DNA from: a virus
Reading direction: 5' to 3' (one strand)
IMG/VR virus record: IMGVR_UViG_3300005805_000045
Location: 1 to 64,000 of that record
Length of the DNA stretch: 64,000 nucleotides
The position numbers were made by a program, and so were the translations under genes. Under the pieces are notes generated by a model. It had not been told where the DNA came from. It saw only the letters and a program-made list of their open reading frames with translations, and did no database searches. Shown here piece by piece: positions 1-64,000 of the stretch (positions are counted from its first letter, which is position 1; every line of letters begins with the position of its first letter).

Positions 1-710
1 TGATAGTTCAGAAATGCTTTGGGATTGAAATCAACTTCAATCGTTGGGCTACCCCAGTATATAGGAATTGTTTTGGCACACAGAGCTTCGTATAGTTTCT
101 CGGTAGCATAACCAGGATAGCTGCTGTTCTCAAAGCACAGATTGAACTTGTATGAGTTTAGAAACTTGATCTTCGCTTGAACTGACTCTTCGCCACGTGG
201 CAAAATGTATCCGATGTTGTTGAAGAGTGGTCCACCAGAGGCAACTTGACGATATTCATTTAGCTTGTGAAACCACTTGTTGCGCATCTCACATCCACCG
301 TTCTTGACAACAAACGAACAGAATTCCTTACGTTCATTCAAGTCAGATGGAGAACGTCGAATTGTACTTGTGTTAGGCACATCTCTAAAGTGGTTGTCAT
401 AGTCATAGATCACATACAGAGGCAGACGATAATTCTTGCCATCAAATTCATGATGATCGAATGAGATTGAAAAGTGGCAACGATAATCCCAAGGACGCTC
501 GTTCTCGCCTGTGTAAAAAATCTTGAGGCAGTTCTTGTTGTCATAGTTGACATTGTTGCTGCCAAAGTTCTTGTCACCAAAAATGAGATAGTCGGGATTT
601 GCATCATCCCGCACTACCTCAAATCTTTCAGAGAGGATTTTGGTGAAGAAGTTTTCGACTCCACCAAACGTATCAGTGAAACCCAGTTTGAGTTTTTTCA
701 TTTGATTCAT
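1..710 (-). CDS. GT10 (alpha-1,3-fucosyltransferase-like) glycosyltransferase, 3' end outside window
   Basis: Missing from the ORF track; hand translation from ATG 710 (ATGA overlap with upstream stop) gives MNQMKKLKLGFTDTF...KIFYTGENERP...YKFNLCFENSSYPGYATEKLYEA...IPIYWGS, the GT10 signature. Confidence 0.88.
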   Translation of the reverse strand, partial: MNQMKKLKLGFTDTFGGVENFFTKILSERFEVVRDDANPDYLIFGDKNFGSNNVNYDNKNCLKIFYTGENERPWDYRCHFSISFDHHEFDGKNYRLPLYVIYDYDNHFRDVPNTSTIRRSPSDLNERKEFCSFVVKNGGCEMRNKWFHKLNEYRQVASGGPLFNNIGYILPRGEESVQAKIKFLNSYKFNLCFENSSYPGYATEKLYEALCAKTIPIYWGSPTIEVDFNPKAFLNY

Positions 711-1729
711 CCTTGATACTCTTCAAACACATAACCCTTTCTGAGCCAGAAGGGATGTCTTGATATGCGTTTCATGTTGCACACGGAAGCTACTGTAAAT
801 GGATTGGTCTCATGATTGATAGACATGAAGTTTTTGGTGTTGCGCTTCATGGCATCACAATATTCTCTGGCCGAAGTCTCATTCATCTCGGTCATACTGT
901 CAACGTTGACGACCAGATCATACTCTCCTGTGAATGCTTTGGGTGCAATCAGATCAACCTTCTCTTTCTGGTTCACTGACAGGAAATACATCTGAGAAAC
1001 TGAGATGGTGGGCAGATCAACAATCGTGATATTCTTGAAGCCCAGCTTGGTAAGATAGTACGCCAGATGACCTACACCACCACCGATCTCACAAATCTTT
1101 ATTTCTTTGTTGTCATATCTTTCACGAATCAACAAAGCCACACCAAGAGACATGAAGTCTCTTTCATTGTACAAACCATAACTCGTGCTCAGTCCAAATA
1201 GGTTGCCTGAATACTTGGGTGCTGACACGTCAAATTCATATTTCTTCATCAGCGTGTCCAGATAGTATTCTGGCAAAACCTCAAAGTGGCGATCAAAGCG
1301 TTTGACGAAATAGTATTCTTCTGGAGAGAACATAGGCACAATGCCAGTCATCTCCATGAGAGTGATTAGCTTGTCATAATAAACATGAGCATAGCTGTTT
1401 TGTGTGCTTTGATTATTGACCAGCATCTGATAGTGCTCGTCGCCTTGTGCTGTGCCGTGCGTCAAAGGAGACGAGAACAGATTCTTTAGTGTGAGATGCA
1501 GAAAGCGAAAGTCTTTGTTGAGCAAGGCATCAATGATTTTCTGTTGACGTGCTACATTTGCAAACCACACAGAGTTTTCGTATGAGACATTTTCTGATTT
1601 CAGCCTGTCGATGAAATAATCACAGATACGATTGAGTAGTTCATCATCTTGTGTTTCAAGAGCCTTTCCCCAACCTGTTGTATATTTACCCACATTTACT
1701 GGATGAGATACCATCAAATCAAATAGCAT
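707..1729 (-). CDS. Putative sugar O-methyltransferase (class I SAM)
   Basis: SAM motif ICEIGGGVGHLA, TIVDLP, YDLVVNVDSMTEM; glycan operon context. Confidence 0.7.
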   Translation of the reverse strand: MLFDLMVSHPVNVGKYTTGWGKALETQDDELLNRICDYFIDRLKSENVSYENSVWFANVARQQKIIDALLNKDFRFLHLTLKNLFSSPLTHGTAQGDEHYQMLVNNQSTQNSYAHVYYDKLITLMEMTGIVPMFSPEEYYFVKRFDRHFEVLPEYYLDTLMKKYEFDVSAPKYSGNLFGLSTSYGLYNERDFMSLGVALLIRERYDNKEIKICEIGGGVGHLAYYLTKLGFKNITIVDLPTISVSQMYFLSVNQKEKVDLIAPKAFTGEYDLVVNVDSMTEMNETSAREYCDAMKRNTKNFMSINHETNPFTVASVCNMKRISRHPFWLRKGYVFEEYQG

Positions 1730-1741
1730 AATATATCCTTA

Positions 1742-2773
1742 TCAATCGTTGTTTACTTGTTCCATAATCCACTTGTATGTCAGTGCTAGACCAACTTCTA
1801 GTGAGTAGCTAGGTTTCCAGCCAAGTTTTTCTTCGATCAAACGATTATCAGAGTTGCGTCCACGGACACCAGTAGGACCATCAATATGATTCTTGGTCAG
1901 TGTCTTGTTACCAATCAGACAAGCAATATCAACAAGACGATTTATCGTGACCATCTCTTCAGAGCCAATGTTGACTGGACCCATGAAGTCAGATTCCATG
2001 AGCTTTCTTACAGCATCAATGCAATCGTTGATATACAGGAATGATCGTGTTTGATTGCCGTCACCCCAGATTTCAATGCTGTCTTTTGCTTCGATCACCT
2101 TGCGGCAGATAGCAGCAGGAGCTTTCTCTTTGCCACCCTTCCATGTGCCAAGTGGACCATAGATGTTATGAAAGCGAGCAATACGAACAGGAATATCATA
2201 GTTGCGATGATACGCCAAGTATAGACGCTCAGAAAACAGCTTCTCCCAACCATACTCACTATCTGGATTGGCTGGGTATGCAGAGTCTTCAGCACAGTTT
2301 GGGTTGTCAGGATCAAGCTGGTTATGCTCTGGATACATGCAAGCCGAAGACGAATAGAAAATTTTGGGTAGCTTCTGGTCGATCATCTGTCTATGATGCT
2401 TGACAACAGCGTCCAGCACATTGAGATTGATCGTGGCTGAGTTGTGCATGACGTTGGCATCATGCTCGCCTGTGAAGATGTATCCTGCACCACCCATGTC
2501 TGCTGCAAACTGATAAATTTCGTCAAACGGAACATCGAATCGACGAGCAAATGTCTGATGTGGATTACGCTCACATCCAGCATATGAAACAAGTTCATAG
2601 ACTTCTCGGGCATCACGAAGATCACGAAGCACAAAATGATCTGCCTTAGATGGGGAAAACTCGGGATATTTCATGTCTACTGCCCGCACCCAGTAGCCTT
2701 CTTCTTTGAGTCGTGTCACCATATGATTGCCGATGAAGCCACCAGCGCCTAACACCAATGCAGTTTTTTTCAT
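1742..2773 (-). CDS. NAD-dependent epimerase, GDP-mannose 3,5-epimerase-like
   Basis: GAGGFIG, AADMGGAG, YSSSACMYP, YGWEK (YxxxK), RFHNIYGP, EKAPAAICRK, GVRGRNSDN. Confidence 0.88.
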   Translation of the reverse strand: MKKTALVLGAGGFIGNHMVTRLKEEGYWVRAVDMKYPEFSPSKADHFVLRDLRDAREVYELVSYAGCERNPHQTFARRFDVPFDEIYQFAADMGGAGYIFTGEHDANVMHNSATINLNVLDAVVKHHRQMIDQKLPKIFYSSSACMYPEHNQLDPDNPNCAEDSAYPANPDSEYGWEKLFSERLYLAYHRNYDIPVRIARFHNIYGPLGTWKGGKEKAPAAICRKVIEAKDSIEIWGDGNQTRSFLYINDCIDAVRKLMESDFMGPVNIGSEEMVTINRLVDIACLIGNKTLTKNHIDGPTGVRGRNSDNRLIEEKLGWKPSYSLEVGLALTYKWIMEQVNND

Positions 2774-2775
2774 GA

Positions 2776-3306
2776 TTACCTCTTATACCAGAACCAGCAT
2801 CCATTTGAAACAAGAATAGGAGTACCGATTTTGTTTTTACGACGAAAATTCGAGAGAGAAACTTTTACTCGATCTAAGTGGTGCTCATTACCACAAAAAA
2901 TACCATTTGACTTAACAGTATCATAATACTTTTCTAGGTTAGAGTCAAGATCAGAATCAGCATGAACACATACAACATGAGCAGACCCATTGAAATTAGC
3001 AAGAGAAATTCTGCCCAGTCCTTCCACGTTTCTTTTGAGGATTTCTTCATATCCCTGAAATTCTTCTTGTCTCTGGGAATCATAAGATATAACTCCATAA
3101 ATTTTTTTTATCTTGTTTTCAGTGTCTTTTTCAAGAAGATATGCTGCATTTTCTCCCTTCATAACACCAACATCAATTACTTTGAGGTCTGTTTCCTTAA
3201 GTCTTTTAATGTATGGCCAGATGCCATGTGCAACAATATCACTTGGTGGCCATAACCCCATCTCTTTAGACTGGGTGATGGAAAATTGTGTTGGATCCAT
3301 TAGCAT
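2776..3306 (-). CDS. Degenerate class I methyltransferase-like protein
   Basis: VIDVGVMKGEN and VKSNGIFCGNEH resemble Methyltransf_24 motifs; ATG 3306 follows GGAG. Confidence 0.5.
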   Translation of the reverse strand: MLMDPTQFSITQSKEMGLWPPSDIVAHGIWPYIKRLKETDLKVIDVGVMKGENAAYLLEKDTENKIKKIYGVISYDSQRQEEFQGYEEILKRNVEGLGRISLANFNGSAHVVCVHADSDLDSNLEKYYDTVKSNGIFCGNEHHLDRVKVSLSNFRRKNKIGTPILVSNGCWFWYKR

Positions 3307-4213
3307 TACTATCTCCATAAAGTTGTTCGATTCGCTGTTTCAAAAATGGAATACGGTCATATTGATGCACAATCACATAAGGCATTTTGTCTTCGTTATA
3401 TACTAGACCGTTTTCACCAAACACAGGCTGCTTGTCTTCATATGACAGTTGATATTTGAGAAGATTAGTTGGATTATCTCCAAGAGTTTTGCCTAGATCA
3501 CCAGCACCTGCTTTGACTGCTTCAATCGTTGTGCCAAGATTTGCTGCCCAATCATCTTCCATAGATGTAAAGTATGTATCAATTCTCCATGGATCAGTTT
3601 GAACGATAAAGTTGAATACAGCTTGATCAACAATTGGAATAGGACGATTGACACTCAAATGAAAAATGAAGGAAAGCAGGCCCTTCATGTGTGCGAACTC
3701 ACCAGCCAGCACACCGACATTGTAGATATAGTTCTCTTTGAGAATATGATGAAAGTATGGTCCAAATGCTTCTAGAAGATTTTGATTCCCCCATGGCTCA
3801 TTCTTATATCGCAAACCTTCAGATGCACACACGATAGGATACATCTGTAGACCACGTTCTAACCATGTTGATGGATTGCGCTGAAACACAACATCTCTTG
3901 TATCTGTTGTGATGACATAACGATATGCTTCTTTTGTTGACTTGAGATATTCCCATAGATAGAAGAATCGTTCGACATGTGGTGCATTATTGCTAGGTGC
4001 TTCAACATCACCATTTTCTTTACGGGTACCATAAAGATTGAGCATCACACCTTCTTGTGTAAGTCTCTTGATGGTTTCTGCTTTGAGATTGGTACCAACA
4101 AGAACCACATCACCTTCAAATCCACTCTTGCGAATTGAGTTAATCCAGTATTTCAGATCATCCCACGTGTAGCCTACTGCTGCACCAATAATCAAGTCTT
4201 TCATCATGTTCAT
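3266..4213 (-). CDS. Glycosyltransferase-like protein (GT-A)
   Basis: VITTDTRDVVFQ, YNVGVLAG, DQAVFN, IVHQYDR. Confidence 0.6.
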   Translation of the reverse strand: MNMMKDLIIGAAVGYTWDDLKYWINSIRKSGFEGDVVLVGTNLKAETIKRLTQEGVMLNLYGTRKENGDVEAPSNNAPHVERFFYLWEYLKSTKEAYRYVITTDTRDVVFQRNPSTWLERGLQMYPIVCASEGLRYKNEPWGNQNLLEAFGPYFHHILKENYIYNVGVLAGEFAHMKGLLSFIFHLSVNRPIPIVDQAVFNFIVQTDPWRIDTYFTSMEDDWAANLGTTIEAVKAGAGDLGKTLGDNPTNLLKYQLSYEDKQPVFGENGLVYNEDKMPYVIVHQYDRIPFLKQRIEQLYGDSNANGSNTIFHHPV

Positions 4214-4929
4214 CCTCTAAAAAGATAGAAATCGTCCCATCGTGACAATTGCGTAAACTTTCTCTCATACTTATGCTTGCTCATAAGATCAAACAATTTT
4301 TGTCTCATACTCTCATTATAGTTATGCTCGATTGTAATGCATCTAATCATATGATCGTCAGCATGATCTGTAAAGTAAGCATTCAAAATATCATACTCAC
4401 TGCCTTCTGTATCTATCGACATATAATCAATTTCATATGGTGCAGACTTGAGCATGTCAGCAAGTGAGATCGTGTTTACTTCAAAAGTCTTACCACTCTT
4501 ACGAATATGGCTGTGTTCATCATCTTCACCAAATCCTTTAATAGTAGAAAGTGCTGGATCAGGTGCATCAACAAACTGCAATGTCTTACCAGTTTCAGTG
4601 TATACGCAGTCTTTGACAATTTTTGCTTTTCGATTTTTGATTAGATCATCGTGCCACACAACATTTGGTTCAGCAAGAATGCCAGTCCATCCATATTTTT
4701 CTTCAAGCAGAAACGTGTTACTTCCATCTACTCCATTTGTAGCACCAAACTCAACAAAGAAAGCATTGTGTTTGAAACCGTTCTCATACAATGCCCAAAT
4801 GTCTTGAAAATTCTGTGAGTTTGTTTGATTCAATCTAGCCAAACAATGGCCTAGAAAGCAAATATGCTCATCATCTTTATATTGATCACGGAGAGAATAG
4901 AGTAGTGATTGAATACTTACTTGTGCCAT
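4210..4929 (-). CDS. FkbM-family methyltransferase
   Basis: FVEFGATNG, GILAEPN, IDYMSIDTEGSEYDIL, ITIEHN. Confidence 0.88.
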   Translation of the reverse strand: MAQVSIQSLLYSLRDQYKDDEHICFLGHCLARLNQTNSQNFQDIWALYENGFKHNAFFVEFGATNGVDGSNTFLLEEKYGWTGILAEPNVVWHDDLIKNRKAKIVKDCVYTETGKTLQFVDAPDPALSTIKGFGEDDEHSHIRKSGKTFEVNTISLADMLKSAPYEIDYMSIDTEGSEYDILNAYFTDHADDHMIRCITIEHNYNESMRQKLFDLMSKHKYERKFTQLSRWDDFYLFRG

Positions 4930-5657
4930 GGATAAACTCCACCATATTTTTGTTTCACGATTTCATTGCCTCGTTCAAAGAACTTCATATCGCCACCATA
5001 TGCTTTTTGCATGTCTGGTAGTCTGTAATTTAATGTGTGAAATCCTGTTGTGTCATAGTTATTGTGTTTGAGTACCTGTGTTAGAATGCTAAAAAAGTGA
5101 CGATCACCGCCCCAACCATGATACCAATGTTGACAGACTTGAATTAAAAAATCTCTACGGAACATATAGGATGATGTATCAACGAGATGTTGTGGATTCT
5201 TTTCGTCAGAGAAAAAGATAGGCCAACGACCTAAACTTTCGCAGCAATCATCAGCCAGATATTCGTCTTCGACATATACTTTGCGCAGTGAATGTGCCCA
5301 GTCTAGATTCTTTGCTTGAATTTTGGAAACAAGTGAATCAACGTGATTCTCGTCCCACCAGTTATCTGCATCTAGAAAAGCAACAAAATCTTGATTAACA
5401 AGATGGGGATACGAAGCATAGATACGATGACCATAATAACCACCACCGCCTGTGTTTTCCGGTGTGACTGTCAGTAGAACATTATATGGAACATACTTTC
5501 TAGCTTGTTCAAGATACTCCGGACCATCAACAACAATAATGTGTGTGATGTTTCGATATGTTTGTTTTTTTACACTTTCAATTGCTTGTACTAGATTCTT
5601 TTCACCGATCGTAGGCGTAATCACAGCCACAGAAGACTCAATAATCAATCTCATCAT
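4917..5657 (-). CDS. GT2-family glycosyltransferase
   Basis: VAVITPT, IIVVDG, FVAFLDADNWW (DxD). Confidence 0.85.
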   Translation of the reverse strand: MMRLIIESSVAVITPTIGEKNLVQAIESVKKQTYRNITHIIVVDGPEYLEQARKYVPYNVLLTVTPENTGGGGYYGHRIYASYPHLVNQDFVAFLDADNWWDENHVDSLVSKIQAKNLDWAHSLRKVYVEDEYLADDCCESLGRWPIFFSDEKNPQHLVDTSSYMFRRDFLIQVCQHWYHGWGGDRHFFSILTQVLKHNNYDTTGFHTLNYRLPDMQKAYGGDMKFFERGNEIVKQKYGGVYPWHK

Positions 5658-5662
5658 TTACC

Positions 5663-7033
5663 TCAAAGTTTGGAAAATTGCCAATGCATCCAATCGTAAT
5701 CACGTTCTTTGCCTAGAGAAATAGCTCCTTCGTCATAAACAAATTGCCAGAACTTATCATAGGCTGATTTACTTAGTGTAGCTTGTTTTGCGTTCATTGT
5801 CAATGTATTTCTTTCGGGGTCGATATCTACAGCAATACCCCAGGAATGCGTTGACCAGGAAGAACCACCACGCATCTTACGAACATTTAAACAACCACCA
5901 AAGTAATGCAATCTGAGTTGAACAATCTTGTCATATCCATAATGCTCTAATGTGCGATTCCAAATACGTTCCATTGGTTGTTTGACAAGCTCATGGCAGC
6001 TATAGCTTGTGAGAGTTGTCTTAGGATCCCATGCAAGTACCATCTTGAATGGGACTTGACATTTGACTTGTCGAGTGCCCACGTTGCCATAGTAGTTAGC
6101 AACGTTTGATTGTCGGGGCCACAGTGCTTGTTGCTTTAAGTTTGATACTAGGGCCACAGACGCAAGCTTAGTTGTCTTTGGTGCACACTCAGGAAAGATT
6201 TTAGTCCAATCTCCTGTTGCACCTTTCTTGAATGCTTCACGGGCTTCTTGTGGACGATCTTTGAGACCAAACCAGTGATTGCGCATAGCTTTGATTGCGG
6301 CTTCTAATGCTTCACTTGATCCTGACTTGAGATTTTCATACACTTCACCATACTTCATTTGTAACCGTAGATGCATGGCAATCGTTTGTTGCTCGATTGT
6401 TGATGTACCACCTTTGCCACCACCATTGAGATGCTTTGCGACTTCAGGATCGATACCTGCTTTGATCATTTGCTTTACGTCTAGACCGTTGTTTTGATAG
6501 TATCCATAATCAGCACCATCTTGTCCATATTGCTTGACGTTTGCGTTGTTAGAGGCTTTGTTGTAGGCTTCTGAATACGCTTCTTTCTGTGAGAAGTCAG
6601 TTTCTGTCTCACCGATACCACGAATGAATGCCAATTGATATGGATTGATGTATGGTAGATCAAGATTCTTGCGATCAGGAATCTTTGGAGCAACCTTGGA
6701 CTCTTCTTTCTTTACATAGATTTGGTCTGCTTTATCTCGCCATGTTGATACGAGTTTGGCTTGATACTGTTCACGGGCATATGATAACATCGGTCCAGCA
6801 AGACCATCGATAGCACCAACTTCTAGTTTTTGTGATTGGTAGAGCAATTGTTCTGCTGCGATAATCTTGCGATCTTTGGACCATGTATTTTTTACCATGA
6901 TTCCTTTTGAATCGAGAAGATCATCAATCGCAGCAATAGATTTAGGACCTAGCTTGCCATCTAGTTCACCTTTATAGAGACCAGCATCGGCAAGCATCTT
7001 TTGAATTTCAACTTTGGCATTTACAACTGGCAT
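5663..7033 (-). CDS. Modular endolysin: peptidoglycan-binding + lambda-R-like lysozyme + M15 peptidase
   Basis: LYKGELDGKLGPKS and GAIDGLAGP PG-binding repeats; LAFIRGIGETE...GYYQ...NHWFGL; C-terminal WSTHSWGIAVDID...DWMHWQ; ATG 7033 follows GGAG. Confidence 0.8.
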   Translation of the reverse strand: MPVVNAKVEIQKMLADAGLYKGELDGKLGPKSIAAIDDLLDSKGIMVKNTWSKDRKIIAAEQLLYQSQKLEVGAIDGLAGPMLSYAREQYQAKLVSTWRDKADQIYVKKEESKVAPKIPDRKNLDLPYINPYQLAFIRGIGETETDFSQKEAYSEAYNKASNNANVKQYGQDGADYGYYQNNGLDVKQMIKAGIDPEVAKHLNGGGKGGTSTIEQQTIAMHLRLQMKYGEVYENLKSGSSEALEAAIKAMRNHWFGLKDRPQEAREAFKKGATGDWTKIFPECAPKTTKLASVALVSNLKQQALWPRQSNVANYYGNVGTRQVKCQVPFKMVLAWDPKTTLTSYSCHELVKQPMERIWNRTLEHYGYDKIVQLRLHYFGGCLNVRKMRGGSSWSTHSWGIAVDIDPERNTLTMNAKQATLSKSAYDKFWQFVYDEGAISLGKERDYDWMHWQFSKL

Positions 7034-7072
7034 GTTCAATCTCCATAACAAACTTATAGTATATAGTTAAAG

Positions 7073-7100
7073 AAAAAGCAGGGAGATTATCTCTCCCTGC
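7073..7100 (-). terminator. Rho-independent terminator after hsp20
   Basis: Minus strand GCAGGGAGA-gataa-TCTCCCTGC-TTTTT. Confidence 0.85.
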
Positions 7101-7124
7101 CGAACCATCTGAGGACTTTTTGTG

Positions 7125-7598
7125 TTAGTCCTCTTGAGACTTTTTTTCAGTTAGCAACTGCTTGTCTGAGGCTTCTGTACCACCAATCTCGATCTTTTTT
7201 GGACGCTTGCTTTCAGGAATGAAACGCTCAAGCCAGATTTTCAGCATACCATTGATGAGATCAGCATTCTTGACTTCAACAGTATCAGCCAACGTGAACT
7301 TACGGGTAAAAGCACGATCTGCGATGCCTTTGAACAGATAATCGGCATTCTCGTCAGTTGTGACTTGACCCTTGATAGATAGAACACCGTCTTCAAGAAC
7401 GAGTTCAATGTCCTGCTTACCAAAGCCAGCAACAGCAATCTCAATGACATACTTGTTCTCGTCAACTTTCTTGATGTTGTAAGGTGGATAGGTTGGAATC
7501 TTGGGAAGTGTTTCTGCCATTGTTTCAATACGCTTGAGAATGGTATCGAAACCAACAGAGCCTTTGGTAAGTGTGGGGAGATCGAAAGGATTATACAT
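7125..7598 (-). CDS. hsp20: Small heat shock protein Hsp20 (IbpA-like)
   Basis: YPPYNI, IEIAVAGF, YLFKGIADRAFTRKFTLA, ADLINGMLKI. Confidence 0.95.
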   Translation of the reverse strand: MYNPFDLPTLTKGSVGFDTILKRIETMAETLPKIPTYPPYNIKKVDENKYVIEIAVAGFGKQDIELVLEDGVLSIKGQVTTDENADYLFKGIADRAFTRKFTLADTVEVKNADLINGMLKIWLERFIPESKRPKKIEIGGTEASDKQLLTEKKSQED

Positions 7599-7686
7599 GT
7601 GTCAACTCCTATGTTAGCGAGCTAAGTTGTGATGCTTTCCCATTAGGCGAAAGCTGTTGAGGTACGCAACACCTTATCCTCAACGA
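7599..7686 (-). promoter_or_regulatory. ROSE-like RNA thermometer in hsp20 5' UTR
   Basis: Three hairpins; the last is CUCGCUA-ACA-UAGGAG, with a bulged G opposite the SD. Confidence 0.7.
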
Positions 7687-7689
7687 TTG

Positions 7690-7720
7690 TATTTATAATA
7701 CATTTTTGATTCCGTGTCAA
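7690..7720 (-). promoter_or_regulatory. Overlapping sigma70 and T4-late promoter for hsp20
   Basis: TTGACA (7720-7715), 17 bp, then TATAAATA (7697-7690). Confidence 0.75.
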
Positions 7721-7727
7721 GAAAAAA

Positions 7728-8084
7728 TTAGGGAAATGAGGGAATACCTCTAGGACTCCCATCAAAGGTATCTGCTGACCCAGACGATACAACATGATTG
7801 ATACCATCAAGAATATAAATATCACCTTTTCTTGCTAGTCCTTTTTGTTCGACAAAAACTAATGTAGAACATTCTACCATTGGAGGAGAATGTGTAGTGC
7901 AACAAGGCACAGGCGCAGGATGAGGAAGCATGATGTCAGTTTGTCTCACTACACCGATGTTATTTACAAAGACAGTCGCTGAACATTGATTTGTAGCGTG
8001 TGTATCTGGTTCTGCACAACAAATACCAGAACCGTCTTCTGATGCCACAGTGTCTGTTAAATTACCTCTTGCAACTTCTGGCAT
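7728..8084 (-). CDS. PAAR-like spike tip protein (gp5.4-like)
   Basis: VARGN, SATVFVNNIGVVRQTD, His/Cys cluster, LARKGD, SSGSADTF. Confidence 0.75.
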   Translation of the reverse strand: MPEVARGNLTDTVASEDGSGICCAEPDTHATNQCSATVFVNNIGVVRQTDIMLPHPAPVPCCTTHSPPMVECSTLVFVEQKGLARKGDIYILDGINHVVSSGSADTFDGSPRGIPSFP

Positions 8085-8359
8085 TATTTTTTATACCCAC
8101 TTTTTTTAAATTCAGGATTCAGATCAATTCTGGGTGATTGTTGTACCAAATGTTTACCTGAACCAATATACACATTCTCTTGTGCTTGCATTGAAATGTT
8201 CTTGGCATCAAATTCAATGTCACTATCAGTCTTGAATTTGATGCTTCTCTGACCTTCAATTGTCACATTGCTCTGTGCATCAATGCGAATGGTGACTCCC
8301 CCGTCAACCTCGATGATTGCGGGAGAGTATATTTTATAGAACTCAGGTACCTTTAGCAT
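8084..8359 (-). CDS. Hypothetical beta-rich protein resembling the gp5 C-terminus
   Basis: Short beta repeats ending SPRIDLNP; TAATG-coupled to the PAAR gene. Confidence 0.45.
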   Translation of the reverse strand: MLKVPEFYKIYSPAIIEVDGGVTIRIDAQSNVTIEGQRSIKFKTDSDIEFDAKNISMQAQENVYIGSGKHLVQQSPRIDLNPEFKKSGYKK

Positions 8360-8864
8360 TATTCACTCCTGTCGAACCCATGCCACCCTTGCGATCTGTC
8401 TTTTGTGTTGGTACTTTTTTAGATTCAGCCAACTTATAGACTTCAGACTTAATAAGTTCAGCCTGTGCGATCCGATCACCATTTTTGATGAACCAACCAT
8501 TGTCTGATCTGTTATACAGTAGCACAAATAGTTCCTGAATGTAATCAGAATCAATTACACCTTCTGAGTTAGCAAGAATCAGTCCTTGCTTGAGAGAAAG
8601 ACCAGATCGTGCATGAACACGAACAGAGAAGCCTTCTGGAATATCTAGAATGAGTCCAGTTGGTACCAAAGCACGCTCATGTGGACCAATGAAGATATTG
8701 CCATCTTTGAAAACACGAGTGAATGCTTTGTTGTAATGATTGTAACCGCTATACTCAAACTTACCAGCACTGCTAAATGAAACATCAAAGCAGGCTGACT
8801 GCTCTGTTGCAAATGCTGGTGTGATAGCGTCTGGATGTACTTTATAATATTTCAATGTTGTCAT
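8343..8864 (-). CDS. dut: Trimeric dUTPase
   Basis: SACFD, LVPTGL, ARSGLS, GVIDSDY, GDRIAQ, RKGGMGSTG; ATG 8864 follows GGAG. Confidence 0.95.
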   Translation of the reverse strand: MTTLKYYKVHPDAITPAFATEQSACFDVSFSSAGKFEYSGYNHYNKAFTRVFKDGNIFIGPHERALVPTGLILDIPEGFSVRVHARSGLSLKQGLILANSEGVIDSDYIQELFVLLYNRSDNGWFIKNGDRIAQAELIKSEVYKLAESKKVPTQKTDRKGGMGSTGVNNAKGT

Positions 8865-8880
8865 AACGAATCTCCACTGA

Positions 8881-9063
8881 TTACTTCTTTGCTTTTGGCT
8901 TCTTCTCTTTTTTGTTTTTGAACTCTGGTTGACCGTCTTTCCATTCGACTTCAACATCAGGATTTGGCTTTGGAAGTTTCTTCATAAGTTCTTTGACTTC
9001 CGCAGCCTTGTCTTTAGCAACTTCCTTCATGTTGTTCCATAAGTCTTTTACCTTCGTAAGCAT
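8881..9063 (-). CDS. Small Lys-rich hypothetical protein
   Basis: GAGG SD, fills the gap within the operon. Confidence 0.6.
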   Translation of the reverse strand: MLTKVKDLWNNMKEVAKDKAAEVKELMKKLPKPNPDVEVEWKDGQPEFKNKKEKKPKAKK

Positions 9064-9079
9064 TTTTTCCTCTTTTATG

Positions 9080-10381
9080 TTATACTACTTCTTCCCAATC
9101 AAGGGAAACAAAAACATCATCACCATTTTTTTGGCCTGCTACTGCTATTGTAAAGACAGTATTTTGATTTGTCAAGCCATTTCTTTCTAACTGAAATTTG
9201 AAAACGTCATCTCCTAGATTGACAGGAGTAGATGCTTGGTTTGTGATAGACACATAACCAGAAACTAGATCAGTTCCTCCAGTGTATGTATTAGAGTTTA
9301 GTGAATACAAAACTGAAGAATCAGACCCAGCTGAAATCCAATTACCGTCAGATAATGTCGTATTGGCTATTACTTTATATCTAAGAACAGAACCAGAAGT
9401 TGATAGACCCGCTATGTGTAGACCTTTTGGCAGAACGATAGCATCTGGTCTTTCTGATTTCAATTTTACTGACAGAACAGGATAATATGTATTTGATGTT
9501 GTCAAATCATATGCTGTATTTGGATTATGTCCAACTGTTCTTGGTCGACCTTGAAGTTCATAACCACCTTCAGAAATAACTGTAGAGCAGATTTGCTTGA
9601 GTGTGCTATTGTTACTTGTATCACCTGTGTTGAATATTTCATATCTGATAGGCAAACATGCTGTAGTCATGTAAGCCTTTGTGTTTAGATTATCATTATG
9701 AAATATGTGTGCGGGAACTAACAGACCATCAACAACAAATCCACATCTAACATCACCCACACCGAGCCACTCAATATCAGCCCAAAATATGTTTGTCTTT
9801 GTTAGATTCAATCCACCATGACCAGCAGATGTTGCATAACTATTTGCACTACCATCAAAAGTGTCTTTGTTCCAATTAACCTGCTCAACTTTTGTTTCTG
9901 AAATTGTTCCTGAAGAATTTGATCTAAGAACGATATATGTGCTTGTATTGCTTCTCTCTAGATATATGCCATTCTCGTCATTATAATAACCAACTCTTTG
10001 TGTGAGATTGGTTTGTGCGTTAGCCATGGCAAATGTGTTCATCACAAGAAGTGATTTGCCTGGTTGATATGCAAAAACACGAGTTGTTTCTCTTTTCACA
10101 GAATCGGTCGATGATGTGCCGATATTCATGTCTACTGTGCTTTGATGAATCACATAAGATGTATTGGCGTTTGCTGTGCCTGTATTTGACGTAGTAAACT
10201 TTTCGTTTAGTATATAACGATTTTGTGAATCAAACAGAGTAAATGGTTGACTGATACGAAGTCTACCAAAAGCATCTGTTGCAGTACCAGATGGCGTAAT
10301 TCGATCAGAAAGACGAAATACTTCATAGATTGTTTTATTTGTTGGCAGTAGTATATTCGTATCTGATCTATACTGTGTCAT
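9080..10381 (-). CDS. Hypothetical beta-rich, probably virion-associated protein
   Basis: 433 aa, Thr/Asn/Ser-rich; DAFGRLRISQP, YQPGKS, EWLGVGDVRCGF. Confidence 0.55.
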   Translation of the reverse strand: MTQYRSDTNILLPTNKTIYEVFRLSDRITPSGTATDAFGRLRISQPFTLFDSQNRYILNEKFTTSNTGTANANTSYVIHQSTVDMNIGTSSTDSVKRETTRVFAYQPGKSLLVMNTFAMANAQTNLTQRVGYYNDENGIYLERSNTSTYIVLRSNSSGTISETKVEQVNWNKDTFDGSANSYATSAGHGGLNLTKTNIFWADIEWLGVGDVRCGFVVDGLLVPAHIFHNDNLNTKAYMTTACLPIRYEIFNTGDTSNNSTLKQICSTVISEGGYELQGRPRTVGHNPNTAYDLTTSNTYYPVLSVKLKSERPDAIVLPKGLHIAGLSTSGSVLRYKVIANTTLSDGNWISAGSDSSVLYSLNSNTYTGGTDLVSGYVSITNQASTPVNLGDDVFKFQLERNGLTNQNTVFTIAVAGQKNGDDVFVSLDWEEVV

Positions 10382-10791
10382 TTGGGTTCTCTTTTACTTT
10401 TTCCTATTGTATATTTAGTTATCAGAGCCCAGTCATGCTTCTCTTTGTGTGAAATGATTTTTACTTGACTGAGAGGTGCCAAAGGTGATTCAGTCTTCTT
10501 TGGCTCAACCAGTTCTACTAGACCCCAATCACTCAACAGATTGGCAATCGTATTGCGTCTAGCCTTATCGTCTTCGGTATAGTCTGATCTCTTGCCATCT
10601 AGAAGGAAGAGTTCTTTGAAATGGGTAATATAATATTTACCTTGTTTGTGAAGAATATGACAGGACTGATATAGAGTTTTGCTTTTATGTGATGCAGACG
10701 CAACACCAATTCTTGAGAGTGTTTCACGGACTTTCAGAAAGTCATCAGGTTCCGCTAGTCTTACCTCTACTAATTCGCTTATGTTCAACAT
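10378..10791 (-). CDS. regA: Translational repressor RegA
   Basis: DDFLKVRETLSRIGVAS, LYQSCHILHKQGKYYITHFKELFLLDG. Confidence 0.96.
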   Translation of the reverse strand: MLNISELVEVRLAEPDDFLKVRETLSRIGVASASHKSKTLYQSCHILHKQGKYYITHFKELFLLDGKRSDYTEDDKARRNTIANLLSDWGLVELVEPKKTESPLAPLSQVKIISHKEKHDWALITKYTIGKSKREPK

Positions 10792-11164
10792 TCAAACCAC
10801 CTTTATCAATTTTTTTCTTTATAGCATTAATTTGATCATCATGTAAAACTGACAAAATCTCTTTGGCCTTTTCATTGGAGCACTGATAGTACTCTTTTAG
10901 AATATCAAGATTTTCAGTGACCTCACGCTTTTGCCATTTTTGAAATGGTCTTTTATATGGCCTAATGCTATTTAGAAAATAGTGGTATTGTAGTTTTCGA
11001 TCTATGTGCGGCACCATGTTCATCTGATTGGCTTGCATGATGCAGTCATAGTGATGTGACAAAGCACGATTGACGACGAAGGGAACATAATCCCCCTCGT
11101 CCAATAGAACGTCTTTTTTGGTCTGAAGAATAGATGGTACGATGTCTTTGAATAGATCAGCCAT
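10745..11164 (-). CDS. gp62: Clamp loader small subunit gp62
   Basis: YVPFVVNRALS, LQYHYFLNSIR, KEYY; synteny with regA. Confidence 0.92.
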   Translation of the reverse strand: MADLFKDIVPSILQTKKDVLLDEGDYVPFVVNRALSHHYDCIMQANQMNMVPHIDRKLQYHYFLNSIRPYKRPFQKWQKREVTENLDILKEYYQCSNEKAKEILSVLHDDQINAIKKKIDKGGLNVEHKRISRGKTSGT

Positions 11165-11167
11165 TGA

Positions 11168-11668
11168 TTATTTCTTTATCTTTTTGTTGAATCTAGCATT
11201 CACTAGCGGTGCAACATATTCGTCCATGTATAGATCATCGATATTATTTCCATGCTTATCTGGAAAATCTTTCAGAGCAAGAAACTTAAAATGAATTTTC
11301 TTGAAAGAAATACCATGATGTCTTGCTTTTGTACCTGCAGAATGTGTTTCATCGTGTCGCAGACAATCACATAAACCTTTCATAAATCGCCTAACTCTAT
11401 TCTCTACGCTGTTATCTGATCTTCCGGTATATAAACAATTATCAGATGCTGGATATTCTTCAAATAATACATAGATGCCTGGTTCAGTAAAAATACCACT
11501 TGATACTCTATTCCCATCACAGAAGTATGAGAGTCCAATACCAGATGTCTTGAAGTCTATGTAATCGACTTCAATTCTATATGTTGGTCGATTCATACCA
11601 GCAAGAATGAGTTTCTTAGCATAGTCTTGGTTCGAGAGATATACATCTCCAAAGAGTGTCATTGCCAT
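11168..11668 (-). CDS. GIY-YIG-like nuclease domain protein
   Basis: PGIYVLFE...CLYTGRS...RVRRF. Confidence 0.5.
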   Translation of the reverse strand: MAMTLFGDVYLSNQDYAKKLILAGMNRPTYRIEVDYIDFKTSGIGLSYFCDGNRVSSGIFTEPGIYVLFEEYPASDNCLYTGRSDNSVENRVRRFMKGLCDCLRHDETHSAGTKARHHGISFKKIHFKFLALKDFPDKHGNNIDDLYMDEYVAPLVNARFNKKIKK

Positions 11669-11669
11669 T

Positions 11670-12614
11670 TTATTTCACCTCACAATCAACCATGATCTCA
11701 GTTAGACAAGCCACTAGATTGATCTCTTGGTCAGGAACAAAGGCACTCTGATACTGATACTTGGCCAGAATAACAACTGCTTGTGGAATGCTTTCTGGCT
11801 TTAGATACTCATACAGTCCATCATAAATTTTCCGATACACTCGTGCTGGATCAATGTCAGAGTTTACAACAACCCACTTGCGCATCTCAGCAAAGTTCTT
11901 TTCTTTGAGATGCTTGATCAGATCGGAAATGTTTTTGACATCCACAACCTGAGCAAGAATACCAGCATCAATCATACCACGACTTGCATACCTTTGCAAC
12001 TCGTTTAGTGTTCTCCGATAGTCTGGAAAATACTTTTCGACAATCTTGACGATGACATTCTTATCAAACTCAACCTTCTCATTCTTCAAAATCTCACACA
12101 GCCGCTTGAAGAACAAAGCAGCCATCTTTGGCTTCTCACTGTTCTGAAGTGAAAAGTCAATGACAGAACACCTGGAATGCAGGGCATCAATCAATCGAGA
12201 CTTGAAGTTACAGGTAAAGATGAAGGTACAATTTGATGAAAATTCTTCGATGGCACCACGCAGACCAGCTTGTGCTTCTGGTGTGATGTAATCAGCCTCG
12301 TCTAGAATGATGACTTTGCGTGTACCAGCGAATGAAATTGTTGATGCATAGCCCTTGATCTTTGTTCGTAGTGTATCAATACCTCGTTCTTCAGATGAGT
12401 TGATAAACAAATAATCAAGACCGATCTCCTCACACATGGCCACAGCAACGGTGGTTTTACCCACCCCTGCCGTGCCAGTTAGCATCAAATTAGGAACATT
12501 CTTTGTATTCACATATTCTTGAAATACTGCCTTCAATCGATCGGGCAGAATACAGTCATTCACAGTTTGTGGACGATACTTCTCGACCCACAAATATTCA
12601 TCACGAAAATTCAT
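11670..12614 (-). CDS. gp44: Clamp loader large subunit gp44
   Basis: LWVEKYRP, GTAGVGKTT, IILDEAD, SRC. Confidence 0.97.
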   Translation of the reverse strand: MNFRDEYLWVEKYRPQTVNDCILPDRLKAVFQEYVNTKNVPNLMLTGTAGVGKTTVAVAMCEEIGLDYLFINSSEERGIDTLRTKIKGYASTISFAGTRKVIILDEADYITPEAQAGLRGAIEEFSSNCTFIFTCNFKSRLIDALHSRCSVIDFSLQNSEKPKMAALFFKRLCEILKNEKVEFDKNVIVKIVEKYFPDYRRTLNELQRYASRGMIDAGILAQVVDVKNISDLIKHLKEKNFAEMRKWVVVNSDIDPARVYRKIYDGLYEYLKPESIPQAVVILAKYQYQSAFVPDQEINLVACLTEIMVDCEVK

Positions 12615-12624
12615 ATCTTCTCCT

Positions 12625-12915
12625 TCAGGTTTTGGAGATTAGAACAGAATAAAATTCTTCGAATGTCTTGTTCTCTTCGGACTCTTGATTGAAGTTAGCC
12701 TTGAAGTATGTTTTGGCTAAACGACGAACTAGCTTCTTATCAAGACCCAGCTTCTCGGCAACATCATTGATGCCTTCTTTCTGTAGTTCACGTTCAGCAG
12801 CAGCCCGTGTCATAGAGTCATTCAACTCTTGAATAGCCTTCTTGAGTTGCTGCTTTTGTTCGGATGAAAGAGAGTTGACATTCACACTTGATTGATTGTG
12901 TCCGATCACTGACAT
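12625..12915 (-). CDS. dsbA: T4 DsbA-like dsDNA-binding protein
   Basis: Helical; AEKLGLDKKLVRRLAKTYFKANF...FEEFY pattern. Confidence 0.75.
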   Translation of the reverse strand: MSVIGHNQSSVNVNSLSSEQKQQLKKAIQELNDSMTRAAAERELQKEGINDVAEKLGLDKKLVRRLAKTYFKANFNQESEENKTFEEFYSVLISKT

Positions 12916-13568
12916 TATTTTGTCTCCAGTGCTACGAAGTAAACTAGCTTGCGATTGCGACTTGTGAACTTGGCAAATTTACCAGTCTTGACTTCAACAA
13001 GATAATCATCTGGAATCATCTTGATGTTTTCAGTCTTGAGTGAGATAGTAAACTCAGCACCAGTCCAGTCACCCATACGTGTCTTGGCATAGTTTGATGA
13101 TGCGTTGTTCTTATCATGTGCTTGCAAGAACAAACCACCAGCATTACCAGACACAGACAAGAATGGCAGTGTGTTCATAGATGCTAGACGTAGGATCTTG
13201 GCGATGATAGCTGAACTCAAATCAAAGATAGCATCTGGTTCATCAATCGACAGTGACTTGTCTGGTGGTGAAATGATAAGTTCTGGTGAACATGGCTTAA
13301 AGTTCAGAGTGAATGTGCCATCTGATAGAACACCCTCTTCCTTAGAGAATGTAACTTCTGGCTTGTCGAGGGTCGAGATGTTGCCCAGAAACAGATTGAG
13401 ATCATAGATTCCAAACTTGATTGGCATGGAATCATCCAACTCAGCTTCCACAAGAACGGACTTTTCTGGTGACATGGTACGTTGAAGTGTACCTGGATTG
13501 AGAACTAGACCAGAGTTGATTGTTGAGAAGTTCTTGAGGACAGTCATAGTGTATTCAGAAAGTTTCAT
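12915..13568 (-). CDS. gp45: Sliding clamp gp45
   Basis: MKLSEYTMTVLKNFSTINSG, FGIYDLNLFL, YFVALE. Confidence 0.95.
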   Translation of the reverse strand: MKLSEYTMTVLKNFSTINSGLVLNPGTLQRTMSPEKSVLVEAELDDSMPIKFGIYDLNLFLGNISTLDKPEVTFSKEEGVLSDGTFTLNFKPCSPELIISPPDKSLSIDEPDAIFDLSSAIIAKILRLASMNTLPFLSVSGNAGGLFLQAHDKNNASSNYAKTRMGDWTGAEFTISLKTENIKMIPDDYLVEVKTGKFAKFTSRNRKLVYFVALETK

Positions 13569-13601
13569 ATCAAAGATTCTCCTTTGTTGGAAGATAGGTC
13601 A

Positions 13602-13630
13602 ATTATACATCAGGCTGGCATAACTTGCAA
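13602..13630 (-). promoter_or_regulatory. sigma70-type promoter for gp45 operon
   Basis: TTGCAA-N17-TATAAT. Confidence 0.7.
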
Positions 13631-14227
13631 GCACTTTTCTACGAGTTTAGCCAGTGTTTGCTTGTTACTGTCATTGTGGATTGTAGCGTCAGGTTTAGTT
13701 CCTATCCATGCCCATTCAGACACATGAACGTCAGGATATTTCTGTGGCATCTCATTAGTATTGAGCATGTTATGATTATACGCTGTATCGTACCAAACTG
13801 GATTTGGTCCTCTCTGGATTCGAATCAACTTGCCACCTAGTCTTTGAATGCATTCGATCTCATTTGGAAAACGAACATCAGTAATCACAACATTATCTTT
13901 GCCAGCGATCTTACTTTCGAGTGAATGCACCCAGATGTTTTGATTGATCACATTGCGCATTGCATCGGTACCAACTTGCTGTAGAATCATGCGAGGTGTG
14001 ATATCACGACCAAAACGGGCACTCCAGAAAACATCAACTTTTTCACGAAACGCACGACTAGGTTCTGTATCTCCTTCTAGCAATGCACGATCCCAGTTGA
14101 AGATAACTGAGACAGCATCTTTGAGACTATCGGCAAAAGCATATTGTTGATATCCATAGTTCTGCACCAGAATATCACCAACAGTGCTTTTGCCCGCTCC
14201 TGCAAATCCAAGCAGTCCGATCAGCAC
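13610..14227 (-). CDS. gp1: Deoxynucleoside monophosphate kinase (gp1), GTG start
   Basis: GFAGAGKST, FADSLK, TPRMILQQVGT, ITDVRFPNE, HVSE. Confidence 0.93.
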   Translation of the reverse strand: MLIGLLGFAGAGKSTVGDILVQNYGYQQYAFADSLKDAVSVIFNWDRALLEGDTEPSRAFREKVDVFWSARFGRDITPRMILQQVGTDAMRNVINQNIWVHSLESKIAGKDNVVITDVRFPNEIECIQRLGGKLIRIQRGPNPVWYDTAYNHNMLNTNEMPQKYPDVHVSEWAWIGTKPDATIHNDSNKQTLAKLVEKCLQVMPA

Positions 14228-14904
14228 TGAACGTCTCCTTTTTTTCGTTTAGGATTTTTTTGAGGTCCCCGAGGACCTCGCATTTTATTTTTAGTCTCTT
14301 CAGTATGTTTTTGCAAGCCTGTTTTACCCTTATTCCAAGGAATATTGCCGATTAAACTTTCACTCATTTTCTTTCTGGATTCTTGAGTGTGTTTTTTCCC
14401 TGATATATATGGCATTTTACCTATGTTTGCTTCTCCTGCTTTTTTTCTATTTTCGGGATTAGAAAATTGAAGAATTGCTTTTTTTCGCAATTTTTCTTTT
14501 GTTGCTTCCGAAATAGTTTTGCCTTTTTGTGATTCGACGAATCTTTGCCATGCTTCGGATGTTTCTAATGTCTTCTTTCGTTTTTCTACTATAGTAGATA
14601 TTTTATTTACATCAGAAGACCAGTGTCCCCATTTGTGTTGTCTTAGATTATAATATTTTTTACCTAAATCGTTTATAGAAATCATCTGCAACCATCTGTG
14701 TTCTTCAACTAAGAGATCATTTCTATTAGTGTAAACTTTGGTAATAATGCGTCGTTTGAAATCTTCTGGTCTACGTCTGTACGCATCACGCATTCTGTTA
14801 GACGAACAAATATAACCATCATCTACTGTTCCCCAGTGACTGCCAAGATAGTACATTTTTCGTTTACGATCATACCAAATATAAATAAATCCATATTTTT
14901 CCAC
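14221..14904 (-). mobile_element. Free-standing Seg-like GIY-YIG homing endonuclease
   Basis: GFIYIW...YYLGSH...YICSS...E...YYNL, plus NUMOD3-like HTQESRKKMS repeats. Confidence 0.88.
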
Positions 14905-14906
14905 TG

Positions 14907-14944
14907 AAATATCTCCTTTGATGTTATCTCTGGAGATATTTAGT
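14907..14944 (-). promoter_or_regulatory. Late promoter ACTAAATA overlapping an SD-occluding hairpin
   Basis: AAATATCTCC...GGAGATATTT stem contains the GGAG SD. Confidence 0.7.
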
Positions 14945-14957
14945 AAAACCGAGTGTT

Positions 14958-15791
14958 CTATAACGATCCAGTTAGAGCCGCAATCTTAGGCATATCGCCA
15001 GTGAACGCATAGGTACCAACGTGCTGTGTCTTCATCCATGGGCACAGCCAAATCTTACCACCGATAGCTCGCCAATATTGACAGAACATGTAGTCTTCGG
15101 AAAGATAACGATGGCTATCAGGATCAATTACAGTGTCAAAGTACGCATGAATGTAGCGTGAACCATCAAAGTTAGCTTGACCAACATGATCAGGTTTGTA
15201 GTTCAGGTGTGGATATTCTTCTTTGAACTTGTCAAACACAGCTCGTTTGATCATCATGAAGCCTGTGCCGATTTCCATGACTTCGAGTGGCTCAGTCACT
15301 TTGAAGGACTTTGTACCAGGAACTGGGTTGAACACATATTCACCAGTCACACCCTCAAGCTCTCCTGGATTGAACTTGCTTTCATCAAAATCTTTGTTAC
15401 CGATCAATCCTTTTGATGCTTTCCACACTGCACCCCAGTTGATTGACTTCTTGGGATATGGTCCACCAATTACATCTTTGTCCATTGCAATCAGAGCAAG
15501 CACATCTTCTGGATTGAATAGAATGTCCGAGTCGATAAACAACATATGTGTAAAGCCTGACCGAATAAACTCATCAACCAGATAATTACGAGCACGAGTA
15601 ATCAGAGATTCATTGAAAAGAAACGAGAAGCGGCACTCTACGCCATACTTCAAACAAAGTCCTTGCAGATCGAGGCAGGCTTTCATGTATAGACCAACAC
15701 AGTTTCCGCCATACATTGGTGTTGCGATGAATAGTTTAACTTTACGCAGTTCTTCAGGGCTGAAGACTTCAGGGCTGATGCGAATTTCCAT
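14958..15791 (-). CDS. Conserved T4-like GT-A fold protein
   Basis: IATPMYGG, NESLITRARN, MLFIDSDI, GTGFMMIKR, YLSEDYMFC. Confidence 0.7.
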   Translation of the reverse strand: MEIRISPEVFSPEELRKVKLFIATPMYGGNCVGLYMKACLDLQGLCLKYGVECRFSFLFNESLITRARNYLVDEFIRSGFTHMLFIDSDILFNPEDVLALIAMDKDVIGGPYPKKSINWGAVWKASKGLIGNKDFDESKFNPGELEGVTGEYVFNPVPGTKSFKVTEPLEVMEIGTGFMMIKRAVFDKFKEEYPHLNYKPDHVGQANFDGSRYIHAYFDTVIDPDSHRYLSEDYMFCQYWRAIGGKIWLCPWMKTQHVGTYAFTGDMPKIAALTGSL

Positions 15792-15846
15792 AATGTGGGC
15801 ACTCCGATAATGATATAGAATTGTGGGAAGAGATAATCATCTCAGT

Positions 15847-15875
15847 ATTATATAGCAACAAAAATCATATGTCAA
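15847..15875 (-). promoter_or_regulatory. Consensus sigma70 promoter
   Basis: TTGACA-N17-TATAAT. Confidence 0.85.
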
Positions 15876-15877
15876 AT

Positions 15878-15910
15878 AAAAAAAAGGAGGAAGCATTTAG
15901 CTTCCCCCCT
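15878..15910 (-). terminator. Rho-independent terminator
   Basis: G-rich/GGAAGC...GCTTCCTCC stem followed by a T run on the minus strand. Confidence 0.8.
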
Positions 15911-15929
15911 CTTATAAACGTAATGATGA

Positions 15930-16157
15930 TTATGCGGCTCGTGAATTACCACCGAAACGATAATACATCTTACGCTCGCCATTGACCTTACGATAGTTGC
16001 TGTAGATCAGCCGACCCTCGAGGTTCCGAAGATCGCTTACACGCTTGTAAACGTTCTCCAGAGGCACATTCGCCAGCTTGGCAAGACGACGTGGTGTGAT
16101 ACCAGCGCCAGTGTTGTTGCGACGAAGATGCTTGGCGACACGGGTAAGTTGAGACAT
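15930..16157 (-). CDS. Small basic winged-HTH-like protein
   Basis: ITPRRLAKLANVPLENVYKRVSDLR followed by a beta wing; AGGAG SD. Confidence 0.65.
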   Translation of the reverse strand: MSQLTRVAKHLRRNNTGAGITPRRLAKLANVPLENVYKRVSDLRNLEGRLIYSNYRKVNGERKMYYRFGGNSRAA

Positions 16158-16246
16158 ACAGTTTCTCCTAAAAAGCCACGGTTGAAAGTGAGTTGGGATT
16201 GTGTGGCATCAACCCCAACTATTAGTAGGTATGCCCTACCAATTCT

Positions 16247-17428
16247 TTAGAACTTGACTTCGCCAGTAACAGGCGGTTCAGTACCAGGTGCAGGAAGATT
16301 GCTGCCGTCCAGCTTCTGGTAAAGTTCCATGAATGACCGCTTGGTATCAACATCAAAGCGGTTCAAGCAAAGCTCGATTGCCTTGGTCTGGTTGCCAAAG
16401 ATACCGTATGCTTCGCAGATATGTACGAGACGACGGGTCGAGATGATTTCGGTAACCGCACCCTCGATAAACGACTTGCGGATGACCTCAGCCCAACCGA
16501 CCAACTTATCAACAAAGTCGGCATCCTCAGTACCAATCGAAGCCAGCACATTGCTGAGGATCTTCGCTTCGATCTTCCACTGCGGATATTCCTGCTCAAG
16601 GGTAATGCTGAACCGCTCAAGGAAGGCTTCGTTCATAACGTTGGTACCGATGAAACGTCCATCGTCCGAACCCTTGCCCTTGGTGTTAGCAGTGGCGATC
16701 ACATTGAAGCCCTTGGCGGGTGTGATCAATTTGTTGATCTTTTTGAGGAAGATCGACTTGCCTTCAAGCACGGGCTGGAGGCACATAAGTTTATTCGAAC
16801 CAAGATCAACCTCGTCGAGGAGCAGGACAGCACCACGTTCCATGGCATTGATAACTGGACCATTCTGCCAAACAGTACGACCGTCGATCAATCGGAAACC
16901 ACCGAGCAAATCATCCTCGTCGGTCTCGACAGTAATGTTCACACGGATGCATTCACGCCTTTCAGCGGCACACACCTGCTCGACCATCATAGTCTTACCG
17001 TTGCCAGACAGACCGGTGATATACATCGGGTAAAAACGGGCACTTGCGACAATCTTGCGGACGTCGGCAAAGTGACCGAACGGAACATAACCTTCAGCCC
17101 GCTTCGGCACCAGACTGACCGAGTCTGCCTGAAAATGGGGCATCTGGACATGCGGCATCGGCACTACAGTAGATGCCATGGCCACAGTTTCAGCCTCGAT
17201 GACGGGCTTAGACTTGACTGCCTTAGACTTGACGTCGGCCTTCATACCAGCGGCCACAAGGGAATACGAACCACGACCAGCACGGTAGTCAGGGTTGGTG
17301 GTGAGCCATGCAGGCATGTTTACGCCCTGGGCATCGCATACATCCACAATCTGTTGGCGAGTGATGACGTCGATATTGCCAAGTTCGGCAACAACGGCAG
17401 CAAAGAAGCGGTCACGAGCCTTAGACAT
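16247..17428 (-). CDS. MoxR/CobS-like AAA+ ATPase
   Basis: GLSGNGKT, LLLDEVD, ATANTKG, NEAFLERF, STRRL; ATG 17428 follows AAGGA. Confidence 0.9.
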   Translation of the reverse strand: MSKARDRFFAAVVAELGNIDVITRQQIVDVCDAQGVNMPAWLTTNPDYRAGRGSYSLVAAGMKADVKSKAVKSKPVIEAETVAMASTVVPMPHVQMPHFQADSVSLVPKRAEGYVPFGHFADVRKIVASARFYPMYITGLSGNGKTMMVEQVCAAERRECIRVNITVETDEDDLLGGFRLIDGRTVWQNGPVINAMERGAVLLLDEVDLGSNKLMCLQPVLEGKSIFLKKINKLITPAKGFNVIATANTKGKGSDDGRFIGTNVMNEAFLERFSITLEQEYPQWKIEAKILSNVLASIGTEDADFVDKLVGWAEVIRKSFIEGAVTEIISTRRLVHICEAYGIFGNQTKAIELCLNRFDVDTKRSFMELYQKLDGSNLPAPGTEPPVTGEVKF

Positions 17429-17456
17429 TTGAGTTCCTTTCTCAGTTGATGGCATC

Positions 17457-17484
17457 ATTATACATGGATGGTCGGGTAAGTCAA
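17457..17484 (-). promoter_or_regulatory. sigma70-type promoter
   Basis: TTGACT-N16-TATAAT. Confidence 0.7.
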
Positions 17485-17513
17485 GCACTTTGTTACTGGT
17501 GGAATACGATTTT

Positions 17514-19691
17514 TTACTTACCATTATCTTGGACAACACGAGTAATAAACTTGGAAAGCATGGCACGACTTACCGTCTTTTTGTGCGAGTACTTCATAAA
17601 TTCACGAGCCACTCGGTTCTTGGTCATCTTCGTATCCACATTCAGGCTTGCCGCAGCCGTGTCAGCCAACTTGCGGCTGTTGATGATGTAATATTCGTCG
17701 TACCCAGAGCACTTCGCACCAAAGAAGTGATCTTCTTTCCACGACTTGATCGTCTGGTCGCTATGCAGCACCGTGTCGTCAATCATATAGTTGAGATCAC
17801 GAAGGTTACCAGAATGCAGGTAGAAACCGATCATGTTTGACTGAGTGCGTTCTTTCAGGACTTTGAGTAGAGTAGGCGTTTGGTCACGAGTGGTAACATT
17901 GTAATATGTCTTCTTGGTAACAGTATCACGCCAAACAAAGTTACTTTTCTTGGTTTCCCAAACAGACCTGGAACAAGAAAGGTAATCACCAGCACCGTCA
18001 GTCAGGAAGATGGTGCTCACAACTTGCACCTTGTTATTCTTGCGAAACTGGTTGACAAGATGGTCAGCAGCAAGAATAGTCTCGTTCAACGGAGTGGAGT
18101 TCATGAGATCACAATACAACGCACGGCGAGATGCCATCCACAAACATTCCATAGCACGATTGAAGTCTGCCGTATTCATACGAGACGAAAGGATATTCCG
18201 AAGACGGAAAGACATCAGCAGCATTTTTGTTTCGCTGTTGCTATTGAACCAATCACCACGTTCGGCAGATTGCCATGAAGGATCGGTACCAACCGTATTA
18301 CGAAAGAAATAGACCTCAAACGGAATTTGAACCCGCTTACAGAACATGACCAGACTAAAGAGTTGCTTCAAAGTATTCTGAAGGTTACTGAACATGGAAC
18401 CAGACCAGTCAAGGAACATAACAAAGCCATGATTTTTACCATTGGCTGTGACTGACACTTTGCGGAAGATATCTTCATTGAACTTGTACGAATGAATCTT
18501 ATTCGTGTCGATCACACCAGTCTTGGACACGGACGTCCGAGCATAAGCATCGGCTGCCTTTTTCATCTCAAATTCTTTGACCATGTATGAGATGACCGCG
18601 GTTTCATTGCGTTTCCACTCTTTCAACTGGTTCAAGTAAACGTTGATGGCTTCTTTAGAGAAGGCATAAGAAGACGTAAATACTCCTTTCATCATATCAT
18701 TGAGAACGACCTTGTAATCATCCACAATCTTAGAATGGTCAATCTTAGGAAGATCAACGAAATAATACTGAGTATCGTCCGAAGCAACGATGGACGACAT
18801 GTTTTCCCGAGCAGCCTGTTCGGTCATCACTTCAGGCAGATCCTCATCGGCACCGTCCATGGACTTTGATGCCATAGTTTCAGTATCGCCACCAGCATCA
18901 TTAGGCGACTGGTTGCCTTCAAGTTCGTCTCTCATATCATCCGCATCATCGGTCGACATATCGACTTCCATATCATCCGAGTCGTCGGAAGACATATCGA
19001 TTTCCATGTCCTCATCGGACTCGAAAGGAGTAAACTCTTCTTTGTTGTTTTCTTCCTTCTCTTTTTGCTTTTCTTTCTCGACGGTGATGGCATAACCGTA
19101 GGCATCGCTGGCAATACCAACAACATCATCAAACGTCTCGGCGTTTTCCATGCGCACGATCAATTTGCGTTCTTCGGGCGTAAACTTGATATTGAGGACG
19201 TAACCACCCTTGAAGTAGATGTTAGCACGGTCAATGAAGGTCAATTCGTTCACGTCCTTGCCACGGATCTTGAAAAAGTCCCGTTCATTCAGGAGTTCGG
19301 CGTAGCCCTTCACATAGTTCTTGCGTGAACCAGGATAGCGGCGCTTTTGGCGCTTGTCAATCCGAGCATCCTCGACGACATTAAGGAAGTCCTTGATGAC
19401 CGTTTCGGCTTTGACAGTCTTGGTACCATGGTCAGCCGCAATCTTTTTGATAGCAGCCATCCACGCTTCAAAGTCAGTGTCGAGAGCATGACCGACTTCA
19501 TGCACCACGAGGAGATCATAAAGATCCTCAGAGATGTTCTGCCACACAGGCAGCACCAGCAACCGCTGCTTGATATCAAAGTAGGCGGTTGTCACACTCG
19601 GATTATGCTGCATGGTGATGTTTTCAGTGGCAAGGAGCTTTGCCAGAAGGCTTTTGGTCTCGAAGGTGAAAGCAGGAGCGGTAGCAGTCAT
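17514..19691 (-). CDS. CobT-like HExxH metallopeptidase + vWA protein (AAA partner)
   Basis: HEVGH, NVVEDARI, acidic linker, MIDAS DWSGS, STPL, LTDG; ATG 19691 follows GAGG. Confidence 0.85.
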   Translation of the reverse strand: MTATAPAFTFETKSLLAKLLATENITMQHNPSVTTAYFDIKQRLLVLPVWQNISEDLYDLLVVHEVGHALDTDFEAWMAAIKKIAADHGTKTVKAETVIKDFLNVVEDARIDKRQKRRYPGSRKNYVKGYAELLNERDFFKIRGKDVNELTFIDRANIYFKGGYVLNIKFTPEERKLIVRMENAETFDDVVGIASDAYGYAITVEKEKQKEKEENNKEEFTPFESDEDMEIDMSSDDSDDMEVDMSTDDADDMRDELEGNQSPNDAGGDTETMASKSMDGADEDLPEVMTEQAARENMSSIVASDDTQYYFVDLPKIDHSKIVDDYKVVLNDMMKGVFTSSYAFSKEAINVYLNQLKEWKRNETAVISYMVKEFEMKKAADAYARTSVSKTGVIDTNKIHSYKFNEDIFRKVSVTANGKNHGFVMFLDWSGSMFSNLQNTLKQLFSLVMFCKRVQIPFEVYFFRNTVGTDPSWQSAERGDWFNSNSETKMLLMSFRLRNILSSRMNTADFNRAMECLWMASRRALYCDLMNSTPLNETILAADHLVNQFRKNNKVQVVSTIFLTDGAGDYLSCSRSVWETKKSNFVWRDTVTKKTYYNVTTRDQTPTLLKVLKERTQSNMIGFYLHSGNLRDLNYMIDDTVLHSDQTIKSWKEDHFFGAKCSGYDEYYIINSRKLADTAAASLNVDTKMTKNRVAREFMKYSHKKTVSRAMLSKFITRVVQDNGK

Positions 19692-19786
19692 GTTGACCTC
19701 GTTTGCGATTTGACACAACAATATACGGCTATGGACCCAGTTGCAACACATATCTTTGCATGACTGGTATGCTATTCCTGCATATC

Positions 19787-20779
19787 TCACTTCATTGATT
19801 TTGCTACACTTTTTGGAATGTGCTTCAATTTCATTCCATACTCATTCACTTTGGGTAGTTTAGACAAATCAATATCTGGTTTCAATCGCAATCTATTATC
19901 GGAATCTGTTAGACCTAGATTTCTCCTGATAATAATTTGTTGTGGATTCAAATCACATTCACGTTTTTGAAATACATGATAATCGACATAATGATGCCAA
20001 CGACCATATCTCCAAACAACTCTAGCAACATCAGGATGCATATCGACAAGCATTTGTGACTTGTTGACTGTACCAGTTGCGTTTAGCTGACCATCACGCC
20101 ATTTAGATTTGTCAGTGATACCTTCTTTGTGGTAGAACTCTTCAGTGTTACCACCTTTGACAGTTTGTGTTGCTGCTTTACCTTGTAAGAATGCATTGAA
20201 CTGGATCGTGCAGTCACCGTCTTTCAACACACGAAGGCAAATGTCCGTGTCTTCATTGTAGCGACCACGCCAACGATGTTTGCAATCGTTAGAGATCAAA
20301 AGACAAGAATAGATGCGAGTGTTTGCTACGAAGGGCGGATATGCTTGATTTGGTGCAATAAAGAATCTGTACTGAAAGCCTGAGATAGGAACATTCTCGA
20401 ACCGATCAACAAAGTCTTCGGCTGCTTTGAAGATCACACCAGATTCCACACGAATGCGTTGATTCATGTGTAGACGATAGAAGTCTTGGATATTATCATC
20501 ACAAACCCAATGCTTCTCTGCACCAAGTGAAATAGCATGATCCCACGCATAGTTTCTCGCACGACCTGGTCCATCTCCATGATTAGAGAATGGTGCTACG
20601 ATCAATATCACGTAGTCTTTTGTTCCATGTGTGTTGAGCGATTGCTTGTATGCTTCTTCGTCTTGTGGTTCAATGATGATGTAATGAGGTACTTTCATAC
20701 GTGCAAGAGATCGTGACGTGTATGAAGTATCAGCACGACCTTTAGACACAATGTAAACTGGATTCTTGGGATTTGTCAT
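19787..20779 (-). CDS. TAGT/GREB1-like glycosyltransferase (DNA base modification family)
   Basis: VYIVSKGR, ARN, WVCDDNI, RIYSCLLI, WRGRYNEDTDICLRVL, GGNT. Confidence 0.75.
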   Translation of the reverse strand: MTNPKNPVYIVSKGRADTSYTSRSLARMKVPHYIIIEPQDEEAYKQSLNTHGTKDYVILIVAPFSNHGDGPGRARNYAWDHAISLGAEKHWVCDDNIQDFYRLHMNQRIRVESGVIFKAAEDFVDRFENVPISGFQYRFFIAPNQAYPPFVANTRIYSCLLISNDCKHRWRGRYNEDTDICLRVLKDGDCTIQFNAFLQGKAATQTVKGGNTEEFYHKEGITDKSKWRDGQLNATGTVNKSQMLVDMHPDVARVVWRYGRWHHYVDYHVFQKRECDLNPQQIIIRRNLGLTDSDNRLRLKPDIDLSKLPKVNEYGMKLKHIPKSVAKSMK

Positions 20780-21117
20780 TCTTCAAACCACCGCTTCAAT
20801 GAGTTTTCATCTTTATCTAGGTGTGGGTACCACATGCTCTTGGTCTTGTCAGAGATAACTTGTTCTGCATCTAAGGATTTATACTTAGCGACAAACTCTT
20901 TGAAATCTGCTTCATTGCGAAAATGAAGATAGATTGTTTTATATGTCTTCTTTTCTTTCTGATCGAACTCTGGCATGTCAACCCAATACTTATCACGATC
21001 ACTTTGTTCGATAGCATCATCAAACAGTTTGCTTTCTTCTGGCAATTCTGCTTTTTGATTTAGGAAGTTGTCATATTCTGCTGTCTCTTGAACAGGTGTC
21101 TTTGCTACCTTTGCCAT
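20776..21117 (-). CDS. Hypothetical protein coupled to the TAGT-like gene
   Basis: WVDMPEF, HFRNEADF, KTKSMWYP; ATGA overlap. Confidence 0.65.
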   Translation of the reverse strand: MAKVAKTPVQETAEYDNFLNQKAELPEESKLFDDAIEQSDRDKYWVDMPEFDQKEKKTYKTIYLHFRNEADFKEFVAKYKSLDAEQVISDKTKSMWYPHLDKDENSLKRWFEE

Positions 21118-21125
21118 TTATTCCC

Positions 21126-22841
21126 TCATACCGTAAGGACGCTAAAGTTCTTTGTCTTCTTAAATCTATACACTTTTTTGAATTTGTCAACCAGCATATC
21201 TTGCTTGTGACTAATCACGAACACATTGGTATCTCCTGCTAGATTCCACATGATCTTGAGGAACTCATCTGTACCATTAGCGTCGAGTGATCCATCAAAG
21301 ATTTCGTCGAACAGCAATAGATTGGTATTGATGGAGTTACGCATCTTGGCAATAGTTCTCCATGTGAACAGAATAGCCAAGTCGATACGTGTCTTTTCAC
21401 CCTCAGAGAAATTCTGGTAGGAGAACTCATCACGATACCGAGACTTGATTGTCTCGTTGAAATTCTCGTCGATGTTGAAGTTGACGAAGAATCCCATTTG
21501 CTGAAGATACTTATTGATCAGCTTGTTGATGATAGGTAGATATTGCTTGATGATTTTAGTCTTGATACCACCATCTTTGAGTAACTGAATAGCCGTTTCG
21601 ATCAAAGTCTTTTGGTCAATCAACTCTTGCCGTTCTTTCTCGATATGTGTAATGTCACTCTTGACGTTCTGAAGTTCTTGTTCGTTGTCCAGTGTTAGCT
21701 TGTCAGCAACCTTGAGTTCGTCGATTGTGTCCTTGATAGAACGCATTTGTGATTCCATAGTCTTGAGTTGCGAAGACTTGGTAGCTTTCTGTAATCCAAG
21801 ATTATGTAAATCAGTCATCAGCTTCTCGAGGTCATCAATCTCGGCTGTTACGCCATCAATCTTAGTTGTGATTTCTTCAATAGCTTTGTTGTATTCGTTG
21901 CGTTTCTTGGTAAGTTCAGACAATTCATTCTTGATGAATGAACCTTCTAATGCTTGCTTACAAGTTGGACAGCTATCGTTATCATGATAGAAATTGATGT
22001 TCTTATCACATCGATCAGAGTTAGTTACCATCTTGGCTTTGAGCTTGATCATTTGGTTAAACTTGTTACGCAACTGAGTTATTGGCTCAGTCTTTTTCAC
22101 TAATTCTTCCTCTGAAAGTGTAAAGTTACAGATTACACTTTCAAGCTCATTTTTGTTTTGTGATAGTTCAGTATACTGTTTTTCTAGGTGCAAAATTCTT
22201 TCATCATTATTCTGCTTTAGACTCTTGATCGTCTTTTCAATAAACTGCATCTTCTCAGTCTTACCAAGACCCTCGATACGATTCTTCTCGATGGATTCTT
22301 TGTTCTGAATAAATCTCTGCTTGGCAATCGTATTCATCACCGAGAAGATTTGGATGTCTAGCAAGTCTTCAATGATCACACGCCGATCAGCAGGTGTTAG
22401 CTGCATGAATGGCTTGAATGATGCTGAACCAAGGATAACAATCTGAGTGAACGACTTGAATGTCATCTTGAGAATAAATTTTTCCAGATGTTCTTGATAG
22501 TCTTTAGTTGCTGAGTCCTGATTTAGACAAGTGCCATCGCACCAGATTTCAAACACATTAGGCTTGATACCACGGATGACTTTGTAATGTTTACCACTTG
22601 TTGTAAACTCTACCTCAACAACAAGTGCTTTCTGATTGACCGAGTTGACAAGATTTCCTTTGTTTATATTTCTAAATGCTTTTCCGAAAAGACCGAAACA
22701 AAGAGCGTCCAGAATCGTTGATTTTCCTGCACCATTTTCACCAATTATCAAAGCATTAGGTGTGTTATTCAAAGACACCTCGGTAAAGGCATTACCTGTT
22801 GACAGTAGATTTTTCCATTTTATTTTGTTAAATACAATCAT
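21126..22841 (-). CDS. gp46: Recombination ATPase gp46 (Rad50/SbcC)
   Basis: GENGAGKS, CPTC hook, FSEGEK, LFDEIFD, VISH. Confidence 0.97.
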   Translation of the reverse strand: MIVFNKIKWKNLLSTGNAFTEVSLNNTPNALIIGENGAGKSTILDALCFGLFGKAFRNINKGNLVNSVNQKALVVEVEFTTSGKHYKVIRGIKPNVFEIWCDGTCLNQDSATKDYQEHLEKFILKMTFKSFTQIVILGSASFKPFMQLTPADRRVIIEDLLDIQIFSVMNTIAKQRFIQNKESIEKNRIEGLGKTEKMQFIEKTIKSLKQNNDERILHLEKQYTELSQNKNELESVICNFTLSEEELVKKTEPITQLRNKFNQMIKLKAKMVTNSDRCDKNINFYHDNDSCPTCKQALEGSFIKNELSELTKKRNEYNKAIEEITTKIDGVTAEIDDLEKLMTDLHNLGLQKATKSSQLKTMESQMRSIKDTIDELKVADKLTLDNEQELQNVKSDITHIEKERQELIDQKTLIETAIQLLKDGGIKTKIIKQYLPIINKLINKYLQQMGFFVNFNIDENFNETIKSRYRDEFSYQNFSEGEKTRIDLAILFTWRTIAKMRNSINTNLLLFDEIFDGSLDANGTDEFLKIMWNLAGDTNVFVISHKQDMLVDKFKKVYRFKKTKNFSVLTV

Positions 22842-22897
22842 TTTTCACCATTTTGCATCTAAATATCAACAAGCCACAGCTAGTAGAGGAAGAGTGA

Positions 22898-23596
22898 ATG
22901 TACATTATATATCTTTTGACCAACACTGTCAATCAAAAAGTATACGTTGGTGTAACTAACAACTACAAAAAACGAATGAGAGAACACAGTTATGCAAAAA
23001 ATGACTATGTTATATCAAGAGCGATAAGAAAACATGGATGGAATAATTTCACAACATCTGTATTGTTGGAAACTGAAAACAAAGATTATGCCTATAAGCA
23101 AGCTGAAGCCATTTTCATTGCAAAGTTTTCATCAAATGATCCAAACAAAGGATATAACTCGACAATCGGAGGAGAAGGATCACCTGGTTTTAGATTTTCG
23201 GACGAAACAAAAGAGATCATGAGAACAAAAAAACAAGGCAAAAAACTATCTACAGAACATCGCATGAAAATTTCCGAAAATAATAAAGGAAGAATATTTT
23301 CAACAGAAACACGCAAAAAAATATCTGAGGCATTACGCGGCAACAAGAACTTTCAAGGTAAGTGTGTCTCAAACGAACATAGAAGAAAACTTTCTGAAGC
23401 TAATTCAAAAACTTGGACTTTCATTGATCCTAATGGAGAACTCGTTAGTATTCTCAATTTGAGAGAGTTCTGCTTAAAAAATTCTCTTCATCCATCAGCA
23501 ATGTCTCGTGTTGCACACGGAAAACAAACAACACATAAAGGTTGGAAAGCGGTTAGACATGTTCGATTGTCAATGCTTCCTGGTATATATCCTTGA
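22898..23596 (+). mobile_element. GIY-YIG/NUMOD3 homing endonuclease, antisense between gp47 and gp46
   Basis: IIY...VYVG...RMREH...E...GYNSTIGGEG; TCTAAATA late-type promoter at 22858-22865. Confidence 0.9.
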
Positions 23597-24626
23597 GGTA
23601 AGATTTCATCTTATCATTAGGCACAGGCAAAGTCAAGTTGTCAATGTACTTATCGAGGATTGTTTGTGTGTCTTCTGCTTCGTTGATTTCTTCATCACCA
23701 TTTTCAGCAAATGCCGAAACATCTTCCACAATCGAAATATCCACTGGACCTTCTTTGTATAGTTTGTCAACTAGCATGTCTAACGCATATGGATTAGTTT
23801 TGTTGGCACACACGATCTTCACATAGCAGTCTTTGTATTCTTTGTAGCTTGTCTTGTTGATTGTTTCCAAAATCTCTTTGTCTTTTACATCATCATATGA
23901 TATGAGCTTGAAAACTGAATATGGATTTCTATAGAACTTGAACTCACGAGTTTCGGTATCAAAGATATGAAAACCTCGAGGATCATTATAGTCTGACCAA
24001 GTGTATTCAGCAAATGCACCAAGATAGTGAATGTTGCCAGCAGATGACTTATGATGATAATGACCAGAGAATACAAGATCAAACTTGTTGTAGTAGGACT
24101 TATCTACACCGTGATCCGATACAGCACCACGAAACATCTCGAATCCAGTGATCTCGAGGTGCCCCATTACGATTTCTGCTTTTGTTTCCTTGATGTTGAT
24201 TTCAGTCTCTTTTTCATTTGACTGATTGATCCAAGGTAGCAATAGAATAGGAAGACCATCAACTTCAATCGTTGTTGGCTTGTTATAAGTTCGGATGTAT
24301 GAATAACGACCGTCCACGATCTCATCGAGAGAGTTGATGAAAAAGGTATCTTTGTAATAATGATCGTGATTGCCAGCAATGATATGGGTTTCTATACCAA
24401 GGTTCTCAAGTGGCTGGAGAAAAGTCTCACGACACACATTGGCTGTAAGAAAGCTGAGGTACTTTCTTCTATCATACAGATCACCGAGATGAATCACATG
24501 CTTGATATTCTCGGACTTGACAACACTTAAAAAGTGTTCCATGCACCTAGCGAAGTATGCATGGAACACAGGACTGTCATTACGAGCACCATAGTGAGTG
24601 TCGCAGATTAGGGCAATCTTTGCCAT
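23553..24626 (-). CDS. gp47: Recombination nuclease gp47 (Mre11/SbcD)
   Basis: DTHYG, GDLYD, GNHD, GHLE, SGHYH. Confidence 0.96.
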   Translation of the reverse strand: MAKIALICDTHYGARNDSPVFHAYFARCMEHFLSVVKSENIKHVIHLGDLYDRRKYLSFLTANVCRETFLQPLENLGIETHIIAGNHDHYYKDTFFINSLDEIVDGRYSYIRTYNKPTTIEVDGLPILLLPWINQSNEKETEINIKETKAEIVMGHLEITGFEMFRGAVSDHGVDKSYYNKFDLVFSGHYHHKSSAGNIHYLGAFAEYTWSDYNDPRGFHIFDTETREFKFYRNPYSVFKLISYDDVKDKEILETINKTSYKEYKDCYVKIVCANKTNPYALDMLVDKLYKEGPVDISIVEDVSAFAENGDEEINEAEDTQTILDKYIDNLTLPVPNDKMKSYLKDIYQEALTIEHV

Positions 24627-24820
24627 TATGCTTTCTTCCGCTTTGCTCTTGATGCATCGGAAGCAAGGACTTCATTGTCATACTTCCTAATGGCAGTATC
24701 AATAGCACCACGGATGTCGTTCAACCGAAAACGATAATTGCCACGCAGATGAATGTTCTCTTTCTTATTGAGAAGAGAGTCAATCAATTGCTGAATTTGG
24801 TATGGAATATTGTGGTCCAT
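24626..24820 (-). CDS. Hypothetical protein
   Basis: GAGG SD, TAATG coupling to gp47. Confidence 0.7.
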   Translation of the reverse strand: MDHNIPYQIQQLIDSLLNKKENIHLRGNYRFRLNDIRGAIDTAIRKYDNEVLASDASRAKRKKA

Positions 24821-24850
24821 GGCTTCCTCTGGTTGCTAACTAAAGGATAC

Positions 24851-24878
24851 ATAATACACTATTGTATATGATTGTCAA
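24851..24878 (-). promoter_or_regulatory. sigma70-type promoter for gp47/gp46 operon
   Basis: TTGACA-N16-TATTAT. Confidence 0.6.
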
Positions 24879-24881
24879 GTG

Positions 24882-25430
24882 TTATTCGAAGAAATTTTGA
24901 AGACCTTGTTTCATAGTCTTCCGCTTCTCTTTCTTCTCTTCTTCCTTCTTCTCAAACTTGGTCATGAACTCGTTGATGTTATCGTATAGTTTTGAGGGAA
25001 GAATGTGCTTATCGTCACTGTCTGTAAGGTGCTCAATATCATTGACAGTCATCATCTCTTGGAAACTCTTGTAGATGGTATATCTGTTCTTTTCTTCCTT
25101 TGATATACGTCGAAGAAAGGCATAATAGATCACCTGTGTGAAATAAGCAAATGGATTTTGACCAATCTCTGGATTGTAGTCTTTGAAGTATAGGATGCAG
25201 TTTTCAATACCATCCGAGATCATCTCATCACGATAGGAATAATTCATGAAGCATGGTTTGGTAGATAGCTTAGTTGCAATCTTCCAGATGCATTCACCGA
25301 TGTAGTTAGGAATACGAGGCTCTTCTTTGCCTGCTTCTCGGGCTTCAAGCAATGCTTTGCGATAGGCTACGATCTCTTGATAGAACTTTTGGTTGTCTAC
25401 ATAGTGGATGCGTTTTTTTGGAGTCTTCAT
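24882..25430 (-). CDS. gp55: Late sigma factor gp55
   Basis: HYVDN, YIGECI, YSYRDEMISDGIENC, NPFAYFTQVIYYAFLRRI; ATG 25430. Confidence 0.96.
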   Translation of the reverse strand: MKTPKKRIHYVDNQKFYQEIVAYRKALLEAREAGKEEPRIPNYIGECIWKIATKLSTKPCFMNYSYRDEMISDGIENCILYFKDYNPEIGQNPFAYFTQVIYYAFLRRISKEEKNRYTIYKSFQEMMTVNDIEHLTDSDDKHILPSKLYDNINEFMTKFEKKEEEKKEKRKTMKQGLQNFFE

Positions 25431-25441
25431 GCATTTTCCTC

Positions 25442-25469
25442 TTGACAAACTTGACAACCCGTATATAAT
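25442..25469 (+). promoter_or_regulatory. Antisense sigma70-type promoter divergent from gp55
   Basis: TTGACA-N16-TATAAT with a second TTGACA in the spacer. Confidence 0.6.
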
Positions 25470-25497
25470 GGGTATGTCCCTGTTTCAATGAATAGTA

Positions 25498-25776
25498 TTA
25501 GACATTAGTTATCTGCTTTAGCTTCTTGATCTGCTTCTCAATCATCTCTGCTCGATTAGGCCACTTGATCATTGGCTTATCTGGATCTTTAGCTAAGTTC
25601 TCTAACAGAGGCATGAATATCTTATTGACTGCTTGAAGTCTCATCTTGAGATCATTCACTTGATCAGATAGAGATGAAAACTCTTGATTAGTTGTTACGA
25701 TATCATCTTCATTAGCAAATGTAAATCCAAAATCATATGAATCATCGGTATCAATGTAGTTGTTCTTGATTGCCAT
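25498..25776 (-). CDS. Hypothetical protein
   Basis: DFGFTF...PLLENLAKDPDKPMIKWPNR. Confidence 0.7.
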   Translation of the reverse strand: MAIKNNYIDTDDSYDFGFTFANEDDIVTTNQEFSSLSDQVNDLKMRLQAVNKIFMPLLENLAKDPDKPMIKWPNRAEMIEKQIKKLKQITNV

Positions 25777-26247
25777 CAGTGAAGTTTCCTCTTATCTGTC
25801 TTCTTCATTGTATCAAGTAACTCTCTAATTGTTTCCACATCATCACTTGACACTTCCATATCATAGTCTTCTAGATCGTAATTGTCAAGATTATCTGCCT
25901 GAACTGATCTACTTTTTCCAGAGAAATCAAACGATAGACTTTTTTTCCAACTTGGCTAGTGATTCCCAATAACTTGCTTCCATTTGAATAGAAGGATTCG
26001 ACATAGTGATCACATCGCTTGGTTTGATTGTGATTTCCTGTGATTCAACAACTTCAGGAAATACCCATTGAACTAGACCGATTGAGATCACATCTGGCTT
26101 TTCACCGAACGCATACACGATCTTGAGTGGGTTCAGTAGTATATAGTTGGGTTCATTTTCACTCTTCAGGACCTCTGTGATCAAGTCTTCGCCAGTGACA
26201 AGACGAATGAACTTCACTTCATTATTACTTTCTACGACCTGATTCAT
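25776..26247 (-). CDS. Conserved uvsW-downstream (Sm-like) protein, frameshifted at an A7 run
   Basis: KFIRLVTGEDLI N-terminus; removing one A at 25940-25946 extends it to ...KTDKRKLH* with TGATG overlap at 25776. Confidence 0.7.
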
Positions 26248-26250
26248 GAT

Positions 26251-27714
26251 CTAGATTCCTTTGAGTTCTATTTTATAGAGTTTGAATTGAAACTTTTCTT
26301 CACTGTAGATTTTGATGCGTTCTTGGAAATGCTTGAGAGTGTAGTTCTCGTGCTTCTTGTGTCTCATGTCATCCGCAATATCATAGAGTGTCGCTGATGA
26401 TTTGGTATCTGACTTACGTAGGCTTCGACCTATCGATTGAAGATTCCTAATACGAGATTTAGAAGGGCTGGCAAAAATGACATTGTGTAGATTGCGAATA
26501 TTGACACCAGTGGAAAAAGTGCCGTAACTAGCAACAATGATAGCGTCTCGTTCTGACTCAACGATTGCTCTTGTTTCTTCTCTGATTTCCACATCAGTTT
26601 TGCCATAAATGAAGAAAACTTTTCTTTCATCAGCCTTTTCTTTTATCAGTTGTTCTAGTATTTTTCCATGCTTATCGACATACTGATAAAGAACAAGAGT
26701 GTTTCCTTCGAGAGACAATGCTAGATTCCGAATAAACTTGTTCCTAGTCTCATTCAATACAAGATATTCAATTTCTTGTTGATATGTAAAGTTTCTTGCA
26801 GCCTGACATACACTATCAGAGTGTTTTAGCAACAGACACTTGATGCGAAAATCAGCAACATGTTTTTGATCCATAAGCTCTTTAGTCGTGATGACTTTCT
26901 TGACAGGACCAAAGAGTCCTTCAAGAACCAACTTATGTGTCTTTGTGCCGTCAAGTGTACCTGTAGTACCAACTCGATATTTAGCATTAACCAGATTGGT
27001 CATGATATGTGTGAGTGACTTTGCTTTGAACTGATGAGCTTCGTCGCCAATCACTGCTTGGTATTGTTTGAAATACGCTGCTGGTAGTGTGTGTAGACTT
27101 TGCCAAGTTGAGATAACCACTGGCTTATCAGTCTGTTTGTCTTGTCCAGCAAATATACGATGGACATAGCGATCAGAATCATAGCCGTAATCAGCAAAAT
27201 CAGTGAAAAGCTGAGAAACCAGTCCTGTTGTGGGAACGATGATAAGAATTTTTGAATTGTGTTTTTCTAAAAACCATCTTATCATCAAATAGATAATAAG
27301 CGATTTACCCGATGCAGTAGGACTAAGAAGTAAGCACTTATGTTTGCGAATAGCATGAATGAACGAATCAATCTGATAATCTCTTGGTTCATATTTGAGA
27401 TTGATTTCTTTAGCAAAGTCTTTAGCTTCTTGAATTGAAATCTCTTCATCATGATCTTCTTCATATGTAAAATTGTAGTTCCTATCAATGCAAAACTTTT
27501 CAATATATTGAATAAGACCACGATATATTTGTCTAGTTTGTACGTTGAATAAGTAAATTTTTCCGTCCCAAATTCTGGCTCTAAACTGAGGTGAAAATTG
27601 AGCGCCTGGAACCATAAACGAAAACGCATCTCTAAGTTCATAGGCAATACCATCAGAACAATCTATAATCACATAAGATTCGTTTTTGTTTCTAACAATA
27701 ACAGTATCTGTCAC
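26251..27714 (-). CDS. uvsW: SF2 helicase UvsW, GTG start
   Basis: [30 protein letters not shown]. Confidence 0.97.
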
Positions 27715-28247
27715 TTTTTTCTTTTCGCTTCGCTGATTTTTCTTTTAGTCTCATCTGAAAGTTTTCTTCCTGTTAATGCTTTGGACAATTTCAAAAACGT
27801 TTCTTCTGTTCTTTTTTTGAATGCCAACGACATTTTTTGTTTTGACTCTTGTGTGTGCCTTTTATTTTTCATTGATTGTCGTATTTTATCTTTATGCTCT
27901 TGAGAAAATTTCTTACCTGAATTAGATGTTCGTAACTTTTCTATATGAGAAGATGTAAAAATAATTCCAGATGTGCCTTCACCACCGTCTGTGAGATTTC
28001 TCAATATACCTGTATTGTTATCTATGCGACCGTACCAACGAATATATCTGCGTTCAAGTGCTAATGCTCCAACTTCAGTAAGATTGTTTTCCATTATAAC
28101 TATTCTACGTCTATCTGTTGGTAAATTCATTGAGTGTGTTTTTTGCCATGCTCTATTGCCTTTACCTTTGCCAATATAGTAAGGCGTGCCATCTTCTCTA
28201 AGATAAGCATAAACATAGTATTCTAATGTGGGTTGATAAATAGACAT
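27711..28247 (-). mobile_element. GIY-YIG/NUMOD3 homing endonuclease
   Basis: [19 protein letters not shown]...R...E...[10 protein letters not shown]. Confidence 0.88.
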
Positions 28248-28315
28248 AGCTGGCGCTCCTGTTTAGCGTTAGAGTGGGTAGATGTTTCCAGCATCGTGAC
28301 CCACATCTATTTATA
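28248..28315 (-). promoter_or_regulatory. Late promoter plus conserved structured HEG leader, copy A
   Basis: TATAAATA-gat-GTGGGT-cac-GATG-ctggaaa-CATC-t-ACCCAC-tctaa-CGCT-aaacagg-AGCG-ccagct-ATG. Confidence 0.8.
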
Positions 28316-28318
28316 ATA

Positions 28319-28768
28319 CTACTTACCTCCAGTGAACCTCTCCCATTCGATGATGGACTTGATCTGAAACGTTCTACTATGTAGTTCTTTCAGAATAGAG
28401 GTAGCAGCATCAGCAATTTCTTGATTCATAACTTTTTTCAGCAAAATCTTATTCAAATCATTATCTCCATCCAGATACATGGGAATATCTTGTCTTATAA
28501 TATTTTTGACCATGGGTTCTAAGTTGTGTTCTTTGAGGTCTTCTGGATTATTCAAATTTCCTTTGTAATACTCCCACTTCAATAACTTGGTGCGCTGATA
28601 ATCGTTGTGAAGTTTCTTGACCATTAGATTATGGTAACTTAGAATGCGTAGATATTTGGCATGAAGAATAGGTATCTTTGCCATCGCACGACCAGGTTCT
28701 GTTTCATCAATAACAGAGTCCTCAGCCCATATAGACATGAGGTCTTCAAGAGAGACAGGTGGCTTCAT
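28319..28768 (-). CDS. uvsY: Recombination mediator UvsY
   Basis: WAEDSVID, IPILHAKY, YLDGD, RTFQIKSIIEWERF. Confidence 0.92.
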   Translation of the reverse strand: MKPPVSLEDLMSIWAEDSVIDETEPGRAMAKIPILHAKYLRILSYHNLMVKKLHNDYQRTKLLKWEYYKGNLNNPEDLKEHNLEPMVKNIIRQDIPMYLDGDNDLNKILLKKVMNQEIADAATSILKELHSRTFQIKSIIEWERFTGGK

Positions 28769-28800
28769 GGAAAATCCTTCTCAAAGAAAAAATGATTATG

Positions 28801-28829
28801 AGTATATCAGGAAATTAGACGAGTGTCAA
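28801..28829 (-). promoter_or_regulatory. sigma70-type promoter for uvsY
   Basis: TTGACA-N17-TATACT. Confidence 0.8.
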
Positions 28830-28843
28830 GTTATTAGTTGTGT

Positions 28844-30478
28844 TCATAAAGGCAATCCTCGTCTCATTCTATTCAATTTAGCCATCGAGCGATTGAATGC
28901 CAACGAAATAGGATTTTGGGGTGCTAAAGGATGGATTTCTGCTTGTCTACGAACTGAAAGATAAGGATCTGCTAGTAGAGCATTGATATGATCTCTATCT
29001 ACGTTTTTGTTAAACAATAATTCAGTACGAACACTAAGACTATTATCATATACTGCTCTGTCTAGAATATCTTTATCTGCTAGAGGATGGTTTACAGCAG
29101 CTATTCTCATAACATCAGAAGGTTCATTTTCCATGACACCAATAAGGTCTTCTTTTTTCACAGAAGGATCATAAGTTAGTGCCATCGATCTAACGTGTGC
29201 GCTTTTATCGTTTTTTGCTTGTTTGAAGTATTCTGGATTCACACCAGGTTTAGCAAGCACATCTCCACGAATATAAGGATGGCGATCTTTCCATGCCATT
29301 TCTAAATGTTTTTGATTTGCTTTTGGATTAAACAATGCCTGAGCACGAACATCTCCAGATTCGTCTTGTAATCCTTTTGTTATATTATCTACAGAAACAT
29401 TTGGATTTCTCATAGCATGAGTACGTACATCAGCATTATATAAGTTTGGATTTGACAAAACATGATCGATGTGCTTTTCTGAAAATCTAGGATGCTGTAT
29501 TGCTGCAAAATGAAGTCTTTTATCTTTTTTAGCAAGTGCATCATCAATATCTTTTTCAGTTATTTTGTCAGAATGTACTGAAAATGCATTTGCTCGTACA
29601 GATGGATCTGAATGTGTTATCATACGTTGAAATGATGCTATCATTTGTGGACCACTGTCATGATACACATTTTCATTCTTTTTATATGCCAAGTTATCAT
29701 CTACTGGAAAATTCTTGCTTGCCCAATTTGAAACTGTATGTTGAAATGCTGAATCTGCTGTTCCATATGTTCCTTCAGGTCTCAAAACAGTATGTGATCC
29801 TTCCTCACTATTAAATGGCTTTAATGCTATTCTTGACAAAGGATTCTTTGCTTCAGGATCTTTATCATGATCGTACAGATAAGCAACGTGCGTACCTTCA
29901 GTAACATCGTTTTTTAGAAAGTGCTTATTACATCCACTTTCCATATTCATACATGATGTCCAACCTTGATTTGTAGACATTCCAGCAACATGATATGGAT
30001 CTCTTGAGATCATAACTCTTATGCCACCTTTTTTAGCTTGTCTACTTGCGCTTCTTTTTGGATCAGTTATGAAAGCGTGTTTGACTTCTTCTGGTGCACC
30101 AGTTTTTTCTAGTGCTGCACCGATTTTGACTGGGCGTCTTTTGGGTTTGGGTTTTCCTTCTGGTACAGGTTTTTTAGATTCGGGTTCTAAAGCAAGACCC
30201 GCTTTGTAATCATGCACATCATATCCATGTTTTTCGAGATGTGCTTTTACCATAGGATGTGGTTCTACTGGTTTCGTATCTTCTGGACTTTCAAGAGGTA
30301 TTGAAATAGAATTTTGACCTGGTGGAATCACATGACGAGATATTGCTTCAGCTTTACCAGTTTTTTGCCATTGATCTACTATTTTTTTCTGATGTGGCAA
30401 TAATTCTTCAACCACAAGACTTGATCGATATCCATAAACAACATAATTTTCTTGAATAAATTTCTTGAAAGTCTTCAT
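28844..30478 (-). CDS. Putative internal head protein with WTSCM domain and HEAT-like repeats
   Basis: Starts MKTFKKFIQE; ~24 aa D-x-x-x-x-VR-x-x-A repeats in the C-terminal half. Confidence 0.6.
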   Translation of the reverse strand: MKTFKKFIQENYVVYGYRSSLVVEELLPHQKKIVDQWQKTGKAEAISRHVIPPGQNSISIPLESPEDTKPVEPHPMVKAHLEKHGYDVHDYKAGLALEPESKKPVPEGKPKPKRRPVKIGAALEKTGAPEEVKHAFITDPKRSASRQAKKGGIRVMISRDPYHVAGMSTNQGWTSCMNMESGCNKHFLKNDVTEGTHVAYLYDHDKDPEAKNPLSRIALKPFNSEEGSHTVLRPEGTYGTADSAFQHTVSNWASKNFPVDDNLAYKKNENVYHDSGPQMIASFQRMITHSDPSVRANAFSVHSDKITEKDIDDALAKKDKRLHFAAIQHPRFSEKHIDHVLSNPNLYNADVRTHAMRNPNVSVDNITKGLQDESGDVRAQALFNPKANQKHLEMAWKDRHPYIRGDVLAKPGVNPEYFKQAKNDKSAHVRSMALTYDPSVKKEDLIGVMENEPSDVMRIAAVNHPLADKDILDRAVYDNSLSVRTELLFNKNVDRDHINALLADPYLSVRRQAEIHPLAPQNPISLAFNRSMAKLNRMRRGLPL

Positions 30479-30480
30479 TG

Positions 30481-30999
30481 TTACAACCTTGTTATTTCGA
30501 AACCATCATATCTGAAATTGATGTCTGTCGTGATTACAGTAGATGCATCCAATTTTGTATCAAAATTTATACCACCCAAAGATACAGGATGACAGTTAGT
30601 AAACTTGATACGAATATTTGGTATATTAGCATTTGTATTAATAGTTAAAATACCATCATGATATGGTGATTTTTTGTCGTCATAGAATCTAATATACTCT
30701 GTAAAGTTTTTAGGAAATGTCAAAGCAACGAGCCAATTATATGTTTCTTCCCATACACGAATGTCTTCATCAATTATTGCAGTAATAACTAGACCATCAT
30801 AGTTAAGTTTATCACCATGTCTAAATGTGTTTGAGAATGGAGTCTCAACACTAATAGCGTTAGTTGATACACCTGGAATAGATACAGACTGACAAAAGTA
30901 TCTGAGAAATGGCAACTCAGGAAACAAGAATGAAAATCGTGTTGGCTGTAGAAAACTGGTATTCTCAGGTATCTTTGTTAGAACTGATGTGTTGGACAT
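30481..30999 (-). CDS. gp3: Tail tube terminator gp3-like
   Basis: YFCQSVSIPG, GDKLNY, IDED...WEETYNWL, PVSLGGINF. Confidence 0.85.
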   Translation of the reverse strand: MSNTSVLTKIPENTSFLQPTRFSFLFPELPFLRYFCQSVSIPGVSTNAISVETPFSNTFRHGDKLNYDGLVITAIIDEDIRVWEETYNWLVALTFPKNFTEYIRFYDDKKSPYHDGILTINTNANIPNIRIKFTNCHPVSLGGINFDTKLDASTVITTDINFRYDGFEITRL

Positions 31000-31878
31000 T
31001 TATTCATTATCCTCATCTTCAAATAGATGCGAAACACCTGGATGCCATGTACCAGAATAGTTTCTCCATTTTTGTTGTGCTTTTTCACGACTCTTGGCTG
31101 CTTTGACAACGGCTTTTGAATCTTTTTTACCACTTGCAATATCTTGTTCGTTGTTGAGTCTTTGTCTTACTAACCATGTTATTGCTTGCAACTGATGTGG
31201 ATGTAGATAGTGTTTATCACCAATCTTTGCGCCTGTTCTGGCATTGATATGATCAGCCGCTTGAATGTATGCTTTTTTTACCGAATCATATTTCTTTTTA
31301 CCTTTGAGACCAGATACACTAAATGCAGCATCGGTAATTCTTGCTCCAGATGCAACTGAGTGTGCATGTCTATCAACAACAACTTCAGGATTATTTGGAT
31401 CTTTATCTCCACCATGTTCAATCAATCGTGCAAATGCTTTGGTTTTGAATCCTTTTATTACGTTTTCATAGTGTTCACCATTGATAATTCTTTCTGCTGC
31501 TTTTCTTTGTTGATTGTCAGCAAAACTTTTTCCATATCTATAATATGGCTTTTGCTCTTTTCCGCCAACAGTTTTTCCATGTCTAGCAACTCTTGCAGCA
31601 ACAATCATATTATCGTGCCAAGCAGTTTGCGGTGAATAAACAGATGTCAATCCAGCAATAGCATGTACAGGCATTTTAGTCGATCTTGAAACAGTCTGTG
31701 CAAAATTTTGTGCATCTCTGTACCAGTTTCTGCCAGCACGATGTTCAACTTTTGTTGCTTGATCATGATGATTTACGATATTCATATAATCGACTGGATG
31801 ATCTTTATGCCACTGTTTACCTGCTGAGGTATCTCTTGCTTCTGATAGATATTGTCTGAATTGTTTAAATGATTTCAT
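31000..31878 (-). CDS. Putative internal protein with an HhH-glycosylase-like domain
   Basis: MKSFKQFRQYLSE; WY, YSPQTAW, KTKAF, VVVDRH, PHQLQAITW. Confidence 0.55.
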   Translation of the reverse strand: MKSFKQFRQYLSEARDTSAGKQWHKDHPVDYMNIVNHHDQATKVEHRAGRNWYRDAQNFAQTVSRSTKMPVHAIAGLTSVYSPQTAWHDNMIVAARVARHGKTVGGKEQKPYYRYGKSFADNQQRKAAERIINGEHYENVIKGFKTKAFARLIEHGGDKDPNNPEVVVDRHAHSVASGARITDAAFSVSGLKGKKKYDSVKKAYIQAADHINARTGAKIGDKHYLHPHQLQAITWLVRQRLNNEQDIASGKKDSKAVVKAAKSREKAQQKWRNYSGTWHPGVSHLFEDEDNE

Positions 31879-32117
31879 TGATACACCTTATAGAAATTTG
31901 ATCTTACATAATGGTTTTTATTTGAAGAACTTACTTTCACATCTTTAATAATAGCTTCGATGTTATTTTTCCAATAGTTCAGAAACTCATGAACACGAGG
32001 TATATCTGGCACAACATCATCAAACTGACAATAAAACTCATTTACCAGATTTTGATAGTCTGGAAGATAGTATGTGATGCCAACAAAGATTATTTCTCGT
32101 TTTGGTATTATTAGCAT
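31875..32117 (-). CDS. Usg-like protein
   Basis: ITYYLPD...F...D..PDIPRVHEFLNYW...IEA...VKVS matches the Usg pattern as recalled. Confidence 0.7.
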   Translation of the reverse strand: MLIIPKREIIFVGITYYLPDYQNLVNEFYCQFDDVVPDIPRVHEFLNYWKNNIEAIIKDVKVSSSNKNHYVRSNFYKVYQ

Positions 32118-32124
32118 CTACTAT

Positions 32125-32427
32125 TTATGCGTTTTCAAGTATTCTCAAACTAATATTCAAATCGATGTCATTCAGTATATCTATTAGACATACAAGGTTT
32201 TTGTTTTGATGTATATGAAGTAAAATTATTTGTTTGTCATTAGGGCTTTTGAGTAGAACTTTCATAATATTGTTTTCAACAGAAACAACAATAGCCTTCA
32301 TATTTGCTTGTTTTAAATGTGCTGCTGCTTGTTCTTGCGGAACACATTCAATATCTTTTTTGAGAGACTGAGCAGAGACTGGAAAAGAAAGTAATAATGC
32401 ACATACCAAAGAAATGACTTTGAACAT
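32125..32427 (-). CDS. Hypothetical exported protein
   Basis: Signal peptide MFKVISLVCALLLSFPVSA; TATAAATA at 32454-32461. Confidence 0.65.
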   Translation of the reverse strand: MFKVISLVCALLLSFPVSAQSLKKDIECVPQEQAAAHLKQANMKAIVVSVENNIMKVLLKSPNDKQIILLHIHQNKNLVCLIDILNDIDLNISLRILENA

Positions 32428-32460
32428 ATGATGTTCCTTTTATAACTTACGTATATTTAT

Positions 32461-32490
32461 AAAAAGAAAGGGGGGAACAAGTCCCCCCTT
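32461..32490 (-). terminator. Terminator after gp23
   Basis: GGGGGGA-cttgt-TCCCCCC followed by TTTCTTTTT. Confidence 0.85.
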
Positions 32491-32521
32491 AGGTTTGTAC
32501 TAATCTATTTTCTTCTTCTTG

Positions 32522-33862
32522 TTAGGTCAAATTTCTAACTCTGAAAATTCTGTAGTAGATATTTGCGTTGTTTGCGTTTGCGTTACGTGGAGCAACTGCA
32601 CCGTCACCTGCTAGTGTAGCAAATGGGTTAGCAACCATTCCGTAACGTGTCTTGAACCCAATCTTTGGTTGGAAGGTATCTTGGCCGATTGCACGAACCA
32701 TTTGGAGAGGAACGTAGGGGCAATAGAAGAGACCTGCGTCATAAGGAGAAGTACCCTTATAGCCGACGGTGCAGAGTTCATCGCCTACAGAAGAACCACC
32801 GAAATATGGATCGATGTAAACTTTGATGCGACCATGAAGAACACCAGCGAAGGTGTTACCAGTGTCGTCAACTTGTAGATTGGCTTGGAGAGCTGGAGTA
32901 TAGTCGAGAACACTAGCCATAGCTAGGGCAGAAGCAACGTCTGAGGAGACGATGATCATGTTACCCTTGCCGCGGCGTGTAGCACGAGCAATAGCGTTAG
33001 CTTCACGCTCAATCTGGAATACTAGACCCTTGAACTTTTCAACTGACCAACGACCGTTTGAGTCGGTGTCAAGATCGAAGGTACCAGCAGAAGTTACACC
33101 GTACTGGGCGCCGATTGTAGCTGAAGAGTAGATGGTGCGAACGACTTCACGGTTGATTTCAGCAAGAACCTCGGTTGAGAGGATATTTGCTAGTTCAGTC
33201 TCAGCGTCTAGACCATGAACTGCCTTAAGGTCTTGAGCAAGTTCCATGGTGTATTCTGCTTTGAGAGCATGGCTACGAGCGGTAACAGTTACCTTGTCGA
33301 TAGCAAATGCCATTTCAGCAAATTGGTTAGTGGAAACGTCGCCAAGAGCTTCAGCTTGAGCTGTTGTCATACCGCGGCCATAGCCAAACACGTCATCGTC
33401 AGTTAGAGCGAAGACAGGGTTGGTATTGGAAATTGAACCACGAGTATTGCCGTTAGCGCCAAGAGCGTTGGTACCTGAGAAGGCAGTGTTAGCTTCGTTG
33501 AAGAGAGCTTCTGTGCCACCCTGAGTCTTGTACTTTGAACGCATTGCGAAGATAAGACCTGTTGGACCAGTCATTGGCTGAACGCCGCAGATATCATAAG
33601 CAATGAGGTTTGGTAGAGCACGACGAACAAGTGAAATTAGAATTGGATCATATGAACCAATGCTTGTGCCTGCACCGAGACCGCCACCAGAGTTAGTGGG
33701 AGCGACTTCGTTTAGCTGACGTGACTCTTCGGCCATAGCTTTTTCTTGGTTCTCAAGAATGATGGCTGTAACTGCACGACGATAAGGATCTTTAATTTGT
33801 GAAAGACCTTCATGGTCGAGAACAGGTGACCACTTTCTTTCTAGATGTTCAGTAAGATACAT
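32522..33862 (-). CDS. gp23: Major capsid protein gp23
   Basis: KWSPVLDH, GVQPMTGPTGLIFAMR, ELAQDLKAVHGLDAETEL, FQPKIGFKTRYG. Confidence 0.99.
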   Translation of the reverse strand: MYLTEHLERKWSPVLDHEGLSQIKDPYRRAVTAIILENQEKAMAEESRQLNEVAPTNSGGGLGAGTSIGSYDPILISLVRRALPNLIAYDICGVQPMTGPTGLIFAMRSKYKTQGGTEALFNEANTAFSGTNALGANGNTRGSISNTNPVFALTDDDVFGYGRGMTTAQAEALGDVSTNQFAEMAFAIDKVTVTARSHALKAEYTMELAQDLKAVHGLDAETELANILSTEVLAEINREVVRTIYSSATIGAQYGVTSAGTFDLDTDSNGRWSVEKFKGLVFQIEREANAIARATRRGKGNMIIVSSDVASALAMASVLDYTPALQANLQVDDTGNTFAGVLHGRIKVYIDPYFGGSSVGDELCTVGYKGTSPYDAGLFYCPYVPLQMVRAIGQDTFQPKIGFKTRYGMVANPFATLAGDGAVAPRNANANNANIYYRIFRVRNLT

Positions 33863-33895
33863 TTGTGTATTCTCCTTCTAAGTATCTTTATAGTT

Positions 33896-33903
33896 TATTT
33901 ATA
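33896..33903 (-). promoter_or_regulatory. T4 late promoter for gp23
   Basis: TATAAATA; related boxes at 35641-35648 (gp22), 39428-39435, 42686-42693 (gp19), 44451-44458 (gp18), 50070-50077, 50862-50876 (gp13). Confidence 0.85.
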
Positions 33904-33909
33904 TTATTC

Positions 33910-35610
33910 TTACTTTGGTAATGATTTACCGAGAGCACGGACATATGCATTCATTGGTCCTTGCAATTCTTCTGAGATCATGGATCTCCCATCAGCATCT
34001 TCAACATTATCAAGTGAAGTTTGTGCTGTTACTGTGGATGGGAAATAGCTCTCTTTGAGAGTATGGATCTTGCGAGCATACTCGTCAGTTGAGTTGAAAT
34101 CAATGTTTTCAGCAAGAGCGAATAGCTTGTCTGCTTGAGTGTCAGTTAGACCACCACAAGCACCTCTAAGAATTTCATACTTCTTAGATTCAGCAAGCAT
34201 CTTGTTGAGAGAAACATTGCGTTCGATTTCTTCGTTTAGCTTACCTTCAAGGGCATCGACCTTTTCAGCAAGACCTTCAACGATGGAAACTTTTTCTTCT
34301 GGAACATCGATATAATGTTCAGCGAATAGATTACGAAGACCTGAGATGAAGTCTTCAGTTAGTTCAGAACGAAGGCCAGATTCGATAGCAACTTCATTTT
34401 CTGCGATCCATTGTTCAACGACATAGTTGAGATAGTCATCAACTTGTTCAGTAAGTTGATCCATGATAGCAGAAACTTCTTCCTGAAGTGATTCAGCATA
34501 GGCTTCTTCGATTACAGAAAGTTCTTCTTGAAGTCTGGTATTGACAGCAGATTCGAAGATAGTTTCAGCTTTTACACGGAACTCTTCAGAGAGTTGTTCA
34601 CCGTCTAGAAGAGCATCGACATGTTCTTTTAGTCTATCATGAGCGAGTTGCATTGTTTCAGAATTTTTTCTGTTGTCTTCTTTATCTTCTTCTGAAGGTT
34701 TGAATTTAGATTTTCTTGCAGTTGCAGCGAGACGACGTTCAGCTCTTTGATGAACCATGCCTAGTTTCTTTTGACCTTTTTCTGTATCACCAACTTCATT
34801 GAGTTGTTCTTCTTCAGAAACAATTTCGAAGTTCTCTTCGATAGCTTCAGCAATTTGTTCTTCTGAATAACCTTCTTCAAGCATGGCATCAATGAATGCT
34901 TCTAGTTCTTCGGAAAGTTCGAAGTCTTCTTCAATCCAATTATCGTAAGAGGACTTTCTTTCCTTTGCTTTTTTTAGGGTTGTCTTTGCTTTATCAAAAG
35001 CGTTCATAGCTCTGCCATATCCTTTTGGATCTTCAGTAGCATTCATAGATGCGGCGTCAAGTTTATTTGCTCTTATGCGTTCTGTTGTTTCTTGTCTTTT
35101 TGTGCCATAACGACGAACTTCATCAAGAGCTTCTTCTTTCATCTCTTCTTCGTCTTCATCATCTTCATCATCTTCTTCTTTTTCAGCTTTTTTGGCTTCT
35201 TTGATTTGACGATAGAGTTCTTGAAGTTTCTTTTTCTTATCTTCTTCGTCATCTTCCATTTCTTCAGCCATAGAAGTCTTCTTCATTGGCTCTTGAGGAA
35301 CAGCAGATACGCCTGAACGTGATGAATCTTTCTTTGTTTTACCAGCAGCCCGAGCGCCAAGATTATCAGTGGGTGCACCTGACTCAGGTGTTTGCCCACC
35401 AAGATCATCAGCATCTCCTACTGGAGGCATAGAGCCTGGATTTACAAGACGACCCTCAGCGCCACGTGAATTGGGGCGAAGAGTTGCCATATTTGGTGTC
35501 ATTGACTTAGCGCCACGATCAGGATCTCCAGCGTCCATTGGGCTGACGGAAGGAATCATACCTTCTTTCATCAAGATCGCCTTCGCTGTTTCTGTTAGAG
35601 ACTTACCCAT
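33910..35610 (-). CDS. gp22: Prohead scaffold gp22, enlarged
   Basis: LSEEFRVKAETIFESAV, VDDYLNYVVEQW, LKESYF; position between gp21 and gp23. Confidence 0.93.
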   Translation of the reverse strand: MGKSLTETAKAILMKEGMIPSVSPMDAGDPDRGAKSMTPNMATLRPNSRGAEGRLVNPGSMPPVGDADDLGGQTPESGAPTDNLGARAAGKTKKDSSRSGVSAVPQEPMKKTSMAEEMEDDEEDKKKKLQELYRQIKEAKKAEKEEDDEDDEDEEEMKEEALDEVRRYGTKRQETTERIRANKLDAASMNATEDPKGYGRAMNAFDKAKTTLKKAKERKSSYDNWIEEDFELSEELEAFIDAMLEEGYSEEQIAEAIEENFEIVSEEEQLNEVGDTEKGQKKLGMVHQRAERRLAATARKSKFKPSEEDKEDNRKNSETMQLAHDRLKEHVDALLDGEQLSEEFRVKAETIFESAVNTRLQEELSVIEEAYAESLQEEVSAIMDQLTEQVDDYLNYVVEQWIAENEVAIESGLRSELTEDFISGLRNLFAEHYIDVPEEKVSIVEGLAEKVDALEGKLNEEIERNVSLNKMLAESKKYEILRGACGGLTDTQADKLFALAENIDFNSTDEYARKIHTLKESYFPSTVTAQTSLDNVEDADGRSMISEELQGPMNAYVRALGKSLPK

Positions 35611-35653
35611 TGTTGAAAAACTCCTTTTATATGGTTATTCTATTTATGTTTCT

Positions 35654-36304
35654 TTAGATTTTGCGAATGTAGTTCTCAAATAGCTTGAGTGCTGTTTCTT
35701 CTATCTCTCTACGGCTTAGAGTTTTGATATGTCTTCTTGTATCTTCTGCTGCTTCTGCCATTTTCCAGTTAGCGCCATCAAAAAACCATTCAACACCTTC
35801 CATGATACCACATACGAAAGCATCAGGTGCAGAAGGATCAGCCACAATGTCAGCAGCCGTAGCTAGTTTGAAATCATCTTGAACTAATTGAAATCCATTT
35901 TGTGGTTTGAGTGAACCAACACCTCTAGTTGAAACACCTAAGTTAGCACCACTATCGAGCAATCCTCTTACTATATTACCCATTGGAGTATCAACAATTT
36001 TTGCTTTACCAATGAAGTTATTGCCATCAGGATACAGTTTAGAGATCATGTGTGATACACGATCAAGGTTGATAGATGGTGTGTCGGGATGACCCAGTTC
36101 ACCATAAGCACGATTCTTGTTTACGTACTCTCTATTGTATCTATCAACTTCTTTGCTTAGAACAGCATATGGATATACTCTTCCATTTCTGTTTTGCCGT
36201 TCCGCTTGCATGAAGATACCTGTAATGAAATGAGATTTTTTCCCATCTTTTGATTCTTCAACAAGATATTTGATTTCTTCTACTTGTTCTTTAATCAACT
36301 TCAT
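35654..36304 (-). CDS. gp21: Prohead protease gp21
   Basis: NRNGRVY, GELGHP, GVSTRGVGS, DIVADPSAPDA. Confidence 0.97.
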   Translation of the reverse strand: MKLIKEQVEEIKYLVEESKDGKKSHFITGIFMQAERQNRNGRVYPYAVLSKEVDRYNREYVNKNRAYGELGHPDTPSINLDRVSHMISKLYPDGNNFIGKAKIVDTPMGNIVRGLLDSGANLGVSTRGVGSLKPQNGFQLVQDDFKLATAADIVADPSAPDAFVCGIMEGVEWFFDGANWKMAEAAEDTRRHIKTLSRREIEETALKLFENYIRKI

Positions 36305-36308
36305 TGGC

Positions 36309-36578
36309 TTAGTATCCTAATCTCTTTCTTTTTTGAAGTGACTTAGCACGCTTTCTGATTGCTTGCTGAAGTTTTGCTCTTCTTTTAATCTTGCCTGTTC
36401 TGGCACCCATCTTACGATTTCGGCGTTCAGTTGGTGACATTCTCTTGAGTTTGCCACCACGAATGGTCATACCAGGCACATTAGAGACTTTCTTACGTCT
36501 CTGCACTTGACCATTTCTGATTCTCAGTTTTACAATCTGGATTCTTGCAGCTTCACCTAGCTGCTCTTCTTGGTTCAT
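36309..36578 (-). CDS. Prohead core protein, gp68-like
   Basis: Very basic; RMSPTERRNRK...KRAKSLQKRKRLG; upstream of gp21. Confidence 0.7.
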   Translation of the reverse strand: MNQEEQLGEAARIQIVKLRIRNGQVQRRKKVSNVPGMTIRGGKLKRMSPTERRNRKMGARTGKIKRRAKLQQAIRKRAKSLQKRKRLGY

Positions 36579-36823
36579 TTGTGCTTTCTTTCAGCTAGAC
36601 CTCTTTTAGCATAATCAAGTGAACGTGGTATTGAATCAGTTGATGTCATAGAACGTCCAGTCATAGGATTCAATGGATATTGTTCTTTGACAAAATCTCT
36701 AGCAGCCATCATCTTCTTCATTTCGTGAAGTTTGGCTTGTGTAATCTCTGCGATTCTTTCTTTGATAAGACTCTCAGCTAGGGTCAAGTCTTTTTCTATA
36801 ATACTTCCTACGAAATTTTTCAT
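36575..36823 (-). CDS. Prohead core-like small protein
   Basis: Helical, operon-coupled, KLHEMKK similar to the 39251 ORF. Confidence 0.55.
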   Translation of the reverse strand: MKNFVGSIIEKDLTLAESLIKERIAEITQAKLHEMKKMMAARDFVKEQYPLNPMTGRSMTSTDSIPRSLDYAKRGLAERKHK

Positions 36824-37341
36824 AGTGCTGCTGGTCCTCTATTGAATGCTACTGGATCTGCTGTTTGTCCTTGATCATAATCTCTGCCATCTTTTCTAAC
36901 TTCAATAAGGAGAGTGAAGACATCATTGGCTTTCATACCATAAGTTGATATGAGAATATCGCCATTTGTGTTTGCTTCAGGATTAGGAAAAGAACCACCA
37001 CCAACACCACCAAGAGGTTCGCCAATAAACTCGAATGAATCGTTGCTTATAACAATGATTTCAGAATTGCTGTCTCCGTGCCACTGCAACTTCATATATC
37101 CAGTTGAATTAGGACCAATTGAAGTTGAACCTTTAATCTTGCTAATTGCTGTTCTGTAATTTGATTTTGGATGTGTATTAGACTGCATGATGTAACCATT
37201 GGCATTTAGTGCATTTGCCAGTGTAGAAACATCAACCAGAGTTGTGTTAGCGAATTGTGTGCCGTCTGAAATACAAATATACTTTAGAAGTGATCTTCTA
37301 TTATTATCAACAATTCTATGTTCTCTTATCAAATTTGCCAT
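36820..37341 (-). CDS. Hypothetical virion protein
   Basis: Head operon, coupled starts and stops. Confidence 0.65.
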   Translation of the reverse strand: MANLIREHRIVDNNRRSLLKYICISDGTQFANTTLVDVSTLANALNANGYIMQSNTHPKSNYRTAISKIKGSTSIGPNSTGYMKLQWHGDSNSEIIVISNDSFEFIGEPLGGVGGGSFPNPEANTNGDILISTYGMKANDVFTLLIEVRKDGRDYDQGQTADPVAFNRGPAAL

Positions 37342-39251
37342 TAGTGGTGCCTTACTGCAAAGTTAATTACTTTTTTGAGAGATGATACATCTTCATTAAT
37401 CATCTTTTCAACTTTTCTTTTATTCTCTTTATTTAGTGATTCGTGAAGATTCATAATTTTCTTAGCAACTCTGTTGTTTACAGTAATTGAAGTTTCTTCG
37501 AATAGAAGGTCTTCTTGTAAATCTTTGTTTTCAGATAGAATCCGAATCTTGTTGAAGTTTGATTGTTCGTTCAAACCTTTCCATAATGTTTCTTGTTCTT
37601 TTCTTGCTTGACCAGTTGCAACTGTACCATATGACTTGGTAGCATTTTGCATAGGATCTATAGTAGGAATTTTGAGTGAAAACTCATATTTTGGTGGTGG
37701 TTTTCTTGGTAATGGTCCAAGACTAGAATCTTTATCTCCTTCTCTACGACGTGGTCTTCGTGGAGAACGATCTTTTGTTTTTTCTTTAGGTTTAGGATTC
37801 TTTGATATGTCTGGAGTTGTAGCTGGTATAATTGCTGGCGCTGCTGCTGGTGCAGTTGCTGGTGCAGCAGCGGATGCCACTTCTGCGGGTGCTTTTGGTG
37901 TTTCTTTAGGTACTTCTTTCTTGTCTGGTAAATCTCTATCAGGATGCTTACCAGGTGAGAAAGAAGGTATCTCTACAGGTGTATCAAGTGGTTTAGTTTC
38001 AGGTTTTGCTGGAATTGTTGGAGCAGAAGGCAAACCAGATGGCAATTTAGACATCTCTGGTGGTATAGGAATTGTTTTCGCATCTTCACCACTACCAGGA
38101 AGTCTTAGAGCTTTTGATGCACCAGGAACTTTTCTTAGTATTTTTCTTGCAGGCTCTTCAAGATAACTTCCAGCTAAGCCAGCCAAAAAGTCTTTAGGAT
38201 TTACACTTCGTAAACCTTTACCAAAACCTTTAAGTCTTTCGGTTGGCGTTACAGCAACGTTTTTATTAGAGGGGGTTCCAAATTTGTTTTTTTCTTTTTC
38301 ACCAATTCCAAAAGATGGTGTCTTTGGTATTTTTTTTTCTTTTGGAAAATAATCTACTGCGGCTTCTTGTTCTCTCATCAGACTTAGTTTGTTTCTAAAT
38401 CTATTTGATGAAGATTCTCCGAACATACGAGGAATAGGTTCAGGACCTGAAGGTTTTGTTGGTTTTGATGGTTTTGGAGAAATTGGAGGACTCTCAGCTG
38501 GAGGTGCTTTAGCACGCCATGCAGCAAAAGCTAATCCTAATTCTTGACCAGTTCTATATGCATTTGGATTCAATTTTCCAAAAAATCCTTTTACTGGTTC
38601 TTTTGATATAACTTCTTTAGCAACTTCTACTCCCTGTCCTGGCATATCATGTTTTTGCTCAAGACCTTTCATAGTACTCATAACTTGTTTTGGCTTATCT
38701 CCACGTTCCCTCATTCGTCTCACAATATCAGCCATTACTCGGCGTCTTTTTTCGTCAATATCACTTTGTTTAGCATATGCTGCTATATCAGGAGGAAGAT
38801 CAGAATATTTGGCTTCGCTAATTTGAACACCTGCTGTATCACTATTAGGACCAAAAGGTATAGAAATATGCTTGTCTAGAGCTTGTGAATAATACAAAGC
38901 AACTTTTTGGTTGTCAGGATACACTCTAATAGCCTTTCTTTTCAAGATTAGAACGGGAGGTGCTTCTTTGTCTGATGGATATCCTTGTGGCATTCTCTTA
39001 TCAAACGCAGTCAGATGGTCTCTTTTAGCTTCTGTTATCTCATCAACAATAACATTGAGACTTTCAAGAAGAACTTTTCTTTCAGCTTCAGTCATTTCAT
39101 TGATGTTTGTTTTAGTCAATGCTCTCTTTATAAGAGGTAATTTTGATTCGTCAAGCAAACCTGATTCAACAAGTTGCGACAATCCACTTACAATATGATT
39201 TTCATCATTCGCATAATTGATTTGTTCTATAATTTGCTTGACTGTTTTCAT
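37341..39251 (-). CDS. Large Pro/Lys-rich putative internal head protein
   Basis: MKTVKQIIE start; several I/L-x-E sites; PPVLILKRKAIRVYPD domain. Confidence 0.65.
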   Translation of the reverse strand: MKTVKQIIEQINYANDENHIVSGLSQLVESGLLDESKLPLIKRALTKTNINEMTEAERKVLLESLNVIVDEITEAKRDHLTAFDKRMPQGYPSDKEAPPVLILKRKAIRVYPDNQKVALYYSQALDKHISIPFGPNSDTAGVQISEAKYSDLPPDIAAYAKQSDIDEKRRRVMADIVRRMRERGDKPKQVMSTMKGLEQKHDMPGQGVEVAKEVISKEPVKGFFGKLNPNAYRTGQELGLAFAAWRAKAPPAESPPISPKPSKPTKPSGPEPIPRMFGESSSNRFRNKLSLMREQEAAVDYFPKEKKIPKTPSFGIGEKEKNKFGTPSNKNVAVTPTERLKGFGKGLRSVNPKDFLAGLAGSYLEEPARKILRKVPGASKALRLPGSGEDAKTIPIPPEMSKLPSGLPSAPTIPAKPETKPLDTPVEIPSFSPGKHPDRDLPDKKEVPKETPKAPAEVASAAAPATAPAAAPAIIPATTPDISKNPKPKEKTKDRSPRRPRRREGDKDSSLGPLPRKPPPKYEFSLKIPTIDPMQNATKSYGTVATGQARKEQETLWKGLNEQSNFNKIRILSENKDLQEDLLFEETSITVNNRVAKKIMNLHESLNKENKRKVEKMINEDVSSLKKVINFAVRHH

Positions 39252-39403
39252 TACTTTTTGTTACCAAAAAAATCATTTGCCATATCGACTTTCATTTCTT
39301 CAAGTTTTCCTGCTGCTTTTTGGGCGAGAGCTTTCTTAAAGTTATCTTTCATTTCATCTAGCTTGCTTTCAGCAATATTAAAAATAGCTTGTTTGACAGA
39401 CAT
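39251..39403 (-). CDS. Prohead core protein gp67-like (50 aa)
   Basis: Below the ORF-track cutoff: MSVKQAIFNIAESKLDEMKDNFKKALAQKAAGKLEEMKVDMANDFFGNKK; AGGAG SD and TATAAATA upstream. Confidence 0.7.
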   Translation of the reverse strand: MSVKQAIFNIAESKLDEMKDNFKKALAQKAAGKLEEMKVDMANDFFGNKK

Positions 39404-39435
39404 GTATTATTCTCCTGATGAATATAATATTTATA

Positions 39436-40293
39436 TTACGTTTTGACTTGACAATCAAAATACAGAACTTCTAGATTCATGCTTCCACTAATAGCATCAC
39501 TACCAACTAGATTAGATGGTCCAGAAACAATTTCTACCTTTGCACCTCTTGGAAGAATGAACTCAAAGTCTTCTGGATTAGAAGAAAAGTCTGCCGCATA
39601 GATACCTTTTGAATTTTTCTTTACAAGTATCTGCATAAGAGCTATTTGATTTCTGCCCGATGCACCAACTTCTTGTTGTGATTGTGCTAGTAGAGAATTG
39701 AGATTTGTTGTCGTATCTCTGTATCCTTTAAATTTGAAAGATACTCCAGGCTGAAAGTCGTTGATATTATAATCAGGACCAATCTTAGTATAAACAATAA
39801 AGTCTAGAGGTGCTCTATTTTTCTTCATAGCTGAGTCAAGTGAAGCGATCATCTCAGGCATAGTATCATCAGGTGATGTTCTTTCAATTTTATTTGCAGG
39901 AACATCTGAAGGTACCGATGCAAGTCTTTTATTGATATCGTAATATCCACCACTTGTGAAAGCATATATAGCATCTAATTCTCTGTCATCGTATTTTTCA
40001 GGAGCATATGCTTGTGTAAGAAATTGATGCATCTGCTCAACTTCAGGAGCAACTGCTGCACTGTATGAACCATAATCATCTGCGCTTTGGGCTTTGAAAG
40101 TGTTAGTTCTTACAGCACGGTTGAATGGTACAAGTCTCTCATTCTGTACGATATGAGTAACTTGATTTGTTTTTGGATCAACATAGCGTCCAAATCCAAC
40201 ATACTTGAGACCAAGAGAAGCTGCTTGCTTTGCTGATGGAGAAGTATCATCTTGCTGAAGGAGTCTATTCAAATCTTCATTGATTCTTGTCAT
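39436..40293 (-). CDS. Alt/VIP2-like ADP-ribosyltransferase-fold protein, divergent active site
   Basis: YAFT...YDINKRL, LDSAM, IVYTK, GYRDTT, EDFEFILPRG. Confidence 0.7.
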   Translation of the reverse strand: MTRINEDLNRLLQQDDTSPSAKQAASLGLKYVGFGRYVDPKTNQVTHIVQNERLVPFNRAVRTNTFKAQSADDYGSYSAAVAPEVEQMHQFLTQAYAPEKYDDRELDAIYAFTSGGYYDINKRLASVPSDVPANKIERTSPDDTMPEMIASLDSAMKKNRAPLDFIVYTKIGPDYNINDFQPGVSFKFKGYRDTTTNLNSLLAQSQQEVGASGRNQIALMQILVKKNSKGIYAADFSSNPEDFEFILPRGAKVEIVSGPSNLVGSDAISGSMNLEVLYFDCQVKT

Positions 40294-41960
40294 TGAACAA
40301 ACTCCACTTCATTAGCCTGCATTTCAAACTTAGATGGTAGCATAGGTGTGCCATCTGGATTCAAAGGATTACCCTGTTCGTCGGTCATAGGTTGCTGCTG
40401 TTGCTGCATCTGTGCTTGTTGTTCAGGTGGTATTGGATTACCATTAGCATCAACAGTACCAGGAGGTGCATTAGCGATTGCTAGTTGCTTCTCTTGTTCC
40501 ATTTGTGCTTGAATTTCTTGTGCTTCATCGTCGTCAATATGAAGAACATTCTTTCTTACCCATTCCATTGAGTAATATCTGCCTACATATGGATCAACAA
40601 GCTGTAGAAGACCAAGTCTGCTTGTGAGTAGTTCACTCTCTTTTAGTTCTGTGAAGTTATTGTCTTTTTGGAAATCGTACCAAATATCTTCTTTGAACTC
40701 TTTCCATTCTTCTTCGGAGCAAATCTTTTTGAGTACAAGCTGAACACGAAGAATATCGTCGAACATAGTAGAAAACTTGTTTCTAAGTCTCTCAACAAAC
40801 TTATTGAATTTTAATTCGTCTCTTGTGATTTCTGTTGTGCGACCAAGAGAGAAACCAGTTTGTTGTTCAAGCCGTGAAACAGGAACACCAAGTGCCTTGA
40901 ATAGTTTTTTCTCAAAGTATTTTACATCTTCCAACTCACCTAGATTTTGACCACCTGGTAGAGTTGTGATTTCTGTTCCTTTGCCACCTTCACGACGGGG
41001 TAGCCAAAAGTCTTCAAGCATTGATAGATGTTTTCTGTCATCTCTAATCTCACCAGTTGTAGAATCATAAACGAGTTTATTGCGATACTTGACCATAATA
41101 TCACGAAGATATTGTTCGGCTTTGATTGTTGGCATGTTACCAACGTCGATATAGAAAATTCTACGTTCAGGTGCTCTTGATAGTCTGTAAATGACTGTAG
41201 CATCTTCAATCATACGAAGCTGATTGAGTGGCTTGATTGCTTTGTGAAGATATGAAAGAACCATTGCTCTTTTGGCATCCATCAAGCCTGAGTTGACGTT
41301 GACGATAGCATCTACAGCAATCTTGGCACCCATGTTGGAATGTGCACCAATAACACCTCTTTCGTTATAGAGGTAATATTCTTTTTGTGTTTTGATAATT
41401 TCCATACCAGTTTTAGGATCACGAGTCTTTTGGATTTCTCGAATCTTTCTGATACGTCTTGGATCAATATATCGTAACTCTTGAATGCCTAGTGCAGGTG
41501 ATGCTTCATCTACAACAAGGTGATAGAAAACTCTTCCGTCAATATACCATCTCCTAAAGATGTCATGACCCATATTCCCAAAGTTCATGAGCTTGAGAAT
41601 GCGATCAAATTCATCTCTGATTTTAGTCTTTACGCTTTCGGAAATTTTTACATCATCTAGATTGATATCAACAGATTTGCCTTTATCATCCATAACGATT
41701 GCTTCATTGACAATTTCGTCAATAGCCGTTTCAAGCTCGGGCTGCATAGACATTTCCCGATATCTTGTGATAAGCTCAATCTCGTTTCTGACAACACCAT
41801 CAAGATCAACATAAGTGCCATAATAAGCACCCGATTGAATAGTAACGGCACCGTCATCGTTTTGAGGAAGAGCAAACGTTTTTTGTGATGGCTCTTGCTG
41901 ATTCTGTTGTTTGTCGTCTTTTTTACGACCAATTTCAAAGCCGAAAAGTGTTACTGCCAC
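40290..41960 (-). CDS. gp20: Portal protein gp20
   Basis: YLHKAIKPLNQLRMIED, RAPERRIFYIDVGN, EDFWLPRREGGKGTEITTLPG. Confidence 0.98.
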   Translation of the reverse strand: MAVTLFGFEIGRKKDDKQQNQQEPSQKTFALPQNDDGAVTIQSGAYYGTYVDLDGVVRNEIELITRYREMSMQPELETAIDEIVNEAIVMDDKGKSVDINLDDVKISESVKTKIRDEFDRILKLMNFGNMGHDIFRRWYIDGRVFYHLVVDEASPALGIQELRYIDPRRIRKIREIQKTRDPKTGMEIIKTQKEYYLYNERGVIGAHSNMGAKIAVDAIVNVNSGLMDAKRAMVLSYLHKAIKPLNQLRMIEDATVIYRLSRAPERRIFYIDVGNMPTIKAEQYLRDIMVKYRNKLVYDSTTGEIRDDRKHLSMLEDFWLPRREGGKGTEITTLPGGQNLGELEDVKYFEKKLFKALGVPVSRLEQQTGFSLGRTTEITRDELKFNKFVERLRNKFSTMFDDILRVQLVLKKICSEEEWKEFKEDIWYDFQKDNNFTELKESELLTSRLGLLQLVDPYVGRYYSMEWVRKNVLHIDDDEAQEIQAQMEQEKQLAIANAPPGTVDANGNPIPPEQQAQMQQQQQPMTDEQGNPLNPDGTPMLPSKFEMQANEVEFVQ

Positions 41961-41976
41961 AGGCTATGTTCCTTTC

Positions 41977-42007
41977 AAAATGGGGTGAAGAATGAAATCT
42001 TCACCCC
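41977..42007 (-). terminator. Hairpin/terminator after gp19
   Basis: GGGGTGAAGA...TCTTCACCCC then ATTTT. Confidence 0.7.
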
Positions 42008-42025
42008 TTGAATTATATAGTTATC

Positions 42026-42661
42026 TTAAACCGAGATACCATTGCCTGGTACTAGAGGACTAAATGGTACGTTAGCCGCAACAGCGTCAGTTGTAGGTCC
42101 ATTCAAGCCATCAACGTATTCCCACCACTGATATGCAAATGTTACTGCATATTCTTCAATGGTATCGTTAGCACCCCAATCAAGTTCAATTGGTGAAATA
42201 TCTATTGGAAATAGACCAACAAACTTATATTTTTTGATTACACCGTCTTGACCCAAAGTTCTTGTCTTTGAATACTGTGTGATATAACCATCTTGTTGAT
42301 ATCCGTTATCGCCCTTTTCAAATGCAGGACTACGAAGATTGTTAACATGTGAATTGAGTCCGCTCATCCACTTTTCGAATGCATCACGAATAACGAAATC
42401 TTCATCATTGATTACTGTAACAGTCCATTCAGTGAATTGACGATTACCAGCAAACTTCAATTCACGACCAAAATAGAACTGTGGAATTTGATTCACTGTT
42501 GACCCAGGCAGCTGTGCTGCCCGAGCCATGAATGAAAACTTGTTTTGTGCTGCGTTTCCACCAGTAACACTTGTTGGAAAAGTCAAATCACACTTGAATA
42601 GATTAGGACGTGCACCGTCATAATTCATTTGTGATCTAAATTCTTGTACTCTAAATGCCAT
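42026..42661 (-). CDS. gp19: Tail tube gp19
   Basis: GARPNLF, AQLPGS, GRELKFAG, NDEDF, VTFAYQWW. Confidence 0.96.
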   Translation of the reverse strand: MAFRVQEFRSQMNYDGARPNLFKCDLTFPTSVTGGNAAQNKFSFMARAAQLPGSTVNQIPQFYFGRELKFAGNRQFTEWTVTVINDEDFVIRDAFEKWMSGLNSHVNNLRSPAFEKGDNGYQQDGYITQYSKTRTLGQDGVIKKYKFVGLFPIDISPIELDWGANDTIEEYAVTFAYQWWEYVDGLNGPTTDAVAANVPFSPLVPGNGISV

Positions 42662-42708
42662 TTTATAATACTCCTTTATTTGTTATATTTATCTATCATT
42701 TACGAATC

Positions 42709-44406
42709 TTAGAATCTTCCAACAACTTCTTCGAATGCTACGCCAGTACGAACAGCAATGAAGTTTAGCTGGATAAAGTTGATAGAGCGTGCTGGCTTGA
42801 TATAAATGTCGCCAATAAACTCGTTTCTATCAATAACTTCGGGAGTATTATTTGTGGTATCGCAAACAACACGGAAGTCGTAAATACCACGACGACCTTG
42901 TACGTCACGAAGGAATGGCTCTACAAGTGCAACGAACTGGGCTCTTGTGAACTCATCGTTGAACTCGAATAGTGAGTAACGAGCAGCACGAGCAATTGCT
43001 TTTTCTAGTACGATGAATAGACGACGAACGTTGATGCGATCAAAAGCTGATGGCTTAGCAAGCATTGTTTTGTCGCCAAATAGAACAACACCTTCACCAG
43101 GGAATGAAACGACTGGATTGATGCCATTCTTATAAAGATCGTCTCTGTCACCCTTTTGAGCATTCCAAGCAAGTTTCACAACATTCTTGATCTGACCACG
43201 GTTGAAGCCAGCGGGTGAATACCAAGGATCACGCTCAAAGTCTGTGCGAACACAGAGACCAGCAATATCACCGTTCATTGGTACCCAACGATATACGTTG
43301 TTATATTTGTCGAATTGATATTTCCAGTTGTTGTCCATTACTGCATATGATGTTGAGTTATAAAGATTTCTCTTAGAAACTATATCATCAACTTCATCTC
43401 CACTGTTATTAACAACGTCTTCAAAATCTGGTGATACGAAAACAACACAATCTTTACGTGATTCAGCGATATTATCAATGATATATTCAGAAACAGTTTG
43501 AGAGTGTGCACCAGTTAGAAGTAGAGACACATCAACTTCTTCAGCATTAGAGAACTTGTCATATCCAAGAATAAGATCAGAATCTGTTGGCAGACCATAA
43601 CGACCATTTGCCAATGATGCCGTATAGTTAGTTGCATCTTGCTTAAATGTTGTATTAGATGCTGCTGAACCCCAGTTCATATTAGCTGCTACTTCATCTG
43701 GATGATTCATAATGTAAATGTAACGTGATCGATCATTGATGACGTTAACATAATAGTTTGATGAACCATCGTCATTTGTAGCATTTTGTGCTTTTGAAAG
43801 ATATGGGAATTTTTCTAGAACTGTATTTGCCACACCAGTAAACTTGCCCATTTCGTCAAGAATGATAAGATGCATTTCGTCATTAGCACCATTTACGTTA
43901 GAAGCAAATACTGATGTACCAGGAGCTCCATTAAACTCATCTTGATATGTCCAATCAGCAAATGCTGCTGCGTTGGCAGATGCCCATAGAGAAACTTTCA
44001 GTGAATTGCCAAGTTCACCAGGATATCTGGCTGCAAACTGACCAACTGTGTTAGCTGCTGAAAGATCAAGATAGTTGTATTCATAGTCATCTCTATTTCT
44101 GATCAGAGGAGCAACAGAACCTGAAGTCGCATTGTTTGATGTGGTATTTGATGCTGCCCGAACGACACGAAGATTCCGAGCATAAGAAAGGAAGTTTGCA
44201 CAAGTGAAGAATGATCTAAATGTATTAGCGTCTGGTTTACCGAAAGTGTTCACAAGCTCAACTTCATTACCAACTGACACAATGGTTTGTACAGGACCCC
44301 ATTGAAATGCGCCAACGAAACCGCCTTCAGTTGTACCGACGGCAGGCACAATTGTCGTCAAATCAATTTCAGTGACGTTTACGCCTGGACTCAAGAAAAA
44401 TGGCAT
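42709..44406 (-). CDS. gp18: Tail sheath gp18
   Basis: SPGVNVTEIDLT, PWYSPAGFNRG, FDRINVRRLF, KPARSINFI. Confidence 0.98.
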   Translation of the reverse strand: MPFFLSPGVNVTEIDLTTIVPAVGTTEGGFVGAFQWGPVQTIVSVGNEVELVNTFGKPDANTFRSFFTCANFLSYARNLRVVRAASNTTSNNATSGSVAPLIRNRDDYEYNYLDLSAANTVGQFAARYPGELGNSLKVSLWASANAAAFADWTYQDEFNGAPGTSVFASNVNGANDEMHLIILDEMGKFTGVANTVLEKFPYLSKAQNATNDDGSSNYYVNVINDRSRYIYIMNHPDEVAANMNWGSAASNTTFKQDATNYTASLANGRYGLPTDSDLILGYDKFSNAEEVDVSLLLTGAHSQTVSEYIIDNIAESRKDCVVFVSPDFEDVVNNSGDEVDDIVSKRNLYNSTSYAVMDNNWKYQFDKYNNVYRWVPMNGDIAGLCVRTDFERDPWYSPAGFNRGQIKNVVKLAWNAQKGDRDDLYKNGINPVVSFPGEGVVLFGDKTMLAKPSAFDRINVRRLFIVLEKAIARAARYSLFEFNDEFTRAQFVALVEPFLRDVQGRRGIYDFRVVCDTTNNTPEVIDRNEFIGDIYIKPARSINFIQLNFIAVRTGVAFEEVVGRF

Positions 44407-44475
44407 TTTATCTACTCCTCTAAAGAGTTATTGTTGTTGTTATTGTAAACTATTTAGATTTTTGATGTTTTTTAC

Positions 44476-46152
44476 TTACAGTTTGAACTTGTTACTCAAA
44501 ATATCAAATTCAGTGTTATCAAATACGAATCTATTACCCTTACTGACAATCCATTTTTCTCTAGCATCTTGCTCTGGATCATCAAATGGATCGTCTATTC
44601 CGTTGTCCATTAGACCAAATGGTACAAGTTCTTGATCCATGATGTTCATTTGCTCTTGCTGTAGAGTAGCACGAATGTCTGAATTGATGTTTTCTTTGAA
44701 ATATCTTTGAGACGTGAGCCATCCAAAGTGTACTAGAGTCATGGCCAGATCGTCATTGCTACCTTCTTCAGCGGCAAATGAAGTCTTACTAGCTGAGAAC
44801 GTCATAAGTTCCTGAATCGTGTCATAGTCATTCACAATCAGTTTATCTGATTCCACAAGTGTTTTGAGATTGGCACAACCAATAGCTTTGGTCTGTTTGT
44901 TAGTTTTGAGACCGTAAGCAATCTTCTTTTTGAAGCCTGGAGTATGCTGCTGGCCCTGCTTACCCTTCATTTCAATCTTGATTAGATTTTCGTAAGCTAG
45001 TTCATGATGGATAATATCTGAGACTTGAAGTCCAATAGAGTTGATTTCTACAAGAATGAATGCTTCATTATAATAATGAGCAAACTTGACAATCTCTGTA
45101 GGTAGAAGCAGTGGTGCAATCTTGTTGTTTCGGTACTTGGCTACCAATCTATAAGGCAGTTCTGATACGTCTATAATAGAAAAAGTCGAGTAATCAAGAC
45201 CCTGACCTTCTGCTACGTCTACAGTCATTGTGTATGTTCGACCCTTTTCAGGCTCTTTGTAGATGTCAAGAAACCCATCTTTGCGAAGTGGATTGTGCCA
45301 GACAAGTGATCGTAGCTTAACAGGATGAATCAGTGTGTTAGCAGACCCAATGAACTCGCATTCGAACTCTTGACGAAACTGATCTGGTGACGTGTTTCGA
45401 ATAGTCGTTTCTTTCCAGGCTTCGTCTCTACCAGGAACCATTGACCAGTGAATCTCGATAGGCACATACAGGCTTTTCTTCTCTTGTGCTTCTGTCCACA
45501 TCTTGTAAAAGAGATTAAGTCCATTGGGTGTCGAGACAATGATAACCTTTGTTGTGTTACCAGACGAAATCGTAGGATATGTTGACATGAAGAATGATTC
45601 AGCAATGTTGTTGGGTACGAACGCAAACTCGTCAAGGAAGATGACGTTGAATGATCGACCACGAACAGAGCTACCTGATGTTGAGTCTGCTACTGCTTTT
45701 GAACCGTTAGCTAGTTCAAGTGAACCTTTGTTCCATTCGACAACACCTTGCTTCAGAAAGAATGGAAGATATTCAAATGCCAACTGAAGGCGGCTCATGA
45801 TTTCACGAGCAGTCGATGACTTGTTAGCTAGAATGGCTACATTGACGTTCTGATTGAATAGAATATAATGTAGAAGATATGCAACCGATGTTGTCGTTTT
45901 ACCGACTTGGCGTGGAAGTTTACAGATCGAGAATCGATTTTCATGAAAAGATTTAAGCATATCACGTTGGAAATCCCACATCTCGAAAGGCATCAAGCCT
46001 CTATCGACGTTGACGATTCGCATATAGGTTGTGGCAAAGTAGACAGGATCTTCCGAGCATTTGATAAACTCCTTAATCTCGTGCTCAGTAAAGTTGTGCT
46101 GATAATCTATTCTAGGTAGATTAGGATTGTTGTGATAACCAAAATTAGCCAT
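44476..46152 (-). CDS. gp17: Terminase large subunit gp17
   Basis: PRQVGKTT, FLDEFAF, STPNG, DVAEG, DDLAM. Confidence 0.98.
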   Translation of the reverse strand: MANFGYHNNPNLPRIDYQHNFTEHEIKEFIKCSEDPVYFATTYMRIVNVDRGLMPFEMWDFQRDMLKSFHENRFSICKLPRQVGKTTTSVAYLLHYILFNQNVNVAILANKSSTAREIMSRLQLAFEYLPFFLKQGVVEWNKGSLELANGSKAVADSTSGSSVRGRSFNVIFLDEFAFVPNNIAESFFMSTYPTISSGNTTKVIIVSTPNGLNLFYKMWTEAQEKKSLYVPIEIHWSMVPGRDEAWKETTIRNTSPDQFRQEFECEFIGSANTLIHPVKLRSLVWHNPLRKDGFLDIYKEPEKGRTYTMTVDVAEGQGLDYSTFSIIDVSELPYRLVAKYRNNKIAPLLLPTEIVKFAHYYNEAFILVEINSIGLQVSDIIHHELAYENLIKIEMKGKQGQQHTPGFKKKIAYGLKTNKQTKAIGCANLKTLVESDKLIVNDYDTIQELMTFSASKTSFAAEEGSNDDLAMTLVHFGWLTSQRYFKENINSDIRATLQQEQMNIMDQELVPFGLMDNGIDDPFDDPEQDAREKWIVSKGNRFVFDNTEFDILSNKFKL

Positions 46153-46376
46153 TACTTCTTTTCAATTTTCTTCAGCTTCTTATAGTAGTCAGGGTCTTCT
46201 GATAGGTGCGCCAGAGCGATGTGTCTTGCGACTGATAGCTTGGATGTGTGTTCATGCTCGGTTCTGATGCCCTTTTCAAGCTGACGCTCTATATATTTCT
46301 CCGACACATCATGCTTCTTGGCAAGTGCTGAGATGGACAAAACTCTCTTGTTGAGGAACTGCTTGAAGGTCTTCAT
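46152..46376 (-). CDS. Small conserved phage protein (E-H-E-H...H-L-x-E motif)
   Basis: MKTFKQFL; GIRTEHEHT...IALAHLSEDPDYYKKL. Confidence 0.7.
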   Translation of the reverse strand: MKTFKQFLNKRVLSISALAKKHDVSEKYIERQLEKGIRTEHEHTSKLSVARHIALAHLSEDPDYYKKLKKIEKK

Positions 46377-46798
46377 TTGCTCTGTTCTTTGATCTGCTTG
46401 AGTAGGTCCGCTGTGGTCCCAACGAAGACTGCCTTTTCCACATTGATGGCACCGTCAGGCTGTGACGGTTTGCCCTTGACTTCCTTGAGTTCCTTGGTCT
46501 TCTTTTGAAGCTCATACAGGTCCTTGGTCACGTCGGCAATGGTCTTCATCATGGTGGCATAGACTTCATAGGCACGAGGTGATTCGGCCTCGGAAGCCAG
46601 TTTCTGCATGTCGTCCATAGCAAGATTGCCTTTGCGAATCAACTCACGAAATGTGTTGCGGCTCAACTGATAATCAGATTCTTGATCAGGCAAATTGATT
46701 TCAACTGGCTTATCTTCAATCTTTGCTGGTGGTAATATCTCAACTTGAGATTCGATACCTAATGCTTTTGCTAATGGATCTTTCATAGTATCACTCAT
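46373..46798 (-). CDS. gp16: Terminase small subunit gp16
   Basis: DYQLSR, SPRAYEV, VFVGTTADLLK. Confidence 0.93.
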   Translation of the reverse strand: MSDTMKDPLAKALGIESQVEILPPAKIEDKPVEINLPDQESDYQLSRNTFRELIRKGNLAMDDMQKLASEAESPRAYEVYATMMKTIADVTKDLYELQKKTKELKEVKGKPSQPDGAINVEKAVFVGTTADLLKQIKEQSK

Positions 46799-47801
46799 TT
46801 ATATTGGGAAACTCTTGAATAGTTGTAGAGTATCCGAAATCATCACCTGGTTCGGCATCGATTGGATCAGGCTCAACAGTAATCTTGACAAGTTTGAGCG
46901 GTGAAGCATCAAACGTTGATATGTTGTAAACAGCATTTGTTGATACTGCTCGAATCGTATTATTGACTTTGAACTGACCTTGAGCACCACCGATTTGAAT
47001 CTTCTTTAGTTCTGGATTCCATTCATTAACAAAACCGTATGCTGTGGCTGTATCGTAGTTATTTCCTTGATAAACAATATCACCGATCTTGAATGTCGAG
47101 TTAGCACCATTGTTGAGATACATCCGAACGATATTACCAGCAACCAGAGATGGATCGTTGAAGATATTGGCAATAGACTTGCGAATGATCTTTGGTGTTG
47201 TGATTGGACCAAAGAAATAACCCTTGACTGTAAATGTAAAGTTCCAGTTTACATACCGAACAGTATCGTAATTGCCCTCATAAGTGACATTCTGTGTGAC
47301 ACTGTTTAGAATGATAGGAATGTCTTTCAAAAATCCTAGTTCAGACACAGGAGTCATAGTAAGTGTAAAGTCAGGATTGAAATATGGCAAAATCTGCTCT
47401 GCTATATGTGTGCCATCGTCAATTGTCTTTGTGTATAGATTAAGTTCAAAGTTTATGTCATATGGCACACCCATGTACTGTGATGAAACTCTGGATGCTG
47501 TATCACCTTTAGCAACACGAAGGAGTGAGTTCTGCTTTCTAGATTGATCATATCCAATGCCAGTGATTTCAAATGACAGTCTTGGTAGAATGTTCTGAAA
47601 CTCACGAAGCAAGTCTGGATCTGATTCAAGACGTGTTACAAAGTGATCTTTGGGTGCATAAACGATAGGAACTTTCCATCTCTTGATTTCATTGTTACTA
47701 TCTTTCTCTGTTCTAATGATTGTGATGTCATTGAACATCGACCCAAAAATAATGACATATTTTCGTAAGAGTCTGTAATAAAAATGTGTATTACCGAGCG
47801 T
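46791..47801 (-). CDS. gp15: Tail terminator gp15, predicted ACG start
   Basis: VPIVYAPK, LPRLSFE, EQILPYFNP; conserved-looking N-terminus (T)LGNTHFYYRLLRKYVIIFG begins at ACG 47801, 9 nt after GGAGG. Confidence 0.9.
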   Translation of the reverse strand, partial: TLGNTHFYYRLLRKYVIIFGSMFNDITIIRTEKDSNNEIKRWKVPIVYAPKDHFVTRLESDPDLLREFQNILPRLSFEITGIGYDQSRKQNSLLRVAKGDTASRVSSQYMGVPYDINFELNLYTKTIDDGTHIAEQILPYFNPDFTLTMTPVSELGFLKDIPIILNSVTQNVTYEGNYDTVRYVNWNFTFTVKGYFFGPITTPKIIRKSIANIFNDPSLVAGNIVRMYLNNGANSTFKIGDIVYQGNNYDTATAYGFVNEWNPELKKIQIGGAQGQFKVNNTIRAVSTNAVYNISTFDASPLKLVKITVEPDPIDAEPGDDFGYSTTIQEFPNINE

Positions 47802-48312
47802 TGGAATAACCCTCCTTTCTTTTTTTCCACCAGAGTTTTCTGGCTTCAGACATTTTTTGTTTTTGTTCCATACTTTTCTTTACACCAAGATGAGTTTCTT
47901 TTAGAATATTTCTATGCGCATCAGAAAGTTTTTTTCCTTTATGCTGCAATCCTATTATTTTTTTTCTCTCATCTGTTATAGAGTGTTTTCCTTTATTTGA
48001 TTTAGAAATTTTCTGTTTAGTTTCTTCAGAGTGTTTTCTACCAATCAGTTTTTGTCTTACTTTTTCTATATGCTCTTTTGTATGTTTTCTTCCAGTCTGT
48101 GCTTTTCTTATTGCAACTAATGTTGCTTCAGCATGTGTTATTTGTCCTGATAATGCTTTCCATGCAATTTCATCTTCCCAATGTCCTAAATCTTCCCATA
48201 GTTGTTTATGTAGATTTGCATGTTCTTCCATTGATACTAAAACAATATTTGACTTTTCGTCTGTTCCACCCATATGTTTAGGTATAATATGGTGTTTATG
48301 ATAAATATTCAT
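47791..48312 (-). mobile_element. HNH/NUMOD3 homing endonuclease (Mob-like)
   Basis: HKHHIIPKHMGGTDEKSNIV...EEHANLH; ATG 48312 follows AGGAG. Confidence 0.88.
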
Positions 48313-48383
48313 ATACTGGTGCTCCTCATTAGCATTAGAGTGGATAGAGACTGCAATCTCGTGATCCACATTTTTTATTTATT
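48313..48383 (-). promoter_or_regulatory. Late promoter plus conserved structured HEG leader, copy B
   Basis: AATAAATA-aaaaat-GTGGAT-cac-GAGA-ttgcag-TCTC-t-ATCCAC-tctaa-TGCT-aatgagg-AGCA-ccagtat-ATG. Confidence 0.8.
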
Positions 48384-48384
48384 C

Positions 48385-49257
48385 TTATGGTACTCCAAAT
48401 GGATTGCGTTCGGAGAAGTCAATATAACTATTGGCCTCTGATTGTAGAACTCTGTTATCAAAGAGATCATAGTATGGCGACTCACTGAATGTGTTTGTGA
48501 GAACGATTCGCATATTGGTATTTGAATCCATGCCTCTGATATTAGAGTTGTTGGCAAACTCACCTTTGATTGTGTTCAGAGAAATGATCTTGTTGTTTGG
48601 ATCCCAGTTGCTTACTGATGCTGTGGCTGTGGCTGTAGCAAGTGTATTGCCCTGATATACCGTCTCACCAATTCTATAGTTACCAGAACCAGTCATGTTA
48701 TAGTTCAAAGTAAACACAAAATCATCAGAAATCTCGTCAATTTCTTCAACACCTGTGTTCATATCTTCGTTTGAGTATCTGAAGTTCTCGCAACGTATTT
48801 CATAGATGTATGGGAACTTTCTGCCAAGTGTGAAGAATAGCAACTCATCTTCGACGAACTTTATTTCTAGAACCTTATTCATAACAGGAACAAAGAGTAG
48901 ATCACCTTCTCTGGGTCTTCTTGCTATATTTGTTGGTACATACTTATCAAATGTTCTTTTTGCAAGAACAATGTTTGTGTTTTCTCTAATTTCAAGACCA
49001 AACTTTGAAAAGAAGTCACCATCACCTTCGTAGCCATCTACGTTAGCAATATACATTTCCATTTGATAGGCACGTTCGAACTTTGATTGAATATTCTCAC
49101 CAAATATTTGATCAGTTGTATCCCATGCCTCACGAGGAAGATAGTAGATATCATGACCCATGATTTTAATGGACTCGACAAGCACATCTTCATAAAGTCT
49201 TTGTTCGCCTGTGCGATATTTTGGAGAAAAGTTGTTGAAGTAATGGTTTGTGGCTAT
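48385..49257 (-). CDS. gp14: Neck protein gp14, predicted ATA start
   Basis: YYLPRE, FSKFGLEI, RPREGDL, FSERNPFG; (I)ATNHYFNNF begins at ATA 49257, 9 nt after AGGAG, with an in-frame TAG just upstream. Confidence 0.9.
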   Translation of the reverse strand: MATNHYFNNFSPKYRTGEQRLYEDVLVESIKIMGHDIYYLPREAWDTTDQIFGENIQSKFERAYQMEMYIANVDGYEGDGDFFSKFGLEIRENTNIVLAKRTFDKYVPTNIARRPREGDLLFVPVMNKVLEIKFVEDELLFFTLGRKFPYIYEIRCENFRYSNEDMNTGVEEIDEISDDFVFTLNYNMTGSGNYRIGETVYQGNTLATATATASVSNWDPNNKIISLNTIKGEFANNSNIRGMDSNTNMRIVLTNTFSESPYYDLFDNRVLQSEANSYIDFSERNPFGVP

Positions 49258-49261
49258 GGCA

Positions 49262-50038
49262 CTAAACTCCTATATTTTTGACTGTGCCCCTAAACCATTC
49301 ATCTCCGGGACATTCTTTACTTCGTTTATTTATCACACCATTGTTCCACCAAAACGATCCCTTTATATACTTTGCATTATTTGGCGGACGTCCTTTCATT
49401 GTAGCACTTGTTTTAGCATTCATTTGCTTTTTCAATTCAGGATCATGCTGTTTGCCATAAAAAGGATTCTTTTCACCACTAAGAGCATCACTAACTTTTT
49501 TTCTATGTTCATCTGATAAAGGACCCAAGATTTTTCCTTTATTGCTTTCAGATATCTTTCTTTTTGTTTCTTCTGTTTTTTTCTTGCCAGTATTAGATAA
49601 CGATCTCTTTGCGATTTGTTCTAGTGTTTGTGGAGATAGTTTTTTGCGTCCCTCTAAATATTTTTTTTGATATTCTGGATCTTGATGAAGTTTCTTAGAT
49701 GCTTCAGATAGTTTTTCACGAACGTTTTTGTTAGATTGATCATCAATGTGCCAATGGCCAAAATGTTTTTTGCTCAAATTATAATATTTAATGCCCAACT
49801 CGTTATCGGCAATTAATTGAAGCCATTTATGCTCTTGTTCCAACAAAACTTCTTTATCAATATTTTTCTGAATAATACGTCGTTTGAAATTTTCTGGTCT
49901 ACGCCTATATGCATCACGCATTCTTCTAGACGAACAGATGTATCCATCATTTATAGTTCCATAGTGACAGCCGAGATAATACATCTTACGCTTGCTGTCA
50001 TACCAAATATAGATAAATCCTGTCTTTTCTTGGCACAT
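49262..50038 (-). mobile_element. Free-standing Seg-like GIY-YIG homing endonuclease
   Basis: GFIYIWYDSKRKMYYLGCH...YYNL, NUMOD3, WWNNG C-terminus; TATAAATA at 50070-50077. Confidence 0.88.
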
Positions 50039-50092
50039 AATCGGTTCCCATCATAGATATCTTTAGAGCTATTTATATGCAAAATGCGTCAC

Positions 50093-50836
50093 CTAGCCCA
50101 TAATCATCATTGGGGGTTCTTCATGGGAACTCCGAATCAATTGTTCTAATTCTTGAATCTCTTGAATAGCTTCGTTATAGATTTGCTGTCCGTTCATGGT
50201 AATGCCACCAGGTAGTTGCATTCCACTAAATTTCTTCATGTTATTGCCCCACTGCTTTTTGATATAAGCAGTTGCTAGTTTTTTGAGCAGTCTGTCGTTA
50301 TAGACTTTATTATATGTGTCAGGATCAAGAATGATGAATCCTTCGATAACAACATATTCCAATGCGTCAATCTTTGTGTTCCAGTCCCAATCGATATAGA
50401 GTTTGTTTGAATGTCTATTGAATCTAATTGGAGTCTCGCCGGAGAATAGCATATCCAGTGTTCTGATATGTTGCTGGGTTAGTACATAGTTGACATAAGA
50501 AGTAGAAGTAAAGTCATAAAGCTCATGAAGTCTGAGCTGGTAACGCAGGTCGAACATATTGACTGATGCGTTTGTAGAACCTATCGGAAATATTCGTGTG
50601 ATACCAATAATGTTATCAGGAATTGTGATATACTTGTTTGCTATGTCTTGTTGTGTTATTTGATGGCTGATATACCATCTTTCAACGCCATCAACATGGA
50701 AATCTCTATAATACTGAAAGGCTAGATCAACGGCATCTTCCACTTGCTCATCATCAACGTTTATGTCAAGGACTGGTGCACCTAACTGACGTAGGCACCA
50801 ATCTTTTAGTTGTTCTCTTGTGGCTGGTGATGACAT
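50093..50836 (-). CDS. gp13: Neck protein gp13
   Basis: LRQLGAPVLDINV, KKQWGNNMKKF, LPGGITMNG. Confidence 0.95.
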   Translation of the reverse strand: MSSPATREQLKDWCLRQLGAPVLDINVDDEQVEDAVDLAFQYYRDFHVDGVERWYISHQITQQDIANKYITIPDNIIGITRIFPIGSTNASVNMFDLRYQLRLHELYDFTSTSYVNYVLTQQHIRTLDMLFSGETPIRFNRHSNKLYIDWDWNTKIDALEYVVIEGFIILDPDTYNKVYNDRLLKKLATAYIKKQWGNNMKKFSGMQLPGGITMNGQQIYNEAIQEIQELEQLIRSSHEEPPMMIMG

Positions 50837-50860
50837 TTATTATCCTATTTTTTGCTCGTT

Positions 50861-52039
50861 TTATTTATTATTTATGTTGTTTCGCAACTCATCTATTTTT
50901 TGTTTCCACTTATCTGACATTTTTACGAGTTCCTCATCTAAATCCAGTGGATCGTTTTCAAGTGACAGAATATTAAACAAGTGATTCAATTTCAATGTCT
51001 TATATTGAATGGAATCCTTAGTAATGAACCCATACTCTTTTTCAAAATTGTAAATAAATTCAATGCGTTCGTCCAATGGTGCTGCAAATGGTGACGTATA
51101 CTTTGGTCCGATTATTGGTAGTATGTTGTAATTAGTGACACCCTCGCAAAATCGACCGTTTATCTCTTCGACTTTCTTGATATCTTCGATTAGATTTTTA
51201 TACGACCATCTATTTAAGGTATTTGTGTACCCAAGTTCTACCTTGTTCTTACGACCCTTCATGAATTTTTCCAAGTTTTGAATAGTCTTGTCCCAGTTTC
51301 CTCCACGAGTCCAATTGTACATTTTCCCGGACGAATCCAGACTTATCCTTAATGAAAGATTCTTTAGGTTGTGAAGTATGGTTAACATCTCATCAGAAAG
51401 CTCTTGGAAGTTGCTTAAAAACTCGACATTGACATCAAGCTCTTGTTCTACAATGTGAAGAAGCATTCTCTTTACTTCATTTTGTATTAGAGGCTCGCCT
51501 CCCTTAATTTGAAGTATCTTGAGCTGGGGAAGAAGATCAAAAATCTTCTTCATGTTTTGTTCAGTCGTCCAATGCTTATATTTGACTGGTTTACGGTTGA
51601 ATTTGGTCTTGGCGTTCTGTTTGTCGAACATGAACCATTTTGAACTACATTCACTCTTACACATCAGACATTGTTGATTGCAAAGATTGTTAAAGCAAAC
51701 GTCGAGGTGTTCGATCTTACAGTCGTCTATTTTGAAGTTAGTCGAGATGCCATTCTTTCCGTACTTTCTAGGTAACATATTACGAAGAGAGTTCACAGAT
51801 GAGTTCTCTCTTCTTGTACAGGCAATACAAACCTCGTTCTCTTCGACCTTCATATTCCTGTACTTGATGAAATAATCAGTGTTAAAAAAATCCTGTAGAT
51901 TTTCTATATCATCAATGTGTGGTGGAGTAAGCCCCAGAACTTGTTCCTTGGATATACCACACAGATGTATATAACCCTCGGGCGTGATATGAATACCAGA
52001 CCACATATGCAAACATAAATGTTTCAAATTTTCATTCAT
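50861..52039 (-). CDS. Radical SAM enzyme with N-terminal twitch/SPASM-like region
   Basis: CLHMW...C...CIAC; NLCNQQCLMC; GGEPL; TGATG-coupled start at 52039. Confidence 0.88.
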   Translation of the reverse strand: MNENLKHLCLHMWSGIHITPEGYIHLCGISKEQVLGLTPPHIDDIENLQDFFNTDYFIKYRNMKVEENEVCIACTRRENSSVNSLRNMLPRKYGKNGISTNFKIDDCKIEHLDVCFNNLCNQQCLMCKSECSSKWFMFDKQNAKTKFNRKPVKYKHWTTEQNMKKIFDLLPQLKILQIKGGEPLIQNEVKRMLLHIVEQELDVNVEFLSNFQELSDEMLTILHNLKNLSLRISLDSSGKMYNWTRGGNWDKTIQNLEKFMKGRKNKVELGYTNTLNRWSYKNLIEDIKKVEEINGRFCEGVTNYNILPIIGPKYTSPFAAPLDERIEFIYNFEKEYGFITKDSIQYKTLKLNHLFNILSLENDPLDLDEELVKMSDKWKQKIDELRNNINNK

Positions 52040-52524
52040 CACAGGGATAGCCTCATATAGCAATTATTATGCGTCGTTTTATTCTTGTCTGGGAGAACAT
52101 CATTGAATTGTTCTGTAACTTGTTCGAACCCACACTTGGAATGTACACGCATTGAATTTGGTCCAGCCATAACCCACATGAAACTCTCTGGTCTGGTTTG
52201 ACGGCATTCGTCTATGACGTGTCTTAGCAATTTCTCTGATATTTTCTGACCACGGAATTTTTTATAAACGAATATACCACGAGAACGAATGGTGTTGTCT
52301 ATAAGATGATAAGAGATGCACCCTGCTGGTTCGTTCTTGTGATAGTAAACATAGAACTTGGGTTTTGACAACGACAGGTCATAGACGTTCATATCGTTGC
52401 CGCCAAAATACTCCTTACCATCATAGAATTTCATGGAGCTAACAAGCTTTACGTCATAGTCTCCCCACATCTCAGGATCAGACCACAAAGATTTTACTTC
52501 AGCGAAGGTCGCTTCAAGTATCAT
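52039..52524 (-). CDS. GNAT-family acetyltransferase
   Basis: RGIFVYKKFRGQKIS, HSKCGF. Confidence 0.75.
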   Translation of the reverse strand: MILEATFAEVKSLWSDPEMWGDYDVKLVSSMKFYDGKEYFGGNDMNVYDLSLSKPKFYVYYHKNEPAGCISYHLIDNTIRSRGIFVYKKFRGQKISEKLLRHVIDECRQTRPESFMWVMAGPNSMRVHSKCGFEQVTEQFNDVLPDKNKTTHNNCYMRLSL

Positions 52525-53576
52525 ATATTGTCCCAAATAGTTTCTATACACTTGTAAATATCTTTAACTTCTGTGTAGTGATTTAGGGGCAATGAAAGAA
52601 TTGTGTCACAAACAATCTGACTGTTCTGTAGAGTATCTTTTCTATGGGGCAGAGATTTATACATAGGATTTTCTGATATTGGATTTTTATAGTGAACAGT
52701 AGCACCTAATAATTTTTGTATTTTGTCTCTGGTTTGTCTATCCTGAAATCTAACCACATACTTGTGGTAGTTATGATCGACATGTTCAATGTTCTGAATT
52801 GAAATAGGAAAATCTTTGAATGCGTTGTTATAAATTTCTGCGTTTCTTTGACGAATGTATTGCCATTTTTTCATGCTCTTCAATCTATGATCTATAACAC
52901 GAGCGTTCAGTAGAAGCATCTTAGAGTTATAGCCTAAAATTTCTCCATTTCCGTGCACTCGTAATTTTTTGACGGTATTATATAGTGATTCGTCATCGGT
53001 TAGAAAAGCGCCACCCCCAGAAATACCCGCCACGTTTTTATTGGCGTTAAAACTCAAAGCACTGGCAATTCCCAGTGTGCCCGCTTTGATACTTTGGTAA
53101 CTAACCCCTATGGCCTGACAAGCATCTTCAACAAAGTGAATCTTCTTCTCCTTACAGAAAGCTATGATCTGTCTTGTATCGGACATACTACCAAAGAGAT
53201 GGGGATATACGATTGCTTTGGTTTTGTCTGAATACATTCTTTTAATACTATCAAAATTCATATGATATGTTTCAAGATCAATGTCGCAAAAGACAGGAGT
53301 AGCGCCCACCATAGAAACACATGATGCCGTAGAAAGCCAAGAGAAATTTGGAACTAAAACTTCATCTCCTGCCTTGATTCCTAATGCAAGCATAGAAAAG
53401 AATAGCGCATCTGTTCCACTTGCTACAGAAATTGCATACTTCCTTCCCGTTATTCCACATAATGATTTTTCAAGAAAGCTAATATCAGTTTCTTGTTTTT
53501 CTGACAGAGTAGATTCAAATAGTTCAAAGTACTCTCTCTTGTTTTCAATAAATTCTCTTTCCCATCCAGTTTTCAT
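52521..53576 (-). CDS. DegT/DnrJ/EryC1/StrS PLP aminotransferase
   Basis: SGTDAL, GDEVLVP, VEDACQAIG, SFNANK. Confidence 0.93.
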   Translation of the reverse strand: MKTGWEREFIENKREYFELFESTLSEKQETDISFLEKSLCGITGRKYAISVASGTDALFFSMLALGIKAGDEVLVPNFSWLSTASCVSMVGATPVFCDIDLETYHMNFDSIKRMYSDKTKAIVYPHLFGSMSDTRQIIAFCKEKKIHFVEDACQAIGVSYQSIKAGTLGIASALSFNANKNVAGISGGGAFLTDDESLYNTVKKLRVHGNGEILGYNSKMLLLNARVIDHRLKSMKKWQYIRQRNAEIYNNAFKDFPISIQNIEHVDHNYHKYVVRFQDRQTRDKIQKLLGATVHYKNPISENPMYKSLPHRKDTLQNSQIVCDTILSLPLNHYTEVKDIYKCIETIWDNI

Positions 53577-54667
53577 TATACGTATTCCCAAATTGAATTA
53601 TATTCTATATCTTTGAATAAGATTCTTTTAAAATGTTCATCTTTCTTTTCATTAGGATCTACTTTGACTTCCTTTGTAACTCCACCAGCAAGTCTAAAAT
53701 GAATATCAAACAAGTATGCTTTATTCGGGCTGTAGGGAACAAATGTTATATTCAATACGCTTAGTTTCATGTTCGATGCTTCAATTATTTTATACATTAA
53801 CGACATAAATGTTTCAAAATTTGAATTACCCAAAACCTCTCTGGCACGAATGTAATTATCTTCACGTTTATCTATTACGTATTGTTTGGAATATATGTAA
53901 GCTGGAAAGAAAATTCCAACATCTTTTGGGAGCAATGTTTTTAGAACTACTATAAAATGGATTTTATTGTTGGCTACAATTAAACTTATACTATAACATT
54001 CTCGACTAGAAACACACTCTTGAATAATGTGTCTTCCTCGTATGCCAGCAAGACTTTTCCCAAATTTCATTTCCTTTCCATTTTTCTGAATATTCAAAAA
54101 TTCATCCAAAGCATCATATTTTTGAATAACATCAATAAGATGTGCGGAATTTTTATATTTCAGATAGTCAAACTCAGAATATTTTTCTTCAGTCATATGC
54201 AATCGTGTAGATCCGTCAGCACCATTTGTGGGTTTTACAAATATTTCACTATCAAACTCTCTTATAATTTCTTCAACAGAAGTAGGAACAATTGTATGAG
54301 GATGAGGGATATTGTGTTTTCGACAGAAGTAAAAGAATTTTTCCTTATCCATTAAATCGTTTATTTTACAATTCATTTTTGGAATCATTTTTACATTACT
54401 ATCTAGAGTATCTAGCATAGGATATAAATTGTCGCATTGAGACAACACATAGTCAATTTCATACCGATTAACTAATTTATGAATTGCTTCTTTATAATCT
54501 CTTATAGTTGGCTTGCTATATTCTATGTGTCGAAGCGATTTATGAGACTCTCTTGGAAAATCCATCAAGTTATATACAGTGTGTCCGTATCGCTCTGCTT
54601 CTGCCACAGTTAAATTCATGAGATGTGAATTTTTACTTAAATTCACAAACAACAATTTTTTACCCAT
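53576..54667 (-). CDS. ATP-grasp fold protein
   Basis: DKEKFFYFCRKHNIPHP, IFVKP..G, IIQE, LFDIHFRLAGG. Confidence 0.75.
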   Translation of the reverse strand: MGKKLLFVNLSKNSHLMNLTVAEAERYGHTVYNLMDFPRESHKSLRHIEYSKPTIRDYKEAIHKLVNRYEIDYVLSQCDNLYPMLDTLDSNVKMIPKMNCKINDLMDKEKFFYFCRKHNIPHPHTIVPTSVEEIIREFDSEIFVKPTNGADGSTRLHMTEEKYSEFDYLKYKNSAHLIDVIQKYDALDEFLNIQKNGKEMKFGKSLAGIRGRHIIQECVSSRECYSISLIVANNKIHFIVVLKTLLPKDVGIFFPAYIYSKQYVIDKREDNYIRAREVLGNSNFETFMSLMYKIIEASNMKLSVLNITFVPYSPNKAYLFDIHFRLAGGVTKEVKVDPNEKKDEHFKRILFKDIEYNSIWEYV

Positions 54668-54678
54668 AATAATTTCCT

Positions 54679-55872
54679 TTATTGTATAATATACTTAGAG
54701 ATTAACTCATTAAATTTTGATTCATCCTTGGCTTTCACCACACAAATCCCACAATCACAATGACTGTTTGGGCAGAGCATGGTAGGAGGCTTTCCTTCTG
54801 TTCTGACTTTTTCTTCCAACCACAACAAATATTCATCTGAAGTAGAAAGGTTACATATTGGACCTCTGTTTTTGGTAAAACTTTTGACGTGTTTTAACAT
54901 GGGTCCAATTTTAACTTCTGGGGTATCTTCGGTTTTTGCCATACATGTTTGATGATGATAAACAACATCCTTGTCTTCTTCGATATGTAAGAAGAACCAA
55001 TTGACCATACAATTCCAGCCTTCAAAGTTAGACTGTTCTATAAACATCGTGTCAGTCTGTTTACCTGTCGCACCAACGGTCATGCATCTTCCACCACAAC
55101 ACATACGCCCCATCTTACGAGCTAATCCATCGTCAGATACGGCTTTGATCTCTGAACCACCAACCTTTTTATTTTTGTCCGACCAGTGATTGCGAAGATA
55201 TTCCTGTTGTTCTTTGGTGTAGACGTGAGATGTGCGTCTCATTTGTCCGTCAACATCCTCAAACCATTCAGTTCTAAATTTGCCGTCGTCGCCTATGATT
55301 CTTGGGATGTAGTTTATTCCATTTGGTTTTAAGAAATTTTCGATTAGGTCCACACATTCATCCCAGTAATCCATGTGCATCATAACATTAACCTTGAGTT
55401 TATTTTGGTTTTTGATGTTCTGATGTGTCCAAAGTAGGTTGTGACGAATGAGTTCCTTTTGTTTGGGCGTTCCTTCACAGTGATAAGACACTGTGATTGA
55501 ATCTAAGTGCTTCAGTAACTCTTTACCCTTACGTTCATTCCAAGTACCATTAGTGGTTAGATTCAACTTCATATAAGGATACGTTTCACGCATGTAAGGC
55601 AGAAGTTGATAGAAGGCTGGATTGACTGCTGGTTCTCCTCCCGTGAACGAGATGACAATACGCCAATCTTTTTGATGAAACATGGAATATATAGCATAGT
55701 AATCGTCAATAAACTTGGCTGTCTGTTTATATTTCTCAAAGGAATTCATAGGGGCTGTTGTTGAATGCATCCATCCTGTGCAATATGAACAATCAAAGTT
55801 ACAACGTCTGCCCAAATCCCACACAACCATTTTGGTTGGTAGTTTTTCGTCACTGTAGATGTAATCTATCAT
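54679..55872 (-). CDS. Radical SAM enzyme with Cys-rich C-terminus
   Basis: RCNFDCSYC, FTGGEP, TTNG, CCGGR, CPNSHCDCG. Confidence 0.9.
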   Translation of the reverse strand: MIDYIYSDEKLPTKMVVWDLGRRCNFDCSYCTGWMHSTTAPMNSFEKYKQTAKFIDDYYAIYSMFHQKDWRIVISFTGGEPAVNPAFYQLLPYMRETYPYMKLNLTTNGTWNERKGKELLKHLDSITVSYHCEGTPKQKELIRHNLLWTHQNIKNQNKLKVNVMMHMDYWDECVDLIENFLKPNGINYIPRIIGDDGKFRTEWFEDVDGQMRRTSHVYTKEQQEYLRNHWSDKNKKVGGSEIKAVSDDGLARKMGRMCCGGRCMTVGATGKQTDTMFIEQSNFEGWNCMVNWFFLHIEEDKDVVYHHQTCMAKTEDTPEVKIGPMLKHVKSFTKNRGPICNLSTSDEYLLWLEEKVRTEGKPPTMLCPNSHCDCGICVVKAKDESKFNELISKYIIQ

Positions 55873-56885
55873 TTTATATGATTGCCTTTTGGTAAATTAG
55901 TTGTGATACTGATATTATTAGCTATTTCAACTTCAAAAAAATAATCTTTATTCAAGGGTTTCAGTTTATCTTCTTTTGAAAATCTATCAGATGGTTTAAG
56001 ATAAAATTTCACACCCCAATCTTTTGCTAGTTGTCTTGCTTCAGTTATTTGATGCTCGTTAAATCGCATTGGTATAAATTGCCAAAAACATTCTATGCCA
56101 TTCTTTGCTGCTGTCTTCATATTATTAGTGATTTCGTTCCAATCTTGGTTTATTCTATGTATTTTGGAAGTGTCTTCTAAACCATCTATTCCCCAAAAAA
56201 CAATTACATGTATGCCAGATTGTCGCAATTCTTTCCATAAGTTTTGAGTCTTATTCCACCATTTTTCAGTTTTACCAGTTGCTGCTATACTTACACGATA
56301 GTGTTTCACTGTATGTTGATTTAGTAATATTAACATCTCATGATAATGTTTATAAAAAATAGGATCACTAAGAGAACCACAGTCTACAATACTATCCCAA
56401 AATTTATATTGAAATACGTCTTTTAATACATCCAAAGAAATATCAATATTATTTAAACGATTTTGATTTACTCTGGCACAATAACCACATTTTAACGAAC
56501 ATCTATTAGATGTTTCTATCTGAATGGTATTGAAATCTTTTGTATGAAATTTTTTATCTTCGTATACAAAATTTGGATCATACTTTATCATAGGAGAAGT
56601 TCTAGGTGATTGTTTAGAACCACAAAATTTCCAACATTTTTTTAATTTAGTAGTATGTAGATTGTCGATTAAATTATTCCACTCGACACTCTCTACTATT
56701 TCAGCATATCTCTTGTTATATAATGAAAAATTATTATTGATAAATGGATTGTCATCATAAGTTTCATCTGTTAATTGAATTTTATTCATCAAAGAAGTAT
56801 AATTTAACTGACAACAAGGAAACAAAAACCCTTCATTAGATATAAATGGTGACATTGTTCCACTGTAGCATTTTGGATATATCAT
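55869..56885 (-). CDS. Radical SAM enzyme with N-terminal SPASM-like domain
   Basis: GFLFPCC...CWKFC precedes RCSLKCGYC; GIDGL, WQFI, NEHQI. Confidence 0.85.
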   Translation of the reverse strand: MIYPKCYSGTMSPFISNEGFLFPCCQLNYTSLMNKIQLTDETYDDNPFINNNFSLYNKRYAEIVESVEWNNLIDNLHTTKLKKCWKFCGSKQSPRTSPMIKYDPNFVYEDKKFHTKDFNTIQIETSNRCSLKCGYCARVNQNRLNNIDISLDVLKDVFQYKFWDSIVDCGSLSDPIFYKHYHEMLILLNQHTVKHYRVSIAATGKTEKWWNKTQNLWKELRQSGIHVIVFWGIDGLEDTSKIHRINQDWNEITNNMKTAAKNGIECFWQFIPMRFNEHQITEARQLAKDWGVKFYLKPSDRFSKEDKLKPLNKDYFFEVEIANNISITTNLPKGNHIK

Positions 56886-57550
56886 AATTTCCCTATAACC
56901 ATAAACCTTTTATAGTTTGTGGATTTGATTGTTGTGTCTTGCCATTCAACAATATCCCTCTCACCAGAGTACAAAACTTTGTTGATTTGATGAACGTTGA
57001 TTAGATGTTCTATACTATCTACACAATTAATATGTTCAGGTATATGTCTCATATTATTGGATTGAATGACGACGACTGGATCTTCATTATAGAAAAGATT
57101 TAAATATACGTTTTTACCTTTCATTTCACAAAAAGTTTCTTTCATGTGTTCTGATGAGCAATTTATAACCAAATCTGGTTCATGTCTTTTGGGACTTCTA
57201 TCCCAATAATCTTCATTTAATATCCATACATCGTTTTTGTTTTTATTGTATATTTCTCTATATTGAATAGCCACCCTACAGGCATTTTTATCAATATCAT
57301 ACATGAATATTTTTTTAATGTTGAAAGTTTCGTACAACATACCAATCAATGGCCACCCAAACCATCCACCAACAATTTCTACATTCAATGGAGCTTCGCT
57401 ATCTATGATTTCTTTTAGTTCTGAGATCATCCAAATTTTAGAGGATATTTGGTTTGGAGATATGCTATCGTAAAAATTTACTCCTGGCAAAGTTTTACTA
57501 ATCCACTCGTTCACTTTAGAATATTTTGAAATATCTATGTAATCAATCAT
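56882..57550 (-). CDS. Class I SAM methyltransferase-like protein
   Basis: SKIW, IVGGWFG, YDID, VINCSSEHM, QSNN, RFMVIG. Confidence 0.7.
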   Translation of the reverse strand: MIDYIDISKYSKVNEWISKTLPGVNFYDSISPNQISSKIWMISELKEIIDSEAPLNVEIVGGWFGWPLIGMLYETFNIKKIFMYDIDKNACRVAIQYREIYNKNKNDVWILNEDYWDRSPKRHEPDLVINCSSEHMKETFCEMKGKNVYLNLFYNEDPVVVIQSNNMRHIPEHINCVDSIEHLINVHQINKVLYSGERDIVEWQDTTIKSTNYKRFMVIGKL

Positions 57551-58259
57551 CGTAGCTTTCCCATAATTCTGTAGCCCAATTGGGGGTATTGTCTAATTCA
57601 AAATAACGTCTTCCTTGTTTAATCAAATGAGATGTGTTGAAAAGGCAACAAGATGCATTTGAATTGTACTTGTATTGATTTGGACCCTGTTCATTGTAAT
57701 TATAGAAGTGTATATTTCCATCTTTCCAAAAATCTATTTTATTACCTTTAAGATGATGTTCGTAGAACAGATATTTATCGCAAGATTGATATTCTTTATC
57801 CAACATCTCTCTGTTTTCTATATAATACTCCCACAGAAATTTTGCTGCATTTCCTGACCATCGGACAAAAGACGAGTTTACAAAACATGCCGTTTTTTGA
57901 GGAACCAAAATTTTCCAATGCCATTCTGGAGTCCAATGTGTCCATATAAAAGTAGGTTTACTGATTTGTCTTGTACACAAATCTGTTATATCGTTATGTA
58001 TAAGTATATCAAGATCAAGAATTAGGTTGTTTTCATTATTAATTTTGTGCATCAATTCAATTTTTTCAAGTGTAAATAAAGGAGTATGCTCAAAGACATT
58101 GTAATCTATTATCTTTACGTCTTCATAAATATTGCAATAATCGTCTGTTATACAATGAAAAATAAAATCTGTTTGGCAATATTTTTTAAGAGAGTTGAAT
58201 AGTCGATTAACGTATTCAGATCCGTATTTTTGTCCCCATTTAAAGGTATAAATGTTCAA
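57543..58259 (-). CDS. Glycosyltransferase-like protein (KWG.KY family)
   Basis: TFKWGQKYGSEYVNRL, LDLD, NSS; probable TTG start at 58259. Confidence 0.7.
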   Translation of the reverse strand: MNIYTFKWGQKYGSEYVNRLFNSLKKYCQTDFIFHCITDDYCNIYEDVKIIDYNVFEHTPLFTLEKIELMHKINNENNLILDLDILIHNDITDLCTRQISKPTFIWTHWTPEWHWKILVPQKTACFVNSSFVRWSGNAAKFLWEYYIENREMLDKEYQSCDKYLFYEHHLKGNKIDFWKDGNIHFYNYNEQGPNQYKYNSNASCCLFNTSHLIKQGRRYFELDNTPNWATELWESYDD

Positions 58260-59155
58260 TGTACCATGATTTAGTTTTGACATTTTGTGATCCTATAACG
58301 AAAGATAATGAATACGATATACCATTTGTCTTAGCAGAGAATCCAACAGCATTAAAATGGCTAAAAATTCTATATGAAGATATTTATATCAATAGGTGTA
58401 CTTGGAATAACAATAGATATGTTGGATTTGATATAAATCCACTATCCAAGAAAAAAATGGCAGAAGAATTAAATTATTTAATTTCTATTTGTGAGAAAGA
58501 AAGGCCTGGGCATTTTAGATTCACTGCGCATGAAAACATGTCTCAAGATGATTTTAATAAAATGCACATATGGTTTGAGATATACAGAGGTGAAATTAAC
58601 AATCCACATGATTTCTTTTCACGAGGAACAAAACAATTCAAATATGCAATTGAAAGATTTAATCAAGTAATACACATGTGGGAAAAAATAGAAAAATACC
58701 AACAGAATAAAGAACTTTGTTTTATAACATATGATATATTTGATGGAAAAAATGAAGACTTACAAGATGAAGATTTCTTAAATTTCAAATTTAAAAGATA
58801 TGACAACACAATATACTTGTCATATAATATGAGAGGAAAAAATTTACTGGATGTATGGATTGATGAAGACATACATATTGGCGATAATAACATTAGACCC
58901 TATAGATATCTAAGTTCAAATTTTGTTTTACGTTCTAAAGGCTGGTCGAAAAAAGAAACTGTTGAAAAACAAAAAGACTTTACTGAGTGGTTTGAAAGAA
59001 ACTCAAATTATCTAAATTCATTAGGATTTTACAAAGATGAGCCAAAATGCACCATAGGTTGGTTACCTTTGGCTCATTCTACAATAAAAGAAAACATAAA
59101 ATTTATAATAGAACCTAGACAATTTTTGAAACAAATAAAAATTTTTGAGGACTGA
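58259..59155 (+). CDS. Hypothetical protein
   Basis: 298 aa ORF in an AT-rich region; FNKMHIWFE, IHMWE, GWLPLA. Confidence 0.7.
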   Translation: MYHDLVLTFCDPITKDNEYDIPFVLAENPTALKWLKILYEDIYINRCTWNNNRYVGFDINPLSKKKMAEELNYLISICEKERPGHFRFTAHENMSQDDFNKMHIWFEIYRGEINNPHDFFSRGTKQFKYAIERFNQVIHMWEKIEKYQQNKELCFITYDIFDGKNEDLQDEDFLNFKFKRYDNTIYLSYNMRGKNLLDVWIDEDIHIGDNNIRPYRYLSSNFVLRSKGWSKKETVEKQKDFTEWFERNSNYLNSLGFYKDEPKCTIGWLPLAHSTIKENIKFIIEPRQFLKQIKIFED

Positions 59156-59854
59156 ATGATCATCGTAAATCAATATGGAAAAGTAGAGTTTGATTTGGAC
59201 TTCAATGAATATAAAAAAATAGGAATTGGATTTTCAGGTGGTTGTGATTCCACTTTATTATTTTATTTATTGCTAAAATTGTTTGAAGAATCTAAACCAA
59301 ATGCTAAAATAATACCAATAACCGGAATAACAATTAATAAAGGTAAATGGAAACTACTTAGATCACAGCAAATTTTGGATGAACTTCTAATTCAATTTCC
59401 TAGTTGTGAAAAATACGTAGAAGACAGACAAATAAACTTCAATTGGTCACAAGAAGAATATTCAGAGTTTACTGAAAAGTTATTTGACGAAAATATAGTA
59501 GATATTCGCATATTTGGATTGACTAAAAATCCTCCATATGATGTTATGAAAGAACACAATTTGTTGTTCGAAAGAGAAAAATCAAGAGACAATATTGATA
59601 ATATTCTATTGAAATCAGGTTCAAGAAAAAAAGGAGGCCCAACTTATGATCCACTTCGTAATATTGATAAAAGGTGGATAGCACAATGCTACAAAGATTT
59701 TAAATTGATGGATAATATATATCCCCTCACATCTTCATGTGAGAGGCTGCGTGAAACCTATGATATGATCGATAATGAAGATCCCTGTAAACACTGTTGG
59801 TGGTGTAAAGAAAAGAAAATGGCCTTTGGAACATACGATGGAGGAATATCTTGA
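59156..59854 (+). CDS. QueC-like PP-loop protein
   Basis: SGGCDS, DKRWIA, TSSCE, CKHCWWCKEK. Confidence 0.75.
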   Translation: MIIVNQYGKVEFDLDFNEYKKIGIGFSGGCDSTLLFYLLLKLFEESKPNAKIIPITGITINKGKWKLLRSQQILDELLIQFPSCEKYVEDRQINFNWSQEEYSEFTEKLFDENIVDIRIFGLTKNPPYDVMKEHNLLFEREKSRDNIDNILLKSGSRKKGGPTYDPLRNIDKRWIAQCYKDFKLMDNIYPLTSSCERLRETYDMIDNEDPCKHCWWCKEKKMAFGTYDGGIS

Positions 59855-60564
59855 TAACTGTGACATGTGTAAAATGGGGCAACAAGTACTCGGCAGAATA
59901 CGTTAATCGTCTTGAAGTGATGGTGCGTAAATATCTGAATGCGGAACATCGATTTGTCTGTCTAACTGAAGACCCAACTGACGTAAAATGTGAAACGATT
60001 GCTCTACCAAAAGACAATGATCTGGAGGGTTGGTGGAACAAGATGTATTTGTTCTCTTCTGACTATCTCAAGGACACATGCCTGTATTTTGATCTTGATA
60101 CCGTCATTCAGCAGCCAATTGATTGCCTCCTGGACTATCAGGACAAACTCACTGGCGTATACACGTATTGGAACGACTTCTACACTGACGGAGACTATCC
60201 CTTTGCCATGCTCAAATATAAGACTCCATTTAATTCGTCAGTGATGGTATGGAAAGCTGAAGAATATTATTGGGTCTATGACAAGTTCAACGATGACAGA
60301 GACTGGCATGTCATTAAGTATTATGGTGACGACAAGTTTCTGGGCAATGAGATTGCTGATAAACGAACCTTTCCCAAGGGCTGGATTTACTCCAGACTAT
60401 ACGGAAGATACGAGCACGATTTCCCTACCGAAATACTTCAAATTTACTCAGGGTACGAAGAAGGTCTGTTTCACTATCCTGATCACAAAATCTGTCTATT
60501 CAACGGTCCTACTGTCGATCTTCACTATAAGGGGTTTGAGCACTATTGGAACACTGCTTCGTAA
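59851..60564 (+). CDS. Glycosyltransferase-like protein (KWG.KY family)
   Basis: CVKWGNKYSAEYVNRL, GWWNK, YFDLD, FNSSVM, GDD. Confidence 0.75.
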   Translation: MITVTCVKWGNKYSAEYVNRLEVMVRKYLNAEHRFVCLTEDPTDVKCETIALPKDNDLEGWWNKMYLFSSDYLKDTCLYFDLDTVIQQPIDCLLDYQDKLTGVYTYWNDFYTDGDYPFAMLKYKTPFNSSVMVWKAEEYYWVYDKFNDDRDWHVIKYYGDDKFLGNEIADKRTFPKGWIYSRLYGRYEHDFPTEILQIYSGYEEGLFHYPDHKICLFNGPTVDLHYKGFEHYWNTAS

Positions 60565-61139
60565 TCGGAATGTTGGACAACGATATTTCTTGCAAGTATC
60601 TTGAACTAACACTTCCTGAAATAGAAAGAGTCACTTGTATCAAACCAACAATTTGGAATGCTGTTACTCCCCAAACTCTGCCTTCTGGACCTTTACAATT
60701 TCTAAAAACTAAACCAACAATAGGTACACATAGATCACGCAATCTTACAGACACAGAGAAGTCTGTTTGGTATTCACATTTCACTTTATGGAATCATGTG
60801 TCTATGAACTGTGCTTCTGCTTGGATATTTGAACATGATATCGATCTTTCACGTATCATTGTTTTTCCTGAATATACAAGTGACATAGTTACAATCAAAG
60901 AAACAGGAAGTGTTGACTGCTATTATTTAACAAAAAGGGGAGCAACATCATTGTGTCATTTAGCTGTTAGTTCTCCTATAACATTTCAAGTGGACGGGTT
61001 TCTTAGCTCGTTAATAACAACTAGAACCACAATTAAAAACATGCACTTTTGTCCAAAATTACCAATTGAGCAGTTAACAATGTTTGGCACTACTATAGAT
61101 CATCAACCATCATCTGCCACATATCACGATCAGGAATGA
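60546..61139 (+). CDS. GT25-like glycosyltransferase
   Basis: WNAVTP, TEKSVWYSHFTLW, IFEHD, YYLTKRGA, QVD. Confidence 0.65.
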   Translation: MEHCFVIGMLDNDISCKYLELTLPEIERVTCIKPTIWNAVTPQTLPSGPLQFLKTKPTIGTHRSRNLTDTEKSVWYSHFTLWNHVSMNCASAWIFEHDIDLSRIIVFPEYTSDIVTIKETGSVDCYYLTKRGATSLCHLAVSSPITFQVDGFLSSLITTRTTIKNMHFCPKLPIEQLTMFGTTIDHQPSSATYHDQE

Positions 61140-61701
61140 CATAACCAAAGGTCAGTCGTTCGCTATGTGATCTCGCACAATGCCAAACAATCTTATCTGG
61201 CTCTTCTTTCTTACCAAAATAACCAACCTTAGCTTGCCACCCAGGAACATCATACTGTGTAACGATTTTCTGAGCCACTGGATCTTTGTATCTAAAGTAT
61301 CCCTTGCCTTCCTTATTATATGACAGAAGAATATTGTAGCCAGGACAGTTCCAGTTGGTGTGCCATCCCATGTAGCCGCCTTCGGGATAGTACATCTTGA
61401 CAGCGCAGAACTTGGCACCAAAGAACGCATTCAGATCACTGTCAAACTTTACAATCTTTTCTCTGAAAGATTCTGGTGTACTTTCTACCATTGTCAAGTC
61501 TTGACCATATGTGCTTTCAGGGAAACCGATATGTTTTTCTTTATCGATTGTGTTGAGATAGTTTTCTGATGTATAATAATCGTTAGTGTCTGGATCACCT
61601 TTTAGTTTGATCAATTTTCGATCAATCGAAAAGAACCATTCGGCAAAAGGATTGATGATCTCTAGGAGAGAAGGATTAAGTTGACGATCAATTAGTTGCA
61701 T
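61093..61701 (-). CDS. 2OG-Fe(II) oxygenase/cupin-like protein
   Basis: YYPEGGYMGWHTN...WHCA...RLTFGY; start at 61701. Confidence 0.65.
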   Translation of the reverse strand: MQLIDRQLNPSLLEIINPFAEWFFSIDRKLIKLKGDPDTNDYYTSENYLNTIDKEKHIGFPESTYGQDLTMVESTPESFREKIVKFDSDLNAFFGAKFCAVKMYYPEGGYMGWHTNWNCPGYNILLSYNKEGKGYFRYKDPVAQKIVTQYDVPGWQAKVGYFGKKEEPDKIVWHCARSHSERLTFGYVIPDRDMWQMMVDDL

Positions 61702-61703
61702 GG

Positions 61704-62375
61704 TTATCTCACTGTATGATGATAAATGATGACAGGCTTTGACACCTCTGTCTTTATATAGCCGTTGACAAAGTTCCAACGAGCATCTTCATCAAAATAC
61801 TTTCGTCGTATGACATAATCTGTTTTGTTTTGTAGCCACCAATATGCCCATTGATCCCATTGTCTAAGTTCTTCTGGATAGAGATTATTGTCCCATTGCC
61901 ATTCTCCTGACTCTTGCTTCTGATAAAGATTCCACCATTGTCTCATAAATTCTAGAGTACGATCATTGGACCGATACATGAAAAAACCACAATGATCAAT
62001 CAATTCTCCACCAGGAAATTTGGTAATCTTGGCGTTGTACGGTCTGATTTTGGTAATGAGAAGATCAGTTTCATCATCAATTTGATCAAAAATTGTTTTG
62101 ATGTCCTCGTGCATAATTTCCATGTCTGCATCAAGATACACTGTCAGATCATAGGGTGTCTGGCTGAGTGCCCAGAGTTTGGCTCTCTTGTTTCGTGGTG
62201 CACCACCTACGACGGTATCAAACGTGTGATATAGATGATCTTTTACCCAAGCGGTCTCCGTGAACAACGTGACATTGGCTTCAGGCCAATAATCTTTGAG
62301 AGTTTCGCAGCAATATTTGGCAGACAGCAAAAACTTCTCATTGAGAGAAGCGACAATAACGAATCCTTTTTTCAC
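61704..62375 (-). CDS. GT8-like glycosyltransferase
   Basis: TPYDLTVYLDAD, HCG, WDQ, RWN, IYHH. Confidence 0.7.
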   Translation of the reverse strand: MKKGFVIVASLNEKFLLSAKYCCETLKDYWPEANVTLFTETAWVKDHLYHTFDTVVGGAPRNKRAKLWALSQTPYDLTVYLDADMEIMHEDIKTIFDQIDDETDLLITKIRPYNAKITKFPGGELIDHCGFFMYRSNDRTLEFMRQWWNLYQKQESGEWQWDNNLYPEELRQWDQWAYWWLQNKTDYVIRRKYFDEDARWNFVNGYIKTEVSKPVIIYHHTVR

Positions 62376-62830
62376 TCTGTTTGCTCTGCTTTTGCCTTCT
62401 TGGTTTTCTTGGGAGTTTGAAGTGATTCTGTTACCAATAACAAAGAGGTGTAAGCTGTCACTTCCATAATCGTTTTGGCTCGTCTGATCTTTGATTTAAG
62501 CTCAGTGTTCTTTGAGTTTTTGATTTCTTCGATTGAGAATGCCTCAAGCTTGGCATTAAAGATTGCTTCATTCTTCATCGTCTCTTGACGTTCTTTGTGT
62601 TTTTGTTCTTCAAACTTCTTTTGTTCACGCATACCTTGCAAAAAGTCTTCGGTGTTTTTATCAAGGACTTCACGACTGAAAAGTTCCATAATCTCTTTCC
62701 AGTCAGGATTGCCTTCTTCGGTATCCTGAACAACAGCATTTAGTATCTTGCCGTCTTCATATCTGAATGTACACCAGACTTTAGTTTTAGAATCGTTTGC
62801 CCATCTAGCGTTCGCAATTTCTCGTTTCAT
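62372..62830 (-). CDS. Hypothetical protein, possible fibre assembly chaperone
   Basis: Directly downstream of the fibre gene; NARWAND N-terminus, helical C-terminus. Confidence 0.45.
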   Translation of the reverse strand: MKREIANARWANDSKTKVWCTFRYEDGKILNAVVQDTEEGNPDWKEIMELFSREVLDKNTEDFLQGMREQKKFEEQKHKERQETMKNEAIFNAKLEAFSIEEIKNSKNTELKSKIRRAKTIMEVTAYTSLLLVTESLQTPKKTKKAKAEQTE

Positions 62831-62831
62831 T

Positions 62832-64000
62832 TTAAGCTGTCCTTATCCATAAACTAACTGTTGACACTGTGTCTTTTGTTGCAAGAACTGTTTGACCTGT
62901 ATAACTACCTGTATAGGTTCCTGAGTATGTAATACCAGCATATGTACCTGAGAAATTTTGAGAATATGTTCCAGAATAGTATCCAGTATAATAACCAGTA
63001 TAGGTTCCAGAATAATATCCATTCAAGAAACCAGCAAAAAATCTTGCATATGCTCCTGTGTAATTTCCTGCATAGGTTCCTGCATATGCACCAGTGAAGT
63101 TCTGAGAATATGTGCCTGTATAATTGAGACCCACATAATTTCCAGAATATGATGGACCAGAATATGCACCAGTGAAAAATCCTGTGTAGAATCCAGTATA
63201 ATTGCCAACATAATATCCATTCAAGAAACCAGCAAAGAATCTTGCATATCCACCAGCATAAACTCCAGAAAATGCTCGTGAATATGATCCTGAATATGAT
63301 GCTGCATAAAAACCAGTATAGGCAGGTACATAAGCACCAGTGTAGTTTCCAGAGTATGATTGATTACCCAGTGAATGTCGTGTATCAGAGAAAGCTTGTC
63401 CTGCTAGTACCCACGTTCCGCCTGTTCCTGGAGCAGCAGTTTGCAGTGCATATTTGCCGATGCCAGTTGTTCTGATATATTTTCTTAGCAGCGGTGCCAT
63501 ATTCTTGATCTGAGTATCAGACATTTCAATCAAACCTGATTTATCTGTCTTATACGTTAATGACCGAATTGTTGTAGGTGTTGTTGTGTTTGCTGTTTTT
63601 TGCCACAAATATGTATTGGAACTTCCAACGAATCCGATGTTAGCTTTGTCTGTAATTGTTGCTCTTGAAATCCATGTACCATCAGAGGGGGATGTGGGTT
63701 GCAGCTTATACATCCCAATACCACCGTTGACTAGAGTATTGGCTGTTACTGATATGATATAATTTTCTAGGTCAGTGTTTGCTTGAGGATTGAGACCCGT
63801 GCTAGAATCGTATTGCATAGGTCTGGAATTTGCATTTACATCTTCAGAATATGTTTGTAAGTTTTGAAAGAACTCGTAGGTTTCAGAGACGACTTCAGTT
63901 CCAACAGGATGAGCACCAACAGCATGATTTCTGTATGTATCGGTAAATGTACCAATCAGAGTCATACCAGAATTAGAACCAGGATTCACATAAAGCATAC
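62832..64000 (-). CDS. Virion fibre-like protein with Y-x-G repeat domain, probably 5'-truncated
   Basis: Thr/Ser-rich; ~150 aa of [YF]-[STAV]-G-x tetrads; reading frame open to the window edge. Confidence 0.65.
   Translation of the reverse strand, partial: MLYVNPGSNSGMTLIGTFTDTYRNHAVGAHPVGTEVVSETYEFFQNLQTYSEDVNANSRPMQYDSSTGLNPQANTDLENYIISVTANTLVNGGIGMYKLQPTSPSDGTWISRATITDKANIGFVGSSNTYLWQKTANTTTPTTIRSLTYKTDKSGLIEMSDTQIKNMAPLLRKYIRTTGIGKYALQTAAPGTGGTWVLAGQAFSDTRHSLGNQSYSGNYTGAYVPAYTGFYAASYSGSYSRAFSGVYAGGYARFFAGFLNGYYVGNYTGFYTGFFTGAYSGPSYSGNYVGLNYTGTYSQNFTGAYAGTYAGNYTGAYARFFAGFLNGYYSGTYTGYYTGYYSGTYSQNFSGTYAGITYSGTYTGSYTGQTVLATKDTVSTVSLWIRTA
63012..63249. repeat. 40 bp direct repeat, 1 mismatch (63012-63051 and 63210-63249)
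   Basis: ataatatccattcaagaaaccagcaaa(a/g)aatcttgcatat encodes YARFFAGFLNGYY twice. Confidence 0.9.

Follow-up and report, generated by a model that had tools for sequence, protein, structure and literature searches.

Why do two homing endonuclease genes of different families in one T4-like lake phage carry the same leader, and on which strand does the conserved structure of that leader lie? Homing endonucleases are, to our knowledge, the commonest selfish genes of large phages, and we know of the control that keeps them harmless from a few T-even cases only, all of them sense-strand hairpins. The window, that is, the whole stretch of 64,000 nucleotides analysed here (positions 1 to 64,000 of IMG/VR record IMGVR_UViG_3300005805_000045), holds two such leaders. 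A preliminary description of the window had read them as a portable, covarying RNA of the nuclease mRNA, perhaps a riboregulator or a protein-binding site.

Results

Two leaders of one layout in the window

The first leader (copy A) lies on the minus strand between uvsY (28319-28768) and an ORF of 178 aa (27711-28247, -), which was assigned as a GIY-YIG-type/NUMOD3 free-standing homing endonuclease from its Pfam NUMOD3 match, tblastn and the ORF list. The ORF has GIY-YIG-type motifs, and its tblastn relatives are annotated as Seg-like or intron endonucleases. The first bases of the cassette are the sense late-promoter box TATAAATA (28308-28315, -), which begins 3 nt past the uvsY stop codon TAG (28321-28319). 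On the gene strand, this box (28315-28308) is followed by GA, U, P1 (GUGGGU/ACCCAC), a CAC bulge and P2 (GAUG/CAUC), and further 3' by U, UCUAA, P3 (CGCU/AGCG) holding the AGGAG of the Shine-Dalgarno (SD) sequence, CCAGC, U and the start codon ATG (28247). At the far end of the gene, AAG TGA (27711-27717, -) overlaps the GTG start of uvsW (GTGA).

The second leader (copy B) belongs to the gp14/gp15 locus, where an ORF of 173 aa (47791-48312, -) between gp14 (neck) and gp15 was assigned by Pfam and tblastn as an HNH/NUMOD3 free-standing homing endonuclease. Pfam gives NUMOD3 and a weak HNH match (18.9 bits, cutoff 21.4), and the tblastn relatives bear HNH or homing endonuclease annotations; phage S-SRM01 has one of these relatives at the same gp14/gp15 site. 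The sense late-promoter-like box AATAAATA (48376-48383, -) stands 1 nt past the stop codon TAA (48387-48385) of the gp14 neck protein, as located by ORF and Pfam. The gene strand then reads, from the box (48383-48376), A5, U, P1 (GUGGAU/AUCCAC), CAC and P2 (GAGA/UCUC), followed by U, UCUAA, P3 (UGCU/AGCA), CCAGU, AU and ATG (48312). In the regions 47738-47830 and 49185-49275 (-), the longest ORFs of gp15 and gp14 that begin with ATG, GTG or TTG start well inside their Pfam profiles (positions 17 and 50, respectively), and these two genes, each directly 3' of a nuclease gene, may use the non-canonical starts ACG and ATA.

A third homing endonuclease ORF in the window (49262-50082, -; 258 aa, with NUMOD3 and a GIY-YIG-like N-terminus) is without the cassette. 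Although it has TATAAATA without a mismatch at 50077-50070, its leader is a different one and unstructured; the module is thus absent from some nuclease genes of this phage. TATAAATA itself is enriched in the window, with 9 occurrences found against 3.3 expected.

By sequence, the layout given for both leaders in the preliminary description is correct on the minus strand, and the four compensatory pairs that it counted between copies A and B (one in P1, two in P2 and one in P3) are present. It had also assigned the two nucleases to different families with NUMOD3 in both, and this agrees with the GIY-YIG-type motifs of A and with the weak HNH match and annotated relatives of B. Its placement of the structure downstream of the late promoter, unlike the T4 homing endonuclease hairpins, holds as well: the sense late box stands outside the conserved helices, 2-5 nt upstream, and an arrangement of the T-even type, with the promoter within the hairpin, was not found. 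Two further points stood only in part. The motifs CAC, U, UCUAA and CCAG, which had been called invariant and unpaired, are identical in both copies, but UCUAA and YCAG are paired on the antisense strand. As for P3, which had been drawn over the SD, its compensatory pair is real, but single-sequence minimum free energy (MFE) folds of the gene strand recover P1 and P2 in both copies and miss P3 in the 69-nt leaders; P3 appears only when longer flanks are included. Several resemblances were considered by eye and set aside: a pseudoknot between the P2 loop and CAG (the loops vary and CAG is constant), a K-turn (pairing is normal for the GA that follows the bulge), a leader peptide (the copies do not agree in reading frame), and a likeness to preQ1-I or to a tRNA T-arm.

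A family of leaders upstream of homing endonuclease genes

A first sequence pattern gave 43 IMG/VR loci, and a second, looser pattern did not constrain most of P1, half of P2 or any of P3. Among the matches listed, 62 of 72 pattern loci in viral contigs were true copies by covariance model; in prokaryote genomes, likewise among the matches listed, the model accepted only 1 of 80 loci, on a 2.2-kb contig of a metagenome-assembled genome, and the rest were chance matches. The preliminary description had proposed a covariance-model search of viral metagenomes with a tally of the downstream genes, and such a search found a family with mostly nuclease ORFs downstream. With model R1, at least 111 distinct copies were found in IMG/VR contigs of T4-like phages, almost all directly 5' of endonuclease ORFs, and ten other large T4-like IMG/VR records had 1-7 copies each. 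Copy B scored 88.5 bits with R1 and 78.5 bits with R2. The same 163,885-bp phage genome contains a third copy (R1) at 116386-116475, outside the window, and the ORF downstream of it is a PHROG endonuclease.

The cargo was surveyed using 79 downstream ORFs with a length of 100 aa or more. By Pfam, 28 of them have NUMOD3, 12 a GIY-YIG family and 14 an HNH family, and PHROG homing-endonuclease families dominated (phrog_314 in 43). By N-terminal motifs, 50 of these ORFs were GIY-YIG-like, 16 HNH-like, 2 both and 11 neither, and several of the remainder were PHROG endonucleases. The cassettes are flanked by T4 core genes, namely gp23, gp32, gp15, neck, UvsY/UvsW, terminase and PhoH; the sampled loci sit between intact core genes, and the Pfam families listed for the sampled flanks included no intein domain.

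Rfam 15 had no match across the whole window at the gathering threshold. For positions 28200-28360, with E up to 10, R1162 antisense RNA came out best, with 12.1 bits (gathering score 55). Both results agree with the earlier statement that the element is not a named RNA family. A BLAST search of the element against 50,697 phage records returned short chance matches only, megablast of the element region found no near relative, and a covariance-model scan of five cultured cyanophages with related nucleases (S-SRM01, MA10, S-H34, S-N03 and S-SKS1) did not find the element.

Insertion, loss and rearrangement of the cassette

At the uvsY/uvsW locus, the limits of the insert in the window run from the late box, 3 bases past the uvsY stop, to the uvsW start codon. 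One relative, L178, has a UvsY that is 87% identical; there, the uvsY TAG directly abuts the start of uvsW, with neither element nor nuclease gene; a second relative (L180) has the same uvsY-uvsW junction, also with the element absent. Because L178, which has no nuclease gene, joins uvsY to uvsW, leader and gene together form one inserted cassette. Judged from these junction sequences, the control region travels with the nuclease gene and the cassette is portable. In the DNA contigs of four freshwater or drinking-water runs, no contig bridging a nuclease-free junction was found; all that these contigs showed were loose ends at the points of divergence of other copies of the element. The uvsW gene of L178 starts with TTG right at the uvsY stop, and that of the window with the GTG overlapping the nuclease stop; since the start differs with and without the nuclease gene, the cassette supplies or reshapes the start of a downstream essential gene.

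Three loci (L062:1426-1515, L067:1569-1658 and L121:1623-1751) have intact cassettes followed by truncated GIY-YIG or HNH remnants of 30-43 aa. From these intact cassettes before truncated ORFs, the RNA module can persist after the loss of its nuclease gene. At another locus (L069:1576-2511), the cassette precedes a 312-aa ORF, the C-terminal half of which matches head-closure protein (phrog_218, 1.6e-58) and which has only a weak endonuclease match (phrog_15137, 1.5e-05); in this ORF, what is left of a nuclease may have become joined in frame with the structural gene downstream. In addition, the P2 loop occurs in both orientations (L022 vs L083; L008 vs L009; L090 vs L078), and exact reverse-complement twins exist for 8 of the 68 different P2 hairpins and for 10 of the 54 loops, which points to hairpin-mediated inversion of the loop in DNA.

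Base changes favour a fold on the antisense strand

Two of the alignments used (A3 and A7) were fitted to the model structure, and the antisense-orientation covariance model was run over the same sources as the sense model. The gene strand has 14 pairs that are 94.4% standard, with 343 double-sided changes, a count that overstates independent events because the aligned sequences are related. None of 500 shuffles reached that level, slid registers fell far below it, and P1 alone has at least 14 fully complementary versions across the family. Together with the copies found (at least 111) and the nuclease-free junction of L178, these changes bear out the earlier idea of a portable covarying element tied to unrelated homing endonucleases. 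On the antisense strand, 18 pairs are 98.9% standard, and again none of 500 shuffles matched the observed values. Here P1 is 100% and P2 99.1% paired, with compensatory changes at every pair, and the helix of hairpin 1, the antisense counterpart of P3, has 98.0% of its cells paired over the family.

The exceptions to Watson-Crick pairing distinguish the strands. All 11 non-Watson-Crick cells of P1 on the gene strand are A.C or C.A and none is G.U, in at least 8 stem backgrounds, and at the first pair of P3 the gene strand has C.A in 37 of 83 copies and U.G in none. Since an A.C on the gene strand is a G.U on its complement, this wobble asymmetry points to an antisense fold, and antisense hairpin 1 contains an invariant G.U (82 of 83). 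Pairing between UCUAA and YCAG is possible on the antisense strand only (CUGR with UUAG), and it lengthens P3 to 8 bp there. All four of these pairs are present in at least 84 of 108 antisense MFE folds, and one divergent copy (L043:9709-9798) has a double change from C-G to U-A at one of them. Because the two motifs pair on the antisense strand, they are helix strands rather than single strands of a leader that bind a protein or ligand, the role that the preliminary description had suggested.

Folding calculations gave a similar picture. RNAalifold was applied to 17 gapless sequences in an alignment not fitted to any structure, and it returned exactly the 18 model pairs on the antisense strand (-22.56 kcal/mol) but only 10 pairs on the sense strand (P1 and P2, no P3; -14.17 kcal/mol). 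The antisense MFE was the lower one in 101 of 108 copies (means -18.1 vs -13.2 kcal/mol), and the composition-controlled mean z was -2.46 for antisense and -1.51 for sense. The third copy of the genome, with its flanks included, gave the better fold on the gene strand. In the alignments and folds taken as a whole, the conserved fold is one selected on the strand antisense to the nuclease gene; the wobble asymmetry, the UCUAA/YCAG pairing, RNAalifold and the 101 of 108 MFE comparisons speak against the earlier assignment of the fold to the nuclease mRNA leader.

For copy A, the fold and the family statistics predict a cis-antisense RNA of about 68 nt (28248-28315, +). We infer that it starts 5-6 nt past an antisense-pointing box and ends in the U-rich tail AUCUAUUUAUA. 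Antisense hairpin 1 (28250-28272, +), predicted from the MFE fold, the family pairing and RNAalifold on the antisense strand only, has an 8-bp stem (28250-28257 / 28265-28272) with two G.U pairs and a 7-nt loop, CCUGUUU, that complements the SD region of the nuclease mRNA. Antisense hairpin 2 (28274-28304, +), predicted from family pairing and from compensatory changes at every pair, consists of P1 (28274-28279 / 28299-28304) and P2 (28281-28284 / 28292-28295), with a GUG bulge and a single A opposite, and the U-rich tail comes next. The MFE is -23.7 kcal/mol (z -3.1) on the plus strand and -19.4 kcal/mol (z -2.0) on the gene strand. For copy B, the fold and the covariance-model matches predict an RNA of about 70 nt (48313-48383, +), with hairpin 1 at 48316-48323 / 48331-48338, hairpin 2 at 48340-48369 and the tail AUUUUUUAUUUAUU; its MFE is -18.9 kcal/mol (z -2.3) on the plus strand vs -14.6 kcal/mol (z -1.3) on the gene strand.

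A conserved box pointing out of the gene

Both copies have a late-promoter-like box, GATAAATA, that points in the antisense direction (28235-28242, +, in copy A and 48300-48307, +, in copy B); these boxes were assigned from the sequence and from the family-wide conservation of a heptamer. In the GIY-YIG-type ORF of copy A and in the HNH ORF of copy B alike, GATAAATA is the complement of nt +6 to +13, that is, the third base of codon 2, codons 3-4 and the first base of codon 5. Across the family, an exact TATTTAT stands at ORF +6 to +12 in 72 of 109 copies, and 82 of 109 have an exact sense box. In 45 of 46 cases, the four-fold degenerate position of codon 2 carries T, compared with 37% in the ORF background (p = 1.6e-18), Ile is written ATT in 81 of 95 (background 43%), and Tyr is written TAT in 86 of 93 (background 72%). 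By these codon statistics, the heptamer (codons 2-4, T ATT TAT) is held at the nucleotide level. Its complement is ATAAATA, the late-promoter core, pointing backwards. In three loci (L104:4317-4415, L127:2702-2794 and L119:5503-5606), the start codon ATG is shifted about 9 nt upstream, which brings CCAGC-ACA-xIY into the translated part, and TATTTAT and CAGC are kept; that these are kept despite the shifted ATG argues for a constraint at the nucleotide rather than the protein level. In the 27 copies without an exact ATAAATA, roughly half have CTAAATA, which may be an accepted late-promoter variant in these phages. The complement of the heptamer matches NATAAATA, the late consensus in phage S-PM2 (PMC2984593).

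The antisense strand continues past hairpin 2 with A, 2-5 nt and UAUUUAU. The first 9 nt after hairpin 2 contain a mean of 5.2 U, and hairpin 2 has a mean energy of -10.2 kcal/mol; a simple terminator scan made no call at copy A or B, and the stem of hairpin 2 has a 3-nt bulge. The late promoters of T4 have their box at -13 to -6, and by this geometry the antisense transcript would start at GCUGR or 1-4 nt before it. The U-rich tail overlaps the sense promoter and the backward box overlaps the x-I-Y codons, so neither is independent proof.

Discussion

The observations of the preliminary description on this locus are confirmed, and its interpretation is partly supported. We favour, with moderate confidence, the reading that the copies are the 5' control module of mobile homing-endonuclease cassettes, in which a backward late box gives an antisense RNA that represses the nuclease. 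The cassette module, of about 80 bases, is probably the source of a small antisense RNA by which the nuclease is held in check; the individual steps, namely that the backward box fires, that the RNA ends at the tail and that it represses the nuclease, are what we infer from the arrangement of its parts. Two late-promoter boxes would face each other, about 66-75 bp apart. The upstream box, (N)ATAAATA, would drive the nuclease mRNA, and the second box, the complement of codons 2-4 pointing out of the gene, would yield an antisense RNA of about 65-75 nt. This RNA is predicted to begin with the 8-bp hairpin, the loop of which is the SD complement, and to continue with one A, a bulged hairpin of 6+4 bp and a U-rich tail that is the complement of the sense promoter. 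It would be fully complementary to the SD, the spacer and the AUG of the nuclease late mRNA and, for that reason, is expected to block ribosome binding or destabilise the mRNA. The convergent promoters may additionally interfere with each other, and the outcome would be a low nuclease output.

Several other explanations have to be weighed against the antisense RNA. The conserved helices could instead be a sense 5' leader fold (P1/P2, with P3 covering the SD) and work as a riboregulator, stabilise the 5' end or bind a repressor protein. P1 and P2 reach about 98% pairing on the gene strand too and are present in sense MFE folds, the SD is located in P3, and the third copy with its flanks folds better on this strand; by T4 geometry, moreover, late transcription would start at base 1-3 of P1 and put a hairpin at the extreme 5' terminus of the transcript, where hairpins are known to be stabilising. 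As Watson-Crick helices form on either strand, P1/P2 may have a sense role. However, the gene-strand mismatches are A.C and not G.U (with the first P3 pair C.A in 37 of 83), UCUAA and YCAG are left without explanation, RNAalifold gives no sense P3, 101 of 108 copies have the weaker fold on the sense strand, and in the class with a 2-nt spacer the late transcript would lack two P1 pairs, so we regard a sense leader as unlikely to be what was selected. A mask of the T4 type receives still less credence from us. Here, the AUAAAUA of a read-through RNA would pair with UAUUUAU of codons 2-4 and close a three-way junction hiding the SD and AUG, and the late RNA would be open. The box and TATTTAT are exact complements and both conserved, and the mechanism, which could coexist with an antisense RNA, is established for T-even homing endonuclease genes (PMC2988022). 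The predicted unpaired probabilities shift in the expected direction, although the shift is small (read-through vs late RNA: SD 0.40 vs 0.49, AUG 0.37 vs 0.46). Yet the helix between box and heptamer, seven A-U pairs closing a multiloop, is in the MFE fold of only 12 of 100 read-through RNAs, box and heptamer do not covary, copies without the box retain TATTTAT, and the antisense wobble pattern is left unexplained.

The cassette could also be an element of the DNA level, with inverted boxes and palindromic stems serving recombination, mobility or the extrusion of single-stranded hairpins, and with no RNA function selected. It moves as a unit bounded by inverted ATAAATA/TATTTAT, and its P2 loops occur in both orientations (exact reverse-complement twins for 8 of 68), which is typical of hairpin-mediated DNA flips. 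G.T is, moreover, the best-tolerated mismatch in DNA hairpins. Against it, an invariant wobble together with strand-specific wobble tolerance over 18 pairs is the usual signature of RNA, a promoter, two hairpins and a U-rich tail read naturally as a transcription unit, and loop flips occur also in hairpins with an RNA-level function; we therefore give a pure DNA element only a slim chance. Finally, an antisense RNA could be made and act otherwise, in trans on other copies or on the nucleases of co-infecting phages, by binding a protein in the manner of a type III antitoxin, or as an antisense terminator. Copies within a genome share GCUGR, UUAGAG and the GYG bulge, and IS10 RNA-OUT works mainly in trans at high copy number (PMC5006887), but the stems and loops differ among the copies of one genome, which limits cross-pairing, and such action as the main role seems to us very improbable.

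The closest known arrangement to the proposed antisense RNA is RNA-IN/RNA-OUT of IS10. In IS10/Tn10, a backward promoter inside the 5' end gives an antisense RNA of about 70 nt, stable and structured, by which ribosome binding is blocked (PMC5006887). In both systems, the gene for a mobile element's own DNA-cutting enzyme has a backward promoter, here a promoter-like box, at its 5' end, and a structured RNA of about 70 nt, here predicted from sequence and fold, lies across the translation initiation region. The two differ in the promoters (sigma-70 there, phage late-type boxes here), in the cargo (a transposase there, homing endonucleases here) and in the RNA, which is predicted here to have two hairpins and to cover the whole leader; IS10 has no sequence or Rfam relation to the cassette. 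In T-even phages and Aeh1, a late promoter lies inside the inhibitory hairpin of I-TevI, I-TevII, I-TevIII, segB and Aeh1 mobE, and the late RNA is without one arm (PMC2988022). Our cassette resembles these in having a late promoter immediately 5' of a nuclease gene, RNA structure around the SD and the apparent aim of restricted nuclease synthesis, but its helices are wholly downstream of the box and are selected on the other strand, and one sequence family is common to unrelated nucleases.

Two earlier reports come near to the present family. Dassa et al. 2009 describe conserved hairpins, TATAAATA and two complementary motifs in the 5' UTRs of free-standing endonuclease genes at T4-like 'fractured gene' loci of the aquatic GOS metagenome, and the cassette is said to bring its own control region (PMC2677866). 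The likeness is close: aquatic T4-like DNA, TATAAATA and a hairpin before GIY-YIG or other free-standing endonuclease ORFs, and complementary stem motifs. By comparison of these descriptions, the cassette family is probably the same element as those hairpins, and this weakens any claim of novelty. In that paper, however, the hairpin is read as a sense-strand mask of the ribosome-binding site of the Aeh1 mobE type, with no antisense reading, covariance model or wobble analysis, and the context there is the 'fractured gene', whereas here it is intact T4 core genes with no intein among the listed Pfam matches. An antisense RNA opposite a homing endonuclease gene of a T4-like phage is also on record: according to a paper that summarises Millard et al. 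2010, CfrI of cyanophage S-PM2 is about 225 nt long, spans the nuclease gene and psbA, has no known function and comes from a single locus (PMC2984593), so that, on this summary, it is not a repeated 5'-end cassette of about 70 nt. In our literature search, CfrI was the only antisense RNA linked to a phage homing endonuclease gene, no paper gave an antisense reading of these nuclease leaders, and queries with the motif strings returned unrelated primers only.

Whether the leaders make up a large undescribed family of late-promoter-driven cis-antisense small RNAs, at the 5' end of mobile cassettes for GIY-YIG, HNH and other nucleases in uncultured aquatic and soil T4-like phages, is in our judgement evenly balanced. 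If they do, the antisense family would set the dosage or timing of the nucleases, and its conserved segments might allow action between copies or between co-infecting phages, similar to the 'multicopy inhibition' by RNA-OUT. It would be a sizeable addition to the catalogue of RNA families and would account for the frozen first codons of the nuclease genes, and the module would mark the exact 5' edge of nuclease cassettes for annotators. A portable antisense module common to unrelated nuclease families would also be a new general answer to how such genes are controlled.

Follow-up and report, generated by a model that had tools for sequence, protein, structure and literature searches.

Near-cognate start codons of the neck gene gp14 and the tail gene gp15 beside homing endonuclease genes in a freshwater T4-like phage

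Why do two essential structural genes of a phage begin with codons other than ATG at the very junctions where homing endonuclease genes (HEGs) precede them? This question is raised by a 64,000-nucleotide stretch of DNA, here called the window, from a freshwater, T4-like phage. The window carries four HEGs, which lie on the minus strand, as do all the features described below. A first, sequence-only reading had proposed that the genes directly downstream of these HEGs (gp14, gp15, uvsW and a dNMP kinase gene) lack ATG because the endonucleases target the start-codon region, with the altered codon protecting the resident allele and a strong Shine-Dalgarno sequence (SD) making up for the weaker start.

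The homing endonuclease genes and the two weak starts

HEG2 (49262-50038) lies between the neck protein genes gp13 (50093-50836, recognised as an ORF and by tblastn to relatives) and gp14 (48385-49257). Pfam, PHROG and presence/absence comparisons indicate a free-standing GIY-YIG-type homing endonuclease with NUMOD3. HEG1 (47791-48312), an HNH/NUMOD3 homing endonuclease according to Pfam and PHROG, lies between gp14 and the tail sheath stabiliser gene gp15 (46791-47801); both downstream genes were assigned from their ORFs, Pfam and alignment to relatives. Two further GIY-YIG-type genes are HEG3 (27711-28247; Pfam and PHROG), upstream of the uvsW helicase gene (26251-27714), and HEG4 (14221-14904; Pfam and comparison with a HEG-less allele), upstream of the dNMP kinase gene (13610-14227), the last two downstream genes also being identified through Pfam. 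NUMOD3 scored above the Pfam cut-off in all four HEGs (2.9e-15 in HEG2), and all four matched PHROG homing endonuclease families (PHROG 314 for HEG2). The HNH domain of HEG1 fell slightly under its Pfam cut-off (18.9 versus 21.4 bits), and the GIY-YIG motifs of HEG2-4 were recognised by eye only. A megablast search of the region against cultured phages gave no match. Among cultured phages, gp14 comes closest to those of cyanomyoviruses, at ~37%, and for HEG2 the homologues, in Sinorhizobium and Rhizobium phages, are all distant.

The HEGs display presence/absence polymorphism at fixed sites, which are joined without them in L120, L002, L237 and X5. HEG2 is missing in L120, the closest relative, and run X5 contains a co-occurring allele without it; HEG1 is missing from L002 and most relatives and present in the variant strain X11. 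The HEG2 leader contains the T4-type late promoter consensus TATAAATA (50070-50077), located by a motif scan that returned 9 matches in the 64 kb against 3.3 expected. A second copy (28308-28315) precedes HEG3, placing this consensus in both leaders. The HEG1 leader (48313-48384), described from alignment and folds, comprises the late-promoter-like AATAAATA and a hairpin, and its alignment shows homology with the HEG3 leader. A group I intron around HEG1 was ruled out, since only ~70 nt of non-HEG sequence lie between gp14 and HEG1. The final 11 nt of HEG1 overlap the gp15 start, and the codons of its tail contain the gp15 SD (AGGAGG, 47811-47816, identified by SD energies).

The start codon of gp14 is ATA (49257-49255), 9 nt after AGGAG (49271-49267). 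An in-frame TAG (49272-49270) lies five codons upstream with no canonical start in between, and the next in-frame canonical start is a GTG at 49185, 24 codons after the ATA. Meanwhile, gp15 starts with ACG (47801-47799), 9 nt after GGAGG (47815-47811). Its frame is open upstream to 47879, a stretch of 26 codons without ATG, GTG or TTG that holds only a CTG at codon -16 and an ATT at codon -2; the next ATG (47738) comes 21 codons after the ACG. The layout first described from the sequence, with a strong SD 9 nt ahead of each weak codon and no in-frame canonical start upstream, was confirmed in both genes.

Both ATA and ACG align with Met1 of the relatives, and the Pfam models begin at residue 4 of gp14 and residue 6 of gp15. 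Between each weak start and the next canonical start, the codons differ from those of L002, L120 and strain X11 mostly synonymously, a sign of purifying selection on these codons. The bases of both codons are identical in contigs of independent studies, the X5 contig matching exactly over 47715-48539 and 49216-49295 and the X10 contig over 49028-49295. In a scan of 163.9 kb, an SD with a near-cognate codon and 20 or more open codons upstream was seen in gp14 and gp15 only; a crude census that took the first canonical start of each ORF puts ATG use in the other genes at 77% or more. It could be argued that the weak codons are assembly errors, or that the proteins begin at the next canonical codon, and the genome was indeed assembled from a metagenome. 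However, contigs of other studies are identical, a 3%-diverged strain has no listed difference at the ACG, and the same codons recur in independent contigs of relatives. The 21-24 codons that would be lost are also conserved, with mostly synonymous changes, and lie inside the Pfam models. Such an artefact is hardly credible, and comparative sequence evidence confirms gp14 and gp15 as predicted near-cognate initiation sites at Met1.

Other routes to initiation were considered and rejected. The sole phage tRNA with a CAU anticodon is not a candidate initiator for AUA or ACG: its 1-72 end is paired, and it lacks the three G-C anticodon-stem pairs and looks Ile2-like. For gp15, the ATT at 47807-47805 lies only 3 nt past the SD and is not conserved (ACT in L270, AGT in L131); a frameshift fusion with HEG1 would have no slippery site, and gp15 homology starts exactly at the ACG. 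A hairpin in the initiation region (TIR) is an improbable explanation too: the modest fold of the gp14 leader (z -2.5) involves pairing that is missing in HEG-less L002 and the gp15 leader has no fold.

Start codons and broken junctions among wild relatives

In about 200 wild relatives, weak starts occurred almost only at junctions opened by a HEG or by leftover spacer. The gp13-gp14 census comprised ~100 unique junctions, classed as tight, spacer (13-100 nt) or insertion, with the start calls of L011, L059 and L123 excluded as mis-calls. Tight gp14 junctions displayed 64 ATG, 2 GTG and no near-cognate start. Spacer junctions displayed ATA (2), ATT (1), TTG (1) and ATG (2), plus L011, scored as ACG by the script but having an in-frame ATG a few codons upstream. 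At insertion junctions there were 4 ATA, 2 ATC, 3 TTG, 2 starts of a frameshift type and 9 ATG, so that the gp14 start is weak or frameshifted in about half of the spacer and insertion junctions. The corresponding gp15 counts were 57 ATG, 1 GTG and 1 ACG at tight junctions, 2 ACG, 1 ATT and 2 ATG at spacers, and 3 ACG and 1 ATG at insertions. Of 12 independent pairs on the gp14 tree, ~8 pointed in the same direction and none in the opposite one (median p 0.008). The association of weak starts with a broken junction is real for gp14 and gp15, and our literature searches returned no prior report tying near-cognate starts to HEGs.

The expectation of a strong SD at weak starts also held across the relatives. 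Tight ATG starts had median SD pairing of -4.0 and -4.2 kcal/mol, and near-cognate starts -6.8 and -8.7; every near-cognate junction had an SD of -5.6 kcal/mol or stronger, and the two frameshift alleles had the strongest (-12.1). The weak codon always occupies the Met1 position, behind several distinct leader types, and departs from ATG in the first (TTG), the second (ACG) or the third base (ATA, ATC, ATT). Changes at every position of one codon, behind several leaders, indicate repeated point changes that share only weakness. In the ancestral layout seen in relatives, the gp14 ATG lies within 12 nt of the gp13 stop, adjacent and not overlapping, and the gp14/gp15 junction overlaps as TAATG; these ancestral ATGs have a weak SD only. 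At nine inserted junctions a weak SD is used together with ATG, an observation that counts against a general preference for a strong SD with a weak codon.

The proposed link between non-ATG starts and an upstream HEG extended to the dNMP kinase gene and failed for uvsW, which reduces the four cases originally claimed to three. The kinase starts with GTG (14227), 7 nt after AAGGAG. Where the HEG-less allele has 15 nt that include the kinase ATG and codon 2, the window has the HEG4 cassette (14222-14964), which itself supplies the GTG. All 16 HEG-less relatives compared have ATG, one of them 98% identical; judging from these alleles, the GTG is specific to the HEG-bearing form. The uvsW GTG (27714) overlaps the HEG3 stop as GTGA, and among 55 unique junctions of HEG-less relatives the codon census returned 33 GTG, 7 TTG and 11 ATG. 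Two HEG-bearing relatives have ATG at this gene. By this comparison, the uvsW GTG is ancestral and has no link to the HEG.

Why weak starts accompany opened junctions

HEG-less alleles are informative about the cause. The gp14 SD and ATA are unchanged in HEG-less L002 and L028/L029, and the gp15 ACG occurs in the spacer-only L259, L270 and L024, findings that partly contradict a protective role confined to HEG-bearing alleles. L002 retains the last 16 nt of the window HEG2, equivalent to the gp14 leader module (49258-49273, delimited by sequence comparison with relatives); L270 retains ~26 nt resembling the HEG1 tail at its gp14-gp15 junction, and the L259 leader is common to HEG-bearing L261. 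The ATA module also stands behind a GIY-YIG HEG (L148), an HNH HEG (L270) and an unclassified 494-aa insert (L022). The window gp14 is a mosaic, its leader and first 6-12 nt being common to L002/L028 and the remainder closest to L120. Although the gp14 backgrounds share only 48-90% identity, the module hardly varies among them, which suggests recent spread by recombination; such spread would be compatible with tuning of translation but equally with immunity or with hitchhiking on a HEG.

Under target-site immunity, the HEGs would recognise the downstream start region and the altered codon would prevent self-cleavage, with the strong SD compensating. Homing endonucleases tend to tolerate variation at wobble positions and to read constrained bases, and replacing the start codon is the only way to change invariant bases while leaving the protein as it was. 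Each cassette extends on its right side to a point 2-4 codons into the gene that follows, and substitutions cluster there: compared with L120 (95% protein identity), the first 12 nt of the window gp14 differ at 4 sites and the next 48 at 1, and compared with L237 the first 6 nt of the dNMP kinase gene differ at 3. In addition, one sample contains both a HEG-less allele with ATG and a HEG2-bearing allele with ATA, and the link with insertions is real. Nevertheless, ATG is kept at nine inserted gp14 junctions; one of these, L104, has a HEG ~75% identical to the HEGs that precede ATA in the window and in L148. One and the same ATA module follows a GIY-YIG HEG, an HNH HEG or no HEG, and at the gp14 and gp15 junctions of relatives the substitution is not confined to HEG-bearing alleles. 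When junctions were compared visually, the conserved 5' part of the coding sequence was not richer in other substitutions in HEG-bearing alleles, and the mapped Seg cleavage sites of T4 lie hundreds of bp from the insertion. Finally, changes at all three codon positions, together with a frameshift 20 nt downstream, point to weakened initiation more than to DNA contact. The junctions do not support the immunity mechanism as stated, and we regard immunity of this kind as unlikely. Of the sequence-only reading, the weak starts, the strong SDs and the gp14/gp15 association stand; immunity in its stated form and the inclusion of uvsW do not.

The same module raises the question of whether the weak codon is simply a scar. 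Imprecise insertion or repair could have produced it as a slightly deleterious side product, a single time in each module, and it could then have spread by HEG co-conversion and outlasted HEG loss. The mosaic structure of gp14, the near-identity of the module across diverged backgrounds and the tail remnants kept in HEG-less alleles all agree with such a history. On the other hand, the weak codon sits exactly at Met1, one base from ATG, which resembles a point mutation and not a random junction. A single transition would revert it, yet no reversion is seen in many lineages, and weak starts were reached by at least six gp14 and three gp15 leader types. We consider a scar of this sort quite improbable.

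Weak codons might instead be used mainly by ribosomes that finish an overlapping upstream frame, in which case neck-protein synthesis would depend on translation of the HEG frame. In the gp14 module, the AGGAG SD is followed by a TAG overlapping a GTG, and a two-codon out-of-frame mini-ORF (49262-49254) ends in a stop that overlaps the ATA. The GTG at -5 and the overlapping stop are present in 6/6 ATA lineages, the GTG frame being the HEG itself in L148 and L270, and L259 and L261 have a GTG at -5 before ACG. Among 20 HEG-bearing junctions, 18 have the HEG stop at most 11 nt from the start of the next gene; L263 (-32) and the gp14-gp15 HEG of L261 (-19) do not. Still, neither the ATC and ATT leaders nor the gp15 leader of the window contain the GTG motif, and its conservation within the module may just mean common descent. 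The SD spacing of 7-10 nt suits the weak codon directly, and the 2-5 nt to the GTG is short. We find it very unlikely that such re-initiation is the main route. A -1 slip from the GTG mini-ORF into the gp14 frame is also unlikely, as the tRNA could not re-pair.

We favour a reading, to which we assign a probability of about one half, in which a strong SD paired with a weak codon took over from stop-start coupling, giving low output and a cassette tail that is hard to delete. The ancestral ATGs, close to an upstream stop, were presumably translated by coupling. A HEG cassette, or a spacer left or landed there, would separate the genes, and the downstream gene would gain an independent initiation region. 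In the window, gp14 and gp15 would be translated from AUA and ACG at Met1 by initiator tRNA, driven by the well-spaced strong SD. Initiation strength would be set by the strong SD combined with the weak codon, with TTG or a +1 frameshift behind ATG as alternative solutions, and output would be kept low, suiting proteins needed in few copies per virion. The HEG would also bring its own late promoter. As a side effect, the essential gene would come to rely on sequence in or beside the HEG tail, and thus only deletions that keep the tail would survive. We infer the dosage logic, the direction of cause and this entrenchment from codons, SDs and an association that are themselves observed; decoupled alleles may simply be those that tolerate HEG insertion.

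Initiation in E. coli from AUA, AUC and AUU reaches 1-2% of that from AUG (10.1101/063800), figures that may not apply to the host of this phage. ACG would belong to the 0.1-1% class of the same study, because it is not among the four near-cognates named there. A permuted tmRNA of the alpha type suggests that the phage infects an alphaproteobacterium. Promoters for essential genes are embedded in seg and mob genes and have been argued to favour endonuclease retention (PMC2988022). It is conceivable, though doubtful, that HEG cassettes of T4-like phages systematically capture the start of the downstream essential gene. The near-cognate codon would then need the cassette SD or a terminating ribosome, an undeletable 'translational addiction'. 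The start codon would be exploited because no other invariant codon can be altered with the protein left intact, and it may also be a blind spot of the endonuclease.

Significance and comparison with known systems

If the link holds, selfish endonuclease genes reshape the translation of their essential neighbours and not transcription alone, which would provide a concrete and testable route by which HEGs become hard to lose. ACG, which is absent from the standard bacterial start list (NCBI table 11), would also join the start codons apparently used naturally by a bacterial virus. Gene callers would truncate or miss such HEG-adjacent genes, with a loss of 24 residues from gp14 and 21 from gp15.

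The weak starts are reminiscent of the AUU starts of infC (IF3) and pcnB in E. coli, where a near-cognate codon behind an SD is selected for low or regulated translation and Met is inserted. Here, by contrast, the codons are AUA and ACG, the genes encode phage structural proteins, and the trait tracks the insertion of a mobile endonuclease; unlike for infC, there is no sign of IF3 autoregulation in the window phage. Stop-start coupling of the TAATG/ATGA type, as in the clamp loader genes of T4, corresponds to the ancestral gp14/gp15 layout, and the ATA/TAG overlap has the same geometry, but in the window a HEG or mini-ORF takes the place of the partner, and translation would restart at a non-canonical codon.

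The intronless homing of SegF and SegG between T4 and T2 offers a further parallel, with GIY-YIG or HNH genes between conserved genes, presence/absence differences and substitutions clustered beside the insertion. The difference is that the supposed immunity substitution here also occurs without a HEG and is missing in many HEG-bearing alleles. A precedent for signal capture is that of the T4 gene 32 promoters inside segG, where a HEG displaces native signals and carries those of the downstream gene (PMC2988022). What distinguishes the window is capture at the level of translation, of an SD within or beside the HEG tail and of the start codon itself, together with a weakened start, an arrangement not described in PMC2988022.

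Phage genome and the starts of gp14 and gp15

The source genome, an IMG/VR virus record, measures 163,885 bp, has direct terminal repeats and contributes its first 64 kb to the window. It belongs to a T4-like myovirus of lake and drinking-water metagenomes, whose nearest cultured relatives are cyanomyoviruses (~37% identity in gp14). Outside the window, this phage encodes a permuted tmRNA of the alphaproteobacterial type (G000:C1:98804-99177; locus L282:305-678), with scores of 97 bits to Rfam RF04321 and 77 bits to RF01849, which hints at an alphaproteobacterial host. Also outside the window, there is among the five phage tRNAs one with the anticodon CAU (G000:C1:148676-148751), whose paired 1-72 end and C4-G69/C5-G68 pairs are those of an AUA-reading tRNA-Ile2 and not of an initiator.

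All five free-standing homing endonuclease genes (HEGs) of this type in the genome lie within the first 64 kb. Two of them separate consecutive structural genes on the minus strand: gp13 (50836-50093), HEG2 (GIY-YIG/NUMOD3; 50038-49262), gp14 (49257-48385), HEG1 (HNH/NUMOD3; 48312-47791) and gp15 (47801-46791). HEG3 and HEG4 precede uvsW and the dNMP kinase, and the fifth gene (GIY-YIG/NUMOD3; 22898-23596) lies on the plus strand, opposite to its neighbours. The late-promoter consensus TATAAATA is brought by HEG2 and HEG3. HEG1 and the GIY-YIG-type HEG3 have a homologous leader of ~75 nt (48313-48384; 28248-28320), with a late-promoter-like box and a hairpin that displays a compensatory A-U to G-C change. 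gp14 (48385-48700) and gp15 (46791-47100) have in common a C-terminal domain of ~70 residues (cross-hits of 30-40% identity), and an 89-residue in-frame insert similar to it occurs in gp13 of some marine relatives (L105:1576-2583).

The gp14 frame opens behind a TAG (49272-49270), with an ATA at 49257-49255, 9 nt past AGGAG; the first canonical in-frame start thereafter is a GTG 24 codons further on. In gp15, the ACG at 47801-47799 lies 9 nt past GGAGG, no ATG, GTG or TTG was found in frame among the 26 open codons before it, and the next is an ATG 21 codons downstream. The sequence-only reading that these genes start at ATA and ACG, with no canonical start in frame before them, stands: both codons align with Met1 of relatives (tblastn), Pfam profile matches begin at residues 4 and 6, and differences from close relatives between the weak start and the next canonical one are mostly synonymous. 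Contigs from runs of other studies do not differ from the window across either codon, and a crude genome-wide scan picked out only gp14 and gp15. A ~3%-diverged strain with HEG1 has the ACG without a listed difference, though three of its differences are not displayed. In a variant strain (X11), gp15 carries two single-base indels 4 bases apart (47691-47695), an insertion and a deletion, which jointly restore the frame.

On the minus strand at 49254-49264, a TAG/GTG stop-start overlap leads into the mini-ORF GTG-CCA-TAG, which is two codons long and ends in a stop that overlaps the ATA of gp14. This pattern is kept in 6/6 ATA lineages. In L259 and L261, a GTG at -5 precedes the ACG of gp15.

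Start codons at intact and interrupted junctions

Viral and metagenome contigs yielded ~200 loci covering the gp13-gp14-gp15 region. We classed each unique junction by the distance to the upstream stop (tight, 12 nt or less; spacer, 13-100 nt; insertion, over 100 nt) and by which codon takes the place of Met1. Tight gp14 junctions displayed 64 ATG and 2 GTG; spacer junctions 2 ATA, 1 ATT, 1 TTG and 2 ATG, plus L011, called ACG automatically but preceded in frame by an ATG a few codons away; and insertion junctions 4 ATA, 2 ATC, 3 TTG, 9 ATG and 2 ATG that do not share the frame of the gene body. For gp15, the counts were 57 ATG, 1 GTG and 1 ACG (tight), 2 ACG, 1 ATT and 2 ATG (spacer), and 3 ACG and 1 ATG (insertion). 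At the sole tight ACG junction (L024), the gap is 11 nt and the codon just ahead of the ACG, in the same frame, is ATC. The insert at the sole inserted gp15 junction with ATG (L034) is a 451-aa ORF other than an endonuclease. Inserts are mostly GIY-YIG or HNH endonuclease genes. A 494-aa protein (L022:243-1724) is encoded by a 1.6-kb insert ahead of a gp14 that starts with ATA; its only match is a weak, sub-threshold one to a restriction-endonuclease-like Pfam family.

On a gp14 tree made without the first 12 alignment columns, the start codon shifts the same way in ~8 of 12 independent pairs unlike in junction state, and the opposite way in none (median p 0.008). The census, and for gp14 the pairs, support the earlier proposal that non-ATG starts of gp14 and gp15 correlate with an upstream HEG across T4-like genomes, the correlation being with a HEG or another break of the junction. 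Ahead of most near-cognate starts, the frame is closed by a stop 2-10 codons away, and no canonical start intervenes; these starts also have an SD stronger than that of tight ATG starts. At least four lineages conserve ACG as a start, which is unusual for a bacterial virus.

The two out-of-frame alleles (L006:3445-3480 and L025:565-600) come from different lineages, with gp14 75% and 56% identical. Downstream of a HEG remnant and a very strong SD, their N-terminal homology passes into another frame at TAC-TTT-C-AAT, perhaps through a programmed +1 shift on UUU_C.

Two proposed explanations: endonuclease immunity or a replaced initiation region

The weak starts had been proposed to protect the resident allele from endonuclease cutting. 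Three points speak for this. The start codon is the sole invariant codon that can change without altering the protein. HEG-bearing and HEG-less alleles do coexist in one sample: in run X5 of an independent drinking-water study, an ATA allele with HEG2 occurs beside an allele that lacks HEG2 and has ATG at a tight junction (49245-50097), a live presence/absence polymorphism of HEG2. The closest HEG-less relative (L120) likewise has ATG, and differs from the window at 4 of the first 12 bases and hardly at all thereafter. However, other HEG-less relatives have the window's codons: L002 (90% identical) retains the same ATA and 16-nt leader, as do L028/L029, and the spacer-only L259, L270 and L024 have ACG. 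Nine inserted gp14 junctions retain ATG, and endonucleases ~75% identical to one another precede ATA, ATG and TTG alike. Start-codon changes fall at position 1, 2 or 3, or a base is inserted 20 nt downstream; the property common to all is weaker initiation. Finally, the ATA module (AGGAG, the TAG/GTG overlap and the mini-ORF stop on ATA) occurs behind GIY-YIG enzymes, an HNH enzyme or nothing, and different endonuclease frames run into it, and it is therefore part of the gp14 leader rather than of one nuclease. We consider immunity unlikely as the main cause.

We favor instead a replaced initiation region. In the ancestral arrangement, the stop of gp14 and the ATG of gp15 overlap, at most 12 nt separate the gp13 stop from the gp14 ATG, and both starts have a weak SD; this closeness and weakness suggest translational coupling. 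At broken junctions, the downstream gene starts at a weak codon behind a strong SD, and the two would form a replacement initiation region kept at low output. Relative to AUG, initiation in E. coli reaches 1-2% at AUA, AUC and AUU, and ACG, outside the four named near-cognates, falls in the 0.1-1% class (10.1101/063800). The downstream gene would consequently come to depend on the cassette tail. Weak-start alleles without a HEG do retain leader sequence that adjoins HEGs in other loci. We infer the direction of cause, and the weak codon may be read either as adaptive or as a scar dragged along.

Other junctions and known systems

The suggested link of all four co-oriented HEGs with non-ATG starts holds in part. 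The dNMP kinase starts with ATG in 16/16 HEG-less relatives. One of these has a 98% identical protein, and 3 of its first 6 bases are unlike the window; the HEG4 cassette takes the place of 15 nt of this HEG-less allele, among them the start codon and codon 2. Without a HEG, uvsW most often starts with GTG (33/55 unique junctions), and two HEG-bearing relatives have ATG; this case says nothing about endonucleases.

Near-cognate starts serve low expression in infC and pcnB, and endonuclease cassettes are known to carry expression signals for neighbouring genes. Our literature searches found no report joining near-cognate starts with endonuclease cassettes. In T4, promoters are embedded in seg and mob genes and have been argued to favour retention of those genes (PMC2988022), an arrangement analogous to the dependence on the cassette tail proposed here.
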